A stretch of 64,000 nt of DNA. Source: a virus. Taxonomy: Duplodnaviria; Caudoviricetes. The notes under the pieces are model-generated. The model worked only from the letters and a program-made list of their open reading frames with translations, had not been told where the DNA came from and did no database searches. Positions 1 to 64,000 of the stretch are shown piece by piece. The stretch is from positions 205,106-269,105 of the IMG/VR virus record IMGVR_UViG_3300037067_016777; one strand, 5' to 3'. Position numbers and translations under genes: made by a program. The number at the start of each line of letters is the position of its first letter. Position 1 is the stretch's first letter.

Positions 1-468
1 GGATATGCGTTGCTGCTAGATAAACGTGGTGCGGAATGGCAATATGAAGAGATGCATGTGCGTTATATCGATATGTTGACGGGAAAGCAGCGGATTTACG
101 TTATCGATTTTACTGTGGAATCTAATGGGCTGGTTGAGTGGATTGAGGTAAAACCGAACAACAAGATGATACCGGACGACAAAAGAATATATGCCAGTAG
201 GAGAGCAGAAGATGCTGGTGTCGTTTATCGCGGATTAGTCGAGGAAGAGAGGCTAGAACTATGGGAGCTGTTGAAATCTGGTTACCGTCAAGAATTTATA
301 CAATTTATGTTCCTCGCACCTAATCGCAACGCAAAACAGATAAGTTATTGGTTTAGTAGTAGTAAAGATGCTACTGAATTCAAGCTTGATGGATGGCGTA
401 GACATAATATGCGCGATTATGGAACAGCACTACACACAGTGGTTTTCAGGCGTATTGAACAATTATGA
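1..468 (+). CDS. TnsA-like / T4 gp4-like PD-(D/E)XK endonuclease, probably 5'-truncated by the window edge
   Basis: Frame is open from base 1. Motif YEE..VRY....GKQRIYVIDF...WIEVKP resembles the TnsA-N/head-completion nuclease core. Confidence 0.55.
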   Translation, partial: GYALLLDKRGAEWQYEEMHVRYIDMLTGKQRIYVIDFTVESNGLVEWIEVKPNNKMIPDDKRIYASRRAEDAGVVYRGLVEEERLELWELLKSGYRQEFIQFMFLAPNRNAKQISYWFSSSKDATEFKLDGWRRHNMRDYGTALHTVVFRRIEQL

Positions 469-1481
469 TTGACAGAACACTTAAACAGTTTTTTACACAT
501 GATTACGATTTACTTCTACCAATTCTGGTCTCTTATCCGATAAGAGAGCGGCTAGTTATTGATCCATTTGCTGGTGAGCAACATTTATTGCGGTTAGTAG
601 ATTGCGATAAGATTGCAGTTGATGTTGATGCATCTGTAAATCCAGACATTGTAGCTGACTCATTTAACGAGTTGCCAAAGTTTGAATCGTGTGCGGTTAT
701 AACAAACCCGCCATACGCTCATTGGCACATTTTGCAGCGCGAAAATCAGAGACTAGCGGAAGCTGTGATGCTCGCCGGATATGTTGATTTATATGAATAT
801 AGTATTAGGCGGGTGATCGATCAGTTAGGATTTTGCCCGATCTATGCAATCTTGCCAGAGAATTTTATTGCGTCTAGGACTACCAGACTAAGGCGTGAGT
901 TGTATAAGCATATCAAAGTAGTTCAGATTCATACACGCTCGTTATGTGACGATACAGAACAGCCTACTGTTTTTGTAGTATTGACGCCGGAGGAGATTGA
1001 TGACACCGATTTGTGGATAGATGATAAATTTACAGCCAAGATTTTAATAACGGCAGACGGATTACAGCCGCGATTAGAGGCAATCGGTGACTATGTTGAC
1101 TTTGGTATGAAACCTTGGCAAACAGAGGAACAACGCAATACTTCTATATTACTTAAGGCAACTGATGGTGGTTCTGAGAACAACCGTATTAGGCTGATGA
1201 CAGTAGCGGAACAATTTCCGGGTCTACGTCATTTCCATAACAAAATTAGCGATAGAGCCTATATTCAAATAGTACCAAAGATAGAATTATCTGATAGCCA
1301 AATTGAATTACTAAAAATGGCTTTTAATAGGTGGGTAGATAAGTGGAGGAGCGATACTTTTGGACTCGGCCTGACTTCATTTAGGAATAACTCTAATGGA
1401 TTCAGAAGGAAGAGACTAGATTTCAAATTGGCAAGATTAGTGCTAAATAACTTGATCGATAAGCTTCTGCCTCATCGCTGA
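465..1481 (+). CDS. Amino (probably N6-adenine) DNA methyltransferase
   Basis: SAM-binding motif IDPFAG precedes catalytic motif ITNPPY; DLY and ILP motifs follow; C-terminal region is the likely target-recognition domain. Confidence 0.8.
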   Translation: MIDRTLKQFFTHDYDLLLPILVSYPIRERLVIDPFAGEQHLLRLVDCDKIAVDVDASVNPDIVADSFNELPKFESCAVITNPPYAHWHILQRENQRLAEAVMLAGYVDLYEYSIRRVIDQLGFCPIYAILPENFIASRTTRLRRELYKHIKVVQIHTRSLCDDTEQPTVFVVLTPEEIDDTDLWIDDKFTAKILITADGLQPRLEAIGDYVDFGMKPWQTEEQRNTSILLKATDGGSENNRIRLMTVAEQFPGLRHFHNKISDRAYIQIVPKIELSDSQIELLKMAFNRWVDKWRSDTFGLGLTSFRNNSNGFRRKRLDFKLARLVLNNLIDKLLPHR

Positions 1482-2198
1482 CTCGCTTAATTCAGCCAAC
1501 CGCGAGACATAGGCGTTCTGACACTGGTTAGCAGCATCAATCTTTGCTTGATCGACCTCGATACCATCACAAATAAATATGAATTTATCGTTAGGTTGTG
1601 CTTGAGCACACTGTTGCATACTTGTTTTTCTATCGCCCTGGGAACCGCCGTCTGAATCGCCATAGCGAAGATATAACCAAATTCGTTTATTTCCGAATAT
1701 AATCACACCATCAGGTTTGGTTGGCAGTCCGCTGTCTTTTGGCTCTCCGATTTTTAGTTGACAGAATGGCGGCGACATTTTCGAGAACACGTTCCTGACA
1801 GCACCTTTTTGGTCGCTCGATTTTTTGTTGCCATTTGTAGATCGTTGGCTGTTATAGACTACAGTTACAACATGATGTCTGATTTGATCATAGGATAAAT
1901 TCAGAGATTCAAACTCCTTGATGATTTCGTCGTCAGAGATCGAATATCCATCTTTGCGTGCTTTTTGACAACTTGTTCCGTTCGAGCCCAGAGCCACGAG
2001 CATAATATCTATAGCTTGTATCTGCGCTCTCGGGTCTGTTCTGTACTTCCCAAAGTACAGCATTGATGCAATAGTGTTAATCATTTTGGTGTCATAAATT
2101 ATTCTATATCTGTACCCCGGAGGGAAACCGATCGAAGTTAGGTCGATTGCAACCGCGCTAGCTGCTAATGCTGTAGCCTTACGTGCTTTCTGTGCCAT
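1443..2198 (-). CDS. Putative type II restriction endonuclease-like protein, convergent with the methyltransferase
   Basis: C-terminal TKPDGVI...WLYLRY...GGSQGD...FIFICDG resembles a PD-(D/E)XK variant with a GGSQ motif. Its 3' end overlaps the MTase 3' end by 39 nt. Confidence 0.45.
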   Translation of the reverse strand: MAQKARKATALAASAVAIDLTSIGFPPGYRYRIIYDTKMINTIASMLYFGKYRTDPRAQIQAIDIMLVALGSNGTSCQKARKDGYSISDDEIIKEFESLNLSYDQIRHHVVTVVYNSQRSTNGNKKSSDQKGAVRNVFSKMSPPFCQLKIGEPKDSGLPTKPDGVIIFGNKRIWLYLRYGDSDGGSQGDRKTSMQQCAQAQPNDKFIFICDGIEVDQAKIDAANQCQNAYVSRLAELSESAMRQKLIDQVI

Positions 2199-2225
2199 GA
2201 GATTAAAGATAGAATGGAGGTTGTT

Positions 2226-2918
2226 ATGAGACTAATAATTGTACCGTTTGTAAGCGTGTCGGCCTTCTCTGATATAAATACTGGCGATCTATTCCTATCA
2301 GAGAAGGCTTATGAAGAGAAACAGGAATCTCTTATAAGGCATGAGCTAGCACATTTATATTCGAATGACCCCGACCACGGCAAAATGTGGTCCGAGTTAG
2401 CAGAGCAACCACTACCAACGGTCGACTTGTTTAAGAAGATGCGAAAGCGGCTTGGCATTCCACAACATATTGCTGCGAATATAGGCAATATTTCAGGCGT
2501 TCAAAACATACTCACAGATTATTATCTTTTACAAGCTTATCGCCGTTCTTCACAACAAATTCTTGGGACTATCGGACACTGGGAAGTTTTAAATGAAGGT
2601 GGTAGTGGCCCAACAAACCAGCTGATTCGATTATATCCAACACCAAAGGGCGCATTTCCGGTTGTGGTTGTTTATTATCCAACAATTACACATTTCAGAA
2701 GTCCCCAAGCGCGTATGCTGGCTTCCGAAATGCTGTTGGCTGAAACGAAAGTGATGGTCGGTGCTGCACGTAGAAAAATCGCTGGTATACCTATGCCAGA
2801 CGGTGGTAGCCTAGCACTAGACGGCGAGGCATTAGTCGCAGAAGGAAAAGAAGAGAAAGCTGCCATCATAGAAAAGGCTATACATTTGGGAGAGCCTATG
2901 GGTTTTGTGAAAGCATGA
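2226..2918 (+). CDS. SprT-like HExxH metallopeptidase-domain protein
   Basis: LIRHELAH...DHGKMW motif. SD GGAGG at 2216-2220 favours ATG 2226 over the ORF-track start at 2214. Confidence 0.5.
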   Translation: MRLIIVPFVSVSAFSDINTGDLFLSEKAYEEKQESLIRHELAHLYSNDPDHGKMWSELAEQPLPTVDLFKKMRKRLGIPQHIAANIGNISGVQNILTDYYLLQAYRRSSQQILGTIGHWEVLNEGGSGPTNQLIRLYPTPKGAFPVVVVYYPTITHFRSPQARMLASEMLLAETKVMVGAARRKIAGIPMPDGGSLALDGEALVAEGKEEKAAIIEKAIHLGEPMGFVKA

Positions 2919-2924
2919 TTAAAA

Positions 2925-3146
2925 ATGCAGTTTATTACTCGTCATCTCGATTATGTTAATATAATCTCATCTTATAAGTCAGGAGTTGCGATATCTGACT
3001 TAGCTGAGCGGCATAGTGTTGGAATCCACATTATTTATAAGGTGCTAGAGAACTGCTGCGAACGTCCTCAAGTTGACGACTTGTCTGCTGTTTCGGTTCC
3101 ACAAGACCGGCCTATCCGCAAAGGTAAATGGAATAGAACGAGTTAA
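2925..3146 (+). CDS. Small helix-turn-helix-like hypothetical protein
   Basis: YKSGVAISDLAERHSVG...IYKVL pattern; co-oriented and tightly packed with its neighbours. Confidence 0.4.
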   Translation: MQFITRHLDYVNIISSYKSGVAISDLAERHSVGIHIIYKVLENCCERPQVDDLSAVSVPQDRPIRKGKWNRTS

Positions 3147-3211
3147 GGATAGATTTCTTGTTCCTCTAAACGTCGACATATCAAAGATATCGTAGAAAGT
3201 TGAGGTATCAA

Positions 3212-3403
3212 ATGAGTCCATTAAATAAAGTGTGTTTTACGGTTTGTATGGTTTCGATTGTCATTAGTGCATTACTAGGTTTAGCTATGATATGGACCGA
3301 TATTGATCCAGAAATAACATCAAAGACATTTCTGACTTTACTTATCTTTTTTGTAAGCTCAGCGGCAATTAGCGGCGTCAATGCATTTTTCAAGAGCAAG
3401 TAA
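3212..3403 (+). CDS. Small two-TM membrane protein
   Basis: Two hydrophobic segments; SD GAGGT precedes ATG 3212. Confidence 0.5.
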   Translation: MSPLNKVCFTVCMVSIVISALLGLAMIWTDIDPEITSKTFLTLLIFFVSSAAISGVNAFFKSK

Positions 3404-3405
3404 TA

Positions 3406-3678
3406 ATGCATTTATCTCTTTTAAATGAGTCGGGTCCGCAATTCGATATTCTCGAAAAGGGTAAGATAAATCTCACGGACGATGAGCGCGAGCGAGTTAT
3501 GATCGCTAAGGCTGTTTGGCATTTTGGTTCTAACGGTAAGCCGAGTCCAGCCATTAAGAAAGCGATAGTGCGTGGTAAGACTTATTACTATTGCAATACG
3601 CACCGTTGTTATCAATCTGCGAAGACTTTAGATGGTGCTATAAAGAAATTCTTTGATGTAGTGGAGCCTTCAAGTTAA
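3406..3678 (+). CDS. Hypothetical protein (N-terminal MHLSLLNE, possible internal head protein)
   Basis: Operon packing; N-terminus resembles that of the next ORF. Confidence 0.55.
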   Translation: MHLSLLNESGPQFDILEKGKINLTDDERERVMIAKAVWHFGSNGKPSPAIKKAIVRGKTYYYCNTHRCYQSAKTLDGAIKKFFDVVEPSS

Positions 3679-3687
3679 ATCTACACT

Positions 3688-4533
3688 ATGCGACTTCATT
3701 TGTTATCAGAAGGAATTGTGGCATCGGAACTTGGTGATGTCACTAAATTAAAGAATTCATTAGCTAATCAATTAATGATTGCTCTTGAGCGGTTAGGTTT
3801 TCGTAAACCTAATATGAAACCAGCTGAGAATCCGACTGATGATGCGATTGTCTATATAGAGGCTGGACAAAACGCACTGACTAGGGAATCTCAAACGATA
3901 GTGGTTACGATAGAAGACGATGATAGTGTAAGAATACAAATCCCAAGCGATATTAGTAGATCTGGTAAGAAGAATCTGGCTGAAATTTTGGGAATAGATG
4001 ATTTCTTTATTACCGGGTCAGTCGGAGAAGCTATTGCCAGGTTAAAGGCTATTAAGCGTAAAGCGGATCATCTAATACAAAAAAGCGGTTTGCGTGGCTC
4101 GTTATCTTCAGGCCATATAGGAGAAAGTGAAGAACCACCAGCTGTCGACTATACGGTCGGCGAATTTCAGGTAAATTCAACTAAAAACGGTAGATTCTTA
4201 TCAAGCCAGCTAGAACGTTTTTTAAATGCTAAAATGCCGAATTTGATAGTTTTAAGGCAATCTGTATGGGAGCCTAGGGCGCAAACTGGTTGGCTATCTT
4301 GCGCAACTGTAATATATATGTGTCGTGGCACAACAAGTTTAAAACAACAGCTTAAGGAATTATTTGCTCAAGAGGACTATTTTGATTTTATACCGACGCG
4401 CTATAAGACGATCGGCATAGCGTCTACTGTAGAAGAATTTCTTGGTTTATATGGTCACTATGAATTAAGCCCTACATGGACAAATATTATTAATAATATG
4501 GCTGATAAGTTTGAGGCAGGAATGGTTGATTGA
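3688..4533 (+). CDS. Hypothetical protein (N-terminal MRLHLLSE, possible internal head protein)
   Basis: 281-aa ORF in operon packing. Confidence 0.6.
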   Translation: MRLHLLSEGIVASELGDVTKLKNSLANQLMIALERLGFRKPNMKPAENPTDDAIVYIEAGQNALTRESQTIVVTIEDDDSVRIQIPSDISRSGKKNLAEILGIDDFFITGSVGEAIARLKAIKRKADHLIQKSGLRGSLSSGHIGESEEPPAVDYTVGEFQVNSTKNGRFLSSQLERFLNAKMPNLIVLRQSVWEPRAQTGWLSCATVIYMCRGTTSLKQQLKELFAQEDYFDFIPTRYKTIGIASTVEEFLGLYGHYELSPTWTNIINNMADKFEAGMVD

Positions 4534-4594
4534 TATTTTAGTAGTAGATGACTACAGGTTCGCATAAAATATATGGTGGCAGGGAGATGCTACC

Positions 4595-5116
4595 ATGCGA
4601 CAAATCTATATAGCAAATAAACTTGAAGTGATAGGCCCTGATAGTGTTGCTATACCCGGATGCGAGCCCGAATCTTCCTTTTCAACTACAAGTCTTTCCT
4701 GGTTGCGTAATTGCAAGAGCACCTATGTGAAATTATCTATTGCACTAGCCGCTATTCCTGGGTCTACTATCGAGTGGCAAATAAATAATGGGCAGTCGAA
4801 TGGAGCTACAAAGAAGTGGTTTGTATTGCCGCCATATTATCCTGGCTGTCCGTGTACTCCAATGCCAGATTACTATGCTATTCTTCGAAGCTTAGGCTCT
4901 TCAGATGAATTACCACCGACACAACCAGATTGTGCTGTGTTAGATCAGGGTTGGTGTCCGGCCAAGAACTTTAAAGAACAACTACCGCCACCGGTGAAAC
5001 GCTATGTCCCAGAAGGTGAGATTTTCGGAATTACGCCATCATTATTATTTGGGCCGTACTATTATGGCAATGATCCACGAGACAGCCCAGCAGATGATTT
5101 CCCTCTGACGATGTGA
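4595..5116 (+). CDS. Hypothetical Pro/Cys-rich protein, possibly structural
   Basis: SD GGGAG; immediately precedes the neck gene. Confidence 0.55.
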   Translation: MRQIYIANKLEVIGPDSVAIPGCEPESSFSTTSLSWLRNCKSTYVKLSIALAAIPGSTIEWQINNGQSNGATKKWFVLPPYYPGCPCTPMPDYYAILRSLGSSDELPPTQPDCAVLDQGWCPAKNFKEQLPPPVKRYVPEGEIFGITPSLLFGPYYYGNDPRDSPADDFPLTM

Positions 5117-5123
5117 GTAGAAT

Positions 5124-5726
5124 ATGATTTATAATTTTAGTGGCATAAATGAGCAAGCAACAAGTACTCAAATAGATTTTCGTAGTGATGTGCAGCAGAA
5201 TAATCCATTATATCAAGTACAAGATATAGATGCACCGGATATAGCGTTAGTTAAGAAAACAGCAATAGAGATGATTCAGGTTAATGGTGCTCTTGTTCGA
5301 GTCCATACTAGAACGGATAATATGGACCACGATAAAGTTTTTGATGAAGATACTGACCCAACATACTGGGCACCAATTAGTATCAAAGGATTCTTCGTAC
5401 CAAATCCAATGGAATATGAATTGACTTTATGGGGTGTAGACTGCCCAAATAAACAAGAGATTGTATTTGCTCTTGAACAAGTAGTCGGTTTGAAGCCGAA
5501 GAGATTGTTTCGCCCAGGTGATTTAATAGAGCTACCGTTCGATTCTCAATCGCAACAGAAGCCTAAATACTTCATGATAGACAACGCATCTGAGGTGGGT
5601 AACTTCAGATATGTCTGGCTATATCTGAAGTGTGTGACTACACTTATAGTTGGCGATGTTAACTTGCGACCTGCTCAAGATGCTGTAGAGACAATTGACG
5701 AGTATACCGACGAGATCGACGGATGA
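5124..5726 (+). CDS. Neck / head-closure protein (T4 gp14-like)
   Basis: DKVFDED...LWG.D...RPGDLIELPF...YF.ID....VGNF..VWL.LKC matches the gp14 pattern; lies upstream of the gp15-like and sheath genes. Confidence 0.6.
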   Translation: MIYNFSGINEQATSTQIDFRSDVQQNNPLYQVQDIDAPDIALVKKTAIEMIQVNGALVRVHTRTDNMDHDKVFDEDTDPTYWAPISIKGFFVPNPMEYELTLWGVDCPNKQEIVFALEQVVGLKPKRLFRPGDLIELPFDSQSQQKPKYFMIDNASEVGNFRYVWLYLKCVTTLIVGDVNLRPAQDAVETIDEYTDEIDG

Positions 5727-6078
5727 ACCTAATTTCTTGTGCTTTGCAACATCGAAAAAAGAATTTTCAAATCCGAGAGAATTGATTGGCCAAATCGGCT
5801 TAGATTTGGAAGCTAAAGCCGGTAAGATAGGTAGTTTGTTTCGTGGGAATATACGTAAGGAGTTAGAAAAATTATCTGATAAAAAGAATATAATTATATC
5901 AATAGAGCAGACAATCAATGGCTCTCTGATATCGTTAAAAATTGAGGATTGGGTTGATAAATTAGAGAAGGCAACAATAATAGAGGAATTCAAAGATTTG
6001 ATGGATCGCATCGGTGCTACTACTAGCGTCTGTTCTGGCGGATCTATCCCTGGTAGTTTAGTAGCACTTCTAAAATAG
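5695..6078 (+). CDS. Hypothetical protein
   Basis: Fills the gap between the neck and tail-terminator genes; start uncertain. Confidence 0.45.
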   Translation: MTSIPTRSTDEPNFLCFATSKKEFSNPRELIGQIGLDLEAKAGKIGSLFRGNIRKELEKLSDKKNIIISIEQTINGSLISLKIEDWVDKLEKATIIEEFKDLMDRIGATTSVCSGGSIPGSLVALLK

Positions 6079-6088
6079 GATAAATAAG

Positions 6089-6961
6089 ATGGCTATCCAT
6101 GAATTTACGCCACACGTTTTAGAGCGAGAGAGAACCTCTAATCCTGTTCCTGGCCCAGAACGCAATCCGCATATTGAGCTATATCCAGTGGGTGTAGCGC
6201 AGAGCAGCGATGTTCAAGGTGGCCGCTCTAGCATTTATGGCGAGACACTCGGCAGCCAGCCAGAGTTTATTCAAGAGTTCCTGATGCCGGGTTTTCACGC
6301 TCTTGACGAAGCGATGAAAACATATTGGTCTGGAATTAGAATACCAACTAAAGATGCCTACAGGTTTATGAGGGTTAAGATAGCTGGTGGCGATAAGAGT
6401 ATTCTGATATGGCGTGATCAATTAAAAGAAGGACGAGTAAAATTTCCTGTTGCCTCTATTAGTCGGATCAGCCATGAATTCAATCCACAGAAGTTTAGTA
6501 CGCCTGTGTTAGCGATGGCTCGCAGATATACTAGCAGTCGCATGGATCGAGTTGCTTTAATAAGGCGGCCAGTGCCTTTTTTGGTGAAATATACGCTCAC
6601 AATATGGGCGTCTTATAAAGGTGAAGCCGATCACGCATTAGAACAGATTCTGCCACGATTCAATCCGTTAGCTGAATTCGTAATGTGTGATCAACACTTA
6701 CGCGGTAGTGTACAGCTAAGATTTGAAGGGTCTGCCGACGCCAGCGAAAAGGAAGTTGGTTTTGATCAGAAAGCCAAAATACGATACGAATTTTCAATGA
6801 CTGCTGAGGCTTGGCTGCCATTGCCAGAACTTATAGTTCCAACTATTCTTGGACACGCCACTGTGATTAAGGAATCTGCCACGAATGAATTATTATCAAT
6901 GGGACGAGGAGATACAACTAGACTGTTTTGTAAGCCTGACGTTGGTGGTTGGGATATTTGA
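6089..6961 (+). CDS. Tail terminator / sheath stabiliser (T4 gp15-like)
   Basis: PVPFLVKYTLTIW....ADHALEQILPRFNP is the gp15 signature. Confidence 0.75.
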   Translation: MAIHEFTPHVLERERTSNPVPGPERNPHIELYPVGVAQSSDVQGGRSSIYGETLGSQPEFIQEFLMPGFHALDEAMKTYWSGIRIPTKDAYRFMRVKIAGGDKSILIWRDQLKEGRVKFPVASISRISHEFNPQKFSTPVLAMARRYTSSRMDRVALIRRPVPFLVKYTLTIWASYKGEADHALEQILPRFNPLAEFVMCDQHLRGSVQLRFEGSADASEKEVGFDQKAKIRYEFSMTAEAWLPLPELIVPTILGHATVIKESATNELLSMGRGDTTRLFCKPDVGGWDI

Positions 6962-7029
6962 GCGTTATGAATTATAATGTTTAAGATGTAGATATATGAT
7001 TACTGTACTGTGATTGTAGTAGAGGATTT

Positions 7030-7278
7030 ATGAAACAACACAACAGAGAAACCAATTTTGTAGTGCAGATTTACAACTGTAGCACACAGATGATACCGAT
7101 TTCTGTGAGACCGCCAGGAGGCGATTTCTTTCTACATGAGCAGACAATTTACCTAAGGCGAGGTAAGACAGTCCGATTACCGAAGAGTTTCTTAAACGAT
7201 TCGCAGATTTCTAATTTGACCTCAAAACGGATGATAAGAATTCTGCATGATAGTGAGAAGGCCGCTATTAATAGTTAG
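7030..7278 (+). CDS. Hypothetical protein
   Basis: SD AGAGG; 82-aa ORF. Confidence 0.55.
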   Translation: MKQHNRETNFVVQIYNCSTQMIPISVRPPGGDFFLHEQTIYLRRGKTVRLPKSFLNDSQISNLTSKRMIRILHDSEKAAINS

Positions 7279-7343
7279 CAGCTTATATCCATATATCTCA
7301 TCGCTATTAATAGTTAACGGCTTACATCCATATATATATCTCA
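7263..7343. repeat. Imperfect tandem duplication (about 38 and 42 nt)
   Basis: cgctattaatagttagcagcttatatccatatatctca (7263-7300) versus cgctattaatagttaacggcttacatccatatatatatctca (7302-7343). Confidence 0.85.
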
Positions 7344-7351
7344 GGATGTGC

Positions 7352-7549
7352 TATAAATTAAATCATATTATCCTGGCAAGTTATTGGTATATTGATAGAT
7401 GGTTTTGTGATGCATAAGAGAACACTACATAGGAGAGTAGTGAAGTAGACAATGGCCGAAAACGAGTTTGCAGAAGCGAAGGTTATATCAGGAAATATAG
7501 TGGTGAAAAACTGTGTTATGTTTATTTAGGCAAATCTACCATAGTTTGA
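7352..7549 (+). pseudogene. Decayed C-terminal fragment of a Mom-like/GNAT domain, paralogous to 48289..49728
   Basis: Manual translation gives YKLNHIILASYWYID/DGFVMHKRTLHRRVVK*TMAENEFAEA/GYIRKYSGEKLCYVY, versus intact FALHHSVPADYWYVDLKGYVMHKRTLYGRAISLKMTEYEFAEKYGYARKYGGEKLCFIK. Frameshifts near 7397 and 7480; in-frame TAG at 7446. Confidence 0.85.
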
Positions 7550-7571
7550 TACTAGACAACGGAGATTAAAA

Positions 7572-10430
7572 ATGCCGACCTACCTTTCGCCGGGAGTTTA
7601 TCCTAGGGAAATAGACCTTAGTGCAGTTACTGGCCAAACTGGGCCGCTTCGTGCGGCATTTGTTGGAACTGCCAAAAAAGGTCCTCTGAATACTCCAGTC
7701 TTTGTAAGTGGTGCTCAACAGGCTATCGACACATTCGGAGAGCCGTTTGTCGATAGTTATCTGATGTATGCAGTCCTCGCCTATTTGGAGGAAAGCAATC
7801 AAGCATATGTCATTCGGGTTGGTATTGAATGCCAAGATGGACAGCCTGTAGAATTAGGCGATGTTTGTATTGATACTTCTGGATCTCGGGTGAACGGATG
7901 GGGTCGGATTCCAGTATTCACTGGTATCGATTACGGCAAATTACTTATGCGAGCTGTGTCGACAGCTTCGCCCGTTGTCTTTCATGATGCTGCTGTCGAG
8001 AACATAACGTTTACTGATGTTAGTGTGTCAGTTACTGATGGGCCAACCAGCGCAACATTGCAATTCACCGGCGAAACCGATCTAAGCGATAGCTATACTG
8101 GTTGCACTGACGACACTTTTTCATTATTCATTACTGGCGCTTCAGACGATGGATACATGATAAAGGGAGCAACATTCCAGCTATTCCGCAGCCGCGATAA
8201 TGCATTGATGGTTAGTGGTACTTTGGACGAGAAGGTAACGGGGGCTACGAGCACCAGTACTAATATTGTAATCGGTGACGGTCTTGAATGCAACATTCTT
8301 GTTACTGATGGCCGCCTTGACACCAATGACGTATTCTCGTTCACAGCAAAACCGTACAACAGAGAGCTAGAAGTAGAGGTTGAGGGTGTTGGTGGCACTT
8401 ATATTATGCCAGTTGCTACCTATACTTCAGCAGACACTCTAGTTGCCGCAATCAATCTGCTAATTGCAACTGAGGATTATGTTGCTGTTGCAGATACTGT
8501 TGCTAGTGTTGAATATCCAGAATTGCGTACGAAGGTTGCTGGGGATCGTATTCAGTTGATAGGATCATGTGCTTTTGCTTCTGAGGTTGGAGTGCAGCAA
8601 TATGCTTATGACATTCCACGTAGTTATTTGTATGGCTCTGATGCTGAACCATTTTTCATCAACAGCCAAAGTAATCGTGTAGCAATCGACATAATCCCAG
8701 CAGATAGAAGCGACACTATCAGTGTCGCTTTTACTATTCCTGTCGGAACGAATTTGTCAGCTACAACCATAGCAGCGGCCATTAATGGCAATGGGACTTA
8801 TGCTGGCGAGACATACTTTACATCATTTGCTATCACCGCTCCTGGCGATATTCCGCATGTTGTTGTTGTAACTTCAGATGGACATAGGCTTGATCAGCTC
8901 TATTTGAAGGCTAATTACTCCAACCTTAAGACATTGATGTTTGCCGAGGAAATCGGTGTACTTTCTCCTTACACGAAAGCATACCGTGGGTTTTCTGACA
9001 GTCGCGTGTCGCTGCCTGATACTGGTGAAATCACGCCATCTGTGCCGTTATCTTGCGAATTAGCTCCGAGCGGACCAGATTGTGCGCTCGACACAGCTTA
9101 TTTCGCCAATATTGTCGGATGGTTTGTCGCATCGAGCGCTGGGACGTGGTTGGACGATTACACTCTGACGCTCTCACTGCAGACTCAAATTGCAGGCAAT
9201 GCGGCTGCACGTTATCAGTTAACTATGACTGATCCAGACGGTGCTACTGCCGAGAGCATTCAAAATCTCAGTTTCGATAAGACTGACGATCGATATATCG
9301 GTAATGTTTTGAATCCTGGCTCCGCTTACGGTGGAGTTAGTGGTAATGAGTTTATCAATTGGGAAGATCGGCCATCATTCTTAAATAATGATGAACTTGA
9401 TCCAAGTACCTACGAAGTTAGGCAGCCTGCACAGTTGTCGAAGCAGATGTTTGTTGGTGGTACTAATGGCATACCGGTAGATCCAGCATATTCGAGCGAA
9501 TTGGATGCTGCGATTATTGGTAATGCACAAGATTCAAGCGGCATGTATGGTGTGCAGAACTCTGAGACTTATGACATTAATTTGCTGGTAGTTCCAGGGA
9601 TGACATCTGGTGCGGTCATTGGCCAAGGATTGCAACTGTGTGAAAGTCGTGGCGATACCTTGTTTGTCGTCGATCCGCCGTTCGGTCTTCGCCCACAGCA
9701 GGTTGTCGATTGGCATAATGGGATGTTGTTATCTGATCTTTCAGCTGCAATCAATAGCAGTTATGGTGCATTGTATTGGAGCTGGGTGAAGATTTATGAC
9801 CAGTTCAGCAAGCAATACATTTGGGTTCCACCATCTGGTCAGGTTGCTGGAGTTTTTGCTCGTACTTCCAATGTGGCAGAGCAATGGTATGCCCCTGCTG
9901 GTATCAATCGCGGAGTTTTGAATACAGCATTGGACGTTGAATACAACCCAAGCCAGGGAGAGCGTGATCTGTTGTATGGTAGTGGTAATGCTGTCAATCC
10001 ATTGGTATCATTCCCGAAAGATGGTATCGTGGTTTTTGGGCAGCGAACACTGCAACGATCTACCACAGCACTAGATAGAGTAAATGTGCGGATGCTGTTA
10101 ATTTACTTAAAGAAGAATCTGATTCAAACGCTCAGATCATTTGTGTTCGAGCCAAATGATGCTACTACTTGGGCGCAGGTCAGAACGCTAGTTAATCCAT
10201 TTTTGGCAGATATCCAAGCACGTCGTGGACTTGACGCTTACAACGTGGTTTGCGACGAGTCAAACAACACACCGGCGAGACGAGACCTTAACCAATTGTG
10301 GGTATCGGTTTTCATTAAGCCGACGAGAACTATCGAATTCATCGTGCTTAATCTCGTTGTGATGCAGTCTTCAGCTTCCTTTAGTTCAGAGGAAATCTTG
10401 GCTGCTGGTGGTGTCGTAGTAAGCGGGTGA
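7572..10430 (+). CDS. gp18: Contractile tail sheath protein (T4 gp18-like)
   Basis: N-terminal YLSPGVYPREID; C-terminal WYAPAGINRG, GQRTL, RVNVRMLL, FVFEPND, IKPTRTIEFI. Confidence 0.95.
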   Translation: MPTYLSPGVYPREIDLSAVTGQTGPLRAAFVGTAKKGPLNTPVFVSGAQQAIDTFGEPFVDSYLMYAVLAYLEESNQAYVIRVGIECQDGQPVELGDVCIDTSGSRVNGWGRIPVFTGIDYGKLLMRAVSTASPVVFHDAAVENITFTDVSVSVTDGPTSATLQFTGETDLSDSYTGCTDDTFSLFITGASDDGYMIKGATFQLFRSRDNALMVSGTLDEKVTGATSTSTNIVIGDGLECNILVTDGRLDTNDVFSFTAKPYNRELEVEVEGVGGTYIMPVATYTSADTLVAAINLLIATEDYVAVADTVASVEYPELRTKVAGDRIQLIGSCAFASEVGVQQYAYDIPRSYLYGSDAEPFFINSQSNRVAIDIIPADRSDTISVAFTIPVGTNLSATTIAAAINGNGTYAGETYFTSFAITAPGDIPHVVVVTSDGHRLDQLYLKANYSNLKTLMFAEEIGVLSPYTKAYRGFSDSRVSLPDTGEITPSVPLSCELAPSGPDCALDTAYFANIVGWFVASSAGTWLDDYTLTLSLQTQIAGNAAARYQLTMTDPDGATAESIQNLSFDKTDDRYIGNVLNPGSAYGGVSGNEFINWEDRPSFLNNDELDPSTYEVRQPAQLSKQMFVGGTNGIPVDPAYSSELDAAIIGNAQDSSGMYGVQNSETYDINLLVVPGMTSGAVIGQGLQLCESRGDTLFVVDPPFGLRPQQVVDWHNGMLLSDLSAAINSSYGALYWSWVKIYDQFSKQYIWVPPSGQVAGVFARTSNVAEQWYAPAGINRGVLNTALDVEYNPSQGERDLLYGSGNAVNPLVSFPKDGIVVFGQRTLQRSTTALDRVNVRMLLIYLKKNLIQTLRSFVFEPNDATTWAQVRTLVNPFLADIQARRGLDAYNVVCDESNNTPARRDLNQLWVSVFIKPTRTIEFIVLNLVVMQSSASFSSEEILAAGGVVVSG

Positions 10431-10450
10431 CAGTCCGACGCGACGAATAG

Positions 10451-10483
10451 ACGGGAGGGCCAGCTTTCGCTGGCCCTCTTCGT
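10451..10483 (+). terminator. GC-rich hairpin after the sheath gene, possibly a bidirectional terminator
   Basis: gggagggccagc-tttc-gctggccctctt stem between the convergent sheath and HNH genes. Confidence 0.65.
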
Positions 10484-10502
10484 ATAAAGATATCACACTT
10501 GA

Positions 10503-10655
10503 TTTAGATAAGCATGGACGGCATCGGTCAAGTGGCTATATAAGTGGTTCACTAAAATTATCAATAATCTGTTGATGGTTTAGATAAGTGCGAACAGCAT
10601 CGGTTAAGTGGTTATCTACAAGTGGCTCGCCAAAAGTATCGATAATCTGCTGATT
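10503..10655 (-). repeat. Tandem duplication (about 76-78 nt units) of a tail-sheath-like coding segment at the 3' end of the HNH gene
   Basis: tttagataagcatggacggcatcggtcaagtggctat (10503) versus tttagataagtgcgaacagcatcggttaagtggttat (10579). The distal copy has a 2-nt deletion that creates the HNH stop codon. Confidence 0.85.
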
Positions 10656-11663
10656 GCTTGTGATAACGATGTTGTTGTGTGGGCATCTACCATAGAGGCC
10701 CTTAGCTTTATTACAATTTGCACACAAAAGCTGCAAATAATCTGGATAATCATTAGCGATAATCCAACTAGCAGTTACCTGTTTAACCTCTTTGCGATGT
10801 TCGTTACCATCGTTGTTGATATGATCAAATTCTAAGAAGGCCCAATTAGACTCACCGCAGCAAACGCATTTACCACCGTAATGAGCAATAGCTTTTAATC
10901 GTATTTTGCGATTTTTGTTGTATGGTATAATATCTTTACAATGAGGACAAACTTTGTAATTAGCAACACCGCGATTACAATTCGCACACAATATTCTTAG
11001 ATCAGTTGGGAATTTATGTCTTATTATCCAACTCATCATATGCATACCAACTAGACGTCGATGACGCTTGCCGTCGCCGTTAATGTGATCTACTTCTAAA
11101 AATTCGTAAGTTGTCTCACCACAGCATGCGCATTTTGCACCATAACGATCCAGAACTTTTTCACGGTCTCGACGCCATTTGCGTTTGCTAGCTTCTACGT
11201 GAATGTCGTTACATTTCTTACAGCGTATTGATTCGTCAACAGATAAGTCAACGCCACATACTATGCATTGATTTTTTGCTCTGCGGTCATTGTATCGCTG
11301 CATAATAATCAACGTTTGATAAGCTGTATGGCTAGCACAATAAATCTTGCCTGGTAATGGTGCTTTGCCACATCTAGGGCATAATCCTTTTGCAATCCAG
11401 CGCTTATCATGGACGATGCGTTCTCTTTTGCCTTTCTCTTTACACTTATCGCACATTTTGCCTTTTGTGATGTGCTTCCCACACAAGCAAACTCCTATGG
11501 CTTGTCTGGCTTTCCGAGCAGCCTTTCGTCTCTCGCTTTTCCTGGTCAGACATTTAGAGCACGACGACTTCTCCGAATCGCGAGGACCACCGCACATCAA
11601 ACATAAGTTATTGGTGATACGGTGCTGACGCTGGAGAGGATATTCAGTTTTGCGATCTTTCAT
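10536..11663 (-). CDS. Free-standing HNH homing endonuclease-like protein with N-terminal CxxC repeats and two HNH domains
   Basis: Two copies of YG.KC.CCGE....FLE.DHIN.DG..HR...L..LCANCN, plus several CxxC zinc knuckles. Antisense between the sheath and tube genes. ATG 11663 preferred over the ORF-track start at 11693. Confidence 0.8.
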   Translation of the reverse strand: MKDRKTEYPLQRQHRITNNLCLMCGGPRDSEKSSCSKCLTRKSERRKAARKARQAIGVCLCGKHITKGKMCDKCKEKGKRERIVHDKRWIAKGLCPRCGKAPLPGKIYCASHTAYQTLIIMQRYNDRRAKNQCIVCGVDLSVDESIRCKKCNDIHVEASKRKWRRDREKVLDRYGAKCACCGETTYEFLEVDHINGDGKRHRRLVGMHMMSWIIRHKFPTDLRILCANCNRGVANYKVCPHCKDIIPYNKNRKIRLKAIAHYGGKCVCCGESNWAFLEFDHINNDGNEHRKEVKQVTASWIIANDYPDYLQLLCANCNKAKGLYGRCPHNNIVITSNQQIIDTFGEPLVDNHLTDAVRTYLNHQQIIDNFSEPLI

Positions 11664-11783
11664 GACGCACCTATGGTGAAAATGAACGTCCAATGATTAA
11701 ATACATTTCCACAAACATTGAAATTATGACGAGGGTCTTGCCCATCAATTTGGTGGTCTAACCAACCTCGAAGGAGGGTCTTC

Positions 11784-12290
11784 GTGCCAGGCTTCAACAT
11801 ATGTGGTACAGGTAGCGGGCCAGCCTCCAATTTGGAGACTCGTAGAAAACATCGCTGGGTTTTTCGAACCCTTGGTGATATTAGCTCCGCAGCTTTGCTG
11901 GTCTTACAATCAGCATCGCGGCCGAACTTTAAGTTCGCAGAGCCAGAAATGCACCATGACCAGGAAGTAGCTTACTTCGCGGGTAAGCAGACCTGGGAGC
12001 CGGTGAGTATGAAGTGGTATGACGTTGAGCAAAGCCCAGATGTGTCAGATACAATCTACGTGTGGTTGAACACGGTTTGTGAATTGACCACGGCCACTGT
12101 AGCTGCTCCATCTGTTTACAAGAAGCAAGCTACTTTGGAGATGATTGGTGCTTCTGGCAACACCACAGAGACTTGGACGATGTGTAATGCGTGGCCCAAG
12201 GAAGTGAACTGGGGTGACTTGGATTATACGGCGACTGATATCGTGACGATTGAAGCGACGTTGCGATATGATCGCGCTATGAAGAATTAG
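11784..12290 (+). CDS. gp19: Major tail tube protein (T4 gp19-like)
   Basis: AGKQTWEP...YKKQATLEM...ETWTMCNAWPKEVNWGDLDY...LRYDRA; strong SD AAGGAGG and GTG start. Confidence 0.9.
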   Translation: MPGFNICGTGSGPASNLETRRKHRWVFRTLGDISSAALLVLQSASRPNFKFAEPEMHHDQEVAYFAGKQTWEPVSMKWYDVEQSPDVSDTIYVWLNTVCELTTATVAAPSVYKKQATLEMIGASGNTTETWTMCNAWPKEVNWGDLDYTATDIVTIEATLRYDRAMKN

Positions 12291-12318
12291 TAATTGGTTC
12301 TTCGACGACAGAAATACC

Positions 12319-12365
12319 CGGCCCCACCACATCAAATCTAAAATGTGGTGGGGCCGATTTTATTT
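12319..12365 (+). terminator. Rho-independent terminator after the major tube gene
   Basis: Perfect 14-bp stem cggccccaccacat / atgtggtggggccg followed by attttattt. Confidence 0.8.
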
Positions 12366-12377
12366 GGAGACACTCAA

Positions 12378-12893
12378 ATTCCAGGCTTCAATATCGGCGA
12401 CGTCTATAGTTCTGAAGCACCAACAGCCAAGATCGAGTTGGCGCGCCAACATCGTTGGAAATTTGCGACCTTGGATCCATTGAAAGCAATACTAATATAT
12501 GCACATAAATCCGGCAGACCAAAAATAGAAATCGATAGGGCGACATTACATCATCAACAAGATTGTATTTATTTTCCTGGTAAACAGAAATGGTTGCCAA
12601 TTGATATAACTTTCTATCACACAGTTGGCAGTACTGATTCTGCTTTTGAGATATATAAATGGTGGTCGACAAATGTTATAGATATTACTAAATCTGTGAT
12701 TAGTTTGAAGAAACAAACATGTACCTTGGAATTGCTTGATGGCAATGACGCTGTAGTTTATAAATATATGATATATGGTTGTTGGCCGTCCAAAATTACA
12801 CCAGACGAACTAGATTATGCTTCGTCAAAGATTAGTGAAATCACATTTACGCTTGAAATGGATAAGGCAATTGAGCTACACGAGGAAGGGTAA
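12378..12893 (+). CDS. Tail tube paralogue 2 (gp19-like), probable ATT start
   Basis: (I/M)PGFNIG aligns with MPGFNICG of tube 1. SD GGAGA lies 7 nt upstream of ATT 12378. The ORF-track GTG at 12345 sits inside the terminator stem. Confidence 0.8.
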   Translation: MPGFNIGDVYSSEAPTAKIELARQHRWKFATLDPLKAILIYAHKSGRPKIEIDRATLHHQQDCIYFPGKQKWLPIDITFYHTVGSTDSAFEIYKWWSTNVIDITKSVISLKKQTCTLELLDGNDAVVYKYMIYGCWPSKITPDELDYASSKISEITFTLEMDKAIELHEEG

Positions 12894-12898
12894 TCGAA

Positions 12899-13444
12899 AT
12901 TCCAGGATTTATTGTTGCAACTGATGTTGGTGCCGGAATTGCTGCCACAGAGAACAGCTTAAAACCTGTTTATCAATATACCTGGGAAATTTTTAATCTG
13001 TTTGAAGATACACGCAACTTATTCCCAACAAAATTATTAGCTAAGGATGCTACATTACCAACATTTACTATCGCTAAAGATACGACAGATGGATCGTCTC
13101 TAGTCTATAAATATGCTGGGATGGTTACATGGGAAGATGTCAGGATTACTTTTTATGATGTTGTGGTTGATTCTTCTAATAGGGCGTCAGATATTATTAA
13201 GAGCTGGCGCGAAAGAGTGTGGTCAGCCGATACAGGTCTTAAAAGTCCAACAGATTACAAAAAAGATTCTATTATAAAAGTATACAATTTAGATTTTACA
13301 TCTGTGACAACATGGACTTTACACGGCAGTTGGCCGCAGATTGTCAAAGAGGGCGATTTGACATATACCGCAACAGAAGTGAAAGTCATTGAGGTTACTG
13401 TTGCGTATGATTGGGCCGATTCAATATCAACAGATGAAGAATAG
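12899..13444 (+). CDS. Tail tube paralogue 3 (gp19-like), probable ATT start
   Basis: Frame is open from TGA 12872 through the ORF-track ATG at 13121. It reads (I/M)PGFIV...YTWE...KYAGMVTWEDV...YKKD...WTLHGSWPQ...GDLTY. No ATG/GTG/TTG lies upstream of the PGF motif. Confidence 0.8.
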   Translation: MPGFIVATDVGAGIAATENSLKPVYQYTWEIFNLFEDTRNLFPTKLLAKDATLPTFTIAKDTTDGSSLVYKYAGMVTWEDVRITFYDVVVDSSNRASDIIKSWRERVWSADTGLKSPTDYKKDSIIKVYNLDFTSVTTWTLHGSWPQIVKEGDLTYTATEVKVIEVTVAYDWADSISTDEE

Positions 13445-13508
13445 TATAGAAAATCTCTAATTTGGTAGATATAATCTAGGCAACATAAACTTGTTTCATA
13501 GGTGAATT

Positions 13509-14501
13509 ATGTCAGATCGCGTAGAAGAAGAAGTTCGTCTTACTAGTAGAGAAATCCAACAGCCGCAAGAAACTAAGATATTGACTGAAAAGCCAGTTTC
13601 CGAGCTATCTAAGTTGGTCGGTAATGCAACATCAGATATAGATATTGTTGATATTATTTCAAGAGCTTCGCCTGAGCAACTTATTCCATGGGAAGAGACG
13701 ACTCTTCCTAGTAAGGGTTTATACTATGGTTGGTCGTCTGGTGTAGTATCTGTCAAGGCGTGGTCTGCAAAAGTCGATAAAATCTTAGCTACTGCGAGAT
13801 TAGCACAGACTGGCCAATCAATTGACTATATGCTTCAAGAATGTTGCCGTTTCCCTGACGGTTTCGATATTCAAAATATGCTGGTTGGTGATCAGATTTA
13901 TTTATTATATTATCTTCGTGGCATTACACACGGTAATATTTATGAGTTTGCTTCAACCTGTCCAAACGAGCAATGCCAGCAAGCTGCTACTAATACTGTT
14001 GATTTAAATGATCTTGTTTCTACTATTGTTTGGGCAGATGAATCATTGGGCAACGAGCCATTCAAGATTACATTGCCATATTTGAGCAAAACAACGGAAA
14101 GAGAAATTACGGCATCGATTAGATTTCTGCGAGTACACGATGCTAACACTATCCAAAGAGCAAAAAAAGCGAAGAATATGTTAGTTGGTGGCTCAAGGGC
14201 TAAGATTAAGCCGCGAGAACGTGCTAGACAAATTGTAGATCATAGCCACGACGAAGTAGTACTAGACGATTTAGTGACACAAAATATCGAAACTGTAATT
14301 GTCGATATTATGGGTGTCAATGATAGATTTAAGATTAAAAATATTGTTAATAAAATGCACTCTACTGATATTGCTGTTATTAGAGAATGGTTATCTAATC
14401 ATACTCCAAGTATTGAGACTACGATTGAGATACAATGCGCACATTGTAATGAATCTTATCGTACAATGCTACCAATTACAGAATCCTTTTTTCGTCCGTA
14501 G
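13509..14501 (+). CDS. Baseplate hub / tail assembly chaperone (T4 gp26-like)
   Basis: LPSKGLYY, GDQIYLLYYLR, CP..C, and C-terminal CxxC...LPITESFFRP; follows the tube genes. Confidence 0.65.
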   Translation: MSDRVEEEVRLTSREIQQPQETKILTEKPVSELSKLVGNATSDIDIVDIISRASPEQLIPWEETTLPSKGLYYGWSSGVVSVKAWSAKVDKILATARLAQTGQSIDYMLQECCRFPDGFDIQNMLVGDQIYLLYYLRGITHGNIYEFASTCPNEQCQQAATNTVDLNDLVSTIVWADESLGNEPFKITLPYLSKTTEREITASIRFLRVHDANTIQRAKKAKNMLVGGSRAKIKPRERARQIVDHSHDEVVLDDLVTQNIETVIVDIMGVNDRFKIKNIVNKMHSTDIAVIREWLSNHTPSIETTIEIQCAHCNESYRTMLPITESFFRP

Positions 14502-14532
14502 GTCCCACGAGCAATGCGAAAAGGAGTGGGAA

Positions 14533-14715
14533 ATGCTGATGGAACAGCAATTTGCATTGCGATGTGGAGTTGGCGGGACCGGAGAACTTACACTCTTCGA
14601 GCAAAACTCCATGACTGGTGAGGAACGTGCTTGGTGGTATAAGAAATTGGAAAGGACTGCAGAAGAGCGTAATAAAAAAGAATCTGCATCGACACCAAGC
14701 CTACCGCATCACTAA
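14533..14715 (+). CDS. Small gp51-like tail assembly protein; may also be the +1 frameshift extension of the upstream chaperone
   Basis: QFAL......L.E..SM..EER.W....L....EE pattern; SD AAGGAG precedes ATG 14533; the frame is open across the upstream stop. Confidence 0.55.
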   Translation: MLMEQQFALRCGVGGTGELTLFEQNSMTGEERAWWYKKLERTAEERNKKESASTPSLPHH

Positions 14716-14740
14716 TAATCTGTCGGGGTCTCTACCCTAG

Positions 14741-14749
14741 CAAAGATAT
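14741..14749 (+). promoter_or_regulatory. Candidate late promoter element (AAAGATA family); representative instance
   Basis: AAAGATA also occurs in intergenic DNA at about 2205, 3183, 10486 and 47329 (+) and 61496-61502 (-). Confidence 0.4.
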
Positions 14750-14771
14750 TGAAATAAGGTGAGGTGAATGC

Positions 14772-15647
14772 ATGGCCACATATCAACGAATTTCTGCTAG
14801 ACGTGGTAATACAGTCCAGCTTGATACACGATTTTTACGTGGTGGTGTAGCAACTGCACCATACGCAATACGGAAAGTAGAAATATACAAGACACAAATA
14901 ATTCCATCGAATTTAATTGCTACGTTTGTCGTAGTTGATCCGTGCGATCCAAATTATCCATCTCCAGTCGAGTATATTAGAACGAATACTCCATGCGGGC
15001 CATGTGGAACAGAAGGAGAAGAAGGTGTAATTGTTCCTGGTGAATATAGATTATTGTTAGAGATACCAGCAGATGCAGCTGTTCCAGACATTTACTATGA
15101 CGTTTGGTATTATATGCCAACAAACCCCTGTGAAATGGAAGAATTTGCATCGTCGTGTATTGTCGATACTGCCGGTTGTGTTCAATATCCAGATCTTGAT
15201 GATCCACTATTAAGCGGTCTTATAATACAGTCTTGTAATAGATTTTGGGTTTATTCAGACGATTGGGATGTTCAGGACGGTTTAACTGCAATTAGACTTG
15301 GATTTGAGCCGCTTGATCAAAAATTCCAACAACCAGAACTTCGACCGTTAGAAATTGGCATTATGCCATTACCATTATATGATTACGATTTTAACCTAGT
15401 TGCTCCAATTTTACCACAATTGACTGGCACTATTACAATCTCGACTGAAAATAACGAAATATTAGTAGAAGAATATCCACTTACTCTTGGATTGCGACAA
15501 GGATCGTACCGCTCTAACCCATATGTATTCCGTTATATGGTCGATTCGATGCAATTTCTAAAAGGAACTTACCAGTACAAAGTAACTGCAATACTGCCTG
15601 ACGGAACAACTCGGACTAGCAAGACATTTATTTTAACGATATCATAG
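14772..15647 (+). CDS. Hypothetical, probably virion structural protein (Cys/Pro-rich)
   Basis: SD GAGGTG; located in the tail module. Confidence 0.55.
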   Translation: MATYQRISARRGNTVQLDTRFLRGGVATAPYAIRKVEIYKTQIIPSNLIATFVVVDPCDPNYPSPVEYIRTNTPCGPCGTEGEEGVIVPGEYRLLLEIPADAAVPDIYYDVWYYMPTNPCEMEEFASSCIVDTAGCVQYPDLDDPLLSGLIIQSCNRFWVYSDDWDVQDGLTAIRLGFEPLDQKFQQPELRPLEIGIMPLPLYDYDFNLVAPILPQLTGTITISTENNEILVEEYPLTLGLRQGSYRSNPYVFRYMVDSMQFLKGTYQYKVTAILPDGTTRTSKTFILTIS

Positions 15648-15649
15648 TT

Positions 15650-18388
15650 ATGACAACAAAAATCGGGCTAACAACATATATAGAAGTGATTCAAGTTACG
15701 CCATTAGTGAGTAGATTTAATATTAGTAATATTATATTAGGTGCTTCAAGATGGCAGAATCCAGGTAATCGTTTTGATGTGATGGGCGATGGTGTCGTTG
15801 ATATTAATGACTACAATGCAATAGTTAATTATATTGCAAGTCATGGTAGTGGAGTACTACCAAAAAATAGAATTGCAAATCAACCTTATGTCGATGTTAA
15901 TGGAGATGGTAAGGTTGATAGTCAAGATATATCTCAAATATTAGCATATCTACAGAGCAAGAAATTAGTAGACAACACAATAACTGCAGAATATAATATT
16001 TCTGATTTTAAGATTCAACGAGATCTTGTAGATCCTGCTGTAGTTGTGACTGTTAAGGATGTAGCTGCGTATAAAAACATATTTCCAACTAGTGATTATT
16101 TGGTTTTTTTAAGAAATCTATCAACTAATGAATTAACTGAAACCACATACGCAACTGCCGTATCGAGTCGCGATAGTCTTGTGTTTATTGATAGTGATGT
16201 TATTGTGCCAGTGCATCCGTTTACTCCAGGATGTTATAACAATTCATGTGTTTTCAGACTTATACAATCTAGAATCGCAGCAAGTGAGATATTACCGATC
16301 CGATTCAACAAGACAGCTGGCGCGACTGGTGTTTCAACAGCCGGTACTGGGCTACCTATGCCAGGCATGGATACGAGTGAGATGCCAGTGCCTACAACGG
16401 TAACAGAAACAACGGCGACAGTAGTTGACACAATAGAAACGACTACAACTACAGCCAATAAGACGGATGTGGTAGCACCACCAGTTGTCTTACTTGATTT
16501 ATTTCCATCTACATGTGCGATAATCGGCGAAATTAAATTAGTTGCTACATCTATGCATGGAGATAACAACTCAGGAGTTACAACTTGTACGGCAAAGATG
16601 ACATCAAATACTGCACCATCGCCATATGTATCGAGTGCAGATAGTGAATATTTTATCAACAATCCGACATATCTTGGGCAGTACGTTTTTAAATCGTTCA
16701 ACCATGGTTCTTTGCAAATCTCAACAAATCTTGATCCGACTACGCCAGATTTTTATCATTGGGTTGGCGGACCATATGAAATAAATTGGGCATTATCTGG
16801 TGGCGACGATCCTTCTCGTATGGCTGGCTTTATAAGTCCGTCAACAATATCCGGCAGTTATATGATATGCTTAGAGGATGAAGGACCTCCTCGTGGATCT
16901 GTGTTCGATTCATGTGTGCTAGTGATACCACAATCAGATGGATCGTGTAAGTGTCTATGGAATGGCGAGTCAAATCACACATATACTCATAAACTGTATA
17001 GTCCTGATGGTAATATACTATTTGATCCGTTTCAGAGAGGAGATGTTTGGTATACTTGGGCTATAGCATCATCTTCTTGCCCAGCGTGGAAGGCGTTTAA
17101 TAGAACAAATTCAAGTGAAACCGACATTTGGTCGAGTGCATCAATTAGCTTTCCACATTTTTTGCAATATGATTTTAGCAGTGCTGTAATCATAAATAAG
17201 TATGCAATACAGGAACGCAATTCAGCAGATTATACGGGATTTCCGAAGAACTTTACGTTTCAAGGATCAAATGATAATATTAATTGGACGATATTAGATT
17301 CCAGGGTGAACGTTTCAGCTCCAGGGCCAGCTAGTTGGAGCCCTTACTTCACATTTAATAATGGAACAGCTTATCGTTATTATCGATTAAGCATAACTGC
17401 TGTAGTTGGCAATATCAATAGAGCAGTTGTAGCTGAGCTTAAGTTAATCTGTGCTTCTATGGATGGGGCCGATAACAGTGCTACTAACGCTTGTACTGCA
17501 ATAATGGCATCAAATAATGTTCCGAGCCCAAACGCTACTAACGCAAGCAGCGAATACTATTCTGAATATCGATCTACTTATTATTCAGCATGGAAAGCAT
17601 TCAATAAAACGAATCTTGGTGAATCCGATAGATGGATTAGTGCAGCGTCGATCGCACCGTGGTATGTTCAATATGATTTTGGTGCTGGAAATGCAACGGC
17701 TATAAACAAGTACGCAATACAGGAACAGAATTATAGCGGCACTACAGTGGTAAATGGTGAAATCGTAAATGAACAGAATTATAATTGCGATAACGGATTT
17801 CCAAAGGATTTCTTGCTCCAAGGTTCTAATGATGCAAGCAACTGGACTACATTAGATACTCGGACTAGTATCGCGGCCCCCGGTATGAATAATTGGTCTG
17901 ATTGGTTTACATTTGATAATGGCACATCATATCGTTATTATAGGGTTTATATCACTGCTATTAATGGACAGCTTCCTATGCCGATTGCCGGTGAAACAAC
18001 ATCTGATTGTGTGATTACTGCCAGCAGCAATGCGACGATACGTAATGTTGTAATCACGCAATATAATGAAGATGAAAGGACCTCTACATTTGCGACTACT
18101 GGGCATTCGCAAACAACGCTATATTCTAATCAAGATCTTTTAATTACTTTTAATGCGCACGACTATCAAGGTGTTTATACTGCTTCACTATGGCTTGATG
18201 GCATTAAAATTCCGATCACAACAGGACCGCAGGCTAATACGAGTATTGGCGGCATGGATTTTGGTGTAGCAATTGGGAAGCGTGCTTCTGGGACACATAC
18301 TTACACGATTATTGCTACGAATAACGATGGTTATTCGACGTCACCATCATATTCGTGTTGGTTTACTATATTACAGGGCGGAGCATGA
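15650..18388 (+). CDS. Putative tail fibre / adhesin with a dockerin-like domain and two discoidin (F5/8 type C) domains
   Basis: WQNP..RFDV.GDG.VD..D...I.NY...YVDVNGDGKVD..D is dockerin-like. Two copies of M.SN..PSP...A.SEY...AWKAFN...QYDF....INKYAIQE...FPK.F..QGSND..NWT.LD.R...YRYYR. Confidence 0.7.
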   Translation: MTTKIGLTTYIEVIQVTPLVSRFNISNIILGASRWQNPGNRFDVMGDGVVDINDYNAIVNYIASHGSGVLPKNRIANQPYVDVNGDGKVDSQDISQILAYLQSKKLVDNTITAEYNISDFKIQRDLVDPAVVVTVKDVAAYKNIFPTSDYLVFLRNLSTNELTETTYATAVSSRDSLVFIDSDVIVPVHPFTPGCYNNSCVFRLIQSRIAASEILPIRFNKTAGATGVSTAGTGLPMPGMDTSEMPVPTTVTETTATVVDTIETTTTTANKTDVVAPPVVLLDLFPSTCAIIGEIKLVATSMHGDNNSGVTTCTAKMTSNTAPSPYVSSADSEYFINNPTYLGQYVFKSFNHGSLQISTNLDPTTPDFYHWVGGPYEINWALSGGDDPSRMAGFISPSTISGSYMICLEDEGPPRGSVFDSCVLVIPQSDGSCKCLWNGESNHTYTHKLYSPDGNILFDPFQRGDVWYTWAIASSSCPAWKAFNRTNSSETDIWSSASISFPHFLQYDFSSAVIINKYAIQERNSADYTGFPKNFTFQGSNDNINWTILDSRVNVSAPGPASWSPYFTFNNGTAYRYYRLSITAVVGNINRAVVAELKLICASMDGADNSATNACTAIMASNNVPSPNATNASSEYYSEYRSTYYSAWKAFNKTNLGESDRWISAASIAPWYVQYDFGAGNATAINKYAIQEQNYSGTTVVNGEIVNEQNYNCDNGFPKDFLLQGSNDASNWTTLDTRTSIAAPGMNNWSDWFTFDNGTSYRYYRVYITAINGQLPMPIAGETTSDCVITASSNATIRNVVITQYNEDERTSTFATTGHSQTTLYSNQDLLITFNAHDYQGVYTASLWLDGIKIPITTGPQANTSIGGMDFGVAIGKRASGTHTYTIIATNNDGYSTSPSYSCWFTILQGGA

Positions 18389-21267
18389 CATATACAATAT
18401 CATTTAATAATAGATATATGGTTACTGGGTTTGTAAATGCAAGCCTCCTACCCGGCACGCCATTTATTAATATGTGGGGTAATGTCACGGTTGCCAGTCT
18501 TCTAACAACAGATAAGAAGGGTGTCACAAGCAGAATTAGCAGGCGTTTGCAAAGCCAAAATCAAGACAACATATCTGTAGCTTACGATGAATCGACATTA
18601 GATTCAATTTTAGCATTATTGCGTATTTGTCGTTGGCCTAATATTTCATATTATACGGCTTTTTCAAGCAACGCAAATACATCATATCCATGTACAGTTA
18701 CGAATCTTGAAACCAATCAATGGGTTTCTCAACCGATTGATATAGATATCGATCACACAATATTTACAACGCAATATGCTATTTGGTATACACACCAACT
18801 AGAATATTCCGGTTTTCATATACCTCAAAATAGTGACATCTGGAGTGGCGGTTTGGTTTTAGGATCATCAGGCACAATGATCGATCTGGGCGAATATCTC
18901 ACGCAAGATGTGATGTTCGGTGATGTCGATCAATATGTGCCAACTTATATTGAGAAATTAACTGTAGCGTTATCTATACCTGGTTATCAATATCTGCGTG
19001 CGCAAGGGTATACTACGCCATTTGTGAGAGCAGATATGCCTTATACGCTTGAATGGTTAAATGATTCGCCAGACGTTGTTGCCACTAAATTATATTGTAG
19101 AGATCTTTGTTGTGCTGGTTGTGATGGTGTTTATCTTGGCAGCTTTGCGCCATCAGGATCATATGAAGTTGACGGCCATCCAAGAGGAACACAGCGTTTA
19201 TGGGTTATTAAGGGTGTCAATAGTGTAGGCACTGTTATAACGCAGATGTGGTTCAGCGCTGTTCCGGTTTGTCCAAGAAGATTGACATATTTTGGCGAAT
19301 TCATAGAAGACTGCAAACTTGCACCGTCTCCGCCGCCACCTCCGCCACCACCATCGCCAACTCCTCTACCACCGCCGCTTTCTCCATCAGTTAGTCCGTC
19401 ACCATCACCATCGCCATCAGTATCTTCGTGGTTGTCGGCATCACCGTCGTTGTTGTCACCATCAGCAGCGTCTATATCTCCTTCATTGTTGTCGCCATCG
19501 GCAGCATCAATATCTCCTTCATTGTTGTCTCCTTCATTGTTGTCGCCTTCGTTATTATCGCCATCAGCAGCATCACCGTCAGCAGCATCACCATCGGCAG
19601 CATCACCATCGCCATCAGCAGCATCGCCATCAGCAGCATCTATATCTCCTTCATTGTTGTCGCCTTCGTTATTATCGCCATCACCGTCACTCTCAACTCC
19701 GATTACACACGACGACCGATATCCAAGCATCTCTGACACAGTTGATGGTAGGTTTGTGATTGCATGGTCGCGGCATACATACGCATCAGCAACTAAAGAC
19801 AATGTGACCATAATGGCACAAGTCTTTACCGCTGATAACGTAGCGGTTGGTCCAGCGTTCATAGTGCCAACTTATACTGGGACATATCTTGTAGATTCAG
19901 ATTGGTACCCACAACCTATCGATCTGACTGCTGTAGCAATAGCACGAGATGGGACATTTGTTGTTGTATGGCAGGGACCTAGTGACGATTTTGGTACCGG
20001 TATTCATATGCGAATGTATAGTGCCACTGGTACTCCGCTCACTGGGCAAAATCGTGTTAATATTCTAGATGCTGCCTATTTCCGAGAGCCTTCGATATCG
20101 ATGCGTTATGATAAAACCTTCATCATAACCTGGCGCAAATCAATTACTGGATCTACATCTCCTAAGTATACTATCTGCGGCCAGAGATATACAGCAGCCG
20201 GTGTGAAAACTGGCGTTTCAAGCTTCCAAATCAATCAAGTTACCACTTCGTCTGTACTGAACACAGATGTCGGTGTAGCTGATGACGGCAGTTTTATCGT
20301 TGTCTGGGATTACTACTCGTCTGCCGATAGCGGTTATGTTCCGATGGGACGTAGGTTTAACTCTTCTGGTACAGCATTGACCAATGAATTTAAAGTTAAT
20401 GCAACTGGCTCGTATTATGCTGGAGTACAACAATTAGGCACACGACCGAGAGTGGCGGTAGCTCCTGGAGGGCGTTTCTCTGTCGTATGGCATGCAGATG
20501 TTACTACTGCCGTTACCAATATTTACTGCCAACTGTATTGGGCGGATTGTACTCCATATGGTAGTCAATTCCAGGTTAACGACGTTGCGTCATTAATGGA
20601 CAGATTATATCCAGATGTTGCGTGCGATCGCGACGGCAATTTCACTGTTGTATGGCAGATGTATGGCTATAGTACCAGCGGTTATGGTGAAATGCACGAT
20701 GATCCGATTACTCTTGATTATGGTATTTTCGGGCGACTGTTTGATGTAAATGGTGTTGCTAAAACTGGAGATCTCTATATAAATAACCCGAATTATCCTG
20801 ATGGCCGTGCTATTGGTGCCCAAACATTCCCGTCAGTTACACGTAGCGACGGTAGTGGTAAATTTGTGGCGGCTTGGGGTGGATATCAGGGTACGGCTCC
20901 ATCTGGAGGCATACAGGGGGTTTGGCATTCAGATAAATGGTATCCAACTCCTTTGCCAACAGTCACATTCACTTTGACAGCGCCAACGTCAGGCTCTTAT
21001 GTTGCAGGATCGATCGTACCTGCAACTTGGTGGGCGACCGGAATACAAGCAGGCTATACCGTCAATTTGGGTTATATAACCTCATCTGACTGGTCTGGCG
21101 TACAACATTGGATCTCAGTTGGTGAAATTTATGGATCGAACGGTTCGACTACTTGGAATTGGGACACAACAGGCGTTCCACCAGGAACGTATTATATGAT
21201 TGGTTATGTTTGGAATGGTGGAACCGGAACTTATTCACATGTTGCGACGACGTTTAGAATCATATAA
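18385..21267 (+). CDS. Large putative virion surface protein with a Ser/Pro-rich linker, VAxxxDGxF(V/I)VxW repeats and a C-terminal Ig-like domain
   Basis: ATGA overlap with the previous gene; about six DGxFxVxW repeats (beta-propeller-like); C-terminal WNWDTTGVPPGTYY. Confidence 0.65.
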   Translation: MTYTISFNNRYMVTGFVNASLLPGTPFINMWGNVTVASLLTTDKKGVTSRISRRLQSQNQDNISVAYDESTLDSILALLRICRWPNISYYTAFSSNANTSYPCTVTNLETNQWVSQPIDIDIDHTIFTTQYAIWYTHQLEYSGFHIPQNSDIWSGGLVLGSSGTMIDLGEYLTQDVMFGDVDQYVPTYIEKLTVALSIPGYQYLRAQGYTTPFVRADMPYTLEWLNDSPDVVATKLYCRDLCCAGCDGVYLGSFAPSGSYEVDGHPRGTQRLWVIKGVNSVGTVITQMWFSAVPVCPRRLTYFGEFIEDCKLAPSPPPPPPPPSPTPLPPPLSPSVSPSPSPSPSVSSWLSASPSLLSPSAASISPSLLSPSAASISPSLLSPSLLSPSLLSPSAASPSAASPSAASPSPSAASPSAASISPSLLSPSLLSPSPSLSTPITHDDRYPSISDTVDGRFVIAWSRHTYASATKDNVTIMAQVFTADNVAVGPAFIVPTYTGTYLVDSDWYPQPIDLTAVAIARDGTFVVVWQGPSDDFGTGIHMRMYSATGTPLTGQNRVNILDAAYFREPSISMRYDKTFIITWRKSITGSTSPKYTICGQRYTAAGVKTGVSSFQINQVTTSSVLNTDVGVADDGSFIVVWDYYSSADSGYVPMGRRFNSSGTALTNEFKVNATGSYYAGVQQLGTRPRVAVAPGGRFSVVWHADVTTAVTNIYCQLYWADCTPYGSQFQVNDVASLMDRLYPDVACDRDGNFTVVWQMYGYSTSGYGEMHDDPITLDYGIFGRLFDVNGVAKTGDLYINNPNYPDGRAIGAQTFPSVTRSDGSGKFVAAWGGYQGTAPSGGIQGVWHSDKWYPTPLPTVTFTLTAPTSGSYVAGSIVPATWWATGIQAGYTVNLGYITSSDWSGVQHWISVGEIYGSNGSTTWNWDTTGVPPGTYYMIGYVWNGGTGTYSHVATTFRII
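19321..19695 (+). repeat. Low-complexity coding repeat (poly-Pro, then SPSAA / SPSLL / SPSAASI units)
   Basis: Degenerate 15- and 21-nt units such as tcgccatcagcagca and tctccttcattgttg. Confidence 0.9.
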
Positions 21268-21287
21268 TTCTTGGTATTTTATGGCTA

Positions 21288-22379
21288 ATGAACGTCCCAA
21301 TACCGCCAGATAAGATAACTGCTTGGGTTTATAAATATTTTCCCGATTGTAAACCGAGGAAGGGCGGCGACGAGCTGCGTATCAATAATCCATTTGATGG
21401 TGATACTGGATATCATTTTAACGTAAGCATAATCAAGGCTTCCGTTCATGACTGGCGCGGAGATTCGTCGTGGGTTGGCTTCAATCCGAATACTGGTAAG
21501 CTGCAACATAGAACATTTATAAGATTTGTTCAGTTATATCTGACACAACAGCGTGGCAGATGCTCGTTTCCAGATGCTATTCAAGATGTTCTGGGAGCGT
21601 CTTCTGGTGCCCGTGCCTTATTTAAGTGGCAAAAAACACGTCTTTTGCCAGAAGAAAAGGAAGCTATATCTCTCGCTCTCCCAGAAGGTGCTACTGAATT
21701 TGGGCAATCACAACCGAAATTGGTAGCTGGACTGGTCGCATGGCTTGCCAGTCGTGGTGTTGATAGCAAGAAGATCAATAAATATAGAATAATGTATAGT
21801 GGCCTGAGTGTTGTTTGGCCATATTTTGAGTACGATCAGATGGTATATTGGCAGAGTAGATCTCGTTTGAATAAGACCTTTCGATTTCCGCCAGAGAGTG
21901 TCGGAGTAACGAAAGGTCAATTCTTTTATGGGTTTGATCAAATAGAACCGGCTAGTTTTGTTATAATAGTGGAGTCTATTTTCAACTGCTTGACGCTAGA
22001 GGATCAGTGCCTGGCTTCTGGTGGAGCGTCGTTAACCGAGACACAAGTGAAGAAGATACGACTGCTCGGTCCGAAGGATGGAATAATTCTTGCACCAGAT
22101 AATGATAAAGCTGGTATTTCTAGTGTACTCCATAACGCGGCGTTATTGCAGCAGCTCAATTATAGAATCTTTTATGCTTTACCGCCGATTGTGAAGTTGT
22201 CAGACAATACTATGAGTAATGATTGGAATGACTTGGTAAAAGTCGCAGGTATAACAGAGATACGGAAAACTTTTGAAAAAAGTGTGAAGCCGTTTAACGC
22301 ACAGCAGAAACTATACCTAGAGAATAGGTTGAAAAGTATGGGAGAAACAATTAAACCGCATCTTCTCAGCTATGGTTGA
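21288..22379 (+). CDS. DNA primase (DnaG/Toprim-like)
   Basis: YWQSR, IIVES.FN, GG, ILAPDNDKAG and DWND Toprim motifs. Confidence 0.75.
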   Translation: MNVPIPPDKITAWVYKYFPDCKPRKGGDELRINNPFDGDTGYHFNVSIIKASVHDWRGDSSWVGFNPNTGKLQHRTFIRFVQLYLTQQRGRCSFPDAIQDVLGASSGARALFKWQKTRLLPEEKEAISLALPEGATEFGQSQPKLVAGLVAWLASRGVDSKKINKYRIMYSGLSVVWPYFEYDQMVYWQSRSRLNKTFRFPPESVGVTKGQFFYGFDQIEPASFVIIVESIFNCLTLEDQCLASGGASLTETQVKKIRLLGPKDGIILAPDNDKAGISSVLHNAALLQQLNYRIFYALPPIVKLSDNTMSNDWNDLVKVAGITEIRKTFEKSVKPFNAQQKLYLENRLKSMGETIKPHLLSYG

Positions 22380-22444
22380 TCTTGGATGCTATCTGCTCTA
22401 GCAGCCAGCCGCTTATGTTTCCAGAGATCGTCAAGCTTCATAAA

Positions 22445-22807
22445 CTATCTTCTGCGCCAACTATCGATCATCCAAGTGCCAATAATAAGCGCCGACAGAG
22501 TTTTAATGAATTTACCACCCATTTGTATTATGCTCAGCGGATGGTAATTTGGATTGGAGTGTTCCTCTAGAGCGGTATCTAGTTCCCTTGACATTTTTCT
22601 CCACACCGGATCTTTTGCTCTGTCGAGCCCTGTGAAGAATTCTATTTCGCGGTCAGTTTCTGCAGACAGGCGCACTATTTCGTGTTGACAGTCTATTAAT
22701 CTTTCTGGCGATAATTTGCCAGATTTGGCTTTTGCCTCCAACCTCCCAAGTCTGACAATAGACGCCACGTGACTCTTATACATCTTTCTGAGTTGCTCAT
22801 ACTTCAT
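22445..22807 (-). CDS. Hypothetical protein
   Basis: SD AGGAG upstream on the minus strand. Confidence 0.55.
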   Translation of the reverse strand: MKYEQLRKMYKSHVASIVRLGRLEAKAKSGKLSPERLIDCQHEIVRLSAETDREIEFFTGLDRAKDPVWRKMSRELDTALEEHSNPNYHPLSIIQMGGKFIKTLSALIIGTWMIDSWRRR

Positions 22808-22853
22808 TATGGTGCTCCTATTATATCATAGCACCATAAAGCGACTTTCTGAA

Positions 22854-23123
22854 TTATTTTAGTGGATAATCCGAGAGAATAGTAACCTTCGTTTTTGTAA
22901 ATTGTCTATACGCCATATTCCATGAACGTAGTTTTCGGAACCATACCATCTTCTCTGGCAGCGACATTCTTTTTAGTAATGGGAACGCCGCTCTTATACG
23001 CGGAATCTCAGATTTATCCATTGCTGCATGCTTTAATAGAGCTAATCGCTTGCCGTCGTCGTCCAATAGCAGGAATAACGCTGGCTTCTTAGAACGGTCA
23101 TAATTGATAAATAATAGTCGCAT
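22854..23123 (-). CDS. Hypothetical protein
   Basis: SD GAGG upstream; co-oriented with 22445..22807. Confidence 0.55.
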   Translation of the reverse strand: MRLLFINYDRSKKPALFLLLDDDGKRLALLKHAAMDKSEIPRIRAAFPLLKRMSLPEKMVWFRKLRSWNMAYRQFTKTKVTILSDYPLK

Positions 23124-23235
23124 TTTTACCCTCGGTTGATAAGTGTATAACAGATTTCTGATAATCGAAGTACTTCATCCTGCAACTAGAATAGTATATA
23201 TGTTGACCCTCAAACATAGTAAGAGGAGTTTTTCT

Positions 23236-24624
23236 GTGGCTAGCAGCAATAACAAAAAGAGTAAACGTCTTGTTGAGGCTGGTATTCCACAAATAGGTGT
23301 ATCTCCACTTGTTGTTGTAAAACTAATTTCGCCATCTGGTGGTTCGCCGGTTGATGTTGGTGGTAGCTGTATCAAATACGAATTTATCGCAATGCTCAAT
23401 GGTGGTGAACAAGTAAGAGCGAAATTTCACGATCCATATTTTACAGTCTACAAAAATTTTGTCGGTAATGAATACTTTGACTATAGTCGCTCAGAAATAT
23501 TTGCACCTGTAGAAATACAGAGTTTTATTCGTTGGAATGCTACTTCTGAAATGAAAACCGAATTACAGAATCATGCATTAGTAACAATGGCACCATCTGG
23601 CCGTGTAAATGCATCTGAGATAGAATTTCTCGCGGTTGACTATCCCTCATATGTTCTTGTTGGTGGTGATGCTGGCGGTGCTAGCTATCAAGGCAATATA
23701 GTATCTGTCATACAACAGGTGTTCGATAAATATAGTAAAAGTAGATGCGAACTTAAATTCAAGTGCAAGACGCAAGACAATAAATATAATAGATGGTGGC
23801 AACTTCGGATGGACCCGAAGACATTTATTATGTCTATATTAGACTGGTCTACAAGCTTATCTGATAGTAAAACGCGATGGCTGCTCTATGCCGATGGAAC
23901 CAATTTGACGATCACAGAGCAAGCTGCGATGATTTCAAAACATCGAGCTACATATGAGTGGAGAGGATATGGCGGAGATTCAGATAAAAGAACAGGAGAT
24001 ATACTTGAGTGGGAATTTATCGGCGATAATGCTTTGCAGATGATTCAGCATCAGGTAGTCACTAGCGGTATGTCGTCAATATCTGGTGAATATTTTGATC
24101 AATCTCAATATCGAGAAAAGAAAAATGTTGTGTTTGTTGGTGATAGACAAACAGATAAAAAACTCAAGCCTAAGGTCGATGCTGGCGGCGGTTTATCGAG
24201 ATCATATAACAAGCCGGCCACTAACGCCGATTTGCTAGATGATGGTTGTGTTGGATGGAGTGATATGGCATCGATACCAGAATTTTCAGCTGGCGACATG
24301 GGTCTTAAATATCAAGATTTTATAGATGGTCAAGCACGAGGCATGTATCTTTCGTCTAGTTCCACTTTATTACGTATGCGATTTCGCGTGTTTGGTCATT
24401 ACATATGGTCTGGCTCAGAAGGACTTGGAGTCGATACTATTTATATCACACTGACATCTTCTTTAGAAGGTGCTCCACCATATTTTGTGGCTGGTAATTG
24501 GATCGTTTACGGATTTCATCATATTTATACGCCTGGGAAATGGGTTACTGATTTATATTGTTATAGACTTGATAAAAACGCCGCAGCAAAAGAAGTCGGT
24601 AAAGGAGTCGGCAAAGGATCATAA
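23236..24624 (+). CDS. Baseplate hub protein (T4 gp27 / P2 gpD-like)
   Basis: C-terminal GNWIVYGFHHIY...WVTDL is typical of hub proteins. SD GAGGAG precedes GTG 23236 (ORF track 23143). Adjacent to the tape measure gene. Confidence 0.5.
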   Translation: MASSNNKKSKRLVEAGIPQIGVSPLVVVKLISPSGGSPVDVGGSCIKYEFIAMLNGGEQVRAKFHDPYFTVYKNFVGNEYFDYSRSEIFAPVEIQSFIRWNATSEMKTELQNHALVTMAPSGRVNASEIEFLAVDYPSYVLVGGDAGGASYQGNIVSVIQQVFDKYSKSRCELKFKCKTQDNKYNRWWQLRMDPKTFIMSILDWSTSLSDSKTRWLLYADGTNLTITEQAAMISKHRATYEWRGYGGDSDKRTGDILEWEFIGDNALQMIQHQVVTSGMSSISGEYFDQSQYREKKNVVFVGDRQTDKKLKPKVDAGGGLSRSYNKPATNADLLDDGCVGWSDMASIPEFSAGDMGLKYQDFIDGQARGMYLSSSSTLLRMRFRVFGHYIWSGSEGLGVDTIYITLTSSLEGAPPYFVAGNWIVYGFHHIYTPGKWVTDLYCYRLDKNAAAKEVGKGVGKGS

Positions 24625-27600
24625 TGGATGACATAAACAGTTATTTTTTGAATCTTGCATTCAATATCCATACTACGCAGGCTGTTGCTGGTTTGGGTGG
24701 TGTTTTGGACGCTATTACAAACATCCAGAAGAATTTGCAAGATGTCAGTACGATCTTGTCCGATAAAGTCGTTAAATCTTTAGCGACTGTACAGAAACAA
24801 TTTGATAAAATAGCGCTTTCAAATGAAAAGATTGCTAAGTCGACTACGAAGCTTAGTGCTGACTTTAAGATAGCTAGCAAGACCATAACATCAACATTAC
24901 AAAATTACCGAGACATAACCGAAGAACTAGAGAAACATGTTGAATCTAATGAGCTGTCAGCCGACGCTATAGACAGGCAGACTGCTAGTTGTGATGAGTT
25001 TACGAAGGGTATATCTCAAAATGTCAGTATTGGGCAGCAAATTGCTGCTATATGGGGTAATGTTAGCGATGCAACCAAGAAAACTACAGAAGAAGGTGGA
25101 AAACATATAGGAATTGGGCAACAAATTGCCGCTGTTTGGAGTAATATTAGTAATACAACGAAGAAAACCACAGAAGAAGGAGAAAAACATACAGGAATTG
25201 CAAATTCTATTGCTGCCGCTTGGACTAAAGTGAGGAATGGAGTTGTAGATGTTGTCTTAAATTTTGCTTCTATGATGGTTGGCATTCAGGCAATTAAACA
25301 AACATTTACTAGTTTTGTCGATGAAGAGAACAAATTCAATACTGCCAATTATCGTTTATATGGTACACAAAAACAAATATTATCACTAGTCAACCAAACG
25401 ACATCTAAGTTTAAGCTGATGGGCAAAGACGTTATGCCGGCATTTGTTGAGCTTGCTGGTACTATTCGCACTACTACAGATGAACTGGTACGAATGGCTT
25501 TTGTAAATTCCAGTAATATACATCAACTAGGAGTTTCGCAGAAAGAACTAGCGAATTGGCAACGATCTATGAAGAGTAGCGGCTGGTCTTTAGATGAGAG
25601 GACGATAGCTCTGAACAAAACCACTGAAGCAATGCAAAAATTTGGTTTCAGTGCTCAACAAGTTTCTGGCATATTGGGTCGACAAGCTAATAGTTCAATA
25701 AGATATAATATGATGTGGGGAAGCGCAAAGAAAGCTGTGCACGAATTTGAAAACACATTACAAGGAATGGCTAGTTTTACAAATGAACCTATTGCCGCCG
25801 TCGATCAAATGGGCGCTGATATAACAAAAGCTTTGTTGTCTACTGAGAAGGTTTTTTATCTAACTAGTCGCGGCATGTCTAAAGTCACCAATAGTATGGC
25901 AAAAGAAGCGATTGCTGCTGGCGGGACTGCGCAATTACAGTTATTACAAACGAAAGCTGGTATGTCTGAGTTAGTGTCGGAGGCAGTTAAAGATAAAAAA
26001 CGAATGGGTGGGGTGCTATCGACGGCTCAGGCAGATATTTGGGCTGATACGATTGGTGTTAGCACAGACACATTAGATATTTGGATGCGTCAAACAGAAA
26101 TGATTGATAAATATAACGCTACCATAAAAGACGCAAGTAAGAATTTGAATTTATTTCTTAGCACAGATGCAGAATTATCCAAATTTTTTAAGGCACAAGA
26201 TAAGGAAATAACTAAGGATATGAGCGCAATAGAGGAATTGAATTATCATTATGGGCGAGCTACTGCGACGATATCGTCCGCATTTGATACGATGTGGTCT
26301 GAACTTACAAGTGCACGCAAGGAATTCATGATTGCGATAGCGCCGGCAATTGTATGGCTTATAAAGGAAGTTCTTACGCCGATAGTCAATTATGTTGCGA
26401 AGATAATACGGTATGCCACTGCAGTAATAAAAGTATTTACACAAACATCAGATGCTATAAAAGAGCTTAACAAATCGGCAGAACCTACAGTTGGGTGGCT
26501 CAATTCATTTGGAAGTGCGATATCAGCAATATGGGCGCGTTTAAGTAAAGCTGCAAAGGCAGTTGCAGTACTTGCAGTTGGATTTGGTGCTCTATTTGCG
26601 GTTTTTATTGGATCGGCAGTTGCTCTAGGTATGTGGTATGCATTTATGAGAATAACTAGGGTATCTGCGTTGTTATCAATAGCCGCAGCTGCACTAGCTG
26701 TTGGGTACAGCATATATAAAATAGCAGAAGCAATGAGAATGATGGCGACACCAGACATACTATATGGAGTTGCCGCGCTTGCAATAATGCTTGGTATGTT
26801 TGGAGTGGCAGTTTTTGCTATGACTGCTTTGGCACCAGAGATTTGGTTGACTATTGCCGCTTTAGCTGCATTATCTATTGTTGCATATATAGTTTCTAAG
26901 GCGGCTTTGGGTATGTCGAAGGCATTTGACAGTGTTGTAGATAATGTCATTAGACTAACAGATAAAGTTTCAGCATCTGAACTTATAACAATTGGTGGCG
27001 CGTTAGTAGTATTTGGTGCTGAATTGACAGCCGCTGCGATAGCTATAGGCATTGGTGGCGCTGCGATGGCGATATCTGCAATTGCTCTTGGTCTAGGTAT
27101 GGGCGGTCTTAGCGTTGCGATGTTTCTTCTCAGCGACAACGCTATATCTAAGATGAAGATACTCGGAGATGGAAAACTAGAAAGTTTTGGACGCGGTTTA
27201 GGTGTTTTAGCGTCTGGGGTTTCAGATTTTACTAGTGCTATGGGTTGGTGCATTGAGTTTCCTAAAGGTATGAAAGCATTGAATAGTGGTTTGTTATCTC
27301 TATCTCAAATTGACTCAGTAACGATATCGTCTATAAAGTCTATAATATCAATATTTGACAATTTACAATCTTCGCTTAGTGATATTGCCAATGCAATATA
27401 TGAAGGTGGATATAAAATGATGCTAGGGTCGATATTGTTTCGATCGTCTATCGCAAACATAGCCGCTACTCTTAACGGTCTAAGTGCTGCTGCTGCAATG
27501 TCTGATAAGCTGATTCCAAGCATCAAGGGCTTGACTGACAATATGAGTCAATTACAATCAACCGATATTATAGGTGCATTTAGTAACCTTTTATTATCTA

Positions 27601-28016
27601 TACCTACTATCAATAGCGTTACCAATCAATTGTCGGACGCTATTCAAGTTGGTCAAGAAAAAATTAAACATCAAATAGATGAGCTGAAGGCTTCATTTGT
27701 TGCTTTGCAATCGATGGCTGAAAGACTCGATGTGCCAATAGGTGCTGCTGAGACAACAACTAAAAAGAAAGTAGTAGCTGAAACTGTTTCTACTATACAA
27801 GTCAAGACTGAAACTAGTGGAGGGGTATCTGCTCGCTGGCAGCAACAAGAAATGCAAATGAGACAGATAGAATTGATGCAAATCATAGCTGATATTATCG
27901 GTGCATTTGGGAACGACAGAAATATTGGCACGATCAGGGGTCTACTAGAAGAACATTTACCCAAGCTGGGCGAACAACCATCAAAACTTGGTACCAGAAT
28001 GAACAACTGGTCGTGA
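24624..28016 (+). CDS. Tape measure protein
   Basis: 1130 aa, helical and Ala-rich with a long hydrophobic central region; directly precedes the baseplate genes. Confidence 0.75.
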   Translation: MDDINSYFLNLAFNIHTTQAVAGLGGVLDAITNIQKNLQDVSTILSDKVVKSLATVQKQFDKIALSNEKIAKSTTKLSADFKIASKTITSTLQNYRDITEELEKHVESNELSADAIDRQTASCDEFTKGISQNVSIGQQIAAIWGNVSDATKKTTEEGGKHIGIGQQIAAVWSNISNTTKKTTEEGEKHTGIANSIAAAWTKVRNGVVDVVLNFASMMVGIQAIKQTFTSFVDEENKFNTANYRLYGTQKQILSLVNQTTSKFKLMGKDVMPAFVELAGTIRTTTDELVRMAFVNSSNIHQLGVSQKELANWQRSMKSSGWSLDERTIALNKTTEAMQKFGFSAQQVSGILGRQANSSIRYNMMWGSAKKAVHEFENTLQGMASFTNEPIAAVDQMGADITKALLSTEKVFYLTSRGMSKVTNSMAKEAIAAGGTAQLQLLQTKAGMSELVSEAVKDKKRMGGVLSTAQADIWADTIGVSTDTLDIWMRQTEMIDKYNATIKDASKNLNLFLSTDAELSKFFKAQDKEITKDMSAIEELNYHYGRATATISSAFDTMWSELTSARKEFMIAIAPAIVWLIKEVLTPIVNYVAKIIRYATAVIKVFTQTSDAIKELNKSAEPTVGWLNSFGSAISAIWARLSKAAKAVAVLAVGFGALFAVFIGSAVALGMWYAFMRITRVSALLSIAAAALAVGYSIYKIAEAMRMMATPDILYGVAALAIMLGMFGVAVFAMTALAPEIWLTIAALAALSIVAYIVSKAALGMSKAFDSVVDNVIRLTDKVSASELITIGGALVVFGAELTAAAIAIGIGGAAMAISAIALGLGMGGLSVAMFLLSDNAISKMKILGDGKLESFGRGLGVLASGVSDFTSAMGWCIEFPKGMKALNSGLLSLSQIDSVTISSIKSIISIFDNLQSSLSDIANAIYEGGYKMMLGSILFRSSIANIAATLNGLSAAAAMSDKLIPSIKGLTDNMSQLQSTDIIGAFSNLLLSIPTINSVTNQLSDAIQVGQEKIKHQIDELKASFVALQSMAERLDVPIGAAETTTKKKVVAETVSTIQVKTETSGGVSARWQQQEMQMRQIELMQIIADIIGAFGNDRNIGTIRGLLEEHLPKLGEQPSKLGTRMNNWS
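25029..25223 (+). repeat. 84-nt (28-aa) tandem repeat within the tape measure gene, about 2.3 copies
   Basis: IGQQIAAIWGNVSDATKKTTEEGGKHIG / IGQQIAAVWSNISNTTKKTTEEGEKHTG / IANSIAAAW starting at 25029, 25113 and 25197. Confidence 0.9.
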
Positions 28017-28017
28017 T

Positions 28018-28665
28018 ATGTCAGCCAATTTATTGCCAATTGATGCGAAATTAGCGGAGCTTGTTATATTCACTATTGGCGTTGAGAATGAATATATTAA
28101 CAGCTCAAATGCGATAAAATTTCAATTCCCGCCCAAAATATTCAGTGACAATCGCTCAGGAACATGGCAAGAAACACAAGTACCTGGCGATCAGCCAACA
28201 CAAATAATTGTAACATCGGGTGCTAGGAAATTTGCATTAGAGTGGACATATGTTATTGGTATGGCGGGATGGACAGTTGATGATGTTAAGCATCAAGTTC
28301 TTATGCTGCGTAATTACTACACAACTAGATATAATACTTCTACTCACTATATTGTTATGTTCAAGATGTGGAAACTTGGCGGATCTGAACCTATGTCTTG
28401 CAGGTTGTCAGATATCGATATTTCTTACGGTAAAGCTATATATGTGCCGAGTACTACGACTAGTGAAAATAGTACACCTGATTATGAAGAAGCTTTTCCA
28501 GTTGTTACGAACATAAAAGTCGGTATGCAGCTCTGGACACGAGGAAACGCAATATCATCTAAAACAAATGAAAAAACTGGTGTAGTAACAGCTGCACCAG
28601 TTGTACCAACAGATAAGATTAATCTTGAAGGTTTAAAATCAGCAGTCCCGATAGATTGGCAATGA
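28018..28665 (+). CDS. Tube-initiator / baseplate tube-like protein
   Basis: FQFPP...W.E..VPG......SGARKF.LE pattern; lies between the tape measure and gp53-like genes. Confidence 0.5.
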   Translation: MSANLLPIDAKLAELVIFTIGVENEYINSSNAIKFQFPPKIFSDNRSGTWQETQVPGDQPTQIIVTSGARKFALEWTYVIGMAGWTVDDVKHQVLMLRNYYTTRYNTSTHYIVMFKMWKLGGSEPMSCRLSDIDISYGKAIYVPSTTTSENSTPDYEEAFPVVTNIKVGMQLWTRGNAISSKTNEKTGVVTAAPVVPTDKINLEGLKSAVPIDWQ

Positions 28666-28672
28666 GGTGATT

Positions 28673-28972
28673 ATGAGCTCATATATATATTCGAGGTTTG
28701 ATACAACTGATCAAGTGTTATATGACGGACATGAGACATATGGTAGATGGAATAGTCCGATTACTGAACAACTTTTGAATAGTCTTAGCTCATATGTCGT
28801 TACTCAGTACGCTGGTAGGCCAGATCTGATAGCATATCAATTATATGGTAATTCATCATTTGATTGGCTGTTAATAGCTGTAAATAATGCTACAGAAGCA
28901 CTAAATTGGCCAAGAGCCGGTACTACAATTCTTGTTCCGTCAGCATCATTAATCTCAAGTGAATTAATATGA
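28673..28972 (+). CDS. Baseplate wedge LysM-like protein (T4 gp53 / P2 gpX-like)
   Basis: GRPDLIAYQLYG....WLL...NN......P.AG..I.VP. Confidence 0.75.
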   Translation: MSSYIYSRFDTTDQVLYDGHETYGRWNSPITEQLLNSLSSYVVTQYAGRPDLIAYQLYGNSSFDWLLIAVNNATEALNWPRAGTTILVPSASLISSELI

Positions 28973-31125
28973 GTGATAATGCTACTATCAGCTTAGATCG
29001 CCTTTTGTCTAATCGCGAGCGTCCACTTAATCAGCGGTTTCCTGGGACGTATCGTGCTATTGTTGTAGAAACAAATGATCCGTTGAATATGCATAGGATT
29101 AGGTTTAAATGCCCAGAAATGCATGATTGGGATCTTAAGCCAGAAGAATGTCCGTGGGCTGTATCACAATTCGCGCTTGGTGGTAAAAATACTGGCTCGT
29201 GGGTGTCGCCATGCATTGGCGATTGGGTGTGGATAACCTTAGAAAAGCAGCACCCGTATGGTCCTATATGGACTGGCTTTTGTACTCCAACTAGAAGAGC
29301 ATTTTATCCGTATCCCGCGATTTATAGCATAACGCCGTTACCAGTAGATCAAGAAGGTAATAAAAAGAAGTCGGTACCAAACGATTATAATAGTGACTAT
29401 CTACCAAAAGACTCTAGGCCGATGAGTAGTGGTTTGGTAGATCGATATGGTAGTATGGATATAGTTAGTTCTGTTGGATTTTTCCCTGCAGAACATAAAG
29501 CAAAACCACCAGGTGCCGATAATGATCCTTTGCAATCACAGATAACTATTAATGCTGATGGGGAAGCTACACCTTATAAGCAGACATCTTTACCGCCAGA
29601 AATGAATAAACCGGACGGTAAATTCATGGTTAGGCTTAGTAAGTATGGTCATTTATTGTTGATGGGAGATCAAGGTTATCATTGGCAGACGTCTGACACA
29701 ACAACTACTGATAACGCTACAGGTAAAAGCACTACAACACAGTCAGAAGTAGGTGAATTCTATGGCGATGTCGACAAAGACAGTGAGTGGGAAATAGCAC
29801 GTTGGAAATATCTACAAAAGCTTATAAATGAAGATTCTGCTAGTGGCGCTGATCAGCGTAGGATGATGTCCTTGACTAGATATGGCCATAAAATGGAGAT
29901 GCGTGATGTTGGATGGAATAAGACGCGTGATGGTGAGTACGGAGAACCGCGTGTAATATCTGATAGTACAAATGATGAGCGATGGATAAAGCATCGTACT
30001 AAAGGTGGTATGTTATTTCAAATGTCAGACATAGGATTCGATCCTGTTGATGACACTTTTGTTAAACGGAAACTGATAGACGAGGTTGGGACTAAGACTG
30101 AACAAGAGGACCAATATTGGAAAGGCGATGCACGATGGATGCGTGCAGTTACTCGGTACGGGATTAAACTCGTCTTAGACGATCGCGGATCTTCTACAAC
30201 AAAAGCTGATACTGAAGAAAATCCTCGTGGCTATGGAATATTATTAAAGGGCCGTCGTACACCTGGCGCTCAAGGCACTGAGGTTTCGGGTAATCCAAAG
30301 GGTTTCTTTTGGGAATTTAATGAAAAGGATCAAATCAACCAAAGCACTTGGGGTAGCCCGTTAGGGACGACAGTCCAGATCAACGACAAGCTCCAATATT
30401 TTATGGTTGGAGCAAGACGATCATATCCAATGCCATGGCAAGGCATTAAAGCAAATGAATTCCTTGAGGATCCATTAGTTTCTGAAGATACTGAATTTAA
30501 TTCGCACCATCTTAAACTTGATCTCCATAACGAATATATTAGGTTAAAAACCGCTGGTGGACATGGTCCAGCACCGTGGGGAAACATAGTTAATCCTAGA
30601 GCGAAAGTTGGTATTCAACAGGGTTTAGAATGTAGAGATGGTAGCCTTGGAGAAGATCCGTGGACTGAATTAGTCGATATTGATGACCGTGGTTTGTGGT
30701 TTTCTGGCAAGGACGGATTAACAGTGTGCCGAGCTAAACAACAGCCGAATGCTGTTAAAATTTGTTGGTGGTTCGATGAGACAAAAAAGGAAATAGTTAT
30801 AAAGAATTCTGAATCAGGAAAGATTCAGATAGTTTGTGGTGGTGATGTTGAGGTTATTGCACAGCAAGATGCGAAAGTTTATGCTAAACGCAATATTTCA
30901 ATGCGTAGTAATAATAAGATAACACTAATGGGTGGTAGTGGTCTGCTTGAGATAGATTCTAGTTTTATTAAAATCAATAAGGTATTACGATGGAAGGGAT
31001 ATCAATCATACATTCCAATACAACCACCAGATATTCCTGTTGTTGCAACCACACCACAATTGAGACCAACTAATCGTGGTACTAGGTACAACACAGATCT
31101 AGAACACAACAAAGATATTATATGA
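28969..31125 (+). CDS. Baseplate central spike (T4 gp5 / VgrG-like, N-terminal OB-fold)
   Basis: GTYRAIVV..NDPL...RIR..CP...PWA......P.IGD.VWI..E...P..PIW.G. Confidence 0.8.
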   Translation: MSDNATISLDRLLSNRERPLNQRFPGTYRAIVVETNDPLNMHRIRFKCPEMHDWDLKPEECPWAVSQFALGGKNTGSWVSPCIGDWVWITLEKQHPYGPIWTGFCTPTRRAFYPYPAIYSITPLPVDQEGNKKKSVPNDYNSDYLPKDSRPMSSGLVDRYGSMDIVSSVGFFPAEHKAKPPGADNDPLQSQITINADGEATPYKQTSLPPEMNKPDGKFMVRLSKYGHLLLMGDQGYHWQTSDTTTTDNATGKSTTTQSEVGEFYGDVDKDSEWEIARWKYLQKLINEDSASGADQRRMMSLTRYGHKMEMRDVGWNKTRDGEYGEPRVISDSTNDERWIKHRTKGGMLFQMSDIGFDPVDDTFVKRKLIDEVGTKTEQEDQYWKGDARWMRAVTRYGIKLVLDDRGSSTTKADTEENPRGYGILLKGRRTPGAQGTEVSGNPKGFFWEFNEKDQINQSTWGSPLGTTVQINDKLQYFMVGARRSYPMPWQGIKANEFLEDPLVSEDTEFNSHHLKLDLHNEYIRLKTAGGHGPAPWGNIVNPRAKVGIQQGLECRDGSLGEDPWTELVDIDDRGLWFSGKDGLTVCRAKQQPNAVKICWWFDETKKEIVIKNSESGKIQIVCGGDVEVIAQQDAKVYAKRNISMRSNNKITLMGGSGLLEIDSSFIKINKVLRWKGYQSYIPIQPPDIPVVATTPQLRPTNRGTRYNTDLEHNKDII

Positions 31126-31829
31126 TTATAAGTTACCCAACAGCATTGTATTTATCAGTAGTCCCGCAAGTAGCGTCGGACGAAGGGAATGTGACATATA
31201 CAATCAGTATGACAACTCCTCCGAACTCTGTCTTGACAGAGGTACAACTACCAGCGGCCATAGAGCGGCGACAGCGAGCGGCAATAGATACAACTAATCC
31301 AGAGGGGCAGAGAATCTATACAAATACTCTCTCTAGTGCGTCTATTATTGGATCTGATAAAAAACAATTCGAAGTTGGTCAGATATTAGAATTTGATACT
31401 GCTAGTGAATCGACATTGCAACCTATGCTGGTTTCAAACGCATTAGAAGTCAGGCATGATACCAACATTTTAGATTTGTCTTCTCTTGGTATCTCTGAAG
31501 CTGACATTACGGCTATTTACGCCTCTGCAGATACTCAGTTTACTACTCTTAATGCACAATTAAGCGTTATTAGACAAGCTCGCATTGATACTGAAACGGA
31601 TATTGCCGAAAACCAAAAGAATCAGAATGAAACGAAAAAGGCTATTGCTGCGTTAGTGCAACTAGTACAATCCGACCCATCTCTGCAATCAGTGCTTGAT
31701 TCATTACAAATTAAGTTAGTTGAACTTACTATTCAAGCAGACGCACTTGTTGCGATGGCGAATGAGCAAGCCAGTGCTGCCACTAATATAGAAAACAAGA
31801 TTTTGGCTGTAGCACAGATGGTGAGATAA
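31122..31829 (+). CDS. Hypothetical protein with a C-terminal coiled coil
   Basis: ATGA overlap; lies within the baseplate operon. Confidence 0.6.
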   Translation: MIISYPTALYLSVVPQVASDEGNVTYTISMTTPPNSVLTEVQLPAAIERRQRAAIDTTNPEGQRIYTNTLSSASIIGSDKKQFEVGQILEFDTASESTLQPMLVSNALEVRHDTNILDLSSLGISEADITAIYASADTQFTTLNAQLSVIRQARIDTETDIAENQKNQNETKKAIAALVQLVQSDPSLQSVLDSLQIKLVELTIQADALVAMANEQASAATNIENKILAVAQMVR

Positions 31830-31830
31830 T

Positions 31831-32271
31831 ATGAGCAAAGCAATATATTATGGGTTCAATCCGCCGTTCAAATCGGCTGTGCAGAGTTCTATCAATACGA
31901 CCTCGAACACTAACCTAAATCGATATTGTGGCATATTGCCACGTCAATCTGATTTACGACTTGTCAAGAACGATGTATTGCAGTTATTGCTTACATTGCC
32001 TGGAGAACGTGTACAAAGACCTACATTTGGAACATCTTTGCGATCAACAGTATTCGAGCCTATGACAGATAGAGTTATATCAGACTTGCGATCTAATATA
32101 CTTTCAGCACTCAGTGCTAATGAGCCAAGATTAATTAATGTTGACGTTCAACTAAAGACGATACCAGCAGACTTACAACTAAATGTTACTGTGATGGGAA
32201 ATATGAGTTATGATCCAACTGAGGAATTCTTATTGAACACGTCAATACCAGCGCCAGGAGTTGCGATATGA
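31831..32271 (+). CDS. gp25: Baseplate wedge / sheath initiator (T4 gp25-like)
   Basis: LLLTLPGERVQRPTFGTSLRSTVFEP...EPRL. Confidence 0.9.
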   Translation: MSKAIYYGFNPPFKSAVQSSINTTSNTNLNRYCGILPRQSDLRLVKNDVLQLLLTLPGERVQRPTFGTSLRSTVFEPMTDRVISDLRSNILSALSANEPRLINVDVQLKTIPADLQLNVTVMGNMSYDPTEEFLLNTSIPAPGVAI

Positions 32272-33887
32272 GTGAAGAATTAGAAAATACAGCTTTTAAG
32301 CTGCCGCTGTCGCCAGATGAATTCGATGTCATGCTGCCTCCGGCTAAGCTTAGACGTATTGATTTTAGTGCACTTGATTTCGATACATCAAGGCGTGCGA
32401 TTATTGAGTATATTAGGACATATTACCCTGATGATTTTAATGACTGGGTTGCGCATAGTGGTATAATGATGCTAATAGAGACTCAGGCTAATAACGTAGC
32501 TAAATTGAGTCTTAGATCTGATTTATTATCTAATGAGTCGTTTCTACCAACATGTCAGACTGAAACAGCTCTCATAGAGCATTTAGCACTTATTAATCAA
32601 ACAGTGAAATCGCAGACGCCAGCTGTAGTTGATATAGAAGTATCTGTGCAGTCGGCTTTAACAATAAATATCGATATTGACGCAGGCACTAGATTTAATA
32701 TTACCGGCCCAGATGGAAAATCATTATACTATGAATTATTTCGCGCCCCTGGCGATTTTACTAGTAGCATTATTATACCAGCTGGTAAACGTGGTGTAAT
32801 AGGATATGGAATTGAGGGGAAATTTGCTGGGCCGATAACTTTATATAGCCCTGGCGGAGCAAATCAGAAATATACTATCACAGCAGAAAATATTTTAGAA
32901 GAACCAATTTCGGTAGATGTTTATACCGGCGATATGCCATCATCGTGGATCGTCACAACTAATCCATTAGAAACTTATACAGCAGATGTAGAAGTTGTGA
33001 ATGCTACGTTTTATGCCGATAGAGTTGATTTATTATTTGGCGATAATGTAAATGGTAAAGCACCACTCGCAGGTCAAGAAATTGTAGTAAATTATCGTAT
33101 TGGTGGTGGTGTTAGAGGCCGAATTGGGAGCTATACAATAAATGAATCGCGATCAGTGTCGTCGACTATGTTAAGCGCAACTGCACCAGTGCAAATTACT
33201 TTCAGAAATCTAGAATCTAGTTCTGGTGGTACAGACAGAGAAACTTTAGCACAAGCTAAAAAGAGAGCACCGCGAGATTTTGCAGTAAGGGCGTTTGCTT
33301 CAGATAGACCAGCAAGTATTACAACGAGTTCTGATTATGCTCAAGTTGTTAGCAGCTTCGCTAGCCCAGTATATGGATCTGTGGCAAAAGCTGTCGCAAC
33401 AATTCGCACCGACTTAAATGCTAATTTGGTAGAGTTATATATTCTAGCATATGGATCAGATGGACTAGTAACTCCAAGTTTAGGTTTAAAACAGGCTGTT
33501 AAGACATATGTTAGTCAATATAATGTATTAACAGATACCGTCAATGTTTTAGATGGTGCGATTAAATCAATTGCTATCAATATGACTGTTGTAGTTAATC
33601 GTAATGCCGATGCGTCAGTTGTTCGAACTAATGTGAACGCTGCATTAGATTCATTTTTCAATGTAGATAATAGAGAGTTGGGGCAGCCATTATATGTATC
33701 GGATGTTATAGACACGGTATCAAATGTTGATGGAGTATCTTACGTCGATTTATTTAATCCTGCAAATAACATTTTGCAGACGAACGAACTTGCTGATCCG
33801 AACAATACGACTGGTGTTGGAATAAACGAGATAATCGTAGAAGGAGAGCGAAGCGTGAAATTCTTCTACGAGAAATCGCGTGTTTAA
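32268..33887 (+). CDS. gp6: Baseplate wedge protein (T4 gp6 / baseplate J-like)
   Basis: DFSALDFD..R..II.Y....YP..FND, NESFL, FGDNVNGKAP, YRIGGG..G, GGTDRET...KKRAP. Confidence 0.85.
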   Translation: MSEELENTAFKLPLSPDEFDVMLPPAKLRRIDFSALDFDTSRRAIIEYIRTYYPDDFNDWVAHSGIMMLIETQANNVAKLSLRSDLLSNESFLPTCQTETALIEHLALINQTVKSQTPAVVDIEVSVQSALTINIDIDAGTRFNITGPDGKSLYYELFRAPGDFTSSIIIPAGKRGVIGYGIEGKFAGPITLYSPGGANQKYTITAENILEEPISVDVYTGDMPSSWIVTTNPLETYTADVEVVNATFYADRVDLLFGDNVNGKAPLAGQEIVVNYRIGGGVRGRIGSYTINESRSVSSTMLSATAPVQITFRNLESSSGGTDRETLAQAKKRAPRDFAVRAFASDRPASITTSSDYAQVVSSFASPVYGSVAKAVATIRTDLNANLVELYILAYGSDGLVTPSLGLKQAVKTYVSQYNVLTDTVNVLDGAIKSIAINMTVVVNRNADASVVRTNVNAALDSFFNVDNRELGQPLYVSDVIDTVSNVDGVSYVDLFNPANNILQTNELADPNNTTGVGINEIIVEGERSVKFFYEKSRV

Positions 33888-33901
33888 TAAAAAGAAACAA
33901 A

Positions 33902-34264
33902 ATGCATATACCAATTAGCCCTGTACAGGGCAAGCGCTGGGGTTCGACTCAAAGCATATTCTGTTTAAACGGCATAGACGTAAATAGATTATTACCGCTT
34001 GCACGCGGTTTTTGTTCAGAGCATTGCCACGCCTGTAAATTCTCTCGATTTTTTGTGCTTCGAGGGAAAATGAAAATTACTATTTTTAGAGATGATCTAC
34101 TAGATGAAATAGTGCTAAATCCTAATATGTGTACTGACGTTCCACCAGGAGTATGGCATAAATTTGAGGCTCTGGAAGACTCTGATGTCATTGAGATCTA
34201 TTGGGTAGTACTGGACGATAACGATATTGAAAGACGAACGACCGGTGGGATTAATACCAACTAA
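33902..34264 (+). CDS. Cupin-domain protein (mannose-6-phosphate isomerase-like fold)
   Basis: KRWG...CSEHCH..K...F.VL.G...VPPGVWHKFEALED...IEIY. Confidence 0.75.
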   Translation: MHIPISPVQGKRWGSTQSIFCLNGIDVNRLLPLARGFCSEHCHACKFSRFFVLRGKMKITIFRDDLLDEIVLNPNMCTDVPPGVWHKFEALEDSDVIEIYWVVLDDNDIERRTTGGINTN

Positions 34265-34637
34265 TTCATGCAGTGAGCAGATTTTAGACGATAAAGTTAT
34301 ACCGTTATGGTTGATCGTATTTGATCAAGATCCAACTAAAGCATATCTTTGCACCACTAAAAATAAAGTATTGGCTTCTGTTGAAGGAGCGATTCGTGGT
34401 ACATATGGCGATGAAGCAGATTTTCTAGCGCCACCAGTTATAAATCAAATAGATAAGACATGGGGACAATCATTTATTAGTTTGAAGTGTCCGCCTTCTC
34501 TTGATTTGTTTGTGCATAGATTAGAGATCGACAAACATAATCCGATAGGAAAGCTATTGTTGGAATGTTATGATGCACTGCCATATGATTCGCTACGCAC
34601 AAAAATAGCGAATCTATTTGTCGATTCAGCTAACTAG
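34227..34637 (+). CDS. Hypothetical protein
   Basis: ORF fills the gap; start uncertain. Confidence 0.5.
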   Translation: MKDERPVGLIPTNSCSEQILDDKVIPLWLIVFDQDPTKAYLCTTKNKVLASVEGAIRGTYGDEADFLAPPVINQIDKTWGQSFISLKCPPSLDLFVHRLEIDKHNPIGKLLLECYDALPYDSLRTKIANLFVDSAN

Positions 34638-34927
34638 GCAGATAATTCTTCACCCATTTTGCGTTTTAGATCACGAAGGACTTGTGCTAGTAGTGTCGCT
34701 TGATCGTATATATGACCGTGGGTGTAGATGAACGGTGTAGTTGGGTTTTCTATATCTAAAACTATGGCGACTGCTACTGGTACTTTCGCTTCTTCACAGG
34801 CTATGCGGAATTTAGTCATAAAAAAGTCAAATCGCTGTTCAAACTCTACCCGTGCATCTTTTTGTGGTGCTGCATCCAACATAGTTTCTTGGGGCTTTTT
34901 AATATTGGTTTTCTCTGTTTTTGCCAT
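34634..34927 (-). CDS. Hypothetical protein
   Basis: 97-aa ATG ORF, convergent with the previous gene. Confidence 0.55.
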   Translation of the reverse strand: MAKTEKTNIKKPQETMLDAAPQKDARVEFEQRFDFFMTKFRIACEEAKVPVAVAIVLDIENPTTPFIYTHGHIYDQATLLAQVLRDLKRKMGEELSA

Positions 34928-34966
34928 GAGTGTCTTCTTGTATTAGAGTGTGTTATGAGGTAACAA

Positions 34967-35641
34967 ATGACTCAAATACTAGAGACCCCGATGACTGCAT
35001 TGTGTACTTGGAAATGGTGTCAAGAAGCATTTGCGCAGCATGGGATAAAACTTACATTCCCAAAAAATACGAATCCACAGAAAACATACCAATGGCGCTA
35101 TGTTACAAGATTAGCACACAAGATAGACGAATGGGGCTTAGATAGATCGACAGCAAAGGCATTTATTAATTTCGCTGTTGGTTATGTTAAGGAAAAGAAA
35201 CTATTGCATAAAGGTATGTCAGTATTCTTTCAAAACAATATGATGGATGTGTGTTACGATCGTATGCGAAAGCATTCTACTACTGTTTGCAGTAAAATAG
35301 TACGGTTCCAAAAAGTACATGAATTTGTCACTGTAAAATATCATAACAAATCAAAGACTGCTATACTTCTCAATCGCGAATCATTTGATAAGATGCGCAA
35401 CATTGTTATATGGCATAGAACAGGCGATATTACTGAACAATATTTAGCATTATCTGCTGCGTGCACTGAAGCTTTATCAAAGCTAGCAATAGTCGCGCCA
35501 CACGAACGCATCTTACTACCGACAGAATCAGAGTTGTACTGTTTAGCTATCAATCTTACGAAAGATGGCGACTTCCGCTCAAAAGCAAAAGCAATATTAG
35601 GTAATGATTGGAGAATGACGCTGTGCCAACAACAACGATAG
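34967..35641 (+). CDS. Hypothetical protein
   Basis: SD GAGGT; 224 aa. Confidence 0.6.
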   Translation: MTQILETPMTALCTWKWCQEAFAQHGIKLTFPKNTNPQKTYQWRYVTRLAHKIDEWGLDRSTAKAFINFAVGYVKEKKLLHKGMSVFFQNNMMDVCYDRMRKHSTTVCSKIVRFQKVHEFVTVKYHNKSKTAILLNRESFDKMRNIVIWHRTGDITEQYLALSAACTEALSKLAIVAPHERILLPTESELYCLAINLTKDGDFRSKAKAILGNDWRMTLCQQQR

Positions 35642-38600
35642 CAAAACCGACACCAAAATCTTACAAGAATCCAGTTTCGAAAAATGGACGCAAGACAGTA
35701 AATGATGATTCACCGTTCAAATTAGACCCGGCGTTCATAACGAAATTCACAGGCAAAAAGCCTAATTTTGGATATAATGGTCTTGGTGAATTCGTTTTCT
35801 ATCGAACATATTCGCGTCTCAAAGAAGACGGTACTAAGGAGACGTTTGTCGACATGCTGCAACGTGTCGTCGAAGGGTGTTACGAAATTCAGCGCGTATG
35901 GTGCAGCAAGAGTAAGAACGACAAGAATAAGAACAAGAACAAGAGCGATAGTGAGAGCGAGAACGACAAAGAAGAAAACATCGCTTTCGGTGGTATGGCA
36001 TTACCATGGACGCGATCAAAAGCCCAGAAGTCCGCACAAGAAATGTTCCAACGCATGTGGGACTTCAAGTTCCTGCCTCCTGGCCGTGGCCTATGGGTGA
36101 TGGGCACACCGCATATGTGGAAGCTCGGTAGTGCATCGTTGAATAATTGCGGTTTCTGCAGTACCGCAAGTATTGATGAAGATCCAGCATGGCCATTTTG
36201 CTTTGTTATGGATATGTCAATGCTTGGCGTTGGCGTTGGCTTCGACACACGCGGTGCAAACAAAATCACAGTTGTGAAACCGCACGACATAGATACTCCA
36301 TGGGAGATCGAAGATTCACGTGAAGGTTGGGTTGATTCATTACGAGCGTTGATTGAATCATTCACAAACCGCCCAGAACTTGGAACAATTAAGTTCGATT
36401 ATTCTCTTGTGCGGCCTGCTGGGGCTGAGATCAAGGGATTTGGTGGTAAGGCTAGCGGGCCTGATACCTTACACGATTTACACAAGATGGTCGCGCACCA
36501 TTTTACTAATATCCTAAGACGCAAGAGCCAGCTTCTGACTAGCGTTGATATTGTCGACTTTATGAATTTTATCGGCAGATGCGTAGTTGCTGGTAATGTT
36601 CGTAGATCGAGCGAGATTGCATTAGGCGATCCTGCTGATTGGGATTATATGACGATGAAGGATAAGACTCTCCATAGCGAGCAGTTGATGTCTCATCGTT
36701 GGGCGTCAAATAATTCGATTTTTGCTATGGTTGGAATGGACTACCACAACGTAGCAAAGCAGATTGCTGAGAATGGTGAACCTGGATGCTTATGGCTCGA
36801 CAATGTGCAGAATTTTGGTCGTATGGTCGACGGTCGCCAAGAAGGTATCGACAAAAGAGCACTTGGGACAAACCCATGTTTTGCTGGCAATATGCGATTA
36901 ATGACAGCCGAGGGTTATGTGCCATTTGGGGACCTTTGGTACTCTGGCCGACAACAGGAATACTCTAGTCTTGGTAAGAATCCGCTTGAAACCTATGGGA
37001 AGATGCAGGTTGTAAATCGGAATGGTTTGGTCCCAGCAACTAATATATATCGGACCGGTACTGATATTGATTTATTCCGCGTAGGGTTCAGTGATGGATC
37101 TAGCATTGACGCAACAGCGACACATGAATTCATTACTTTAACACGACGACGCTTGCACAAAAAGATGCATTATGGTGAGCGGCGGACATTCTTACGCGAT
37201 TTGAAAGTCGGAGATATGATTCCACTGAATCATACAGTTCACTTTGGGACTTTCCACGATCCCGCTTATGGTGAACTAGCAGGCTGGACGATTGGAGACG
37301 GATCATTATCTCCACAACAAGACGGCCAATTGCGTGGAAAGTGCACTTGTTATGAAGATGACATTAATACTGTGCTGCCAAGACTTAGAGGGTTGATGTT
37401 CGAGCTTTATGCAGCACATAACAAGTCCACAAACCAATCGCCAGCATATGTTGGGTGGCATCGAGAGCAAGAACATTTCGATCACGAAGAAGAAACAATA
37501 GGTTCTAATGTTCTTGGTCGTTTGTTGAGGGCTGACGGTATTGACGTGGGTGCTAAACATGCCGTTCCACGCTCGATCTGGCGTGGTACCCGCGAGACGA
37601 TAGCAGCATTCCTACGTGGCTTTGCGTCTGCTGACGGATATGTACAAATTTCAGACAATGGTACGATAGCGGCTAGAATTTGGCAAGCCAACCAGTTGCT
37701 CTTACTCGACTGCCGTCTCTTGTTATCGCAATTTGGTATTGCTAGCTCTGTCAAGTTCCGCAAAGAAGCAGGGCAACAATTGATGAATGATGGCAATGGC
37801 GGCAAGAAGTTTTATAATTGTAAGGCTGGATATGAATTGATAATTTCTGGCCATAAGCAAGTTGCTGCGTTTCTCGATCAAATCGGGTTTATTCAGCCTG
37901 AGAAAATGGTCGAAGCGCGAAAATGGTTAGCGGAGCACCACGGTTCGAACAATTCGGATACTGGTCGATATGTGCACGTCAAATCGATCGAGCCAATCGG
38001 CAAGGGTGATACTTATTGCTTGACTGAACCTAGCAATCACCAAATAGTGGTTGAGGGCTATCAAGTAGGCAATTGCGGTGAACAGTCGTTGGAAGACGCC
38101 GAGCTCTGTTGCTTGTGTGAGACATTCCCTGCTCATCATGAAGATGCCGAAGACTACCATCGTACGCTGAAATTCGCATACTTATATGCCAAGACAGTCA
38201 CACTGCTGCCGACGCATTGCAAGAAGACCAATGCGGTATTACTACGCAATAGACGTATCGGCTTATCGCAGAGCGGAATCATTCAAGCATTCGCTAAGTT
38301 TGGCCGCCGCAAGGTTCTCACCGATTTCTGCGGCAGAGGGTATGAAGTCGTTTGCAAATGGGACGAAATCTACTCTGAGTGGTTGTGTGTGAGCAAATCG
38401 CTCAAACGCACTAGTGTTAAGCCGAGTGGCTCGGTATCATTATTGGCCGGTGCTACTGCTGGTATCCATTTTACAATCGCACCAACGCGATCGTATTGGC
38501 GTAATGTCCGTGTTTCCAGCGAGAGTGCACTGCTCAAGGCGGTTATCGAAGCAGGGTATCATGTCGAAGAGTGCATCACAGACAACAAGACCAGCATCGT

Positions 38601-38964
38601 GCGTTTTGGTGTATCAGAACCAGACATCCCATCGGTGTGCGAAATTTCGATCTGGCAGCAGATGAAGAATGCTGTTGATTATCAACGATATTGGGCCGAC
38701 AATCAGATATCATGCACAATCCAATTCAGGCCAGAAGAAGCGAAGGATTTGCCATACGTCTTGGAAGAGTTCGATGATGAATTAAAGGGTATTAGTTTCT
38801 TGCCTTATCTCGATCATGGCTTTCCACAAGCACCATATCAACCAGCGACAGCAACAGAAGTGATAGCATATAATTCGAAGTTGAAGCCGCTTAACTTCGA
38901 TAAATACTTTATGGAAGATGCTGTCGGGACGAAATTCTGCGATGGCGACGTTTGCCAAATTTAA
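35623..38964 (+). CDS. nrdJ: Class II (adenosylcobalamin-dependent) ribonucleoside-triphosphate reductase with an intein
   Basis: YRTYSR, FLPPGRGLW, VAGNVRRS, spliced TNP|CGEQ, VKPSGSVS and C-terminal FCDGDVC. GTG 35623 has an SD (ORF track 35608). Confidence 0.9.
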   Translation: MPTTTIAKPTPKSYKNPVSKNGRKTVNDDSPFKLDPAFITKFTGKKPNFGYNGLGEFVFYRTYSRLKEDGTKETFVDMLQRVVEGCYEIQRVWCSKSKNDKNKNKNKSDSESENDKEENIAFGGMALPWTRSKAQKSAQEMFQRMWDFKFLPPGRGLWVMGTPHMWKLGSASLNNCGFCSTASIDEDPAWPFCFVMDMSMLGVGVGFDTRGANKITVVKPHDIDTPWEIEDSREGWVDSLRALIESFTNRPELGTIKFDYSLVRPAGAEIKGFGGKASGPDTLHDLHKMVAHHFTNILRRKSQLLTSVDIVDFMNFIGRCVVAGNVRRSSEIALGDPADWDYMTMKDKTLHSEQLMSHRWASNNSIFAMVGMDYHNVAKQIAENGEPGCLWLDNVQNFGRMVDGRQEGIDKRALGTNPCFAGNMRLMTAEGYVPFGDLWYSGRQQEYSSLGKNPLETYGKMQVVNRNGLVPATNIYRTGTDIDLFRVGFSDGSSIDATATHEFITLTRRRLHKKMHYGERRTFLRDLKVGDMIPLNHTVHFGTFHDPAYGELAGWTIGDGSLSPQQDGQLRGKCTCYEDDINTVLPRLRGLMFELYAAHNKSTNQSPAYVGWHREQEHFDHEEETIGSNVLGRLLRADGIDVGAKHAVPRSIWRGTRETIAAFLRGFASADGYVQISDNGTIAARIWQANQLLLLDCRLLLSQFGIASSVKFRKEAGQQLMNDGNGGKKFYNCKAGYELIISGHKQVAAFLDQIGFIQPEKMVEARKWLAEHHGSNNSDTGRYVHVKSIEPIGKGDTYCLTEPSNHQIVVEGYQVGNCGEQSLEDAELCCLCETFPAHHEDAEDYHRTLKFAYLYAKTVTLLPTHCKKTNAVLLRNRRIGLSQSGIIQAFAKFGRRKVLTDFCGRGYEVVCKWDEIYSEWLCVSKSLKRTSVKPSGSVSLLAGATAGIHFTIAPTRSYWRNVRVSSESALLKAVIEAGYHVEECITDNKTSIVRFGVSEPDIPSVCEISIWQQMKNAVDYQRYWADNQISCTIQFRPEEAKDLPYVLEEFDDELKGISFLPYLDHGFPQAPYQPATATEVIAYNSKLKPLNFDKYFMEDAVGTKFCDGDVCQI
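36877..38073 (+). mobile_element. Intein with LAGLIDADG homing endonuclease (399 aa) at the RNR active-site cysteine
   Basis: Begins CFAGNMRLMT; block B ATATHEF; LAGWTIGDG and FLRGFASADG; ends TYCLTEP...VGN before Cys+1. Confidence 0.9.
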
Positions 38965-39134
38965 TGACTTCTAAAGATAAAGAATCGCTAATCGAGTTAA
39001 TAACTTGGTATAGAGGTGAATACCATCAGATAGATTGTAACCATAGCGAGCTAATTGAGAAAATTAGAGCAACCGATGATGATAAGTTGCTACATATATA
39101 CGAGAAGATTGTTGATGGTTGGTTTGATTATTAG
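38964..39134 (+). CDS. Small hypothetical protein
   Basis: TAATG stop/start overlap with nrdJ. Confidence 0.5.
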   Translation: MTSKDKESLIELITWYRGEYHQIDCNHSELIEKIRATDDDKLLHIYEKIVDGWFDY

Positions 39135-42130
39135 AATAGTTTCATCTGCCCTGGCAAATCTTTAGTCTTTTTCGGTTTTGGTCGATGAAACCGAGATTTG
39201 ATGAACTTCTCGCCCTCGACACTACCGTCGCGAAATATGACTTTAGAGACATAACCAGCCGCCACAGCAGCTTTAAATCGCTTACGCGAATGTGCATAGA
39301 GATATTTGTTGCATAAGAAATAAATATCGAATATTCTGGCACTGCCCTTTTGATTAATTCTGGCCGCTCTGGCCACACGCTGTTTGAATTCTGATGCTAG
39401 CTTTCCACCAGTTGCTAATATCAAATTCTCACAACCGCCTTTTAGATCTAGTCCACGCCGGACGTTTTTGCCTCCAATTAACACTTTTAGTTTGCGGGAT
39501 TCAAATGCTTGTAATATCTCTGGTCTTCTTTTCCTCGATGTTTTACCGTGGATGAATTCTGAATCTGGGATTAGACGCTGTAGAGCGTATCCGAGGTCGT
39601 CGCGTTCGACAAGAATTAGAGTACCCTCATCAGTGAATCGTTTGCATAATGCAGCGATGAAACGATGAAACTTGTCGTTATGAACCATCATTTCATCGAC
39701 CGCTATATCAAACGCAGAAGCATCATCCTTATTACTGCCTTCACCGAAAGCTAAAGCAAAGTATTCTATCGGAACAATTAGACCAGTCTTCTCAACACTC
39801 TCTCTGTCTTGAGAATAGATGACAGATCCAAGATGTTCTTGTAGAACTAAATTTTCTACTGGTTTATCTGCATCATAGGGTGTACCAGTCATACCATAGC
39901 GTCTTCGGCCTTTGAACCAATATTTAAATAGATTTTTATATGTTGATGAAGTAGCTAGATCACAATTATGTACAAGTAGACCATTTGCTTCAAAACTTTC
40001 TGAATTTTTAACAGTGAAGTCAATCAGTCTGCATTTTTTACTATTCTTGACACTAACAACTTTCTCAACAGCGAAACTGTCTAAGCTAACATCTACAATT
40101 GGTATTTTGAGTTTCTCTATTATACTAGTAGTATAATTTCTCCATAGTTGATTATCGCCTTTTTTGATAGTGTACCAAGTAACTATTAGTGTTCGGCCAG
40201 CATGTTTGCTTACTTTTTCATATGATATACCAAGTTGATTTTTTGCGTCTGTGTACGAATTGATTTGTACAGATTGGCAAAATCGATTTATTTTATTTTG
40301 CCAATCAATCAAACGTTTTAAGCTGACATTATTGCGGTGATCTATTTGCTTTATTCCAAGTATCGAATATAATTTGTGCTTCTTTATTCCAGATTCAAGC
40401 CATCTATCAACATACTGCCCGTAGTTGATATATCGTTCGCTGTCTTTTATATTGTTATAACAAGTTTCTATTCTTTTTTGTTTTCGTGCGAAGCCAAATC
40501 CAATTCTATCTCTGAATTTTATGAAATTTTCGCCAACTATTAGTAGTCTATATAATGTTTTGTGTTTTTTGTTTGTGCGTTTATTACCAATATAAATAGA
40601 CGAACCTATTCCAATATAACTTAACAAAGACTGTATCAACTGTACTATTGGTAGATCTATACTACCAAAAATTGCCTTATCTCTGTACCCAGAACCTTCT
40701 GAATCTAGCAGTCCTCTTATCAAGTTTATAGCTGCATTAGTATCTGGTATAACAAAGCCTGGGTGCATATAGCCCATTTTGCGACCTGGGCTAAATCCTA
40801 GCGATTTCAGCCAATCACATAATTCTTCTGATTTAATCCGAAGCGTAAGATCGCCACGCTTGTTTTCGCGTTCTAATATAGACCCACGCCAAACGTTTGT
40901 AATAGCGGCAGCGATATTTGACCAGTCTTTTTTATCCTTTCGCACTGCAAATCTGATGCTTGTGTTGCTCAGGAAATGACCATCTCCAATAAACAAACCG
41001 AGATGATACCACTTATTCCTTGAATTGATATTGTGTTTTTTATGGTTTATCGAGCCTCTGCTTGTGAGAAGTAAATCTCCACATTGTAAATCTCCGGCAT
41101 GTGCGTCTCTCCTAAAACCATCAAATGTTGCTATTGGATGATTATCAGAGCAGATTAACTTACGACCAACGTTGGTAGTAATTTCTATTGCTTGGCCATT
41201 TTTCGCATGTGTCGCAATTATTGGAAATGTTTTTGAGCCGACTTTAGCCTTTACGATAACACCAGAAGAAACTAAATTGTATAATGTTTTGGCTGGCATT
41301 ACTCCTAGATCTGTACCTATCCAGGTATCTTCATGTACGCATTCATCAACCAATAACATTTCACAAGCGCCAATTAATTTATGTAACGCTTCTGCTTTCT
41401 TGGCTCTGCTGCGAAATGCCTTGATTTTTATCTCGTAATTTTTAAGTGCTTTTTCGAATTTCTTTTTAGCAGTCCCCGATTTACTATCTTTGAAGTTTTC
41501 TTGTAGTGGTTTTTCTGGTTTTTGTTTTGGTTTGACAAGTGATTGAATTGAGCCGATGATAATTAATTGCCCGTTTGGCATTTTACCAGCATAAAACAAT
41601 CCTGGCTCTGAGCAGACATCTCGTAGATGTAATCTCTGTTTTAGTTGCTCTATAACTTGGATCTGCTCAGCAATAATTGCTGTCGGGCATGGTAATGCTT
41701 TACAAATACCAGTTATTAGTTCGCCCTTTCCGCCGCCCATAGTGACATTTATAATCCCTACTTCTGTCCTATAAATTGTTTTGATAGCGTCGATTTGGAA
41801 TGGTTTTAATTTGATGCCGGGCAAGAAATCTTCATCGATTAATGATATATCGATAGGTTTGTATTTTGTTTTTGGGCGCTTGTCCTGGACCGCTAACGCT
41901 AAATCCTTTTCTTTACATAACGCACGCAGCTCGCCAAGAAACGGCCTAGCTAGCGTTTTGTTGGCTATATTGAATTTATGGTATATCCCATCCCAAGCTG
42001 ATCCACCGCTACAATCGATAAACCGGGCATTTGGTCGAGATGCACTGAATCGCTTATCTATTATTTCTTCTTCCCATACGGTCAGATTGGATAATTGTAT
42101 AGTTTTATTAGTTAATATCGTTGCAATCAT
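39131..42130 (-). CDS. UvsW-like superfamily 2 helicase with an intein
   Basis: LKPFQ Q-motif, GGGKG motif I, spliced VDE|CD motif II, GMTGTP motif III, GLDL motif V, QRVARAAR motif VI. Confidence 0.8.
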   Translation of the reverse strand: MIATILTNKTIQLSNLTVWEEEIIDKRFSASRPNARFIDCSGGSAWDGIYHKFNIANKTLARPFLGELRALCKEKDLALAVQDKRPKTKYKPIDISLIDEDFLPGIKLKPFQIDAIKTIYRTEVGIINVTMGGGKGELITGICKALPCPTAIIAEQIQVIEQLKQRLHLRDVCSEPGLFYAGKMPNGQLIIIGSIQSLVKPKQKPEKPLQENFKDSKSGTAKKKFEKALKNYEIKIKAFRSRAKKAEALHKLIGACEMLLVDECVHEDTWIGTDLGVMPAKTLYNLVSSGVIVKAKVGSKTFPIIATHAKNGQAIEITTNVGRKLICSDNHPIATFDGFRRDAHAGDLQCGDLLLTSRGSINHKKHNINSRNKWYHLGLFIGDGHFLSNTSIRFAVRKDKKDWSNIAAAITNVWRGSILERENKRGDLTLRIKSEELCDWLKSLGFSPGRKMGYMHPGFVIPDTNAAINLIRGLLDSEGSGYRDKAIFGSIDLPIVQLIQSLLSYIGIGSSIYIGNKRTNKKHKTLYRLLIVGENFIKFRDRIGFGFARKQKRIETCYNNIKDSERYINYGQYVDRWLESGIKKHKLYSILGIKQIDHRNNVSLKRLIDWQNKINRFCQSVQINSYTDAKNQLGISYEKVSKHAGRTLIVTWYTIKKGDNQLWRNYTTSIIEKLKIPIVDVSLDSFAVEKVVSVKNSKKCRLIDFTVKNSESFEANGLLVHNCDLATSSTYKNLFKYWFKGRRRYGMTGTPYDADKPVENLVLQEHLGSVIYSQDRESVEKTGLIVPIEYFALAFGEGSNKDDASAFDIAVDEMMVHNDKFHRFIAALCKRFTDEGTLILVERDDLGYALQRLIPDSEFIHGKTSRKRRPEILQAFESRKLKVLIGGKNVRRGLDLKGGCENLILATGGKLASEFKQRVARAARINQKGSARIFDIYFLCNKYLYAHSRKRFKAAVAAGYVSKVIFRDGSVEGEKFIKSRFHRPKPKKTKDLPGQMKLF
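39965..41341 (-). mobile_element. Intein with LAGLIDADG homing endonuclease (459 aa) in helicase motif II
   Basis: Begins CVHEDTWI; CSDNHP block B; LGLFIGDG and LIRGLLDSEG; ends DFTV...FEANGLLVHN before Cys+1. Confidence 0.9.
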
Positions 42131-42150
42131 ATAAATGAATTACTATTATT

Positions 42151-42639
42151 TTAGAATAGTTTTCTGCCGATAAATTGCTGCACTAAATCGATATCTTCAG
42201 CGTGCATTGTTTCGTGTGGGTCATATACAGTTCTAAATTTCCCCTTCGGTAGATAAAATCTATTAGCTATATACTCTAAACCGTCTGCGAGTGGAGTGTC
42301 ATCGCCATGGAGAATTACCCAGCCATACTTATCTTTAGATATTCTACCGCGTGGCAATCCTTGATAGGCTTGTGAGATATCGAATGGTGCTTTACTATCA
42401 TTCATATTCAATAAAGTTGAACACCATTTTTCCCATATTTCTTTATGCCACGCTGCGCCATCGAATTCCTCGTCGAAGAAAGCCGAAAGACGCCAGTCAT
42501 TTTTTGCCGGGCACCACCAATAAATGCCTGTTTTAGGCTCTCGTGATTCTTTAAGTATCTGGCTCTGCATATCGAGGCGTATAGATTCGCGCATGCCAAT
42601 ATTATCTGGATACTTGACATTTAATTCATTTAAGTGCAT
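42151..42639 (-). CDS. Hypothetical protein
   Basis: ATG 42639 has SD AGGA (the ORF-track start at 42732 overlaps the next gene); contains a LPRGRI motif. Confidence 0.55.
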   Translation of the reverse strand: MHLNELNVKYPDNIGMRESIRLDMQSQILKESREPKTGIYWWCPAKNDWRLSAFFDEEFDGAAWHKEIWEKWCSTLLNMNDSKAPFDISQAYQGLPRGRISKDKYGWVILHGDDTPLADGLEYIANRFYLPKGKFRTVYDPHETMHAEDIDLVQQFIGRKLF

Positions 42640-42706
42640 ATAGTTCCTGTCTCTACTAATAAAATACAGTTGGTGTTTGTAAGTAAATATTTTCGGAGGG
42701 CTGATT

Positions 42707-43747
42707 ATGCTAATTGAAGAAGATCTCGACATTACAGATTTAGAGGAATTATCTGAATTCCAAACAGAGGATATAGAAACAGAGGATGTTCTGCCTGATG
42801 ACCCTGGTCTGCTTTCAAAGAAACATTATTTTATCAACGAGATAGTAGAAGACCGACTACGACGATATATTTGGACAAATTGTACTGATGTTGCTATACG
42901 AGATTCTATAATGACTCACGCACCAGAGCTGATAAAGCAGATCATACGTAAGCAGAATCTGCATATGATTTATCCTGGCCAGGAAGAGTCTGCTTTTGGC
43001 GATTTAGTCCAAACAGCATGGGTTCAAGTTGAACGAACACTATATAAATTCAGAGCAAAACCGCATTGTAGGGTATGCTATAATCCAGATAGACCAGTTA
43101 GCTCGGCTTTATACCTACCGGCCGAATCAGAATATGGTATTATTACTTTTGATGAATTATTCGATCCAAAATATAATCCTCCAGGTAGTAAGAAACTTGT
43201 TATTTGTCGAAATGGTAGAAATCCACCAAAATGCCCATATTGCGGGGCTGTTTTGAGTGCACACCCAGATGTTGAACCAAAGCAAGGTACATTTGGCGGC
43301 TCAGTGACGGTCTTATACAGAGGAAATTCTAAAGTTTTTAACATGTGGTCTCAGGTCAGCCGTACCGTAATTTTGGCTTTTGTGAAGAAGGAGGGGCGCG
43401 ACAGGAAGAATGCCACTGCGTACAAGGATCATCTCTGTAGTGCGACTAAAGTCGATGAGGATCGTCTAAAGAGATTCTTCTTGGAGGTATCGCAACTTTG
43501 CAAACATAATAAAGATCACATGAGATGCGTAGAGGCGTTATACCATGTGATTAAGAAAGACGACAAACCATATGATGGGTTAATTGGAAAATTGGTGGAG
43601 CATTCAGGATTATCACGCATTCAAGTCAATAGTTTTATTAGATTGATAAGGCTTCGCAGTCATGAATTCACCGATTCTCCGCTTAGCCACGAGAGCGAAC
43701 ACGATAAGCAGTTGAAGAAACAATTCCTTTGTCAAGGTGAAGAATAA
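42707..43747 (+). CDS. Late-transcription sigma factor (T4 gp55-like) with a Zn-ribbon insertion
   Basis: KHYFINE, DLVQ.A....LYKF and KVFNMWSQVSRTVILAFVKKE resemble gp55 region 2; lies upstream of the terminase module. Confidence 0.55.
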   Translation: MLIEEDLDITDLEELSEFQTEDIETEDVLPDDPGLLSKKHYFINEIVEDRLRRYIWTNCTDVAIRDSIMTHAPELIKQIIRKQNLHMIYPGQEESAFGDLVQTAWVQVERTLYKFRAKPHCRVCYNPDRPVSSALYLPAESEYGIITFDELFDPKYNPPGSKKLVICRNGRNPPKCPYCGAVLSAHPDVEPKQGTFGGSVTVLYRGNSKVFNMWSQVSRTVILAFVKKEGRDRKNATAYKDHLCSATKVDEDRLKRFFLEVSQLCKHNKDHMRCVEALYHVIKKDDKPYDGLIGKLVEHSGLSRIQVNSFIRLIRLRSHEFTDSPLSHESEHDKQLKKQFLCQGEE

Positions 43748-43749
43748 TT

Positions 43750-44811
43750 ATGCCAAACTTTGCATCGCCATTTTCGGAGCCTCTGAATGGCAGGAAATTG
43801 ACTACTGAAGAGCTTATCAGGGCTATTCGTTTCGTTATAGCCGCTGAATATGAAGCGGCACAGATGTATATGCAAGTTGTCGAGGCAACAGACAATGAAC
43901 TTGTCAAGAAAGTACTGACGAGTGTGACTGATGAAGAGCGTGTACATGCCGGTGAATTCCTTAAAGTACTACACGAACTCGCACCAGATGAAGCAGAACA
44001 CTATAAAGAGGGTGAGAAGGAAGTCAAGAAAGAAACGAAATCGGTAAGTGAAAGTGTTGAGATAAAACCAATTAAGGTATCGATAACAGAAAATCCAAAT
44101 GGTGTCAGTGGGTCAGTGTTGGTTGTTTATGATGGTAAGACACACAGGGCTAATTGGCGGCAGGATGAGACGTTGAGTAGAGTTGTTGGAGATGAATATT
44201 TATTGAAAGCTGTAATGACTGCTTGGGAAGGTGTGAATGAGTTCTCCTTGACTGAAAGAGAGCTTGAGCAACGTGGTGGTGGTTGGTGGTCTCCAAGGCC
44301 AGTAGTGGAATCGGCTGAGACATCCAAAGATAACTGCCCTATCTGTAATGAAAAGCCAGTTTCTCGATGCCGATGTGGCAATATCATCAAGCATACCGCC
44401 GAGGATCTCGAAAGAGGTCACGGGTTGCGTTGCCCTAATGGACATATCTGGTCTTACCAAACTACAGATAATAAACTGCTTCTTGGTGTTGATCTTAATA
44501 TGTGCTGTGATGCAACGCCTGTTAGTGAATCAGTCAAGAATATATTGCGGATGATTGATGAGAAAACGATAACTGTCGATGATTTCAATCGGTTTATTAT
44601 GGAGACGAGCCCGACAAGCATTAATAAGCGAGTACAAAGACAATTACGGCCGGCTAGGATAGGCCCGCAAGTCTCAAATCCAGAACAAAAGGTCGACAAT
44701 AAAACAGACCACGAACCAGCAGATCATAATGATCCTACCACTACATCGCGTGGTAGGCGTGCGCTGCGCAAGCAAATTAAACAAAATAAGACACACCCAG
44801 AACAATTTTAA
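43750..44811 (+). CDS. Ferritin-like (rubrerythrin / encapsulin-cargo type) domain fused to unknown and Zn-binding domains
   Basis: ELIRAIRF.IAAEYEA.Q.Y...VL....DEERVHAGEF with di-iron-type ligands; later CPIC...CRC...CPNGH. Confidence 0.75.
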   Translation: MPNFASPFSEPLNGRKLTTEELIRAIRFVIAAEYEAAQMYMQVVEATDNELVKKVLTSVTDEERVHAGEFLKVLHELAPDEAEHYKEGEKEVKKETKSVSESVEIKPIKVSITENPNGVSGSVLVVYDGKTHRANWRQDETLSRVVGDEYLLKAVMTAWEGVNEFSLTERELEQRGGGWWSPRPVVESAETSKDNCPICNEKPVSRCRCGNIIKHTAEDLERGHGLRCPNGHIWSYQTTDNKLLLGVDLNMCCDATPVSESVKNILRMIDEKTITVDDFNRFIMETSPTSINKRVQRQLRPARIGPQVSNPEQKVDNKTDHEPADHNDPTTTSRGRRALRKQIKQNKTHPEQF

Positions 44812-44823
44812 TATAGAAATTCT

Positions 44824-45381
44824 ATGTCCGAAGAAGACCAAGTGCAGTCTGAAGATGATGAATTACAATCGTTATTATCAGAATTAACAACTGGCGATAC
44901 TACGTTGAACGATACTATCCAAGAAGATATTCCTAATATTGATATACCTGTTGTTCCAGATCCTGAATTTAGCGAACTAACGACAGATTTAGAGCAGGCC
45001 GAGCCACCCAATCTATTAATAGAATCCACTACGACAAATGTTTCCGATCTTAAGGAGATTGTTGAGAAATTTGATCATGATTACGGTGAGGTTCAAGCCA
45101 ACCTCAAAAAAGATCGCACTAAGATTGATACAGTTATAGATATTTTGTTGCAACGAGTTAGAGCCCACAACGATGCTGAAACAGACACGATGTCGTTAGT
45201 TAAGGCTCTCGATGTTTTATCTAATACTAACGGTCACTCTATAAAATTGCTTGACTCACGCTCGAAATTACTATCTGCTACTAAAATCGCTATCACCGCT
45301 AATCAGACTAATGTTAATATTGGTGGTAGCGATGGCGATTGGGCTAAGATATTAAATCAACCGCCAGAGGAAGATGAATAA
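44824..45381 (+). CDS. Putative terminase small subunit
   Basis: Helical protein with an acidic N-terminus; TAATG overlap with TerL; assignment is by position only. Confidence 0.45.
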   Translation: MSEEDQVQSEDDELQSLLSELTTGDTTLNDTIQEDIPNIDIPVVPDPEFSELTTDLEQAEPPNLLIESTTTNVSDLKEIVEKFDHDYGEVQANLKKDRTKIDTVIDILLQRVRAHNDAETDTMSLVKALDVLSNTNGHSIKLLDSRSKLLSATKIAITANQTNVNIGGSDGDWAKILNQPPEEDE

Positions 45382-47315
45382 TGGGCTTGACTGCCACACA
45401 GGGCGAAATTGTGCGCCGTTGTCAGAAGTCAACCCTGTTCTTTCTTAGAAATTTTGGAAAGACTAAACACCCGACTGCTGGCATATTGCCGTTTAATCCA
45501 TTTAAATATCAAGCCAGAGCATTAGGTGCTTTCCGTAAGCATAGATTTAACATATTTAAGAAGTCGCGGCAAACTGGTGCAAGCAAAATAGCTGGTGCGT
45601 TTGCATTATGGTTTGCAATGTTTTTCGGCAATAAAACGGTTCTGATAGTATCTAGGACTGACGAGGATGCTATCAATTTTCTGCGTGAAAACATAATATT
45701 TCTTTTTCGCAATCTTCCGCAATGGATGCAGAATGCTTGTAAGCCGATTAAAGAAAATGAGCATGAAATACAATTTCAGAATGGCTCTCGCATTCGTTCT
45801 TTAACATCTCACCCTGACGTATTACGATCAAATGCGTCTTCTTTGAATATTATCGACGAAGCTGCATTTATTAGAGATATGGGTGTGATGTGGGCAGCAG
45901 GCCAGCCGACTTTGATCCATGGTGGTAGTGTTATAGTAGTTTCAACAACATGCGGTGTTGGTGGTTGGTATTGGAGTACCTGGACAGATGCTGTAGCCGG
46001 ACTAAATAACTTCAATCCTATCAATATTGATTGGTGGGATATGGATTGGGAAATACGTTATCGCGATGATATGACAGGAGAGATAAAGGTTATCGCTCCT
46101 ACTGAAGGTCTCCGTGATTGTGTAACTCCTGACGAAATAGAAAAATATGGTCCAAAATGGTCTCCATGGCTTGAAGATCAATATCGTCAACTACAAGAAC
46201 GCGGTGAAACATGGAAGTTTAGACAAGAAATATTGGCAGAGTTTGTCGGATCTGGTAATACTATCATCGATCGTAGTGTCTTAGCATATTTGCAGACACT
46301 CGTTAACGACGATTTTAAACGTGTTAAAGGATTGCAGCCATATCTTCATCCGGTAAAGAACGAACACATTAAAGTTAATTTCAATGGTGATAAAAGAGAG
46401 CTAGATAAAGATGAGGGGTTATGGGTATGGAGGCCGCCCGCTCACGGGAAACGCCCAACATATCAAGGAAAGCGATTGATAGATCCAGGCGAACAACCAC
46501 ATCGCTATTCGATTGGGATTGATATTGCAACTGGCAAAGGTCGCGATTACTTCGGGTTAGAAGTTCTCGACATCGATGCTCAAGAGCAAGCAGCAGAAAT
46601 GATGATACGCTGCTTGCCGAAGCAATTTAAGCTTTTGGCGGATTATATAGGACGATGGTATAATAATGCTTTAATGGTTGTCGAGCGTAATAATGGTGGC
46701 GATGCTTTTATTGATGATATGCGATACGATCTAATGTATCCAAACTTGTGGCGTAAGAAGGACATAAACGATAGACCGAAAAAGAGCTCATCTACAGGCG
46801 GTTCTATAAAACTAGCTGAATATGGCTTCTATACCGGGCAAGCGTCAAAGCCAACATTAAATAAGGCATTAATTGATTATTTACAACCGCAAGGTGGATA
46901 TAAGATTTATAGCCATCGATTAATGAAGCAGCTACAAATTTATGTCCGCAAGAAAGACCGTGCTGGACGTGATACAGATAAAACGGAAGCTGAGGATGGT
47001 CCTGGCAATCATGACGACTTAGTTATCGGTCTTGGTTTAGCCTGTATCGGCATTAATGACGCAGCGGTACAGATGATTGGAGGATTGATTCCATTTCAAG
47101 AATCAATGCAGGCCGATTTGGGCATCTCAGATAGTAGCAATAGTACTAAATTCGATCCGACTGTATTGTCGCCAATATCTGGCTACGTAGAGATGTCACC
47201 TGATGTTAGTATATCAGGTGAGGTTCTTAGATTTGCAGAGCAATTAGGCGCTTTACCGATAAGCATGGAAAATATGCCGCCTGTATCCAATAAGCGGCAT
47301 ACACTTATTATTTGA
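45381..47315 (+). CDS. terL: Terminase large subunit (T4 gp17-like)
   Basis: KSRQTGAS Walker A, IIDEAAFI Walker B, VSTT, FRQE, GIDIATGKGRDY, VVERN, HDDLV. Confidence 0.95.
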   Translation: MGLTATQGEIVRRCQKSTLFFLRNFGKTKHPTAGILPFNPFKYQARALGAFRKHRFNIFKKSRQTGASKIAGAFALWFAMFFGNKTVLIVSRTDEDAINFLRENIIFLFRNLPQWMQNACKPIKENEHEIQFQNGSRIRSLTSHPDVLRSNASSLNIIDEAAFIRDMGVMWAAGQPTLIHGGSVIVVSTTCGVGGWYWSTWTDAVAGLNNFNPINIDWWDMDWEIRYRDDMTGEIKVIAPTEGLRDCVTPDEIEKYGPKWSPWLEDQYRQLQERGETWKFRQEILAEFVGSGNTIIDRSVLAYLQTLVNDDFKRVKGLQPYLHPVKNEHIKVNFNGDKRELDKDEGLWVWRPPAHGKRPTYQGKRLIDPGEQPHRYSIGIDIATGKGRDYFGLEVLDIDAQEQAAEMMIRCLPKQFKLLADYIGRWYNNALMVVERNNGGDAFIDDMRYDLMYPNLWRKKDINDRPKKSSSTGGSIKLAEYGFYTGQASKPTLNKALIDYLQPQGGYKIYSHRLMKQLQIYVRKKDRAGRDTDKTEAEDGPGNHDDLVIGLGLACIGINDAAVQMIGGLIPFQESMQADLGISDSSNSTKFDPTVLSPISGYVEMSPDVSISGEVLRFAEQLGALPISMENMPPVSNKRHTLII

Positions 47316-47350
47316 CATTCTGCCTCTAAAAGATATTTTAGAGGTGCAAC

Positions 47351-48265
47351 ATGCCAACTTTATTTAATTTACCACCATATGTTGTTGATAAGGCTAATTT
47401 AGATGTTATGAATTGGGGTATGGCTTTTGAGGGTATCTCTGATATTTGGAAGATAACGAAAGGTCAAAATGTAAAAGTCGCCATATTAGATACTGGCGTA
47501 GCACAGCGACATCAAGATTTAGCTGGTGCTATCGCACAAAGTATCGACTTTACAGGAAGTAAGAACGGTGTTGAAGATCGAGTCGGCCATGGGACATTTT
47601 GTGCAGGAATTATTGGTGCACGTCAGAATAAATTTGGAGTTGTTGGTGTTGCACCAGAGTGTCAACTGTTGGTTTGTAAGGTTGCGGCAGATAATAAATC
47701 GTGTTATGATCAAGCTGTTATTAATGGCCTAAATTGGGCTGCAGCACAGGATGCCGATGTAATCTCGATGAGCATTGGTACGCCAATATCGACAAACGAA
47801 CTTCACAATGCGATTATTACAGCCTCACAAAAGACTATTATTGTATGTGCAGCGGGCAATAATGGACCAGCACTAGACTCTGTTAATTATCCTGCACGAT
47901 ATATAGAAACTATTAGCGTTGGTGCTATCGATCGCAATAAGCATGTTCCCAATTATTCATCTCGTGGAGATCGCGTCGATATCGTAGCACCCGGCGATCA
48001 AATAGTCTCATGCTGGCCGCCGAATAATATGGCTATGTTAAGTGGGACAAGTATGGCCTGTCCATTTGTAGCTGGCATCATAGGATTAATGATTGCTGTT
48101 CGAAAGAAAGACGGTAGGACTGAAATGAACAGAAATGAGATAGTTAGTTTGCTATCAGAATCTACGATTGATATAGGTCCACCTGGCAGAGATAATATGA
48201 GCGGATTTGGATTAATTAATCCAATGCTGCTATTACGTGAATCTGTGGAACATTATCCAAAGTAA
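47351..48265 (+). CDS. Subtilisin-like S8 serine protease
   Basis: Catalytic triad motifs VAILDTG, GHGTFCAG and SGTSMACP; oxyanion motif AAGN. Confidence 0.95.
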   Translation: MPTLFNLPPYVVDKANLDVMNWGMAFEGISDIWKITKGQNVKVAILDTGVAQRHQDLAGAIAQSIDFTGSKNGVEDRVGHGTFCAGIIGARQNKFGVVGVAPECQLLVCKVAADNKSCYDQAVINGLNWAAAQDADVISMSIGTPISTNELHNAIITASQKTIIVCAAGNNGPALDSVNYPARYIETISVGAIDRNKHVPNYSSRGDRVDIVAPGDQIVSCWPPNNMAMLSGTSMACPFVAGIIGLMIAVRKKDGRTEMNRNEIVSLLSESTIDIGPPGRDNMSGFGLINPMLLLRESVEHYPK

Positions 48266-48288
48266 CAACTAATTATAATAATATATTC

Positions 48289-49728
48289 CTAAAGCTGTTT
48301 AATAAAGCACAGTTTTTCACCGCCATACTTTCTAGCATACCCATATTTCTCGGCAAACTCATATTCAGTCATTTTAAGACTTATAGCCCTACCGTAGAGT
48401 GTACGTTTATGCATCACATATCCTTTCAGATCAACATACCAATAGTCAGCTGGCACAGAATGGTGTAGTGCGAAATTACTTGCTTTATAAATCGTTCCGA
48501 TATGTCCAACCGTTGTATCGGCATATGCGATTACAAGTTTGCAATCAGCGAATTTTAATGCTCTACTTATTATCCAGGTTGCGAAGTTATCTTTATGATA
48601 TGACGGATGAATACATAATCTAGACAATTCGCGAACTTCTTCGTCTTGCAATCCGAACTGTCCCGCTGTATTCTGGCGTAGTGGAGGACTGAAGACAACT
48701 ACAGCAATCAATTCATCATTCAAAAAAGCACCTATCGATCTTCCACCACGCCCTTTTCCGATATAATGATATAATATTAAGAAATCTGTAGCATTTGCAG
48801 CGCTGATTTCCTTGATTTGTACGTCGTTAAAATTAAATTCCTTTGTTTCTATACCGATTCCAAGCTTCAATTTAAGACGGTCTAGAACTCGGTCTTTACA
48901 ATAGAATTCATGCTCCCAAACATACATTATTTCATATTCTGGAAAATAACGAGAAATATAAGTGAATTTAGCTTTGTCATTTCGAGAAGATTTTGGTAAA
49001 GCATGCCAGTAATCTCCTTGGCACTCAACTAATATACTTTTACGATTTACTCCGGGTATCAGACAATCGAAAACATAATATCCTATCTGTGTCCGTTCAC
49101 TTTCTTTAAAATATTCAACACCGAGATCGTCTAGGAATTTATAAAGCATATGTTGAATATACGATATTTTGCCAGACTGGGCAGATCTCGCAATTGCCAT
49201 TTTAGTGCGATATTCATCATTTTTCCAGGCGCGACGAGCACCAGCTGCGCATAATGCTTTTACATCATCTGAATTCATTATTTTGTGGTGTAATGCTTTT
49301 AATTCTGGATTCTTCCAGTTTTTAATTGATATTTTTCTCAATTTCTCTCTTGCTGCTGTATCTGTATATCTCGCTCTTAATATTGATGATACGTCTACAC
49401 TTTTCATTCCTTCTTTTGTAGCGTCTTTTTGTTTGGCTTTGAATTTTTCATCTTTTAGTAAAATCGCAGTACTAATGACCCTTTCTGTACGATAAGTATC
49501 ATTTTCCCATTGTTTTTTCATACGACTAGATATTATATCTGATTCCAACTTCTTTACACATGACTGGCACAACCAAGGCATCTGATTATCGATCACTGCA
49601 CTTTTAACTCTTATAATAATAGATCGTGGTTTCTGACAGGTATCGCAGCGACAGATAACCTTTGGGCGCTTGCTGTTTGGTATGCTTGAATAACCAAATT
49701 CTTGTTCTGTCTTTGTCCAGTCAATCAT
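48289..49728 (-). CDS. Homing-endonuclease-like protein (basic helical repeats + Vsr/DUF559-like nuclease) fused to a Mom-like GNAT domain
   Basis: YVFDC...LVECQGDYWH...ND..K...VWEHE, then YHY...ELSRLC...IAYAD..VGH.GTIYKASNF. Confidence 0.7.
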   Translation of the reverse strand: MIDWTKTEQEFGYSSIPNSKRPKVICRCDTCQKPRSIIIRVKSAVIDNQMPWLCQSCVKKLESDIISSRMKKQWENDTYRTERVISTAILLKDEKFKAKQKDATKEGMKSVDVSSILRARYTDTAAREKLRKISIKNWKNPELKALHHKIMNSDDVKALCAAGARRAWKNDEYRTKMAIARSAQSGKISYIQHMLYKFLDDLGVEYFKESERTQIGYYVFDCLIPGVNRKSILVECQGDYWHALPKSSRNDKAKFTYISRYFPEYEIMYVWEHEFYCKDRVLDRLKLKLGIGIETKEFNFNDVQIKEISAANATDFLILYHYIGKGRGGRSIGAFLNDELIAVVVFSPPLRQNTAGQFGLQDEEVRELSRLCIHPSYHKDNFATWIISRALKFADCKLVIAYADTTVGHIGTIYKASNFALHHSVPADYWYVDLKGYVMHKRTLYGRAISLKMTEYEFAEKYGYARKYGGEKLCFIKQL

Positions 49729-49802
49729 TTTACTAGTAGATATATAGTGCTGTTGAATAGATCCACATTAAAAAATACTGTAAATTATACTATAGGTTGA
49801 TT

Positions 49803-51722
49803 ATGCCTGCAAATTGGTTGGTGTGGGATCGAATCAGGGAGTTTACCCGTTCTAACCGTATCTATCAGCAAGAACGGATATTACAGGATCAATCTTCTAT
49901 AGATAAACTTGCTGTAGGTGGGGATTTTCTAGACTTCTCTTCGCAAAATGCAATTCTCCAGCAAACGAACCTACAGATTAATCGTTTGGAGAGATATAAA
50001 GATTATGAGCAGATGGATCAGACAGGTGAGATCAGCTTAGCACTTGATTTATACTCAGATGAGTGTTCACTTATCGACCCAGAGTACAAGCATGGTTTAA
50101 TTATCCGAGCCGCTAATAGGAGGATAAAGGAGGATTTAGAGGAATTATTCTTTGATACATTGTTGATTGATAGATGGTTAAGGCCAGCGTCAAGATACCT
50201 TTGTAAATTCGGTGATGCTGCATTCGAAGTTGTTACCGATAGAAACCGTACTGGTGTTTCATCATTGCGGTTTATGAATATTTATAATTTTACTCGCATC
50301 GAGACGCGATTCGGCGATTTGGTGGGATTCTTTTATCAAGACGAGATGTATCCAGAGCCTGTGTTTATGCATCCTTGGTCCTGTATGCATATGCGTCTGA
50401 CGAATTTCGAATCTGTCTATGCTCCATATGGTCGAGCTGTTATCGATGGCTCCCGAAAACCGTTTAAACAGCTACGGTTGATGGAAGATGCTTCGCTGAT
50501 CTATCGCATTACGAGAGGACCAGAGAAACGCAAATACAAGATTCCAGTAGGAATGATTCCTCCGAAGGAAGTTCCTGAATATTTGATGAGCATCGCTAGG
50601 ATGTTCAAGCGTCAGCGATTTTACAATCCAACTACCGGCACATTCGATGAACGGTTCTCCCCAATCGTCCAAGAAGACGATTTCTTCTTACCTATGCGGC
50701 CAGACGGTACTGGGCCAGATATTGAAGTTCTCCCTGGTGGCGAGAATATGGATAAGATCTCTGATATCGAGTACTTTAAGAAGAAAATGATTTCTCCTTT
50801 GAAGATACCGTTCGCCCGCGTTGGTATTGGTGAAGGTGCTGGAGAACCGAATGAAAAATCATTAGCTCAATCTGATGCTGAATTTGCTAAAGCTGTTCAA
50901 TGGATACAATCTGAAATAGCATTAAGTTTACAGAAGATAGGAATTATTCATTTAGCTTTACGTGGATATTCTGTTCAGGATATTAAGGGATTCTCTTTAT
51001 CATTAGCATCTACATCTGCTTTAGACGATTTGTATAGGATGGAGACGTGGGCTACTAGAGTTGGTGTTATGGCCGATCTGAAAGAAATCGGTTGGTTCCC
51101 GAAACAATGGATTGTTACTAGATTTACTGATTTATCGCCAGATGAGATTGAAGAGATGGAAGAAATGCAGGAAGATGAAGGTGGTGGAGAAGACGAAGGT
51201 GGTGAGGGTGGTGGTATAGGTGGTGGCGATTTTGGCGGAGGTGATGATGAAGATGTCGATCTAGATATGGATATGGACATGGATATGGGGGGTAGAGAAG
51301 AGGGCGAAGTCGGTGGGGATGTTGATGAAGTCGAAGAGGAAGAAGGTGGTGAAGAGGAAGAATTTGAATTAGAGAATAGGAAAGCAGAACGCAGAGTGAT
51401 ATTAGAGATACGTCGCGATACTCGACGGAAGAAACAATATAATAAATTAGTTAAATTATCTCGTCGTGCGAAAGTAATATCGAATCCATTCCAATATCTT
51501 CTTGAATCGAAGGAATTAGATGGCCTTACGAAATCTAGGTTGTCTGGCGGCGACGTTTTAAAAGAAGATATTAACAATAGCGATGGGTTGTTAGTGGCAT
51601 GGTCTGTGCCTCAGAAAGATCGCGACGAAGCGATAGCAGAAATTAAGAATGTTATCAGAAATCAACCTGTAACGGTTGATATAGATGATATAGAAGTTGA
51701 TCAAAATGACTTACCCACTTAA
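49803..51722 (+). CDS. gp20: Portal protein (T4 gp20-like) with an acidic C-terminal extension
   Basis: EISLALDLY.DE, QLRLMEDA.LIYRITR.PE.R, EDDFFLP.R, I.VLPGG.N...I.DIEYF.KK....L.IP. Confidence 0.95.
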   Translation: MPANWLVWDRIREFTRSNRIYQQERILQDQSSIDKLAVGGDFLDFSSQNAILQQTNLQINRLERYKDYEQMDQTGEISLALDLYSDECSLIDPEYKHGLIIRAANRRIKEDLEELFFDTLLIDRWLRPASRYLCKFGDAAFEVVTDRNRTGVSSLRFMNIYNFTRIETRFGDLVGFFYQDEMYPEPVFMHPWSCMHMRLTNFESVYAPYGRAVIDGSRKPFKQLRLMEDASLIYRITRGPEKRKYKIPVGMIPPKEVPEYLMSIARMFKRQRFYNPTTGTFDERFSPIVQEDDFFLPMRPDGTGPDIEVLPGGENMDKISDIEYFKKKMISPLKIPFARVGIGEGAGEPNEKSLAQSDAEFAKAVQWIQSEIALSLQKIGIIHLALRGYSVQDIKGFSLSLASTSALDDLYRMETWATRVGVMADLKEIGWFPKQWIVTRFTDLSPDEIEEMEEMQEDEGGGEDEGGEGGGIGGGDFGGGDDEDVDLDMDMDMDMGGREEGEVGGDVDEVEEEEGGEEEEFELENRKAERRVILEIRRDTRRKKQYNKLVKLSRRAKVISNPFQYLLESKELDGLTKSRLSGGDVLKEDINNSDGLLVAWSVPQKDRDEAIAEIKNVIRNQPVTVDIDDIEVDQNDLPT

Positions 51723-51797
51723 AGGCAAATATTACTATATAAGCAAATCGAACTCTCCGAGTGTCGGAAGCGGTTGTAATCAATAGGGAGCTTGTAC

Positions 51798-54700
51798 ATG
51801 GCCACCAAAGCCGAATGCCTGGTGTTGGATAGCAGGAAGTTTCTTGGAACGATCAATAACTCCGCCCAAAGTAGGGTGGCTCTTTATGAGTCATTGATTG
51901 CACGTCTTGGGCAGAAGGTCGGTGCCAAGTGGCAGCTCGCCGCTCTCAATGAAGGCAATTTATTCATTGAAGATACCACCAGTGGTTCTTATTATGTTGC
52001 TGACCACCAACACCTGCGTGGTGGCAAGGTCAACATAACGAATGTTCGCCCTGTTAAGATTGTTGAAGGCCAAAAGCGGTCGCTGTTCGAGCAGAATTGC
52101 CGTGGTCTTGTTAATGCAATCGAGGCAAACGACCAACGAGCAATGCGGACGACATTCAATAATTTGGCCGCTCAGAAATTCTCACCTCATACGATTCCAA
52201 CATCCGGCGTCGTTCGTACTCGTGATGGTGTTGTGCGTAAACTTCGGGTTGAATCGGTTTCGAAGGGTTGGACCGGCCAACAGAAGCAGAAGCTGGTCAA
52301 GGCTTTGGTGGAGAGCGTGTCTGATTCGGTAGTTCTTGAAAGCGGTAGGCTTATTAGTGCTACATTTAACGGCGATCGCCAGAAAAAGTTGCCTGTTAGT
52401 GAATGGACCTGCCGGAAAGTTGTCGGCACTCATATGCGCGAATCAGCTAAGGAAGCATATAAGTCTGAAGGTTTCCAGAAGCGGATTTATAAAGTTGCGA
52501 AGCTTATCTATAGCGATAAGATCGCTGAAGCTGTCGCTGGTGTGAAGGATTTCTTATTTGAGCAACAAGAATTCTGCTTGTTAACCAGACGTGAATGCCA
52601 TACTCTCGTCGAGAACACTCTGGCGGCAAGAGCAGTTATGAATCAACAGTTGTGCAATGATACAGCCACACTGATATATCGAACAAATTTGAAGGTCAAT
52701 CGCGACACTATTGTTAAGGAATGGCGTGCAACTGCTGTGAAGTCGCAGCACCCGACACTTCTAGAGAATGTGAGTGTTCTCGAAAAGACGAAAGATTTTG
52801 ATGCTGATTATGATAAATTCTTGAATATGACCTTTAATGAAGCTCTTTCGCCTCGTGATGAAGAGGTGAAGGCGTATCGCACAGCATTAGGCTTGCTTCG
52901 CGATAGCCCTAAGATTCAAGAGGACGTCGAACTTCAAGAAAAAGTCAACGAACTGATCGACAAGTTGTCGGAATCGGAAGTTGACGATGCTACTGTCTAT
53001 CTCGTTCGCGAGACATTGGCTTCCGCTCATAAAGAGCTCGAAGCGATGGATACGTTGAACGATTATGATACGCAGGGCGGCTCTGAAACCAATGCTGGAA
53101 TTGACGCCGGCGAAGGCTTGGGTGAAGAAATTGGTGACGATCTTGGTGATGTTAGCACAACCGGCGCTGAAGGTCAACCAAATATTGTTATTAATTCACC
53201 TCTGATTCAGATTGGTGGTACATCTAGTGCTGCTCCTGAAGGTGAAGGTCTTAGTGGTGAAGGTTTTGGTGGTGAAGCTGATGAATTCGAGGATCTTGGC
53301 GACGATCTCGATCTCAATGACGAGGAAGAGGGCGAGGAAGATCTTGATGAACTTGGTCTTGGTGGCGAGGAAGAAGAGGAACTTGGTCTTGGCGGCGAGG
53401 AAGAAGATAAGGATGTTAATATCAACCTCGACAGCAAGCAAAAAACTGACAAGCCAGTGTCTGAGCGTTTAGTTCGTAAAGCCCTCGGTCTTGCTGAAGA
53501 TAAAGAATGGTTGAAGAATAAAATCGCCGAGAAGGAAGGTAAAGAGGGCGACGAGGAGGAATGCGAAGAAGAATGTGAAACTGAGTGCGATGAGAGTTCT
53601 GATCCGTACGCCATGGGAGAGTCGGTTGATTTCACATCCAGTATGGGCTCAGATTACGGCAAATCAATACTTCGAGGCGAGATGAACGATGTGGTTTCTA
53701 GCATGTTCAAGATCGCTGAATCCAAAAGTGTCGATATTGAAGATATCGACACAAATAAGTTGGCATTGGAAGCTATTGCAGCTTCTGGCCTGCGGATTCC
53801 AGAACATCGCATTAACGCCACTATCGACAATATTGTCGAGCAATTCCGACAAATTGCCGAAGACCAGTATAAGAGTGGTACTTTGATGCGTCGGCGCAAC
53901 CCACGACGTTCTAGTTTGAACAAAACCGAACGTAAGAAGCCATCCGGCAATAGTGTTGCTGAACTTGGCGACGGGGCACCGCCCGAAGCTGACGCTGGTA
54001 TAACTGGCGAAGGGCCGAAGAACGAATCGCGTATTCGACGTAATATCGTATGGCTTGAACACGATGAGAATGGCAAGGGTATGAAGGGTGATCTTGATGG
54101 CGTTCGGTTTATTCTCGATTACGCTGAGCCGTTCGTCATTCTCAGTGAAGATGGCAACGTGAATGTTCCGATTCCTGAAGAATTGTTTGAGAGTACTTTG
54201 GCTGCTGCCGGAATCAAGGATGGTGATAGTAAGCCATTTTCAAAGTGGCTGGCAGAAGGAATTGAACAATTCAGACCAATTACAGAGGAAGAGGATCGTG
54301 TGCTCGACGAAGCTGTAGCCACGATTACCGCTGGTAGTGACGGGTCAGTTTCGGTTTCAGTCGATACTGGAGCTGAAGGTGAGAACCAGCCCATCGATTT
54401 AGAATTGGATGGTGTTCCTGGTATTGGTGAAATCAATGACGCTGATGATGATGATGAAGAGAACACTATGCAGCCAGTGACTGAGCCAGGAATTGAGCCA
54501 GAAATAGAGGCTCCCGAGGACACTGCTGATGAGATGCCTAACTTCGAGGCTGATACTACACCAGAACCAGAAGAGACTGAGGAAGTCGAAGAGGGCGACG
54601 AGAAGATCCAGGAAGATAAGGATATCACAGATCCGAAGAAGTCAGACTACGATACTACGAAGCAGGATCATCGCGAGCCCCCGAAAGAAAAGGGTGCACA

Positions 54701-54818
54701 AAAGCCACACGGCAAAGGCAAGAAGCTAGAGGGGTTTGAAGATGGTGGTGGCGTTGACGTCAGCACCAAATCGGCTCCTGCTCTCAAATCAGTTCAATCT
54801 GGTGAGAATAGAATCTAA
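51798..54818 (+). CDS. Large acidic prohead core / scaffold-like protein
   Basis: Directly follows portal; the C-terminal half is very Asp/Glu-rich; many (L/I/V)xE motifs. Confidence 0.5.
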   Translation: MATKAECLVLDSRKFLGTINNSAQSRVALYESLIARLGQKVGAKWQLAALNEGNLFIEDTTSGSYYVADHQHLRGGKVNITNVRPVKIVEGQKRSLFEQNCRGLVNAIEANDQRAMRTTFNNLAAQKFSPHTIPTSGVVRTRDGVVRKLRVESVSKGWTGQQKQKLVKALVESVSDSVVLESGRLISATFNGDRQKKLPVSEWTCRKVVGTHMRESAKEAYKSEGFQKRIYKVAKLIYSDKIAEAVAGVKDFLFEQQEFCLLTRRECHTLVENTLAARAVMNQQLCNDTATLIYRTNLKVNRDTIVKEWRATAVKSQHPTLLENVSVLEKTKDFDADYDKFLNMTFNEALSPRDEEVKAYRTALGLLRDSPKIQEDVELQEKVNELIDKLSESEVDDATVYLVRETLASAHKELEAMDTLNDYDTQGGSETNAGIDAGEGLGEEIGDDLGDVSTTGAEGQPNIVINSPLIQIGGTSSAAPEGEGLSGEGFGGEADEFEDLGDDLDLNDEEEGEEDLDELGLGGEEEEELGLGGEEEDKDVNINLDSKQKTDKPVSERLVRKALGLAEDKEWLKNKIAEKEGKEGDEEECEEECETECDESSDPYAMGESVDFTSSMGSDYGKSILRGEMNDVVSSMFKIAESKSVDIEDIDTNKLALEAIAASGLRIPEHRINATIDNIVEQFRQIAEDQYKSGTLMRRRNPRRSSLNKTERKKPSGNSVAELGDGAPPEADAGITGEGPKNESRIRRNIVWLEHDENGKGMKGDLDGVRFILDYAEPFVILSEDGNVNVPIPEELFESTLAAAGIKDGDSKPFSKWLAEGIEQFRPITEEEDRVLDEAVATITAGSDGSVSVSVDTGAEGENQPIDLELDGVPGIGEINDADDDDEENTMQPVTEPGIEPEIEAPEDTADEMPNFEADTTPEPEETEEVEEGDEKIQEDKDITDPKKSDYDTTKQDHREPPKEKGAQKPHGKGKKLEGFEDGGGVDVSTKSAPALKSVQSGENRI

Positions 54819-54849
54819 ACAGATTTGAGAAGTTAATCTACTATAGACC

Positions 54850-54873
54850 ATAGCCAAAAATATTGTTGGCTAT
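54850..54873 (+). terminator. Possible weak terminator hairpin
   Basis: atagccaa-aaatattg-ttggctat inverted repeat after the core gene; no clear U tract. Confidence 0.35.
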
Positions 54874-54905
54874 TACCGCCATAGTAAATACTGGCGAGGT
54901 CTATC

Positions 54906-55580
54906 ATGTTTACAGCGATCAGTGCAATCCTTGGTGCTATTGGGAGTGTGATAGCATCTATCATTAAAGTAATTCCTTGGCAAGCATGGGCTTGTCTTGC
55001 AATATTTCTATTTGGCGGTTGGATGTTTTATGGTGGTTCATGCCATGAATTTGCTTGCGGGCCAAGTCGGAAAGATACTAGAGATATAAAATGGGATGAG
55101 TTAACAGTAATCTCGACGCCAACAGGTGCCAGCTTGGAATGTAAAGTTGGCAATCGCGGCAAACGAACTAAAACAGTAAGTTTGACATATATCATAGCAC
55201 CATCTAATGGTGCTTTAGCAGAGGAAAGTCGTGCATCTCTTGAACGTCTTTCTGGTAGCCTTATTCGCATCCCATATCAAGGCATAATCAGAAAAGACCC
55301 AGTAGTAAAATCTACTCCAACTGTCTCAGAGGCTGCGGTGGATTTATCTACAGAGCCTGCAGAGGAGCAGATAGTAGAAGGATCGATACCAACAGAGTCG
55401 GGGCCACTAGAAGCGCGGATAATAGTTGGGATGATATATAATTCATACGGACAATGCTTGAACACTGAGCAGGTGCGGCTTGGAATGGCAGAATTATCAC
55501 CAGATGCCCCAAAGAGCTGGAAGGCATTTGAGACTGAAGCAAAGAAAAAGAAACTTGGGGTTTGGAAAAGTAAAAAGTAG
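54906..55580 (+). CDS. Membrane-anchored thermonuclease (SNase)-fold protein, catalytic motifs degenerate
   Basis: N-terminal TM segments; C-terminal LN.EQVR.GMA...ETEAKKKKLGVW. Confidence 0.65.
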   Translation: MFTAISAILGAIGSVIASIIKVIPWQAWACLAIFLFGGWMFYGGSCHEFACGPSRKDTRDIKWDELTVISTPTGASLECKVGNRGKRTKTVSLTYIIAPSNGALAEESRASLERLSGSLIRIPYQGIIRKDPVVKSTPTVSEAAVDLSTEPAEEQIVEGSIPTESGPLEARIIVGMIYNSYGQCLNTEQVRLGMAELSPDAPKSWKAFETEAKKKKLGVWKSKK

Positions 55581-55590
55581 GGGTGATATT

Positions 55591-55989
55591 ATGACACAGA
55601 TGATTGGTGGTATTGTGTTCGTCGTAGTTGCATTACTGATTGCTGCATATTGGGTCTGGTCGACCTGGTTTAAGAGCACTGCAGCTACTCAGACTTCGAA
55701 TGCAGCTTCGACGACAACCGTTGCTAGTGTTGCAAGCGTAGCAGTCGATACTACACAGCTAACGCTTAATCTCGGTTACATTGAGGTTTTAAGCAAAGTT
55801 GGTGTAATCTCAACATCTCCTGATGCTGTTAAAGCCTGTGATGTTCTAGCAGATGTACTTTGGCAGGGCGCTATGGCTGCTTGGAAGGCCGCACAGACCC
55901 CTGTTGATACTGCAGCGAAAGAGATAATCGTAAAGACAGTGAAGATTACAGCTCTTGACGGCCAAGTTGTGGAGGTTCCAGTCCAATGA
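55591..55989 (+). CDS. Membrane protein
   Basis: ATG 55591 after SD GGGTG; N-terminal TM helix. Confidence 0.6.
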   Translation: MTQMIGGIVFVVVALLIAAYWVWSTWFKSTAATQTSNAASTTTVASVASVAVDTTQLTLNLGYIEVLSKVGVISTSPDAVKACDVLADVLWQGAMAAWKAAQTPVDTAAKEIIVKTVKITALDGQVVEVPVQ

Positions 55990-56369
55990 CGAAGAAGGTA
56001 TTACCGCCAATCATCGCGTCTTTACTACTGCTTGTTGGTGTAACATTGATCGTTAAACCAGATTTAATTCCTCTTGGATCTGGGACACCAAGTAGAGCAG
56101 TTATTATTCGTGAAACAAGCACCGACAAACCATTATCCGAGGAGTGGGTTGAATTATTTACTGGTGCTGAAAAACTCGGCATTTCTGTTTGGGATAAGGA
56201 TGTGCTTGGGAAGGCTAAGAAACCTTCGGCTGAAGCGCAACCATTTCTTGATGCTGTTGGTGACAAACCACTTCCAATTTTAGCATTGCAGTGGCCTGGA
56301 GGTAAGATTACTACAATGCCGTGTCCACCCAAATTGGACGTACTTAAGAAAGCCGCAGGTAAATCATGA
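55986..56369 (+). CDS. Secreted or membrane-anchored hypothetical protein
   Basis: Signal-peptide-like N-terminus; ATGA overlaps at both ends. Confidence 0.6.
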   Translation: MTKKVLPPIIASLLLLVGVTLIVKPDLIPLGSGTPSRAVIIRETSTDKPLSEEWVELFTGAEKLGISVWDKDVLGKAKKPSAEAQPFLDAVGDKPLPILALQWPGGKITTMPCPPKLDVLKKAAGKS

Positions 56370-57130
56370 GCTTATATATCAACGACGACAATTTTCAAAC
56401 TGTTGTAGATGAAAGTGAAGCTGCTGGTTTTACCGCAGGCGCTCTTCCACGGCAGACTCAGATTGGTGATTTGGTGTGTGCACCAGTGTTTGCGGAGCAT
56501 GTTCCACTTATCCCAGAGAGTGAGTGGAAATCGAGAATTGAAGCGATGACTGCTTCTGGATCATTTATTGGGCAGCGATGGATTAGCGATACTAAAGCCG
56601 ACTTTCAAAATGGTCTTGGATTCTGTTGGGCATATAGCCTAGGCCAATCTTGCATGGCTGTTCGTGCATCGATGGGGCAGTCGTTTGTTCAACTGTCACC
56701 AGAATCACTTGCCGAATTAACTGGATATAGAAACGCTGGTTATTACTTAGATCGTGCAATTGAATATGCGTCAGCAAACGGTATTGCAACACGAGCTACT
56801 GTCCCACAACACAAAATCAGTCCATCACAATGGAACGCGACATATAAAGATGAACGACTAAATTATATGCCGCAAGAATGGTGGGATCTTGGTGGTAAAG
56901 ATGTCTGGGCTGAGACCATAACAGCTTTACTACAAGGTTGGGGATGTTACGTCGGCTACAACTGGTGGCGTCACGCTGTGTTTCTTGATATGCTGCGTGT
57001 CAATAACGGCAAGATCGAGGTCCATACTCCGAATTCTCATGGTCCAGGTAATGATGCGTGGCTTGCAGGATCGAAGGCCATCCCATCAATGGGTTCATTC
57101 GTACTTCGCGGTATGACCTTGGCTGGCTAA
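56366..57130 (+). CDS. Papain-like (C1) cysteine peptidase
   Basis: QNGLGFCWAYS (Gln/Cys), LSPESL, HAV (His), NSHG (Asn). Confidence 0.75.
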   Translation: MSLYINDDNFQTVVDESEAAGFTAGALPRQTQIGDLVCAPVFAEHVPLIPESEWKSRIEAMTASGSFIGQRWISDTKADFQNGLGFCWAYSLGQSCMAVRASMGQSFVQLSPESLAELTGYRNAGYYLDRAIEYASANGIATRATVPQHKISPSQWNATYKDERLNYMPQEWWDLGGKDVWAETITALLQGWGCYVGYNWWRHAVFLDMLRVNNGKIEVHTPNSHGPGNDAWLAGSKAIPSMGSFVLRGMTLAG

Positions 57131-57141
57131 GCTGAGGAATT

Positions 57142-58152
57142 ATGTCTAAGAAAGCACTGATAACTGGTATATCCGGTATGGATGGAGCTCATCTATGCGA
57201 GCTTCTTCTTTCTAAAGACTATGAAGTGCATGGATTGATACGTCGCTCCAGTAGCTTTAATACCGAACGCATTGAGTCTATGTATCAAGATCCGCACAAC
57301 AAGGATGCGCGGATGTTTTTGCACTACGGCGATATGGCGGACAGCTCATCATTGTCGTTTCTTATTAAAGAAGTGATGCCGGATGAATTGTACAATTTAG
57401 CAGCGCAGAGCCACGTACGTGTAAGCTTTGATATACCAGTTTACACTACGCAAACAATTGCCATGGGTACAATTAAGCTATTAGAAGCTATAAGATCAAC
57501 AAATAAGAACATTAGATTCTATCAAGCTTCCAGCAGTGAAATGTATGGTAAGGTTGTTGAGATACCGCAGACTGAGTCGACACCGTTCTATCCACGCAGC
57601 CCATACGGATGTGCTAAGGCATGTGCTTATTGGCAGACGGTTAATTATCGTGAAGCTTATGGAATATTCGCTTGTAACGGGATATTATTCAACCACGAAG
57701 GTCCTAAACGTGGTGAAACATTTGTTACTAGAAAAGTGACACGTGCAGCGGCACGTATTAAGCTTGGATTGCAAGATAAATTATTTCTTGGCAATTTAGA
57801 TGCAAAGAGAGATTGGGGGTATGCTGGCGATTATGTTGAGGCCATGTGGCTCATGCTGCAGCACACCGACCCCGGCGATTACGTAATTTCCGCAGGAGAG
57901 ACGCGATCAGTTCGAGAATTTGTTGAAGAGGCATTTGCATTACTCGATTTAGATTGGACTAAGTATGTCGAAATAGATCCACGATATTTTCGACCGACAG
58001 AGGTCGATTTATTGCTAGGTGACTCTTCGAAAGCAAGACAAGTGTTGGGATGGAAGCCCAAAGTTACTTTTAAGCAGCTAGTAAAAATGATGGTTGAGCA
58101 CGATATGGAACTAGCTGGGTCTGAAAAAATCTTGCGGGACTCCAAAATATGA
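57142..58152 (+). CDS. gmd: GDP-mannose 4,6-dehydratase
   Basis: [64 protein letters not shown]. Confidence 0.97.
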
Positions 58153-58194
58153 TTGATTCATTTATTTCGTCAAATATACAGAAGAGACGAATGA

Positions 58195-59124
58195 ATGAAC
58201 GCACGCATTTCTTCGATTGTTGAACATCTTAATGTGATACAGAATGATAAGGGTTATGTGCGTCGATCTGATTTGGCGAGAGCGAGTGATATTAACCATA
58301 TAAATCGTTTTTATTCTGGTTTTGTTGATTTTTGTATATCTAATAATATAAAAACGAAACAAAGTAAACGGTTGAGTATAGAGACACAGCGCTCCCAGGT
58401 TATTGCTATTATTCAACAATTAAACAAATCGCTTAGGCGAACACCGCAAGTACGCGAGGTTCAGGCGGAGTTATTGAAAATAGGCAGACGTACAATAAAA
58501 TTAAACTTCAATAGGCTATTAGTTGAAGCTGGCTGCACAATTAATAGAACTACAGCAATAACCAGCGATGAGTGTATCGCGCGTCTTGGAGCATATCGTG
58601 ATGAACACGGATATTTGCCATATGCTCATGATTTGAAAATAGCAATTGGAATAGCACCAAATATCAAATTGATTACTGAAGAAGGTGGATATATATCATT
58701 TTTAGCTAAACACAGTCTAATAGATTTTGAATGTTATAATTTAGGCATAATTACACCAATCAGAACAGTTGGTATTGACGGGGTTATGTATGATTCTAAA
58801 TGTGAAGCTATGTTAGCTAATTTCCTATTGCAAAAACGTATACCATATATAGCACATTTAGGTGTTGGTATATATAATCACAAAACAAATCAGCTGACAG
58901 TTGATTTTCTGATAAAATATGACACACCATTAGCCTTAGAGATTGACGGGTTAGGTCTGATGCGAAGTGAAAAGTCTAAGGTAAATATGGCAGAGAAGAA
59001 AACACGGTGTTTAGAATATGGTTGGAAGTGGTTGGTAGTACCAAGAGATAAGGTGAGATACTTATGCAACAGACAAAATATGGAATATTGGGATCGACTG
59101 GTTTCGTCGGCTGTCATCTTATGA
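58195..59124 (+). CDS. Free-standing homing-endonuclease-like protein (helical repeats + PD-(D/E)XK domain) inserted between gmd and fcl
   Basis: DG..YDSKCEA.LANFL...VDFLI....ALEIDG; AT-rich relative to the flanking genes. Confidence 0.6.
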   Translation: MNARISSIVEHLNVIQNDKGYVRRSDLARASDINHINRFYSGFVDFCISNNIKTKQSKRLSIETQRSQVIAIIQQLNKSLRRTPQVREVQAELLKIGRRTIKLNFNRLLVEAGCTINRTTAITSDECIARLGAYRDEHGYLPYAHDLKIAIGIAPNIKLITEEGGYISFLAKHSLIDFECYNLGIITPIRTVGIDGVMYDSKCEAMLANFLLQKRIPYIAHLGVGIYNHKTNQLTVDFLIKYDTPLALEIDGLGLMRSEKSKVNMAEKKTRCLEYGWKWLVVPRDKVRYLCNRQNMEYWDRLVSSAVIL

Positions 59125-59993
59125 GGTTGCTCGAATCTATCGGGCAGCCAGCGATTGGTGGTAGTAGAAGTCTTGGAGTAGATGCACGCTCTATTAGCTC
59201 GCTGAGTAGTTGGATAATAGATAACAAGATCACACATATTATAAATCTAGCAGCTGAGTGCGGCGGTATAGGATTTAATATGACTAACCCTGCAGATCTG
59301 TGGCTAGCAACAACATCGATCACATCTGCTGTACTTGAAGCCGCCAGATTAACTAAGATATCTAAGCTGTGCTTAGTTGGAACAGTTTGTAGTTATGCTA
59401 GAGATTGTCCTGTGCCATTCTGTGAAGATTATTTGATGAATTATGGAAAACCAGAATCAACAAACGCTGCTTATGGAGTAGCAAAACTTAACGGACTTTT
59501 TGGGTTGCAGGCTTATCGGCAGCAATATGGCATGAATGGAATCTTCCTGTTGCCAGTCAATCTTTACGGCCCAGGCGACAATTTCGATCCAAAGAGTTCC
59601 CATGTCATTCCGGCTCTAATTCGCAAGTTTCAAGAAGCCAAAGACAAAGGCGAAGATCGAGTCGTTATGTGGGGAAGCGGTAAAGCGAGTCGCGAGTTCC
59701 TATATGTCGAAGACTGTGCTAGAGCACTTATGATGGCGACTAGATCGTACGATCATCCGGAGCCAGTGAATATTGGAGCAGGCTTCGAAATCACAATTTA
59801 CGATCTTGCCGTAAAAATCGCGAATCTCGTTGGTTTCGAAGGTGAGATTTTTCATGACCTTACGAAGCCGGACGGCCAGCCACGTAGATGCCTTAATGTG
59901 CAAAGGGCATGTACTGAGTTTGGGTTTAGTGCAGAAACACAGTTTGATGTCGGCTTGGAACGAACAGTCCAATGGTGGAACAGCCATAAATGA
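59064..59993 (+). CDS. fcl: GDP-L-fucose synthase
   Basis: GSTGFVG, LAA.CGGIG.N, YGVAK, PVNLYGPGDNF...SHVIPALIRKF, WGSGKASREFLYV.D, KPDGQPRR. Confidence 0.95.
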   Translation: MQQTKYGILGSTGFVGCHLMRLLESIGQPAIGGSRSLGVDARSISSLSSWIIDNKITHIINLAAECGGIGFNMTNPADLWLATTSITSAVLEAARLTKISKLCLVGTVCSYARDCPVPFCEDYLMNYGKPESTNAAYGVAKLNGLFGLQAYRQQYGMNGIFLLPVNLYGPGDNFDPKSSHVIPALIRKFQEAKDKGEDRVVMWGSGKASREFLYVEDCARALMMATRSYDHPEPVNIGAGFEITIYDLAVKIANLVGFEGEIFHDLTKPDGQPRRCLNVQRACTEFGFSAETQFDVGLERTVQWWNSHK

Positions 59994-60166
59994 ACCATTT
60001 TGTCGCGTGTTTCGCTGGTGCATTTCCAATTATCGGTAAGATATTTTGTATGTTTGGTTTTCATACGTGCAAAGATCCTAGACATTTATTTGAGAATTCA
60101 AATCCTGATTATTTTGACTGTTGTACGTGCGGTAGAACGATTGAGACTTACAATAAAAAACAATGA
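59990..60166 (+). CDS. 58-aa Cys/His Zn-binding-type phage protein (not in the ORF track)
   Basis: MNHF...IFCMFGFH...CCTCGR; ATGA overlaps with both fcl and the next ORF. Confidence 0.6.
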   Translation: MNHFVACFAGAFPIIGKIFCMFGFHTCKDPRHLFENSNPDYFDCCTCGRTIETYNKKQ

Positions 60167-60408
60167 ATGCAAGCCGCATAGTTTCGTGTGAAATAAAGAC
60201 AATAAATAAAAACGTGCGATGTATATGTGGAAAAGGGAATATGATTGGTACTGGTGCTGTTAGGCTGGTTGGTAATAGATATGAGCACCAACACCGTTGT
60301 GTGTTCTTTGACTCTGGATTCGATAAAATTGGTTGTGGAGCCGAAGAGTGGTTTTCACACAAATATCCTTTGCGTGAAGAGCGTGAGTTCCCGATTACTC
60401 CGGAGTAG
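60163..60408 (+). CDS. Small Cys-rich hypothetical protein
   Basis: CICGKG...HRC...CG; operon packing. Confidence 0.5.
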   Translation: MNASRIVSCEIKTINKNVRCICGKGNMIGTGAVRLVGNRYEHQHRCVFFDSGFDKIGCGAEEWFSHKYPLREEREFPITPE

Positions 60409-60416
60409 GAGTTACA

Positions 60417-60869
60417 ATGCAAAAATTATTACCAATCGCTGCCCTTATTGTTTTGCTCTTTGGTGTTTGGTTGATCACACACGCCGAAAGTAATACTACA
60501 ATTGAGCCTATTCCAGCGCCAGTTATAGAACCAATCAAGGTGAAACCGAGACCGATTATTGATAAACTTAAGCCTAAACCAAAGCCTGAACCGGCAAGGA
60601 TTAATGAACCGCCAGCACCTCCAGTTCCACAATCAGATAACTCAGATTGTGCAGGCACAAAATTAAAACAATACACACCAGTACCGGCAGGATGGAGCTA
60701 TACATCTGAACTTCCGAAGCCGTGTAAGTGCGATGGTGATAAATGCGATCAAAAACCAGCTGACAAATCTGTGGAGAGCAAGCCAGTTGTAGAGCCGAAT
60801 GTAGAGCAGGATTCTGTTAACCAAGATATTATAACAAAACCTATTCGCAAAAGATTATTAAGGAGATGA
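60417..60869 (+). CDS. Secreted or membrane-anchored Pro-rich protein
   Basis: SD AGGAG; N-terminal hydrophobic helix; PKPKPEP linker. Confidence 0.6.
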   Translation: MQKLLPIAALIVLLFGVWLITHAESNTTIEPIPAPVIEPIKVKPRPIIDKLKPKPKPEPARINEPPAPPVPQSDNSDCAGTKLKQYTPVPAGWSYTSELPKPCKCDGDKCDQKPADKSVESKPVVEPNVEQDSVNQDIITKPIRKRLLRR

Positions 60870-60873
60870 TGCT

Positions 60874-61257
60874 ATGTTCAATCTCCTTAATAATGGTGGT
60901 GATAAATCAGTCGAATATTGGGAAGGTTGGCAAGCTGTCGAACTTAAGAGGCAATGCACTTATATCGATCCGAAACAGCGCAAAGAATGGTCAAAAGGAT
61001 TCGCTGTTGGTGTGAAAGATATGCTTGGTGTTAAGAGGTGGTATAGAAGTAAGACTATAATCGCTGGTTTATCTCTTCTTAGTATTGGTGTCGGCCTTCT
61101 TATTTATGGATACTATTATGATGCTTCTGCAGTATTCGGTGCTGGTTCGGGTGTAACTGCCACCAGTATTTTGATGGCTGCATTGCGGCTAATTACAAAC
61201 ACCAACATAACAATTGGTGGTCCTGGTGGCGGACAATTCACTCCACCACCCCAGTGA
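60874..61257 (+). CDS. Membrane protein, holin-like C-terminal half
   Basis: KRWYRSKTI followed by two TM segments and LRLIT. Confidence 0.5.
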   Translation: MFNLLNNGGDKSVEYWEGWQAVELKRQCTYIDPKQRKEWSKGFAVGVKDMLGVKRWYRSKTIIAGLSLLSIGVGLLIYGYYYDASAVFGAGSGVTATSILMAALRLITNTNITIGGPGGGQFTPPPQ

Positions 61258-61477
61258 TATTTATCTTAATACCTAATTTACAAGTAGCTCTATCAGGACA
61301 TGTATATCCACAATATAATTCACGCATTAGCCAACCATATTTTTCGATAAAATCCGCAATTCCTTCATTTTCTCCAGGGATGGAATTATACCATTTGTGT
61401 TTTTCGAGATGTCGTTTTATTATCTCTATTTCACATTTTAGAAATTCAGCCAGATGATCGCATTGTTGGTCGGCCAT
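61238..61477 (-). CDS. Hypothetical protein
   Basis: SD GAGGAG upstream on the minus strand. Confidence 0.6.
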   Translation of the reverse strand: MADQQCDHLAEFLKCEIEIIKRHLEKHKWYNSIPGENEGIADFIEKYGWLMRELYCGYTCPDRATCKLGIKINITGVVE

Positions 61478-61567
61478 ATGGTTGCTCCTCTATTATATCT
61501 TTTAACAAACCTGCCGATAGCATAATATTATGAAATACAAGCTATCAATAGAAGTGTAAATAATAAT

Positions 61568-61771
61568 ATGAAAGCTAATGTATGGACTAGAGCGTGCCTC
61601 GACGAAGTCTGCGGATTTGAAAATGGAGGGTGTATCGAGAATGGCGATAAAGAGCCTCTGGAACCCTCTGGACCGTGTGTTATGTGCAAAGGGCCGACTA
61701 AATGGTTGCTTGTAGGATGCTTTAATGATACTAGGACAGAAGTACAGAATGATACTACTGGGCAAAAATAA
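61568..61771 (+). CDS. Small Cys-rich hypothetical protein
   Basis: C...CG...CVMC pattern; fills the gap. Confidence 0.4.
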   Translation: MKANVWTRACLDEVCGFENGGCIENGDKEPLEPSGPCVMCKGPTKWLLVGCFNDTRTEVQNDTTGQK

Positions 61772-61814
61772 TATCAGAACGACTAGTTCAAGTTAAACAG
61801 GAGTGTACTTCACA

Positions 61815-62504
61815 ATGGATAAGATCAAGCAGCTTTTGCAAAAATGTGGTTTGTCTTCTGAGGTTTCTGCTGAATTATGCGAAGCCATTGACAACCACGC
61901 AAATATGCTGAAGGAGCAGTCAGACACGGAATTCAAAACACGCCTTGACAAGGCAAAGAAGGTGTGTTTTGAGGAAGTTGAAGCCCACAAAGCAGAACTT
62001 TCTCGTCGACTCCAAATTTTCTTAGAAGCTAAGAACTCTACTATCGAAGAGCTCGTTACGCGGCAATCGGCCAATAAGGAAACTGAAGCTGTAGCCAAGC
62101 TCGAAAAAATTTATGCTCTCTTAGAGGGCATTGAGCTTAATGGCCAGTCAAACAGCGAACTTAGGACCGAAATCGAAAAGTTCAGAAAGCTCGCCGAGCA
62201 TCTCGTGGAAGAGCGCAATAAGGCAGTCTCTAAGGCAAAGCGTTGCATTGCTATCTCAGAACGCGTTCTTAAGCGCAATCGCGTTGTAGAAAGGGCTCTG
62301 ACCGAAAGCAAGGTAGCACCAGCTAGGACTGCTAGGATTGATGCCTCTCGTAGTGACAGCCAGCGCCAAACAACTCAACGCACTTTGAAAGAGAGCGTTG
62401 TGACGGCAGGACAGCCAGTTGCTAAGCGAACGGCACCAGCTGGAACCATGACACCTCCGCGCAGTCCTGATGACATTGCGGCTGGCATGGACGAAATGGT
62501 CTGA
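61815..62504 (+). CDS. Prohead core scaffold protein (T4 gp22-like)
   Basis: Coiled-coil protein immediately upstream of the major capsid gene; LKE and LTE motifs. Confidence 0.6.
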   Translation: MDKIKQLLQKCGLSSEVSAELCEAIDNHANMLKEQSDTEFKTRLDKAKKVCFEEVEAHKAELSRRLQIFLEAKNSTIEELVTRQSANKETEAVAKLEKIYALLEGIELNGQSNSELRTEIEKFRKLAEHLVEERNKAVSKAKRCIAISERVLKRNRVVERALTESKVAPARTARIDASRSDSQRQTTQRTLKESVVTAGQPVAKRTAPAGTMTPPRSPDDIAAGMDEMV

Positions 62505-62571
62505 ACAATTCGATAGTCCCGAGATGTAGTATCTTTGGGATGTAATCTCAACTAGAACAAGGAATTTCTCT

Positions 62572-64000
62572 ATGTTGGCTACACGCAACAACAAGAAGGC
62601 TCCTCAAGGACGCCACCTGACCGAATCACGTAATCGCCAGGCGATTACAGAAGCTACTGACCCGCATCAGGCTTCAGTCCTGTACGAGTCCGCCAAGAAC
62701 CCCATGGTTAAGCGGTGGGCTCCGGTCCTTAACAAATGCCGCGAAATCCGCCCTTCGAAGTTGGGCTTGATGTCGGCTTTGTTTGAGAACCAGCACAGGC
62801 ATATGAATCCTTCGGGACGCTCGCTGATCTTGGAAGATCAGACGACCACCGGCAACATTGCCGACTTTACCCGGTTTGCGTTGCCCTTGCTTCGCAAGAG
62901 CTTCCCCAAGCTGATCGCTGACAACCTCGTCGGCGTCCAGCCAATGAGCCAACCTGCTAGCTTGATCTTCTACATCCGCTACAAGTATGCTATGACCAAG
63001 GGCCAGACAATCGCTGGTACCCAGATCATGCGTCAGAATACCAGCCAGGCTTATGCCAAGCAGAACGGCTGGGCGTTGGACCCGTACTACTCTTCGCAAG
63101 AAGTGCACGGTGAAGACGCGACCATTCAGCCCGGTGGAATGGTCATCACGCAGACTCTCGCCCATCGCCCGGTCCTCGCTGGAACGGTCATGGTCGAAGT
63201 ATACGACAATTTGGCCGCTGCTGGCCCGAATTGCGACAATCCAGTACCTTGCCTTCGCGTTAGCTTCGATTCGGCTGGTCTTCCTGACGTTGTGGTCGTT
63301 GGTGACTGCAGCGGTACAATGGGGACCATTAGCGTCGACACCACGACCCCTGGGGCCACGGTGTTCAGCCATACGACAGGTGCGGTGCAGGTCACAATGG
63401 GTGGTGGCCTTCCTTTGCCAGCCGACGCCATCGCTCGTGTGAACTACGAGTACGACCTCGAAGCCAACCCCTTCCAGCCAGAAGTCACCTTGAGCATCGA
63501 CAGTGACAGCGTTGCCGCCGTCACCCGCAAGCTCAAGACATCTTGGTCGCTGGAAGCCGCTCAAGATCTCAAGTCGGTGCACAACATCGACGCCGAGAGC
63601 ACCTTGACGGACCTGATGGCCGATGAGATGGTTGCGGAAATCGACCGCGAAATCATCAACGACCTCATCATCGCCGCTGCGATTCGTGCTACGCACAACT
63701 TCGCCACAGCAGCCGGGGCTTCGGTGAACTTCACGGATCGCAACATCGCCTTGCTGTACAAGGTCTTGGAAGTTGCGAACATCATCCACAGAACCACATT
63801 GCGTGGTCCTGCCAACTGGATGGTGACATCCGCCGACATCAGCTCGAAGTTCGAGCAACTGAACGACTTCCGTTCGTCAGACGCTTTTGTCCAAGAAGGT
63901 GTGGACATCGGCATCATGAACGCGGGAACCATTCAGGGCAAGCTGCGGTTGTACAAGGACCCGCTCTTCCCGAACTGCAAGATTCTCTTGGGCTTCAAGG
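62572..64000 (+). CDS. gp23: Major capsid protein (T4 gp23-like), 3'-truncated by the window edge; missing from the ORF track
   Basis: Manual translation: KRWAPVL, LFENQ, LVGVQPMSQPASLIFYIRY, TRKLKTSWSLEAAQDLKSVHNIDAE, AEIDREII, IHRTTLRGPANWMVTS. Confidence 0.95.
   Translation, partial: MLATRNNKKAPQGRHLTESRNRQAITEATDPHQASVLYESAKNPMVKRWAPVLNKCREIRPSKLGLMSALFENQHRHMNPSGRSLILEDQTTTGNIADFTRFALPLLRKSFPKLIADNLVGVQPMSQPASLIFYIRYKYAMTKGQTIAGTQIMRQNTSQAYAKQNGWALDPYYSSQEVHGEDATIQPGGMVITQTLAHRPVLAGTVMVEVYDNLAAAGPNCDNPVPCLRVSFDSAGLPDVVVVGDCSGTMGTISVDTTTPGATVFSHTTGAVQVTMGGGLPLPADAIARVNYEYDLEANPFQPEVTLSIDSDSVAAVTRKLKTSWSLEAAQDLKSVHNIDAESTLTDLMADEMVAEIDREIINDLIIAAAIRATHNFATAAGASVNFTDRNIALLYKVLEVANIIHRTTLRGPANWMVTSADISSKFEQLNDFRSSDAFVQEGVDIGIMNAGTIQGKLRLYKDPLFPNCKILLGFK

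Follow-up and report, generated by a model that had tools for sequence, protein, structure and literature searches.

A mobile HNH endonuclease gene of an uncultured jumbo phage carries a C-terminal peptide derived from a tail sheath gene

Why should a phage nuclease gene end in a peptide that resembles the tail sheath protein encoded beside it? The question was raised by an earlier note on the window analysed here, the final 64 kb (64,000 nucleotides) of a 269-kb IMG/VR contig whose completeness is estimated at 74%, and the locus was put forward there as a candidate new system. We find instead a known kind of element, with an unusual sheath-derived peptide at its C-terminus that is under selection. 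In what follows, W stands for this window, "the tail" for the C-terminal appendage of the nuclease, and W1 and W2 for its first and second copies in the window; five related loci bear two labels each (L079=L009, L080=L011, L084=L010, L087=L008 and L090=L012).

The window contains a T4-like tail module made of a gp15-like gene, the sheath gene, three gp19-like tube paralogues starting at position 11784, and a baseplate gene. The sheath gene (7572-10430, plus strand, 952 aa) matches Pfam Phage_sheath_1, Phage_sheath_1C and, over residues 27-83, Gp18_domIII_N, as well as phrog_23, tail sheath (E 4e-87). Directly 3′ of its stop lies a GC-rich hairpin (10453-10480), detected as a self-complementary blast match at 10455-10480, in the alignment of empty and filled sites, and in the RNA fold. 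Relatives retain this hairpin whether or not they carry the nuclease gene; it probably terminates the sheath transcript. The first tube paralogue (11784-12290, plus strand, Pfam Phage_T4_gp19) bounds the locus on the right. The three tube paralogues are consecutive (11784-13444) and each matches Pfam Phage_T4_gp19; the third is started only at an internal ATG in the ORF list. Between sheath and tube, on the minus strand, lies the double-HNH endonuclease gene (10536-11693), which counts 385 aa from a TTG, the true start being likely the ATG at 11663.

The nuclease begins with CxxC zinc-ribbon repeats, followed by two HNH/EndoVII-like domains, and matches phrog_2255, 'HNH endonuclease', in two stretches (E 4e-22). 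Its matches to Pfam HNH (19.3 and 15.9 bits) stay below the 21.4 cut-off, and an Endonuclease_7 match on each domain is also sub-threshold. Among 53 homologues, the invariant or near-invariant columns are C188, C191, D202, H203, C236, C239 and N240 in the first domain, and C276, C279, D290, H291, C324, C327 and N328 in the second, and the Asp-His...Asn motif and zinc-binding Cys pairs (CxxC...DH...CxNCN) are present in both. The AlphaFold model has a pLDDT of 88 overall, above 90 for residues 20-340, and below 50 for residues 343-385, which are left unpacked, one other sequence only covering the tail in the alignment. The top Foldseek rows for this model were mostly HNH (Cas9 HNH, Gme HNH, T5 SciA), every E value being above 0.1. 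By its CxxC pairs, Asp-His and distal Asn in each domain, the enzyme is like the HNH/T4 endonuclease VII-like beta-beta-alpha-metal nucleases (PF01844, PF02945; phrog_2255); it is unlike them in that its Pfam matches lie below the gathering score and that no significant match was found among solved structures. Two other classes were rejected. An intein- or intron-encoded endonuclease does not fit, as the gene lies between two others and has a start of its own, and Pfam and PHROG report no Hint domain; furthermore, the sheath-like piece begins no more than 2 codons from where the enzyme naturally ends, which leaves no room for an intron 3′ core. An RNA-guided nuclease of the IscB/Cas9 type was rejected because PHROG and Pfam searches revealed no RuvC or related domain.

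Translated from the minus strand, the nuclease gene ends in CPHNNIVITSNQQIIDTFGEPLVDNHLTDAVRTYLNHQQIIDNFSEPLI and a stop, and the adjacent frame reads SHLTDAVHAYLNQV, also up to a stop; the sheath at 7716-7787 reads QQAIDTFGEPFVDSYLMYAVLAYL. That the nuclease ends in an inverted, sheath-derived peptide adjoining the resident sheath gene, as had been claimed, was confirmed by translation and by searching all six frames of the 269-kb genome with the nuclease as query: apart from the nuclease itself, only the sheath N-terminus was hit (query 337-373, 49% identity, E 5e-5), and the match exceeds what chance would give. A codon-by-codon recount against sheath residues 49-72 also agreed with the earlier figures (about 63% for the DNA): the two peptides agree at 16 of 24 residues, with a changed codon at 11 of these 16, and the DNA is 63.9% identical. 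The homology covers sheath residues ~41-72 (codons 41-72, 7692-7787, plus strand), inside the Gp18 domain III N-terminal match. Based on alignments to sheaths, the junction codons NNIVITSN (10653-10676, minus strand), which directly follow the last Cys-Pro-His, probably mark where the sheath-derived piece begins on its upstream side; homology thus probably starts some 6 codons earlier than the 24-residue match, with IVITSN aligned to VFVSGA, or to TFVTSA in relatives. When 50,697 cultured phages were searched with the tail by tblastn, all seven rows were very weak (E 5-10), and five of them lay in jumbo-phage sheath genes.

The tail is present in two tandem copies. The enzyme C-terminus is NNIVITSNQQIIDTFGEPLVDNHLTDAVRTYLNH, then QQIIDNFSEPLI and a stop, and the text goes on one frame over. 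Copy 1 (10575-10652, minus strand), recognised by translation, codon alignment and a repeat finder, consists of 26 in-frame codons, QQIIDTFGEPLVDNHLTDAVRTYLNH. Copy 2 (10493-10574, minus strand), recognised by translation and the repeat finder, consists of QQIIDNFSEPLI, a 2-nt deletion, SHLTDAVHAYLNQV and a stop, so that only its first 12 codons remain in the nuclease frame. The repeat finder reported the blocks 10500-10542/10576-10618 and 10539-10581/10617-10659, each 79% identical; their spacings of 76 and 78 nt imply a 2-nt indel, in agreement with the broken second copy described previously. The TAG that ends the ORF (10536-10538) was created by the 2-nt deletion itself. A programmed frameshift into copy 2 was rejected by inspection, as CTT ATA TAG C allows no P-site tRNA re-pairing.

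The many codon differences had been taken as the sign of either a diverged sheath allele or selection at the protein level. To place these differences, sheath orthologues of sister phages, which have 0-2 aa differences, were compared over the same 24 codons: 10 to 14 of ~15 silent sites differ, with DNA 78-86% identical, and between the W and L009 sheaths the count is 14 of 14.8 silent sites. Over whole genes, pS between W and L009 is 0.72 for the sheath and 0.73 for the nuclease. Because orthologous sheaths differ at most silent sites and whole-gene pS is ~0.7, silent sites are saturated, and a copy taken within the family at or before the base of the tail-bearing clade would therefore look equally 'recoded'. 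On these sequence comparisons, we read the 'recoding' as ordinary age, for which neither a foreign allele nor a protective design is required. Of the two earlier proposals, protein-level selection holds, as detailed below, and the foreign allele is unneeded with saturated silent sites. The tail shares 16-18 of 34 residues with in-family sheaths and 8-13 of 34 with more distant ones, which points to an in-family sheath gene as the donor. With 16-18 of 34 residues against 16, no sheath allele among ~20 relatives is a clearly better match to the tail than the resident allele, so the closer foreign allele that the earlier note proposed to look for did not turn up; DNA identity of the tail to any sheath compared is 61-65%. 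For sequence scans in general, this is a reason for caution: a 'recoded' duplicate peptide seems designed, yet here results from saturated silent sites plus purifying selection.

We then considered how the tail is distributed. Among the 70 best homologues inspected, more than 60 are tail-less and stop 2-10 residues past the last Cys-Pro-His. A sheath-like tail was found in four places only: W, with two copies; P0004, with one intact copy; L009, whose single copy is interrupted at the second Gln codon, changed from CAG to the stop TAG; and L010, with a 17-nt remnant, still VDNHL, left after two internal deletions. In L008, the tail is replaced by another gene. The idea that HNH homologues might carry such tails is thus true of a small subclade, and the more than 60 others end near the Cys-Pro-His. 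Scanning 57 metagenomic loci brought up no further tails; the six IMG/VR matches to a degenerate DNA pattern were all unrelated, and residues 340-385, used for a word search across 5.8 billion proteins, matched nothing. The maximum likelihood tree reads (L011 without tail, (L010 relic, ((W, L008), (L009, P0004)))), with supports of 100/98, the tail-less L011 falling outside the tail clade, in an unresolved group that also includes P0006 and P0007. Since the tail bearers and the tail-less L008 belong to one clade, this means one gain followed by several losses, and the tree firmly supports a single origin of the tail, in this five-member subclade. The tail is dispensable: three relatives have recently lost it, through a stop, deletions or replacement. 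The stop in L009 is young, because the intact P0004 falls in the same 90% cluster as the L009-contig enzyme, and the frameshift of copy 2 is probably also young. In L010, the nuclease has in addition a premature stop (L010:8960-9010, …GLYGN and stop) that removes the last Cys-Pro-His, and seems to be encoded by a decaying homing endonuclease gene.

These losses are what one would expect of a neutral recombination scar, i.e. a sheath piece appended by accident, merely read through, and drifting to loss. The disruption of the tail in L008, L009 and L010, the frameshift in copy 2, the absence of a tail from all other homologues and the unpacked tail of the predicted structure all go in this direction. 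The pattern of substitutions does not. Homologous codons of tail copies were compared with simulations keeping the observed numbers of transitions and transversions, a test covering 14-23 codons in three pairs that are not independent: silent to replacement changes were 9:5 in 22 codons for W1 vs L009 (P 0.001), 9:5 for W1 vs W2 (P 0.013) and 7:4 for W2 vs L009 (P 0.005). Silent changes therefore dominate among tails, even though silent sites in enzyme and sheath are saturated. By hand count over the first 17 codons, W1 and L009 have a pS of ~0.7 and a pN of ~0.1, compared to 0.73 and 0.11 in the enzyme body, and they still share ~73% of bases and 12 of 17 residues, where a neutral stretch would now be near random. 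The tails of W1 and P0004 have ~70% protein identity (73% with the conserved RCPH included, 72% by tblastn), and the enzymes 78%. The recent date of the L009 stop also counts against a scar. We conclude that these codon comparisons point firmly to purifying selection on the tail peptide, nearly as tight as on the enzyme body, and the neutral scar seems doubtful to us. The earlier note had reasoned that a tail absent from close homologues would be a neutral relic: a 96%-identical copy does lack it, but this absence does not make the tail neutral.

Selection did not keep the peptide as it was in the sheath. At five helix positions where sheaths invariably have Tyr, Met, Tyr, Leu and Ala, tails have His, Thr, Asp, Arg/His and Thr/Ala; His, Thr and Asp are found in every tail retaining those positions, and the last two positions vary. 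From sheath to tail, the mean hydropathy of the helix goes from +0.66 to -0.45, and its hydrophobic moment from 0.55 to 1.22. Through these five replacements, a uniformly hydrophobic sheath helix became amphipathic. The net charge of the tail is -5, and that of the enzyme body +36. A co-variation between tail and resident sheath (Thr/Ile and Asp/Glu, in W and L009) was dropped, as the L010 relic has Asp-Asn and the L010 sheath Glu-Ser.

Could the tail act as a sheath mimic, its strand-loop-helix copy engaging the partners of that sheath part, be they protomers, an assembly factor or a host sheath sensor? If true, a mobile nuclease would be connected with tail morphogenesis or with escape from defence. 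The sheath origin of the tail, the constraint on its protein sequence and the QQxIDxFGEP loop, retained in the sheath and in all tails, are compatible with it. In established sheath structures, it is the extended N- and C-terminal arms that link subunits. The copied segment maps to the N-terminal core of Gp18 domain III (Pfam residues 27-83) and, judging from those structures, would not be among the linking arms. The remodelled helix also argues against mimicry, all five sheath-invariant positions being polar in tails, and a mimic could not discriminate self from rival because all relatives have almost the same sheath segment. We consider sheath mimicry unlikely.

The mobility of the gene was examined by retrieving 80 sequences related to the sheath C-terminus, flanks included, and inspecting the gap that separates the sheath gene from the tube gene. 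The nuclease gene sits in this gap in six loci (W, L079, L080, L084, L087 and L090). It is absent, and the gap just 34-220 nt long, in L082, L083, L085, L086, L088, L089 and many more distant relatives (>15 empty). In L078, whose sheath C-terminus is the closest to that of W (98%), the nuclease is replaced by a 238/248-aa gene without Pfam or PHROG match, and in L081 nearly all of it has given way to a 533-aa Mom-like/HNH 'homing endonuclease' (phrog_3339, Pfam Mom) that overwrote it, a 55-aa stub being left. In L009, a 132-aa ORF is inserted at the gap and cuts the tail short. The gap is a hotspot with interchangeable cargo (window 10431-11783; L078:5910-6757; L081:1023-2848; L009:9048-9603). 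Alignment of empty and filled sites places the cassette boundary ~12 nt past the conserved hairpin, meaning that the tail belongs to the cassette, not to the backbone.

The history of the cassette differs from that of its flanks. Between W and L008, nuclease DNA is 95.6% identical (dS 0.17), compared to 76% for the adjoining sheath DNA. A tract with sharp edges, from 10751 to 11800, is 94-100% identical to the L008 copy, with one 50-nt window at 90%, and is best read from this alignment as the recently transferred core of the cassette. Identity falls to 74-80% at 10651-10750, and is 68-92% (mostly 74-86%) in the tube gene. A recombination breakpoint is located in the 3′ end of the HNH gene (10651-10750), the last ~100 nt before the tail. 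This drop in identity means that the tail-bearing end and the body differ in recent history; an unequal crossover between diverged alleles could also account for the mere 79% identity of the tandem copies. Patchy presence at one site, together with a history discordant with the flanks, is the signature expected of a free-standing homing-type endonuclease gene.

Given this mobility, the sheath copy might have a role at the DNA or RNA level, by marking or decoying a homing target in the sheath gene, as an operator, or as a guide against rival sheath alleles. Some homing endonucleases do bind operator copies of their own target, I-TevI being an example, and this offers a precedent. Several observations go against such a role, which we hold to be highly improbable. 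The constraint on the tail spares third codon positions, the opposite of a base-level signal, and identity to any sheath is merely 61-65%. The insertion site is constant: in the identified neighbourhoods (W, L008-L013), the nuclease gene is downstream of, and convergent with, the sheath gene, mostly in the sheath-tube gap, and was never seen inside a sheath gene, so that the tail cannot well be a captured flank marking the homing target. The phage of L083, without nuclease, and that of L084, with a nuclease whose enzyme is truncated, share an identical 74-nt stretch at sheath codons 43-66. This identity and the constraint on amino acids speak against both a decoy or operator and a guide directed at a rival allele, two other uses suggested in the earlier note. 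As for an RNA guide, Rfam returned for the tail region only a below-threshold match to a terminator-like hairpin, the RNA fold signal there stems from the terminator hairpin only, and the protein has neither RuvC nor RNA-guided features.

How was the sheath piece captured? The tail-less sister allele (L011:5035-5046) ends with CAT CAA GCA TAG, and sheath codons 77-80 (7800-7811) read AAT CAA GCA TAT. A 10-nt identity, ATCAAGCATA, thus joins these sheath codons, just past the end of the homology, with the natural 3′ end of the tail-less allele, and the end of copy 2 is still AAT CAA GTG TGA. This may be a hint of the microhomology used in the capture; it was spotted post hoc, and would need a later 9-nt loss (the EES codons). 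Rearrangement via microhomology at the 3′ end of a nuclease gene is documented for the homing endonuclease locus SegB of phage T6 (PMC13096335).

We infer that an illegitimate recombination, possibly microhomology-mediated, took place in the ancestor of the small subclade. In this event, the last codons of the nuclease ORF would have received, in reverse orientation and without loss of frame, a stretch of ~100-125 nt from the 5′ region of a sheath gene belonging to the same uncultured jumbo phage family. The captured peptide was then held by purifying selection, its formerly buried hydrophobic helix was remade into an amphipathic one, and in W the tail module was duplicated in tandem, the second copy having been broken, probably recently. 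This whole account, in which a mobile homing-type HNH gene captured a sheath piece and kept it as a selected, non-essential C-terminal accessory module, has our preference with slightly better than even confidence. Counting against it, 3 of the 5 tail-clade lineages are without a translated tail, copy 2 is frame-shifted, and the tail is unpacked in the AlphaFold model. As to function, the acidic tail would most likely tune the DNA binding, the activity or the stability of this strongly basic enzyme.

The gene resembles the free-standing Seg and Mob genes of T4-type phages ('intronless homing') in being stand-alone, intergenic, patchy in relatives and discordant in its tree with the backbone. 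It differs from them by its two tandem HNH domains after zinc ribbons, by its orientation antisense to its neighbours, and by the selected C-terminal peptide from a structural gene; also, homing is here predicted from sequence. With T6 SegB (PMC13096335), it shares microhomology between the nuclease 3′ end and a neighbouring gene, an altered C-terminus and tandem repeats. The T6 case is a laboratory-selected direct amplification that truncates SegB, unlike W, in which an old, inverted capture would have extended the enzyme and then been selected. The locus would illustrate cleanly, in nature, how a mobile nuclease gene can take a piece of the structural gene next to it and make that piece a selected component of its product, and suggests one route by which homing endonucleases may acquire new C-terminal modules. 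Its natural tail-bearing, tail-less and broken variants offer material for testing the effect of the appendage on a homing endonuclease.

Finally, the Mom-like/HNH endonuclease that overwrites the nuclease in L081 has two counterparts in the window. A full-length homologue of the 533-aa protein is encoded at 48304-49746 on the minus strand (38% identity, E 3e-100). Just upstream of the sheath gene, at 7398-7475 on the plus strand, a 26-residue relic of a Mom-like/HNH endonuclease was found (54% identity, E 9e-4). With this relic upstream and the HNH gene downstream, traces of mobile nucleases are present on both flanks of the sheath gene.

Follow-up and report, generated by a model that had tools for sequence, protein, structure and literature searches.

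The three adjacent tail-tube genes of an uncultured giant myovirus carry weak start codons that are genuine but quickly turn over among relatives, and the ATT present on two of them is not a fixed control device. The 64,000-nucleotide stretch of phage DNA analysed here (the window) includes the sheath-tube-baseplate block of this phage. In the reading that we prefer, and to which we give, as a joint statement, a probability of about 60%, the trio would be translated from its own SD-led starts, with the output of tubes 2 and 3 held low and with the GUG of tube 1 derived from the flank of a mobile gene.

Three tail-tube paralogues between the sheath and the hub

The trio is located between the tail sheath gene (7572..10430, plus strand; Pfam Phage_sheath_1 and Phage_sheath_1C) and a baseplate hub-like gene (13509..14501, plus strand; Pfam T4_baseplate, PHROG baseplate hub), which directly follows tube 3 and starts with ATG in relatives. 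All three genes are on the plus strand: tube 1 (11784..12290, 168 aa, GTG start), tube 2 (12378..12893, 171 aa, ATT start) and tube 3 (12899..13444, 181 aa, ATT start). Their products score 36.1, 31.1 and 35.4 bits, respectively, with Phage_T4_gp19 (PF06841), above the Pfam gathering cut-off of 28.2 bits, and match PHROG 4542, "tail tube protein", with E values from 4e-24 to 2e-17. Among GenBank phages no DNA match was obtained, and the protein matches were to T4-like gp19 only, at ~32% identity. Comparisons were made with ~40 related metagenomic phage contigs, of which the complete ones measure 364-388 kb; SD strength and start classes were counted in ~32 relatives.

Tube 3, the only tube modelled, gave an AF2 model with a pLDDT of 72, in which four β-strands are situated within the first 78 residues. 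The best Foldseek match of this model is T4 gp19 (5w5f, E 1.4e-9). The other matches, to the KP1 tube, Pvc1/Pvc5, the AFP and AlgoCIS tubes and Hcp, mix major tubes with baseplate tube-like chains and do not distinguish between a role in the tube and one as initiator. Similarly, a PDB sequence search for major tube versus initiator gave weak matches only, which do not discriminate among the three paralogues.

Tube 1 is the most conserved of the three, with 88-96% identity in the close clade, and its GC3 is 0.54, against 0.33 for tube 2 and 0.29 for tube 3. Since it combines a strong SD, the highest conservation, a GC3-rich codon usage and a place directly after the sheath, tube 1 is probably the major, abundant tube subunit. 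Tubes 2 and 3 carry no further Pfam domain and have lengths of 171 and 181 aa versus the 168 aa of tube 1; we infer that they are low-copy tube-like adaptor rings. The initial annotation had gone further and likened them to T4 gp48 and gp54, an analogy that gains no support from their lengths, from their domain content or from the non-discriminating fold search.

Non-AUG start sites preceded by SD sequences

The three x-Pro-Gly-Phe starts reported by the initial annotation are indeed found behind SD sequences at 11784, 12378 and 12899. With duplex energies calculated for a generic anti-SD and not for that of the host, the tube 1 SD (GAAGGAGGG, 11770-11778, plus strand) reaches -12.2 kcal/mol with a 5-nt spacer to GTG 11784, the tube 2 SD (GGAG, 12366-12369, plus strand) reaches -6.4 kcal/mol with an 8-nt spacer to ATT 12378, and the tube 3 SD region (GAGGAAGGG, 12881-12889, plus strand), lying within the last codons of tube 2, reaches -8.5 kcal/mol. 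The start is followed by CCA GGC TTC in tubes 1 and 2 and by CCA GGA TTT in tube 3. The N-terminal peptides expected under ATT initiation are PGFNIGDVYSSEAPTAK and PGFIVATDVGAGIAATENSLK, with or without Met.

The description of the tube 3 start was also verified in the sequence. An in-frame TGA (12872-12874, plus strand) closes the frame 9 codons before the ATT, no ATG, GTG or TTG lies between this stop and the PGF motif, and the first in-frame ATG is at 13121, 74 codons into the gene. The tube 2 stop (12891-12893) ends 5 nt before the tube 3 ATT, and the corresponding gap is 0-13 nt in nearly all relatives. Two codons ahead of the ATT, an in-frame ATC at 12893 overlaps this stop (TAATC); it is the second candidate for the start of tube 3 and less likely than the ATT.

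Comparison with the relatives shows the same organization. In the ~40 related contigs and for all three paralogues, the codon before PGF is ATG or a one-base neighbour of it and never another codon, a pattern that exceeds what chance would be predicted to give; the codons seen are ATG, GTG, TTG, ATT, ATA and ACG. Residues P2, G3 and F4 are invariant in the alignments of each of the three tubes. In-frame stops are located 2-25 codons upstream of x-PGF, and an intervening canonical start is often absent. In the contig L021, a canonical alternative is lacking for all three tube genes; there, the stop of the tube 2 frame is only 5 codons upstream. Moreover, codons 2-74 of tube 3 differ from those of relatives at the ~85% level by 26-33 synonymous and 6-8 nonsynonymous changes, as would be expected of a region under protein-level selection. 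Collectively, these comparative data identify GTG, ATT and ATT as the true starts of tubes 1, 2 and 3.

It is hardly credible, on the same data, that tube 2 starts from GTG 12345 and tube 3 from ATG 13121 as in a conventional annotation, or that assembly errors or a frameshift joining tubes 2 and 3 account for the ATT codons. GTG 12345 is in the tube 2 frame, and tube 3 has its first canonical codon at ATG 13121, but the former, together with the in-frame GTG 12348, lies without an SD inside the 3' arm of a hairpin and is missing in L021, whereas use of the latter would drop 74 conserved, selected codons and the four β-strands of the tube 3 model, all of which precede this ATG. Assembly error is at odds with the presence of non-canonical codons at the same position in many independent assemblies. 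A -1 shift near 12875-12890 would fuse the two frames, but a slippery site is absent, relatives have ATG exactly before the PGF of tube 3, and their stop-start distances and frames vary. Conventional starts are contradicted by these comparisons, and a tube 2/3 frameshift fusion and sequencing error were rejected on the same data.

The prediction that gene callers would mis-annotate these genes is borne out by the public gene calls for the orthologues, which are either shortened (107-164 aa) or over-extended (199 aa). Automatic annotation of these giant phages misplaces the start of two of the three tail-tube genes in one direction or the other, so that errors at the N-terminus, the most conserved part of the protein, are passed on to the protein families, structure predictions and virion inventories derived from such calls.

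Rapid turnover of the tube start codons

The ATT codons to which the initial annotation gave a central role are not conserved: ATT alternates with five other codons in the orthologues, with at least 7-9 changes per gene. On the gene trees, tube 1 requires a minimum of 7-11 start-codon changes, tube 2 of 9 and tube 3 of 8-9. Tube 2 orthologues start with ATT, GTG, TTG, ATG or ACG, and ATT is found in 3-4 of ~32; for tube 3, ATT is again found in 3-4 of ~32, the others having ACG, ATA, TTG or ATG. Nor does ATT distinguish minor rings, as had been suggested, since tube 1, likely the major tube gene, carries it in several lineages, namely in 5 close contigs and independently in the distant contigs L115-L117. 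Its presence on tube 1 implies either that AUU, when placed behind a strong SD, is no very weak start in this host, or that the major subunit is not tube 1. Identical tube 1 proteins start with ATG in L027 and with ATT in L029 and L030.

Genes used as ATG-start controls behave differently. The sheath gene keeps its ATG in 12 of 12 close relatives, g14772 in 20 of 20 and g6089 in 6 of 6, and the hub gene does likewise. Genome-wide, the start codon is unchanged in 193 of the 203 orthologue pairs formed with two complete relatives, whereas that of the tube genes differs in 5 of 6 comparisons with the same genomes (Fisher p = 5e-6). Rare starts are essentially limited to tube 2, tube 3 and a single P-loop gene; the seemingly rare ones in the orthologue comparison are nearly all 1-codon offsets beside an ATG, and an ATC at genome position 155609 is directly followed by TTG. 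A genome-wide relaxation of start selection was considered and rejected, as SD-anchored near-cognate codons are not enriched before the first canonical starts.

This turnover also bears on the idea that the non-AUG starts act as a physiological sensor, tying tube synthesis or tail assembly to host IF3, ppGpp, nutrients or temperature, which we consider very unlikely. Discrimination of IF3 against AUU, as in infC autoregulation, would suit such a role, and so would the in vitro findings that nutrient limitation and ppGpp strongly depress non-AUG mRNAs and that low temperature depresses AUU (PMC5499595). However, a sensor should be conserved, yet near-identical relatives show ATG, GTG or TTG at the same codon position. 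Nor does the gene content of the phage hint at IF3: neither a phage IF3 nor ribosomal protein S21 was found in the 74%-complete contig, and the only tRNAs of the 269-kb genome are Leu(taa), Arg(tct), Thr(tgt) and Gly(acc), none of initiator type. The connection to host IF3 made in the initial annotation is supported by none of these searches. A match of the hub protein to IF3_C (E = 0.016) is below the cut-off and was discarded as noise. The idea that a phage initiator tRNA reads a private start codon was likewise discarded, since no such tRNA is present and the start codons are too variable for one anticodon.

Hairpin, SD strength and the expression gradient

A terminator-like hairpin followed by A-TTTT-A-TTT (12319..12365, plus strand) separates tube 1 from tubes 2 and 3, with the 14-bp stem originally described. 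The stem is perfect and G+C-rich (12319-12332/12343-12356) and encloses a 10-nt loop; together with the U tract, it has the sequence features of an intrinsic terminator, though the loop is longer than typical. The position of the hairpin is kept across the close clade, and compensatory changes are seen among the window, L021 and L023. The fixed location of this hairpin and its compensatory changes speak for a function of some kind, with termination as a putative one.

The strength of the SD differs markedly between the genes. With a strong SD defined as <= -6 kcal/mol, tube 1 has one in 28 of 32 relatives, tube 2 in 8 of 32 (4 with rare starts) and tube 3 in 15 of 32 (9 with rare starts). In tubes 2 and 3 of the close clade, the mean SD energy is -8.0 kcal/mol for rare starts versus -3.8 kcal/mol for canonical ones, and the combination of ATG with a strong SD is absent; it does occur at tube 3 of some distant relatives. 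In tubes 2 and 3, one element of the initiation site is usually weak: a rare start stands behind a strong SD, or ATG/GTG behind a weak SD. When relatedness is allowed for, this trade-off comes down to 2 well-supported independent contrasts per gene, which have the expected direction and are not significant. In addition, the need of a rare start for a strong SD would be expected of any essential gene, so that this side of the trade-off provides no specific support.

Given the positionally conserved hairpin, the SD pattern, the conservation levels and GC3, a gradient of transcription and translation, with tube 1 high and tubes 2 and 3 low, is plausible. The initial proposal that readthrough plus AUU initiation sets a low copy number survives in this part, but ATT itself, being not conserved, is not supported as the device. 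In the preferred reading, the hairpin after tube 1 would keep the output of tubes 2 and 3 low, and one weak element, almost always present in their initiation sites, would lower it. Tube 3 would also be coupled to the termination of tube 2 a few nucleotides upstream. The target of selection would then be the overall strength of initiation, not AUU itself, so that the start codon would be free to change.

Relaxed constraint combined with hitch-hiking could also leave the codon free, though we find this rather doubtful. The rare codons would again be true starts, but their identity would be nearly neutral: strong SDs and termination-reinitiation coupling would give enough initiation whatever the codon, and the turnover would reflect mutation, recombination at gene boundaries and the spread of mobile-gene flanks, not copy-number tuning. 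Several observations fit, among them the occurrence of ATT on all three paralogues, tube 1 included, the identical tube 1 proteins with different starts, the movement of the tube 1 start codon with the flanks of an HNH cassette and the loss of significance of the trade-off after phylogenetic correction. When the initiation region is optimised, AUA is on a par with AUG in vitro, and the influence of context is large (PMC5499595). However, other strongly SD-led or coupled genes should then drift too, yet nearly all the orthologue pairs above are unchanged and the rare starts stay confined to tubes 2 and 3 and the P-loop gene. Selection for AUG is, moreover, normally strongest in conserved, highly expressed genes (PMC5622118). 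Finally, the lack of close-clade tube 2 and 3 genes that pair ATG with a strong SD looks like an expression ceiling, as the preferred reading would have it.

A mobile HNH-like gene upstream of tube 1

A Cys-rich ORF with two HNH-like motifs (10536..11693, minus strand) is inserted between the sheath gene and tube 1. These motifs, of the form D-H-I-N...C-A-N-C-N, are visible in its translation, which matches no Pfam family at E<=1e-3. This is a mobile gene, present or absent among relatives, and the tube 1 tree requires at least 6 switches between the two states. Its presence is accompanied by non-ATG starts: tube 1 has ATG in 0 of 6-7 cases beside the HNH-like gene versus 8 of 10 without it. 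The upstream flanks of tube 1 are cassette types, each with its own non-ATG codon, and the tube 1 SD flank of the window is common to other HNH-carrying relatives. The association of the HNH-like gene with non-ATG starts has a consistent direction in 4 independent contrasts (p = 0.125-0.25). We propose that the non-AUG start of tube 1, GUG here, could be part of a flank that travels with the HNH-like gene. Such a link between a mobile, putatively nuclease-encoding cassette and the start codon of the essential gene beside it suggests that selfish elements can reset the translation signals of a neighbour.

A more elaborate version of the proposal, possible but tentative, is that the trio would be held at set levels by trading SD strength against start codon across the near-cognates, ACG among them, with the nuclease cassette supplying the weak start of tube 1. 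In at least 5 genomes, a strong SD precedes ACG with an optimal spacing of 5-6 nt, and the (M)PGF N-terminus is kept; some relatives may use ACG as a natural start. The SD spacing and the invariant (M)PGF favour ACG over an ATT or ATC one codon upstream. A non-exhaustive search of the literature on bacteria and phages for ACG as a natural start gave only an E. coli reporter study. If the proposal is true, a bacterial system would naturally decode ACG as an fMet start. The ~40 related genomes sample six start codons at three sites, with ATG retained elsewhere in the genome. They provide a ready-made allelic series for how start codon and SD together determine the subunit ratios of a machine that assembles itself, and the same series bears on whether ACG can act as a bacterial start.

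Comparison with known systems

In several contractile systems, a major tube protein is accompanied by tube-fold proteins near the baseplate, as in the sets gp19/gp54/gp48 of T4, Afp1/Afp5/Afp7 and Pvc1/Pvc5/Pvc7. T4 gp48 and gp54 are much larger, and Afp7 carries LysM. Like these sets, the trio described here consists of PF06841 proteins lying between sheath and hub, and the tube 3 fold matches their tubes. Of the features of minor tube or initiator proteins, a tube-like fold and adjacency to the hub are found, but larger size and extra domains are not. Indeed, unlike gp48, gp54 and Afp7, tubes 1-3 are all small (168-181 aa) and without extra domains. They also share an invariant N-terminal P-G-F, in which the T4, AFP and PVC sets differ.

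Free-standing homing endonuclease genes are known from T4-like phages (seg/mob, "intronless homing"), where flanking markers are co-converted. The HNH-like gene resembles them in its presence/absence polymorphism at one site, between two conserved structural genes, and in its linked flanks, as the SD, spacer and start codon of tube 1 travel with it. Unlike seg/mob, it is a putative nuclease, recognised by its sequence motifs. To our knowledge, a cassette flank that gives the adjoining structural gene a non-ATG start is not a described feature.

AUU start codons are found in E. coli infC, which encodes IF3, and in pcnB, and AUU initiation is discriminated against by IF3. As in these genes, an AUU stands behind an SD with no canonical alternative (tube 3 in the window and tube 2 in L021), for a product wanted at a controlled level and missed by standard gene callers. 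However, the AUU of infC is conserved and part of an autoregulatory loop with IF3, whereas that of the tube genes is not conserved and no regulator is implicated.

The closest parallel to the trade-off is the work of Belinky, Rogozin and Koonin (2017; PMC5622118), in which sub-optimal prokaryotic start codons were accompanied by stronger SDs. That study deals with switches from AUG to GUG and UUG, and argues that initiation is maximised and that AUG is best retained by conserved genes with high expression. The tube genes appear to show a similar compensation, weaker starts going with stronger SDs. In contrast, their switches extend to AUU, AUA and ACG and cluster in three structural genes, and for tubes 2 and 3 the impression is one of output being held down.

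Results

Organization of the tail module and its tube genes

The window comes from an uncultured giant phage and carries its tail module. The source contig (269 kb) has an estimated completeness of 74%; for two relatives, of 388 kb and 364 kb, completeness is 99-100%. A tail sheath gene with Pfam sheath domains (7572-10430) is followed by a Cys-rich minus-strand ORF that contains HNH-like motifs (10536-11693), by three tandem tail-tube paralogues of the T4 gp19 family (11784-13444), all of which pass the PF06841 Pfam cut-off, and by a baseplate hub-like gene (13509-14501). Base composition changes abruptly after tube 1, with a GC of 0.50 and a GC3 of 0.54 in this gene versus 0.38 and 0.28-0.33 from tube 2 to the hub gene; the GC3 of the sheath gene (0.39) lies in between. 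This step could reflect expression-linked codon usage or a mosaic origin. The hub-like protein gives a weak Pfam match to IF3_C (E 0.016, 15.6 bits versus a cut-off of 34.8), which we judged to be noise, without connection to the start codons. Outside the window, ~3 kb upstream and at 202034-202105 of the same genome, ARAGORN predicts a tRNA-Gly with the anticodon ACC, which is seldom unmodified in bacteria.

The window sequence and its ORF list confirm all sequence details of the initial annotation. Tube 1 opens with GTG CCA GGC TTC at 11784, preceded by GAAGGAGGG, tube 2 with ATT CCA GGC TTC at 12378, preceded by GGAG, and tube 3 with ATT CCA GGA TTT at 12899, preceded by GAGGAAGGG. In the tube 3 frame, neither ATG, GTG nor TTG occurs between a TGA at 12872 and the Pro-Gly-Phe (P-G-F) motif, and the first ATG (13121) lies 74 codons in. 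Tubes 1 and 2 are separated by a perfect G+C-rich hairpin of 14 bp (12319-12356), after which comes A-TTTT-A-TTT. As anticipated, gene callers mis-annotate these genes, the public calls for orthologues being truncated (107-164 aa) or, in one case, over-extended (199 aa). Public records assign two tube 3 orthologues (P0001 and P0016, matching 12899-13444) to MAGs of 'Candidatus Paceibacterota' and 'Candidatus Cloacimonetes', probably through binning of phage contigs with bacterial genomes.

Initiation at ATT and possibly ACG codons

GenBank phages include no close relative of the window, and the comparison was made with about 40 distinct contigs from IMG/VR and JGI metagenomes, with identities from 97% down to ~30%. 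In every related contig with a recognisable trio, each paralogue opens with x-P-G-F, where x is only ATG, GTG, TTG, ATT, ATA or ACG, each of them ATG or one base away from it. Upstream of x, the relatives have in-frame stops at a distance of 2-25 codons, and the residues P2, G3 and F4 do not vary in any of the three paralogue alignments. The closest relative, L021, starts its tubes 1, 2 and 3 with ATT, ATT and ACG, and none of the three has a canonical alternative (ATG, GTG or TTG). The recurrence of P-G-F behind ATG or a near-ATG codon across these contigs excludes sequencing error as the main explanation of the ATT codons. Two upstream codons in the tube 2 frame, GTG 12345 and GTG 12348, could in principle serve as starts, but both sit within the 3' arm of the hairpin, without a Shine-Dalgarno (SD) sequence. 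Likewise, initiation of tube 3 at ATG 13121 would remove 74 codons that are under selection (26-33 synonymous versus 6-8 nonsynonymous differences to relatives of ~85% identity) and hold four beta-strands in an AlphaFold model (pLDDT 72), whose best structural matches are T4 gp19, the PVC, AFP and AlgoCIS tubes and Hcp. These upstream and internal starts are excluded as the main explanation, as is, on comparison with relatives, a frameshift fusion of tubes 2 and 3. ATC 12893, in frame with tube 3 and overlapping the TAA of tube 2, is a minor alternative; since the (M)PGF N-terminus is strictly conserved, the evidence favours ATT 12899. We estimate a probability of about 0.9 that the ATT of tube 2 is a real start; that of tube 3 is likely one too, with slightly less confidence.

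ACG precedes P-G-F in tube 3 of five contigs and in tube 2 of one, always with an in-frame ATT or ATC (ATY) just upstream. Because the SD is spaced 5-6 nt from ACG versus 2-3 nt from ATY, and initiation at ATY would lengthen the otherwise invariant N-terminus by one residue, ACG appears somewhat the more probable start. A non-exhaustive literature search found no naturally used ACG start described for bacteria or phages.

Start-codon turnover is specific to tube genes

The main new result is that the start codon is not conserved. Instead of persisting among orthologues, it is repeatedly exchanged: the per-gene trees require a minimum of 7-11 start-codon changes in tube 1, 9 in tube 2 and 8-9 in tube 3. 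In samples of 32 rows, tube 1 starts with ATG 20 times, GTG twice, TTG three times and a rare codon seven times (ATT); the corresponding counts are 16, 7, 5 and 4 (ATT, ACG) for tube 2, and 20, 1, 1 and 10 (ATT, ACG, ATA) for tube 3. Identical tube 1 proteins begin with ATG in contig L027 and with ATT in L029 and L030, and one well-supported clade holds the window (GTG), L021 (ATT) and L022 (ATG). Neighbours at the same loci stay ATG (sheath, 12/12; g14772, 20/20; g6089, 6/6; also the hub gene). Genome-wide, in comparison with the two complete relatives, the start codon is the same in 193 of 203 cleanly aligned orthologue pairs (ATG/ATG in 176), the other 10 switching among ATG, GTG and TTG, whereas it differs in 5/6 tube gene comparisons (Fisher p = 5e-6). 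By these comparisons, turnover of this kind is peculiar to the tube genes.

When near-cognate codons with an SD were counted, no general enrichment emerged, and the tube genes apart, the count turned up a single further good case, in a P-loop gene beyond the window. This gene (AAA_33-like, sub-threshold; L058:786-1307, i.e. 195085-195606 of the same genome, ~10 kb upstream of the window) has its Walker A motif ahead of any canonical start. It opens in an ATC-ATT-CTG run with AGGAG upstream, the CTG overlapping the TGA of the preceding gene (CTGA), and an 88% relative (L059) retains this arrangement.

Plausible graded expression, with no support for a dedicated ATT switch

The initial annotation had proposed that readthrough and AUU initiation set the low copy number of minor tube rings, with a possible tie to host IF3 level. 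However, besides not being conserved, ATT is also the tube 1 start of five close contigs and of three distant ones (L115:566, L116:270 and L117:492; ~41-45% identity). In the latter, GGAGG precedes the ATT, a stop lies 5 codons upstream, no canonical alternative exists, and tubes 2 and 3 start with ATG, so that ATT has recurred independently on the gene presumed to encode the major tube protein. These observations lend no support to ATT as a dedicated copy-number switch linked to IF3. Also unsupported are a private start codon and an initiation factor of phage origin, since the four tRNAs of the genome, Leu(taa), Arg(tct), Thr(tgt) and Gly(acc), include no initiator-type tRNA, and IF3_C and S21 genes are absent from the 74% complete source contig. 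In E. coli reporters, AUU, AUA, AUC and CUG yield ~1-2% of AUG, and ACG 0.1-1% (10.1101/063800); in vitro, with an optimised initiation region, AUA equals AUG and AUU is moderately weaker, context being dominant (PMC5499595).

The gradation itself remains plausible, with one major and two minor paralogues, as position, conservation, GC3, SD and hairpin all point to tube 1 exceeding tubes 2 and 3 in amount. Tube 1 directly follows the sheath gene and is the most conserved paralogue in the close clade (88-96% identity; tube 2, 65-88%; tube 3, 61-97%); its GC3 of 0.54 compares with 0.33 in tube 2 and 0.29 in tube 3, and it has a strong SD (<= -6 kcal/mol) in 28/32 relatives. A G+C-rich hairpin 3' of tube 1 is found throughout the close clade in at least three different sequences, and compensatory changes distinguish the hairpins of the window, L021 and L023. 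In nearly all relatives, 0-13 nt separate the stop of tube 2 from the start of tube 3, with the stop often falling inside the tube 3 SD, so that tube 3 is probably translationally coupled to tube 2.

Initiation sites of tubes 2 and 3 usually contain one weak element. In the close clade, the mean SD energy is -8.0 kcal/mol for rare starts versus -3.8 for canonical ones (raw Mann-Whitney p = 5e-5), computed with a generic anti-SD that may differ from that of the host. ATG combined with a strong SD is found in none of the close-clade tube 2 or tube 3 genes, and occurs on tube 3 of some distant relatives. Only two well-supported independent contrasts per gene are available; all run in the expected direction, without reaching significance. 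The pairing of start codon and SD fits stabilising selection on low output.

A mobile HNH-like gene and the tube 1 start

The HNH-like ORF has no Pfam match at E<=1e-3, though two HNH-type motifs are visible. It is present or absent among relatives, with at least six state changes on the tube 1 tree. Tube 1 starts with ATG in 0 of the 6-7 genes abutting it versus 8/10 without it; of four independent contrasts, 3-4 ran as expected and none the other way (p = 0.125-0.25). The 45-nt flank comprising SD, spacer and start codon (window 11735-11783) forms cassette types discordant with the tube 1 phylogeny: type I in the window, L025 and L041 (GTG or TTG), type II in L033 and L029 (ATT) and type III in L023 and L021 (ATT). 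HNH-carrying relatives whose tube 1 genes fall in different clades have this flank in common. The GTG of the window probably belongs to a flank spreading with the HNH-like element, and one possibility is that start-codon changes protect against putative cleavage by this element.

Discussion

AUU starts, sets of tube paralogues, start-codon/SD compensation and mobile nuclease genes were all known before. What is new is a gene-specific, clade-wide turnover of start codons reaching as far as ATA and ACG, together with its apparent trade-off against SD strength and its association, at tube 1, with a mobile gene. Compensation between GUG or UUG starts and the SD has been described (PMC5622118), and the pattern in tubes 2 and 3 extends it.
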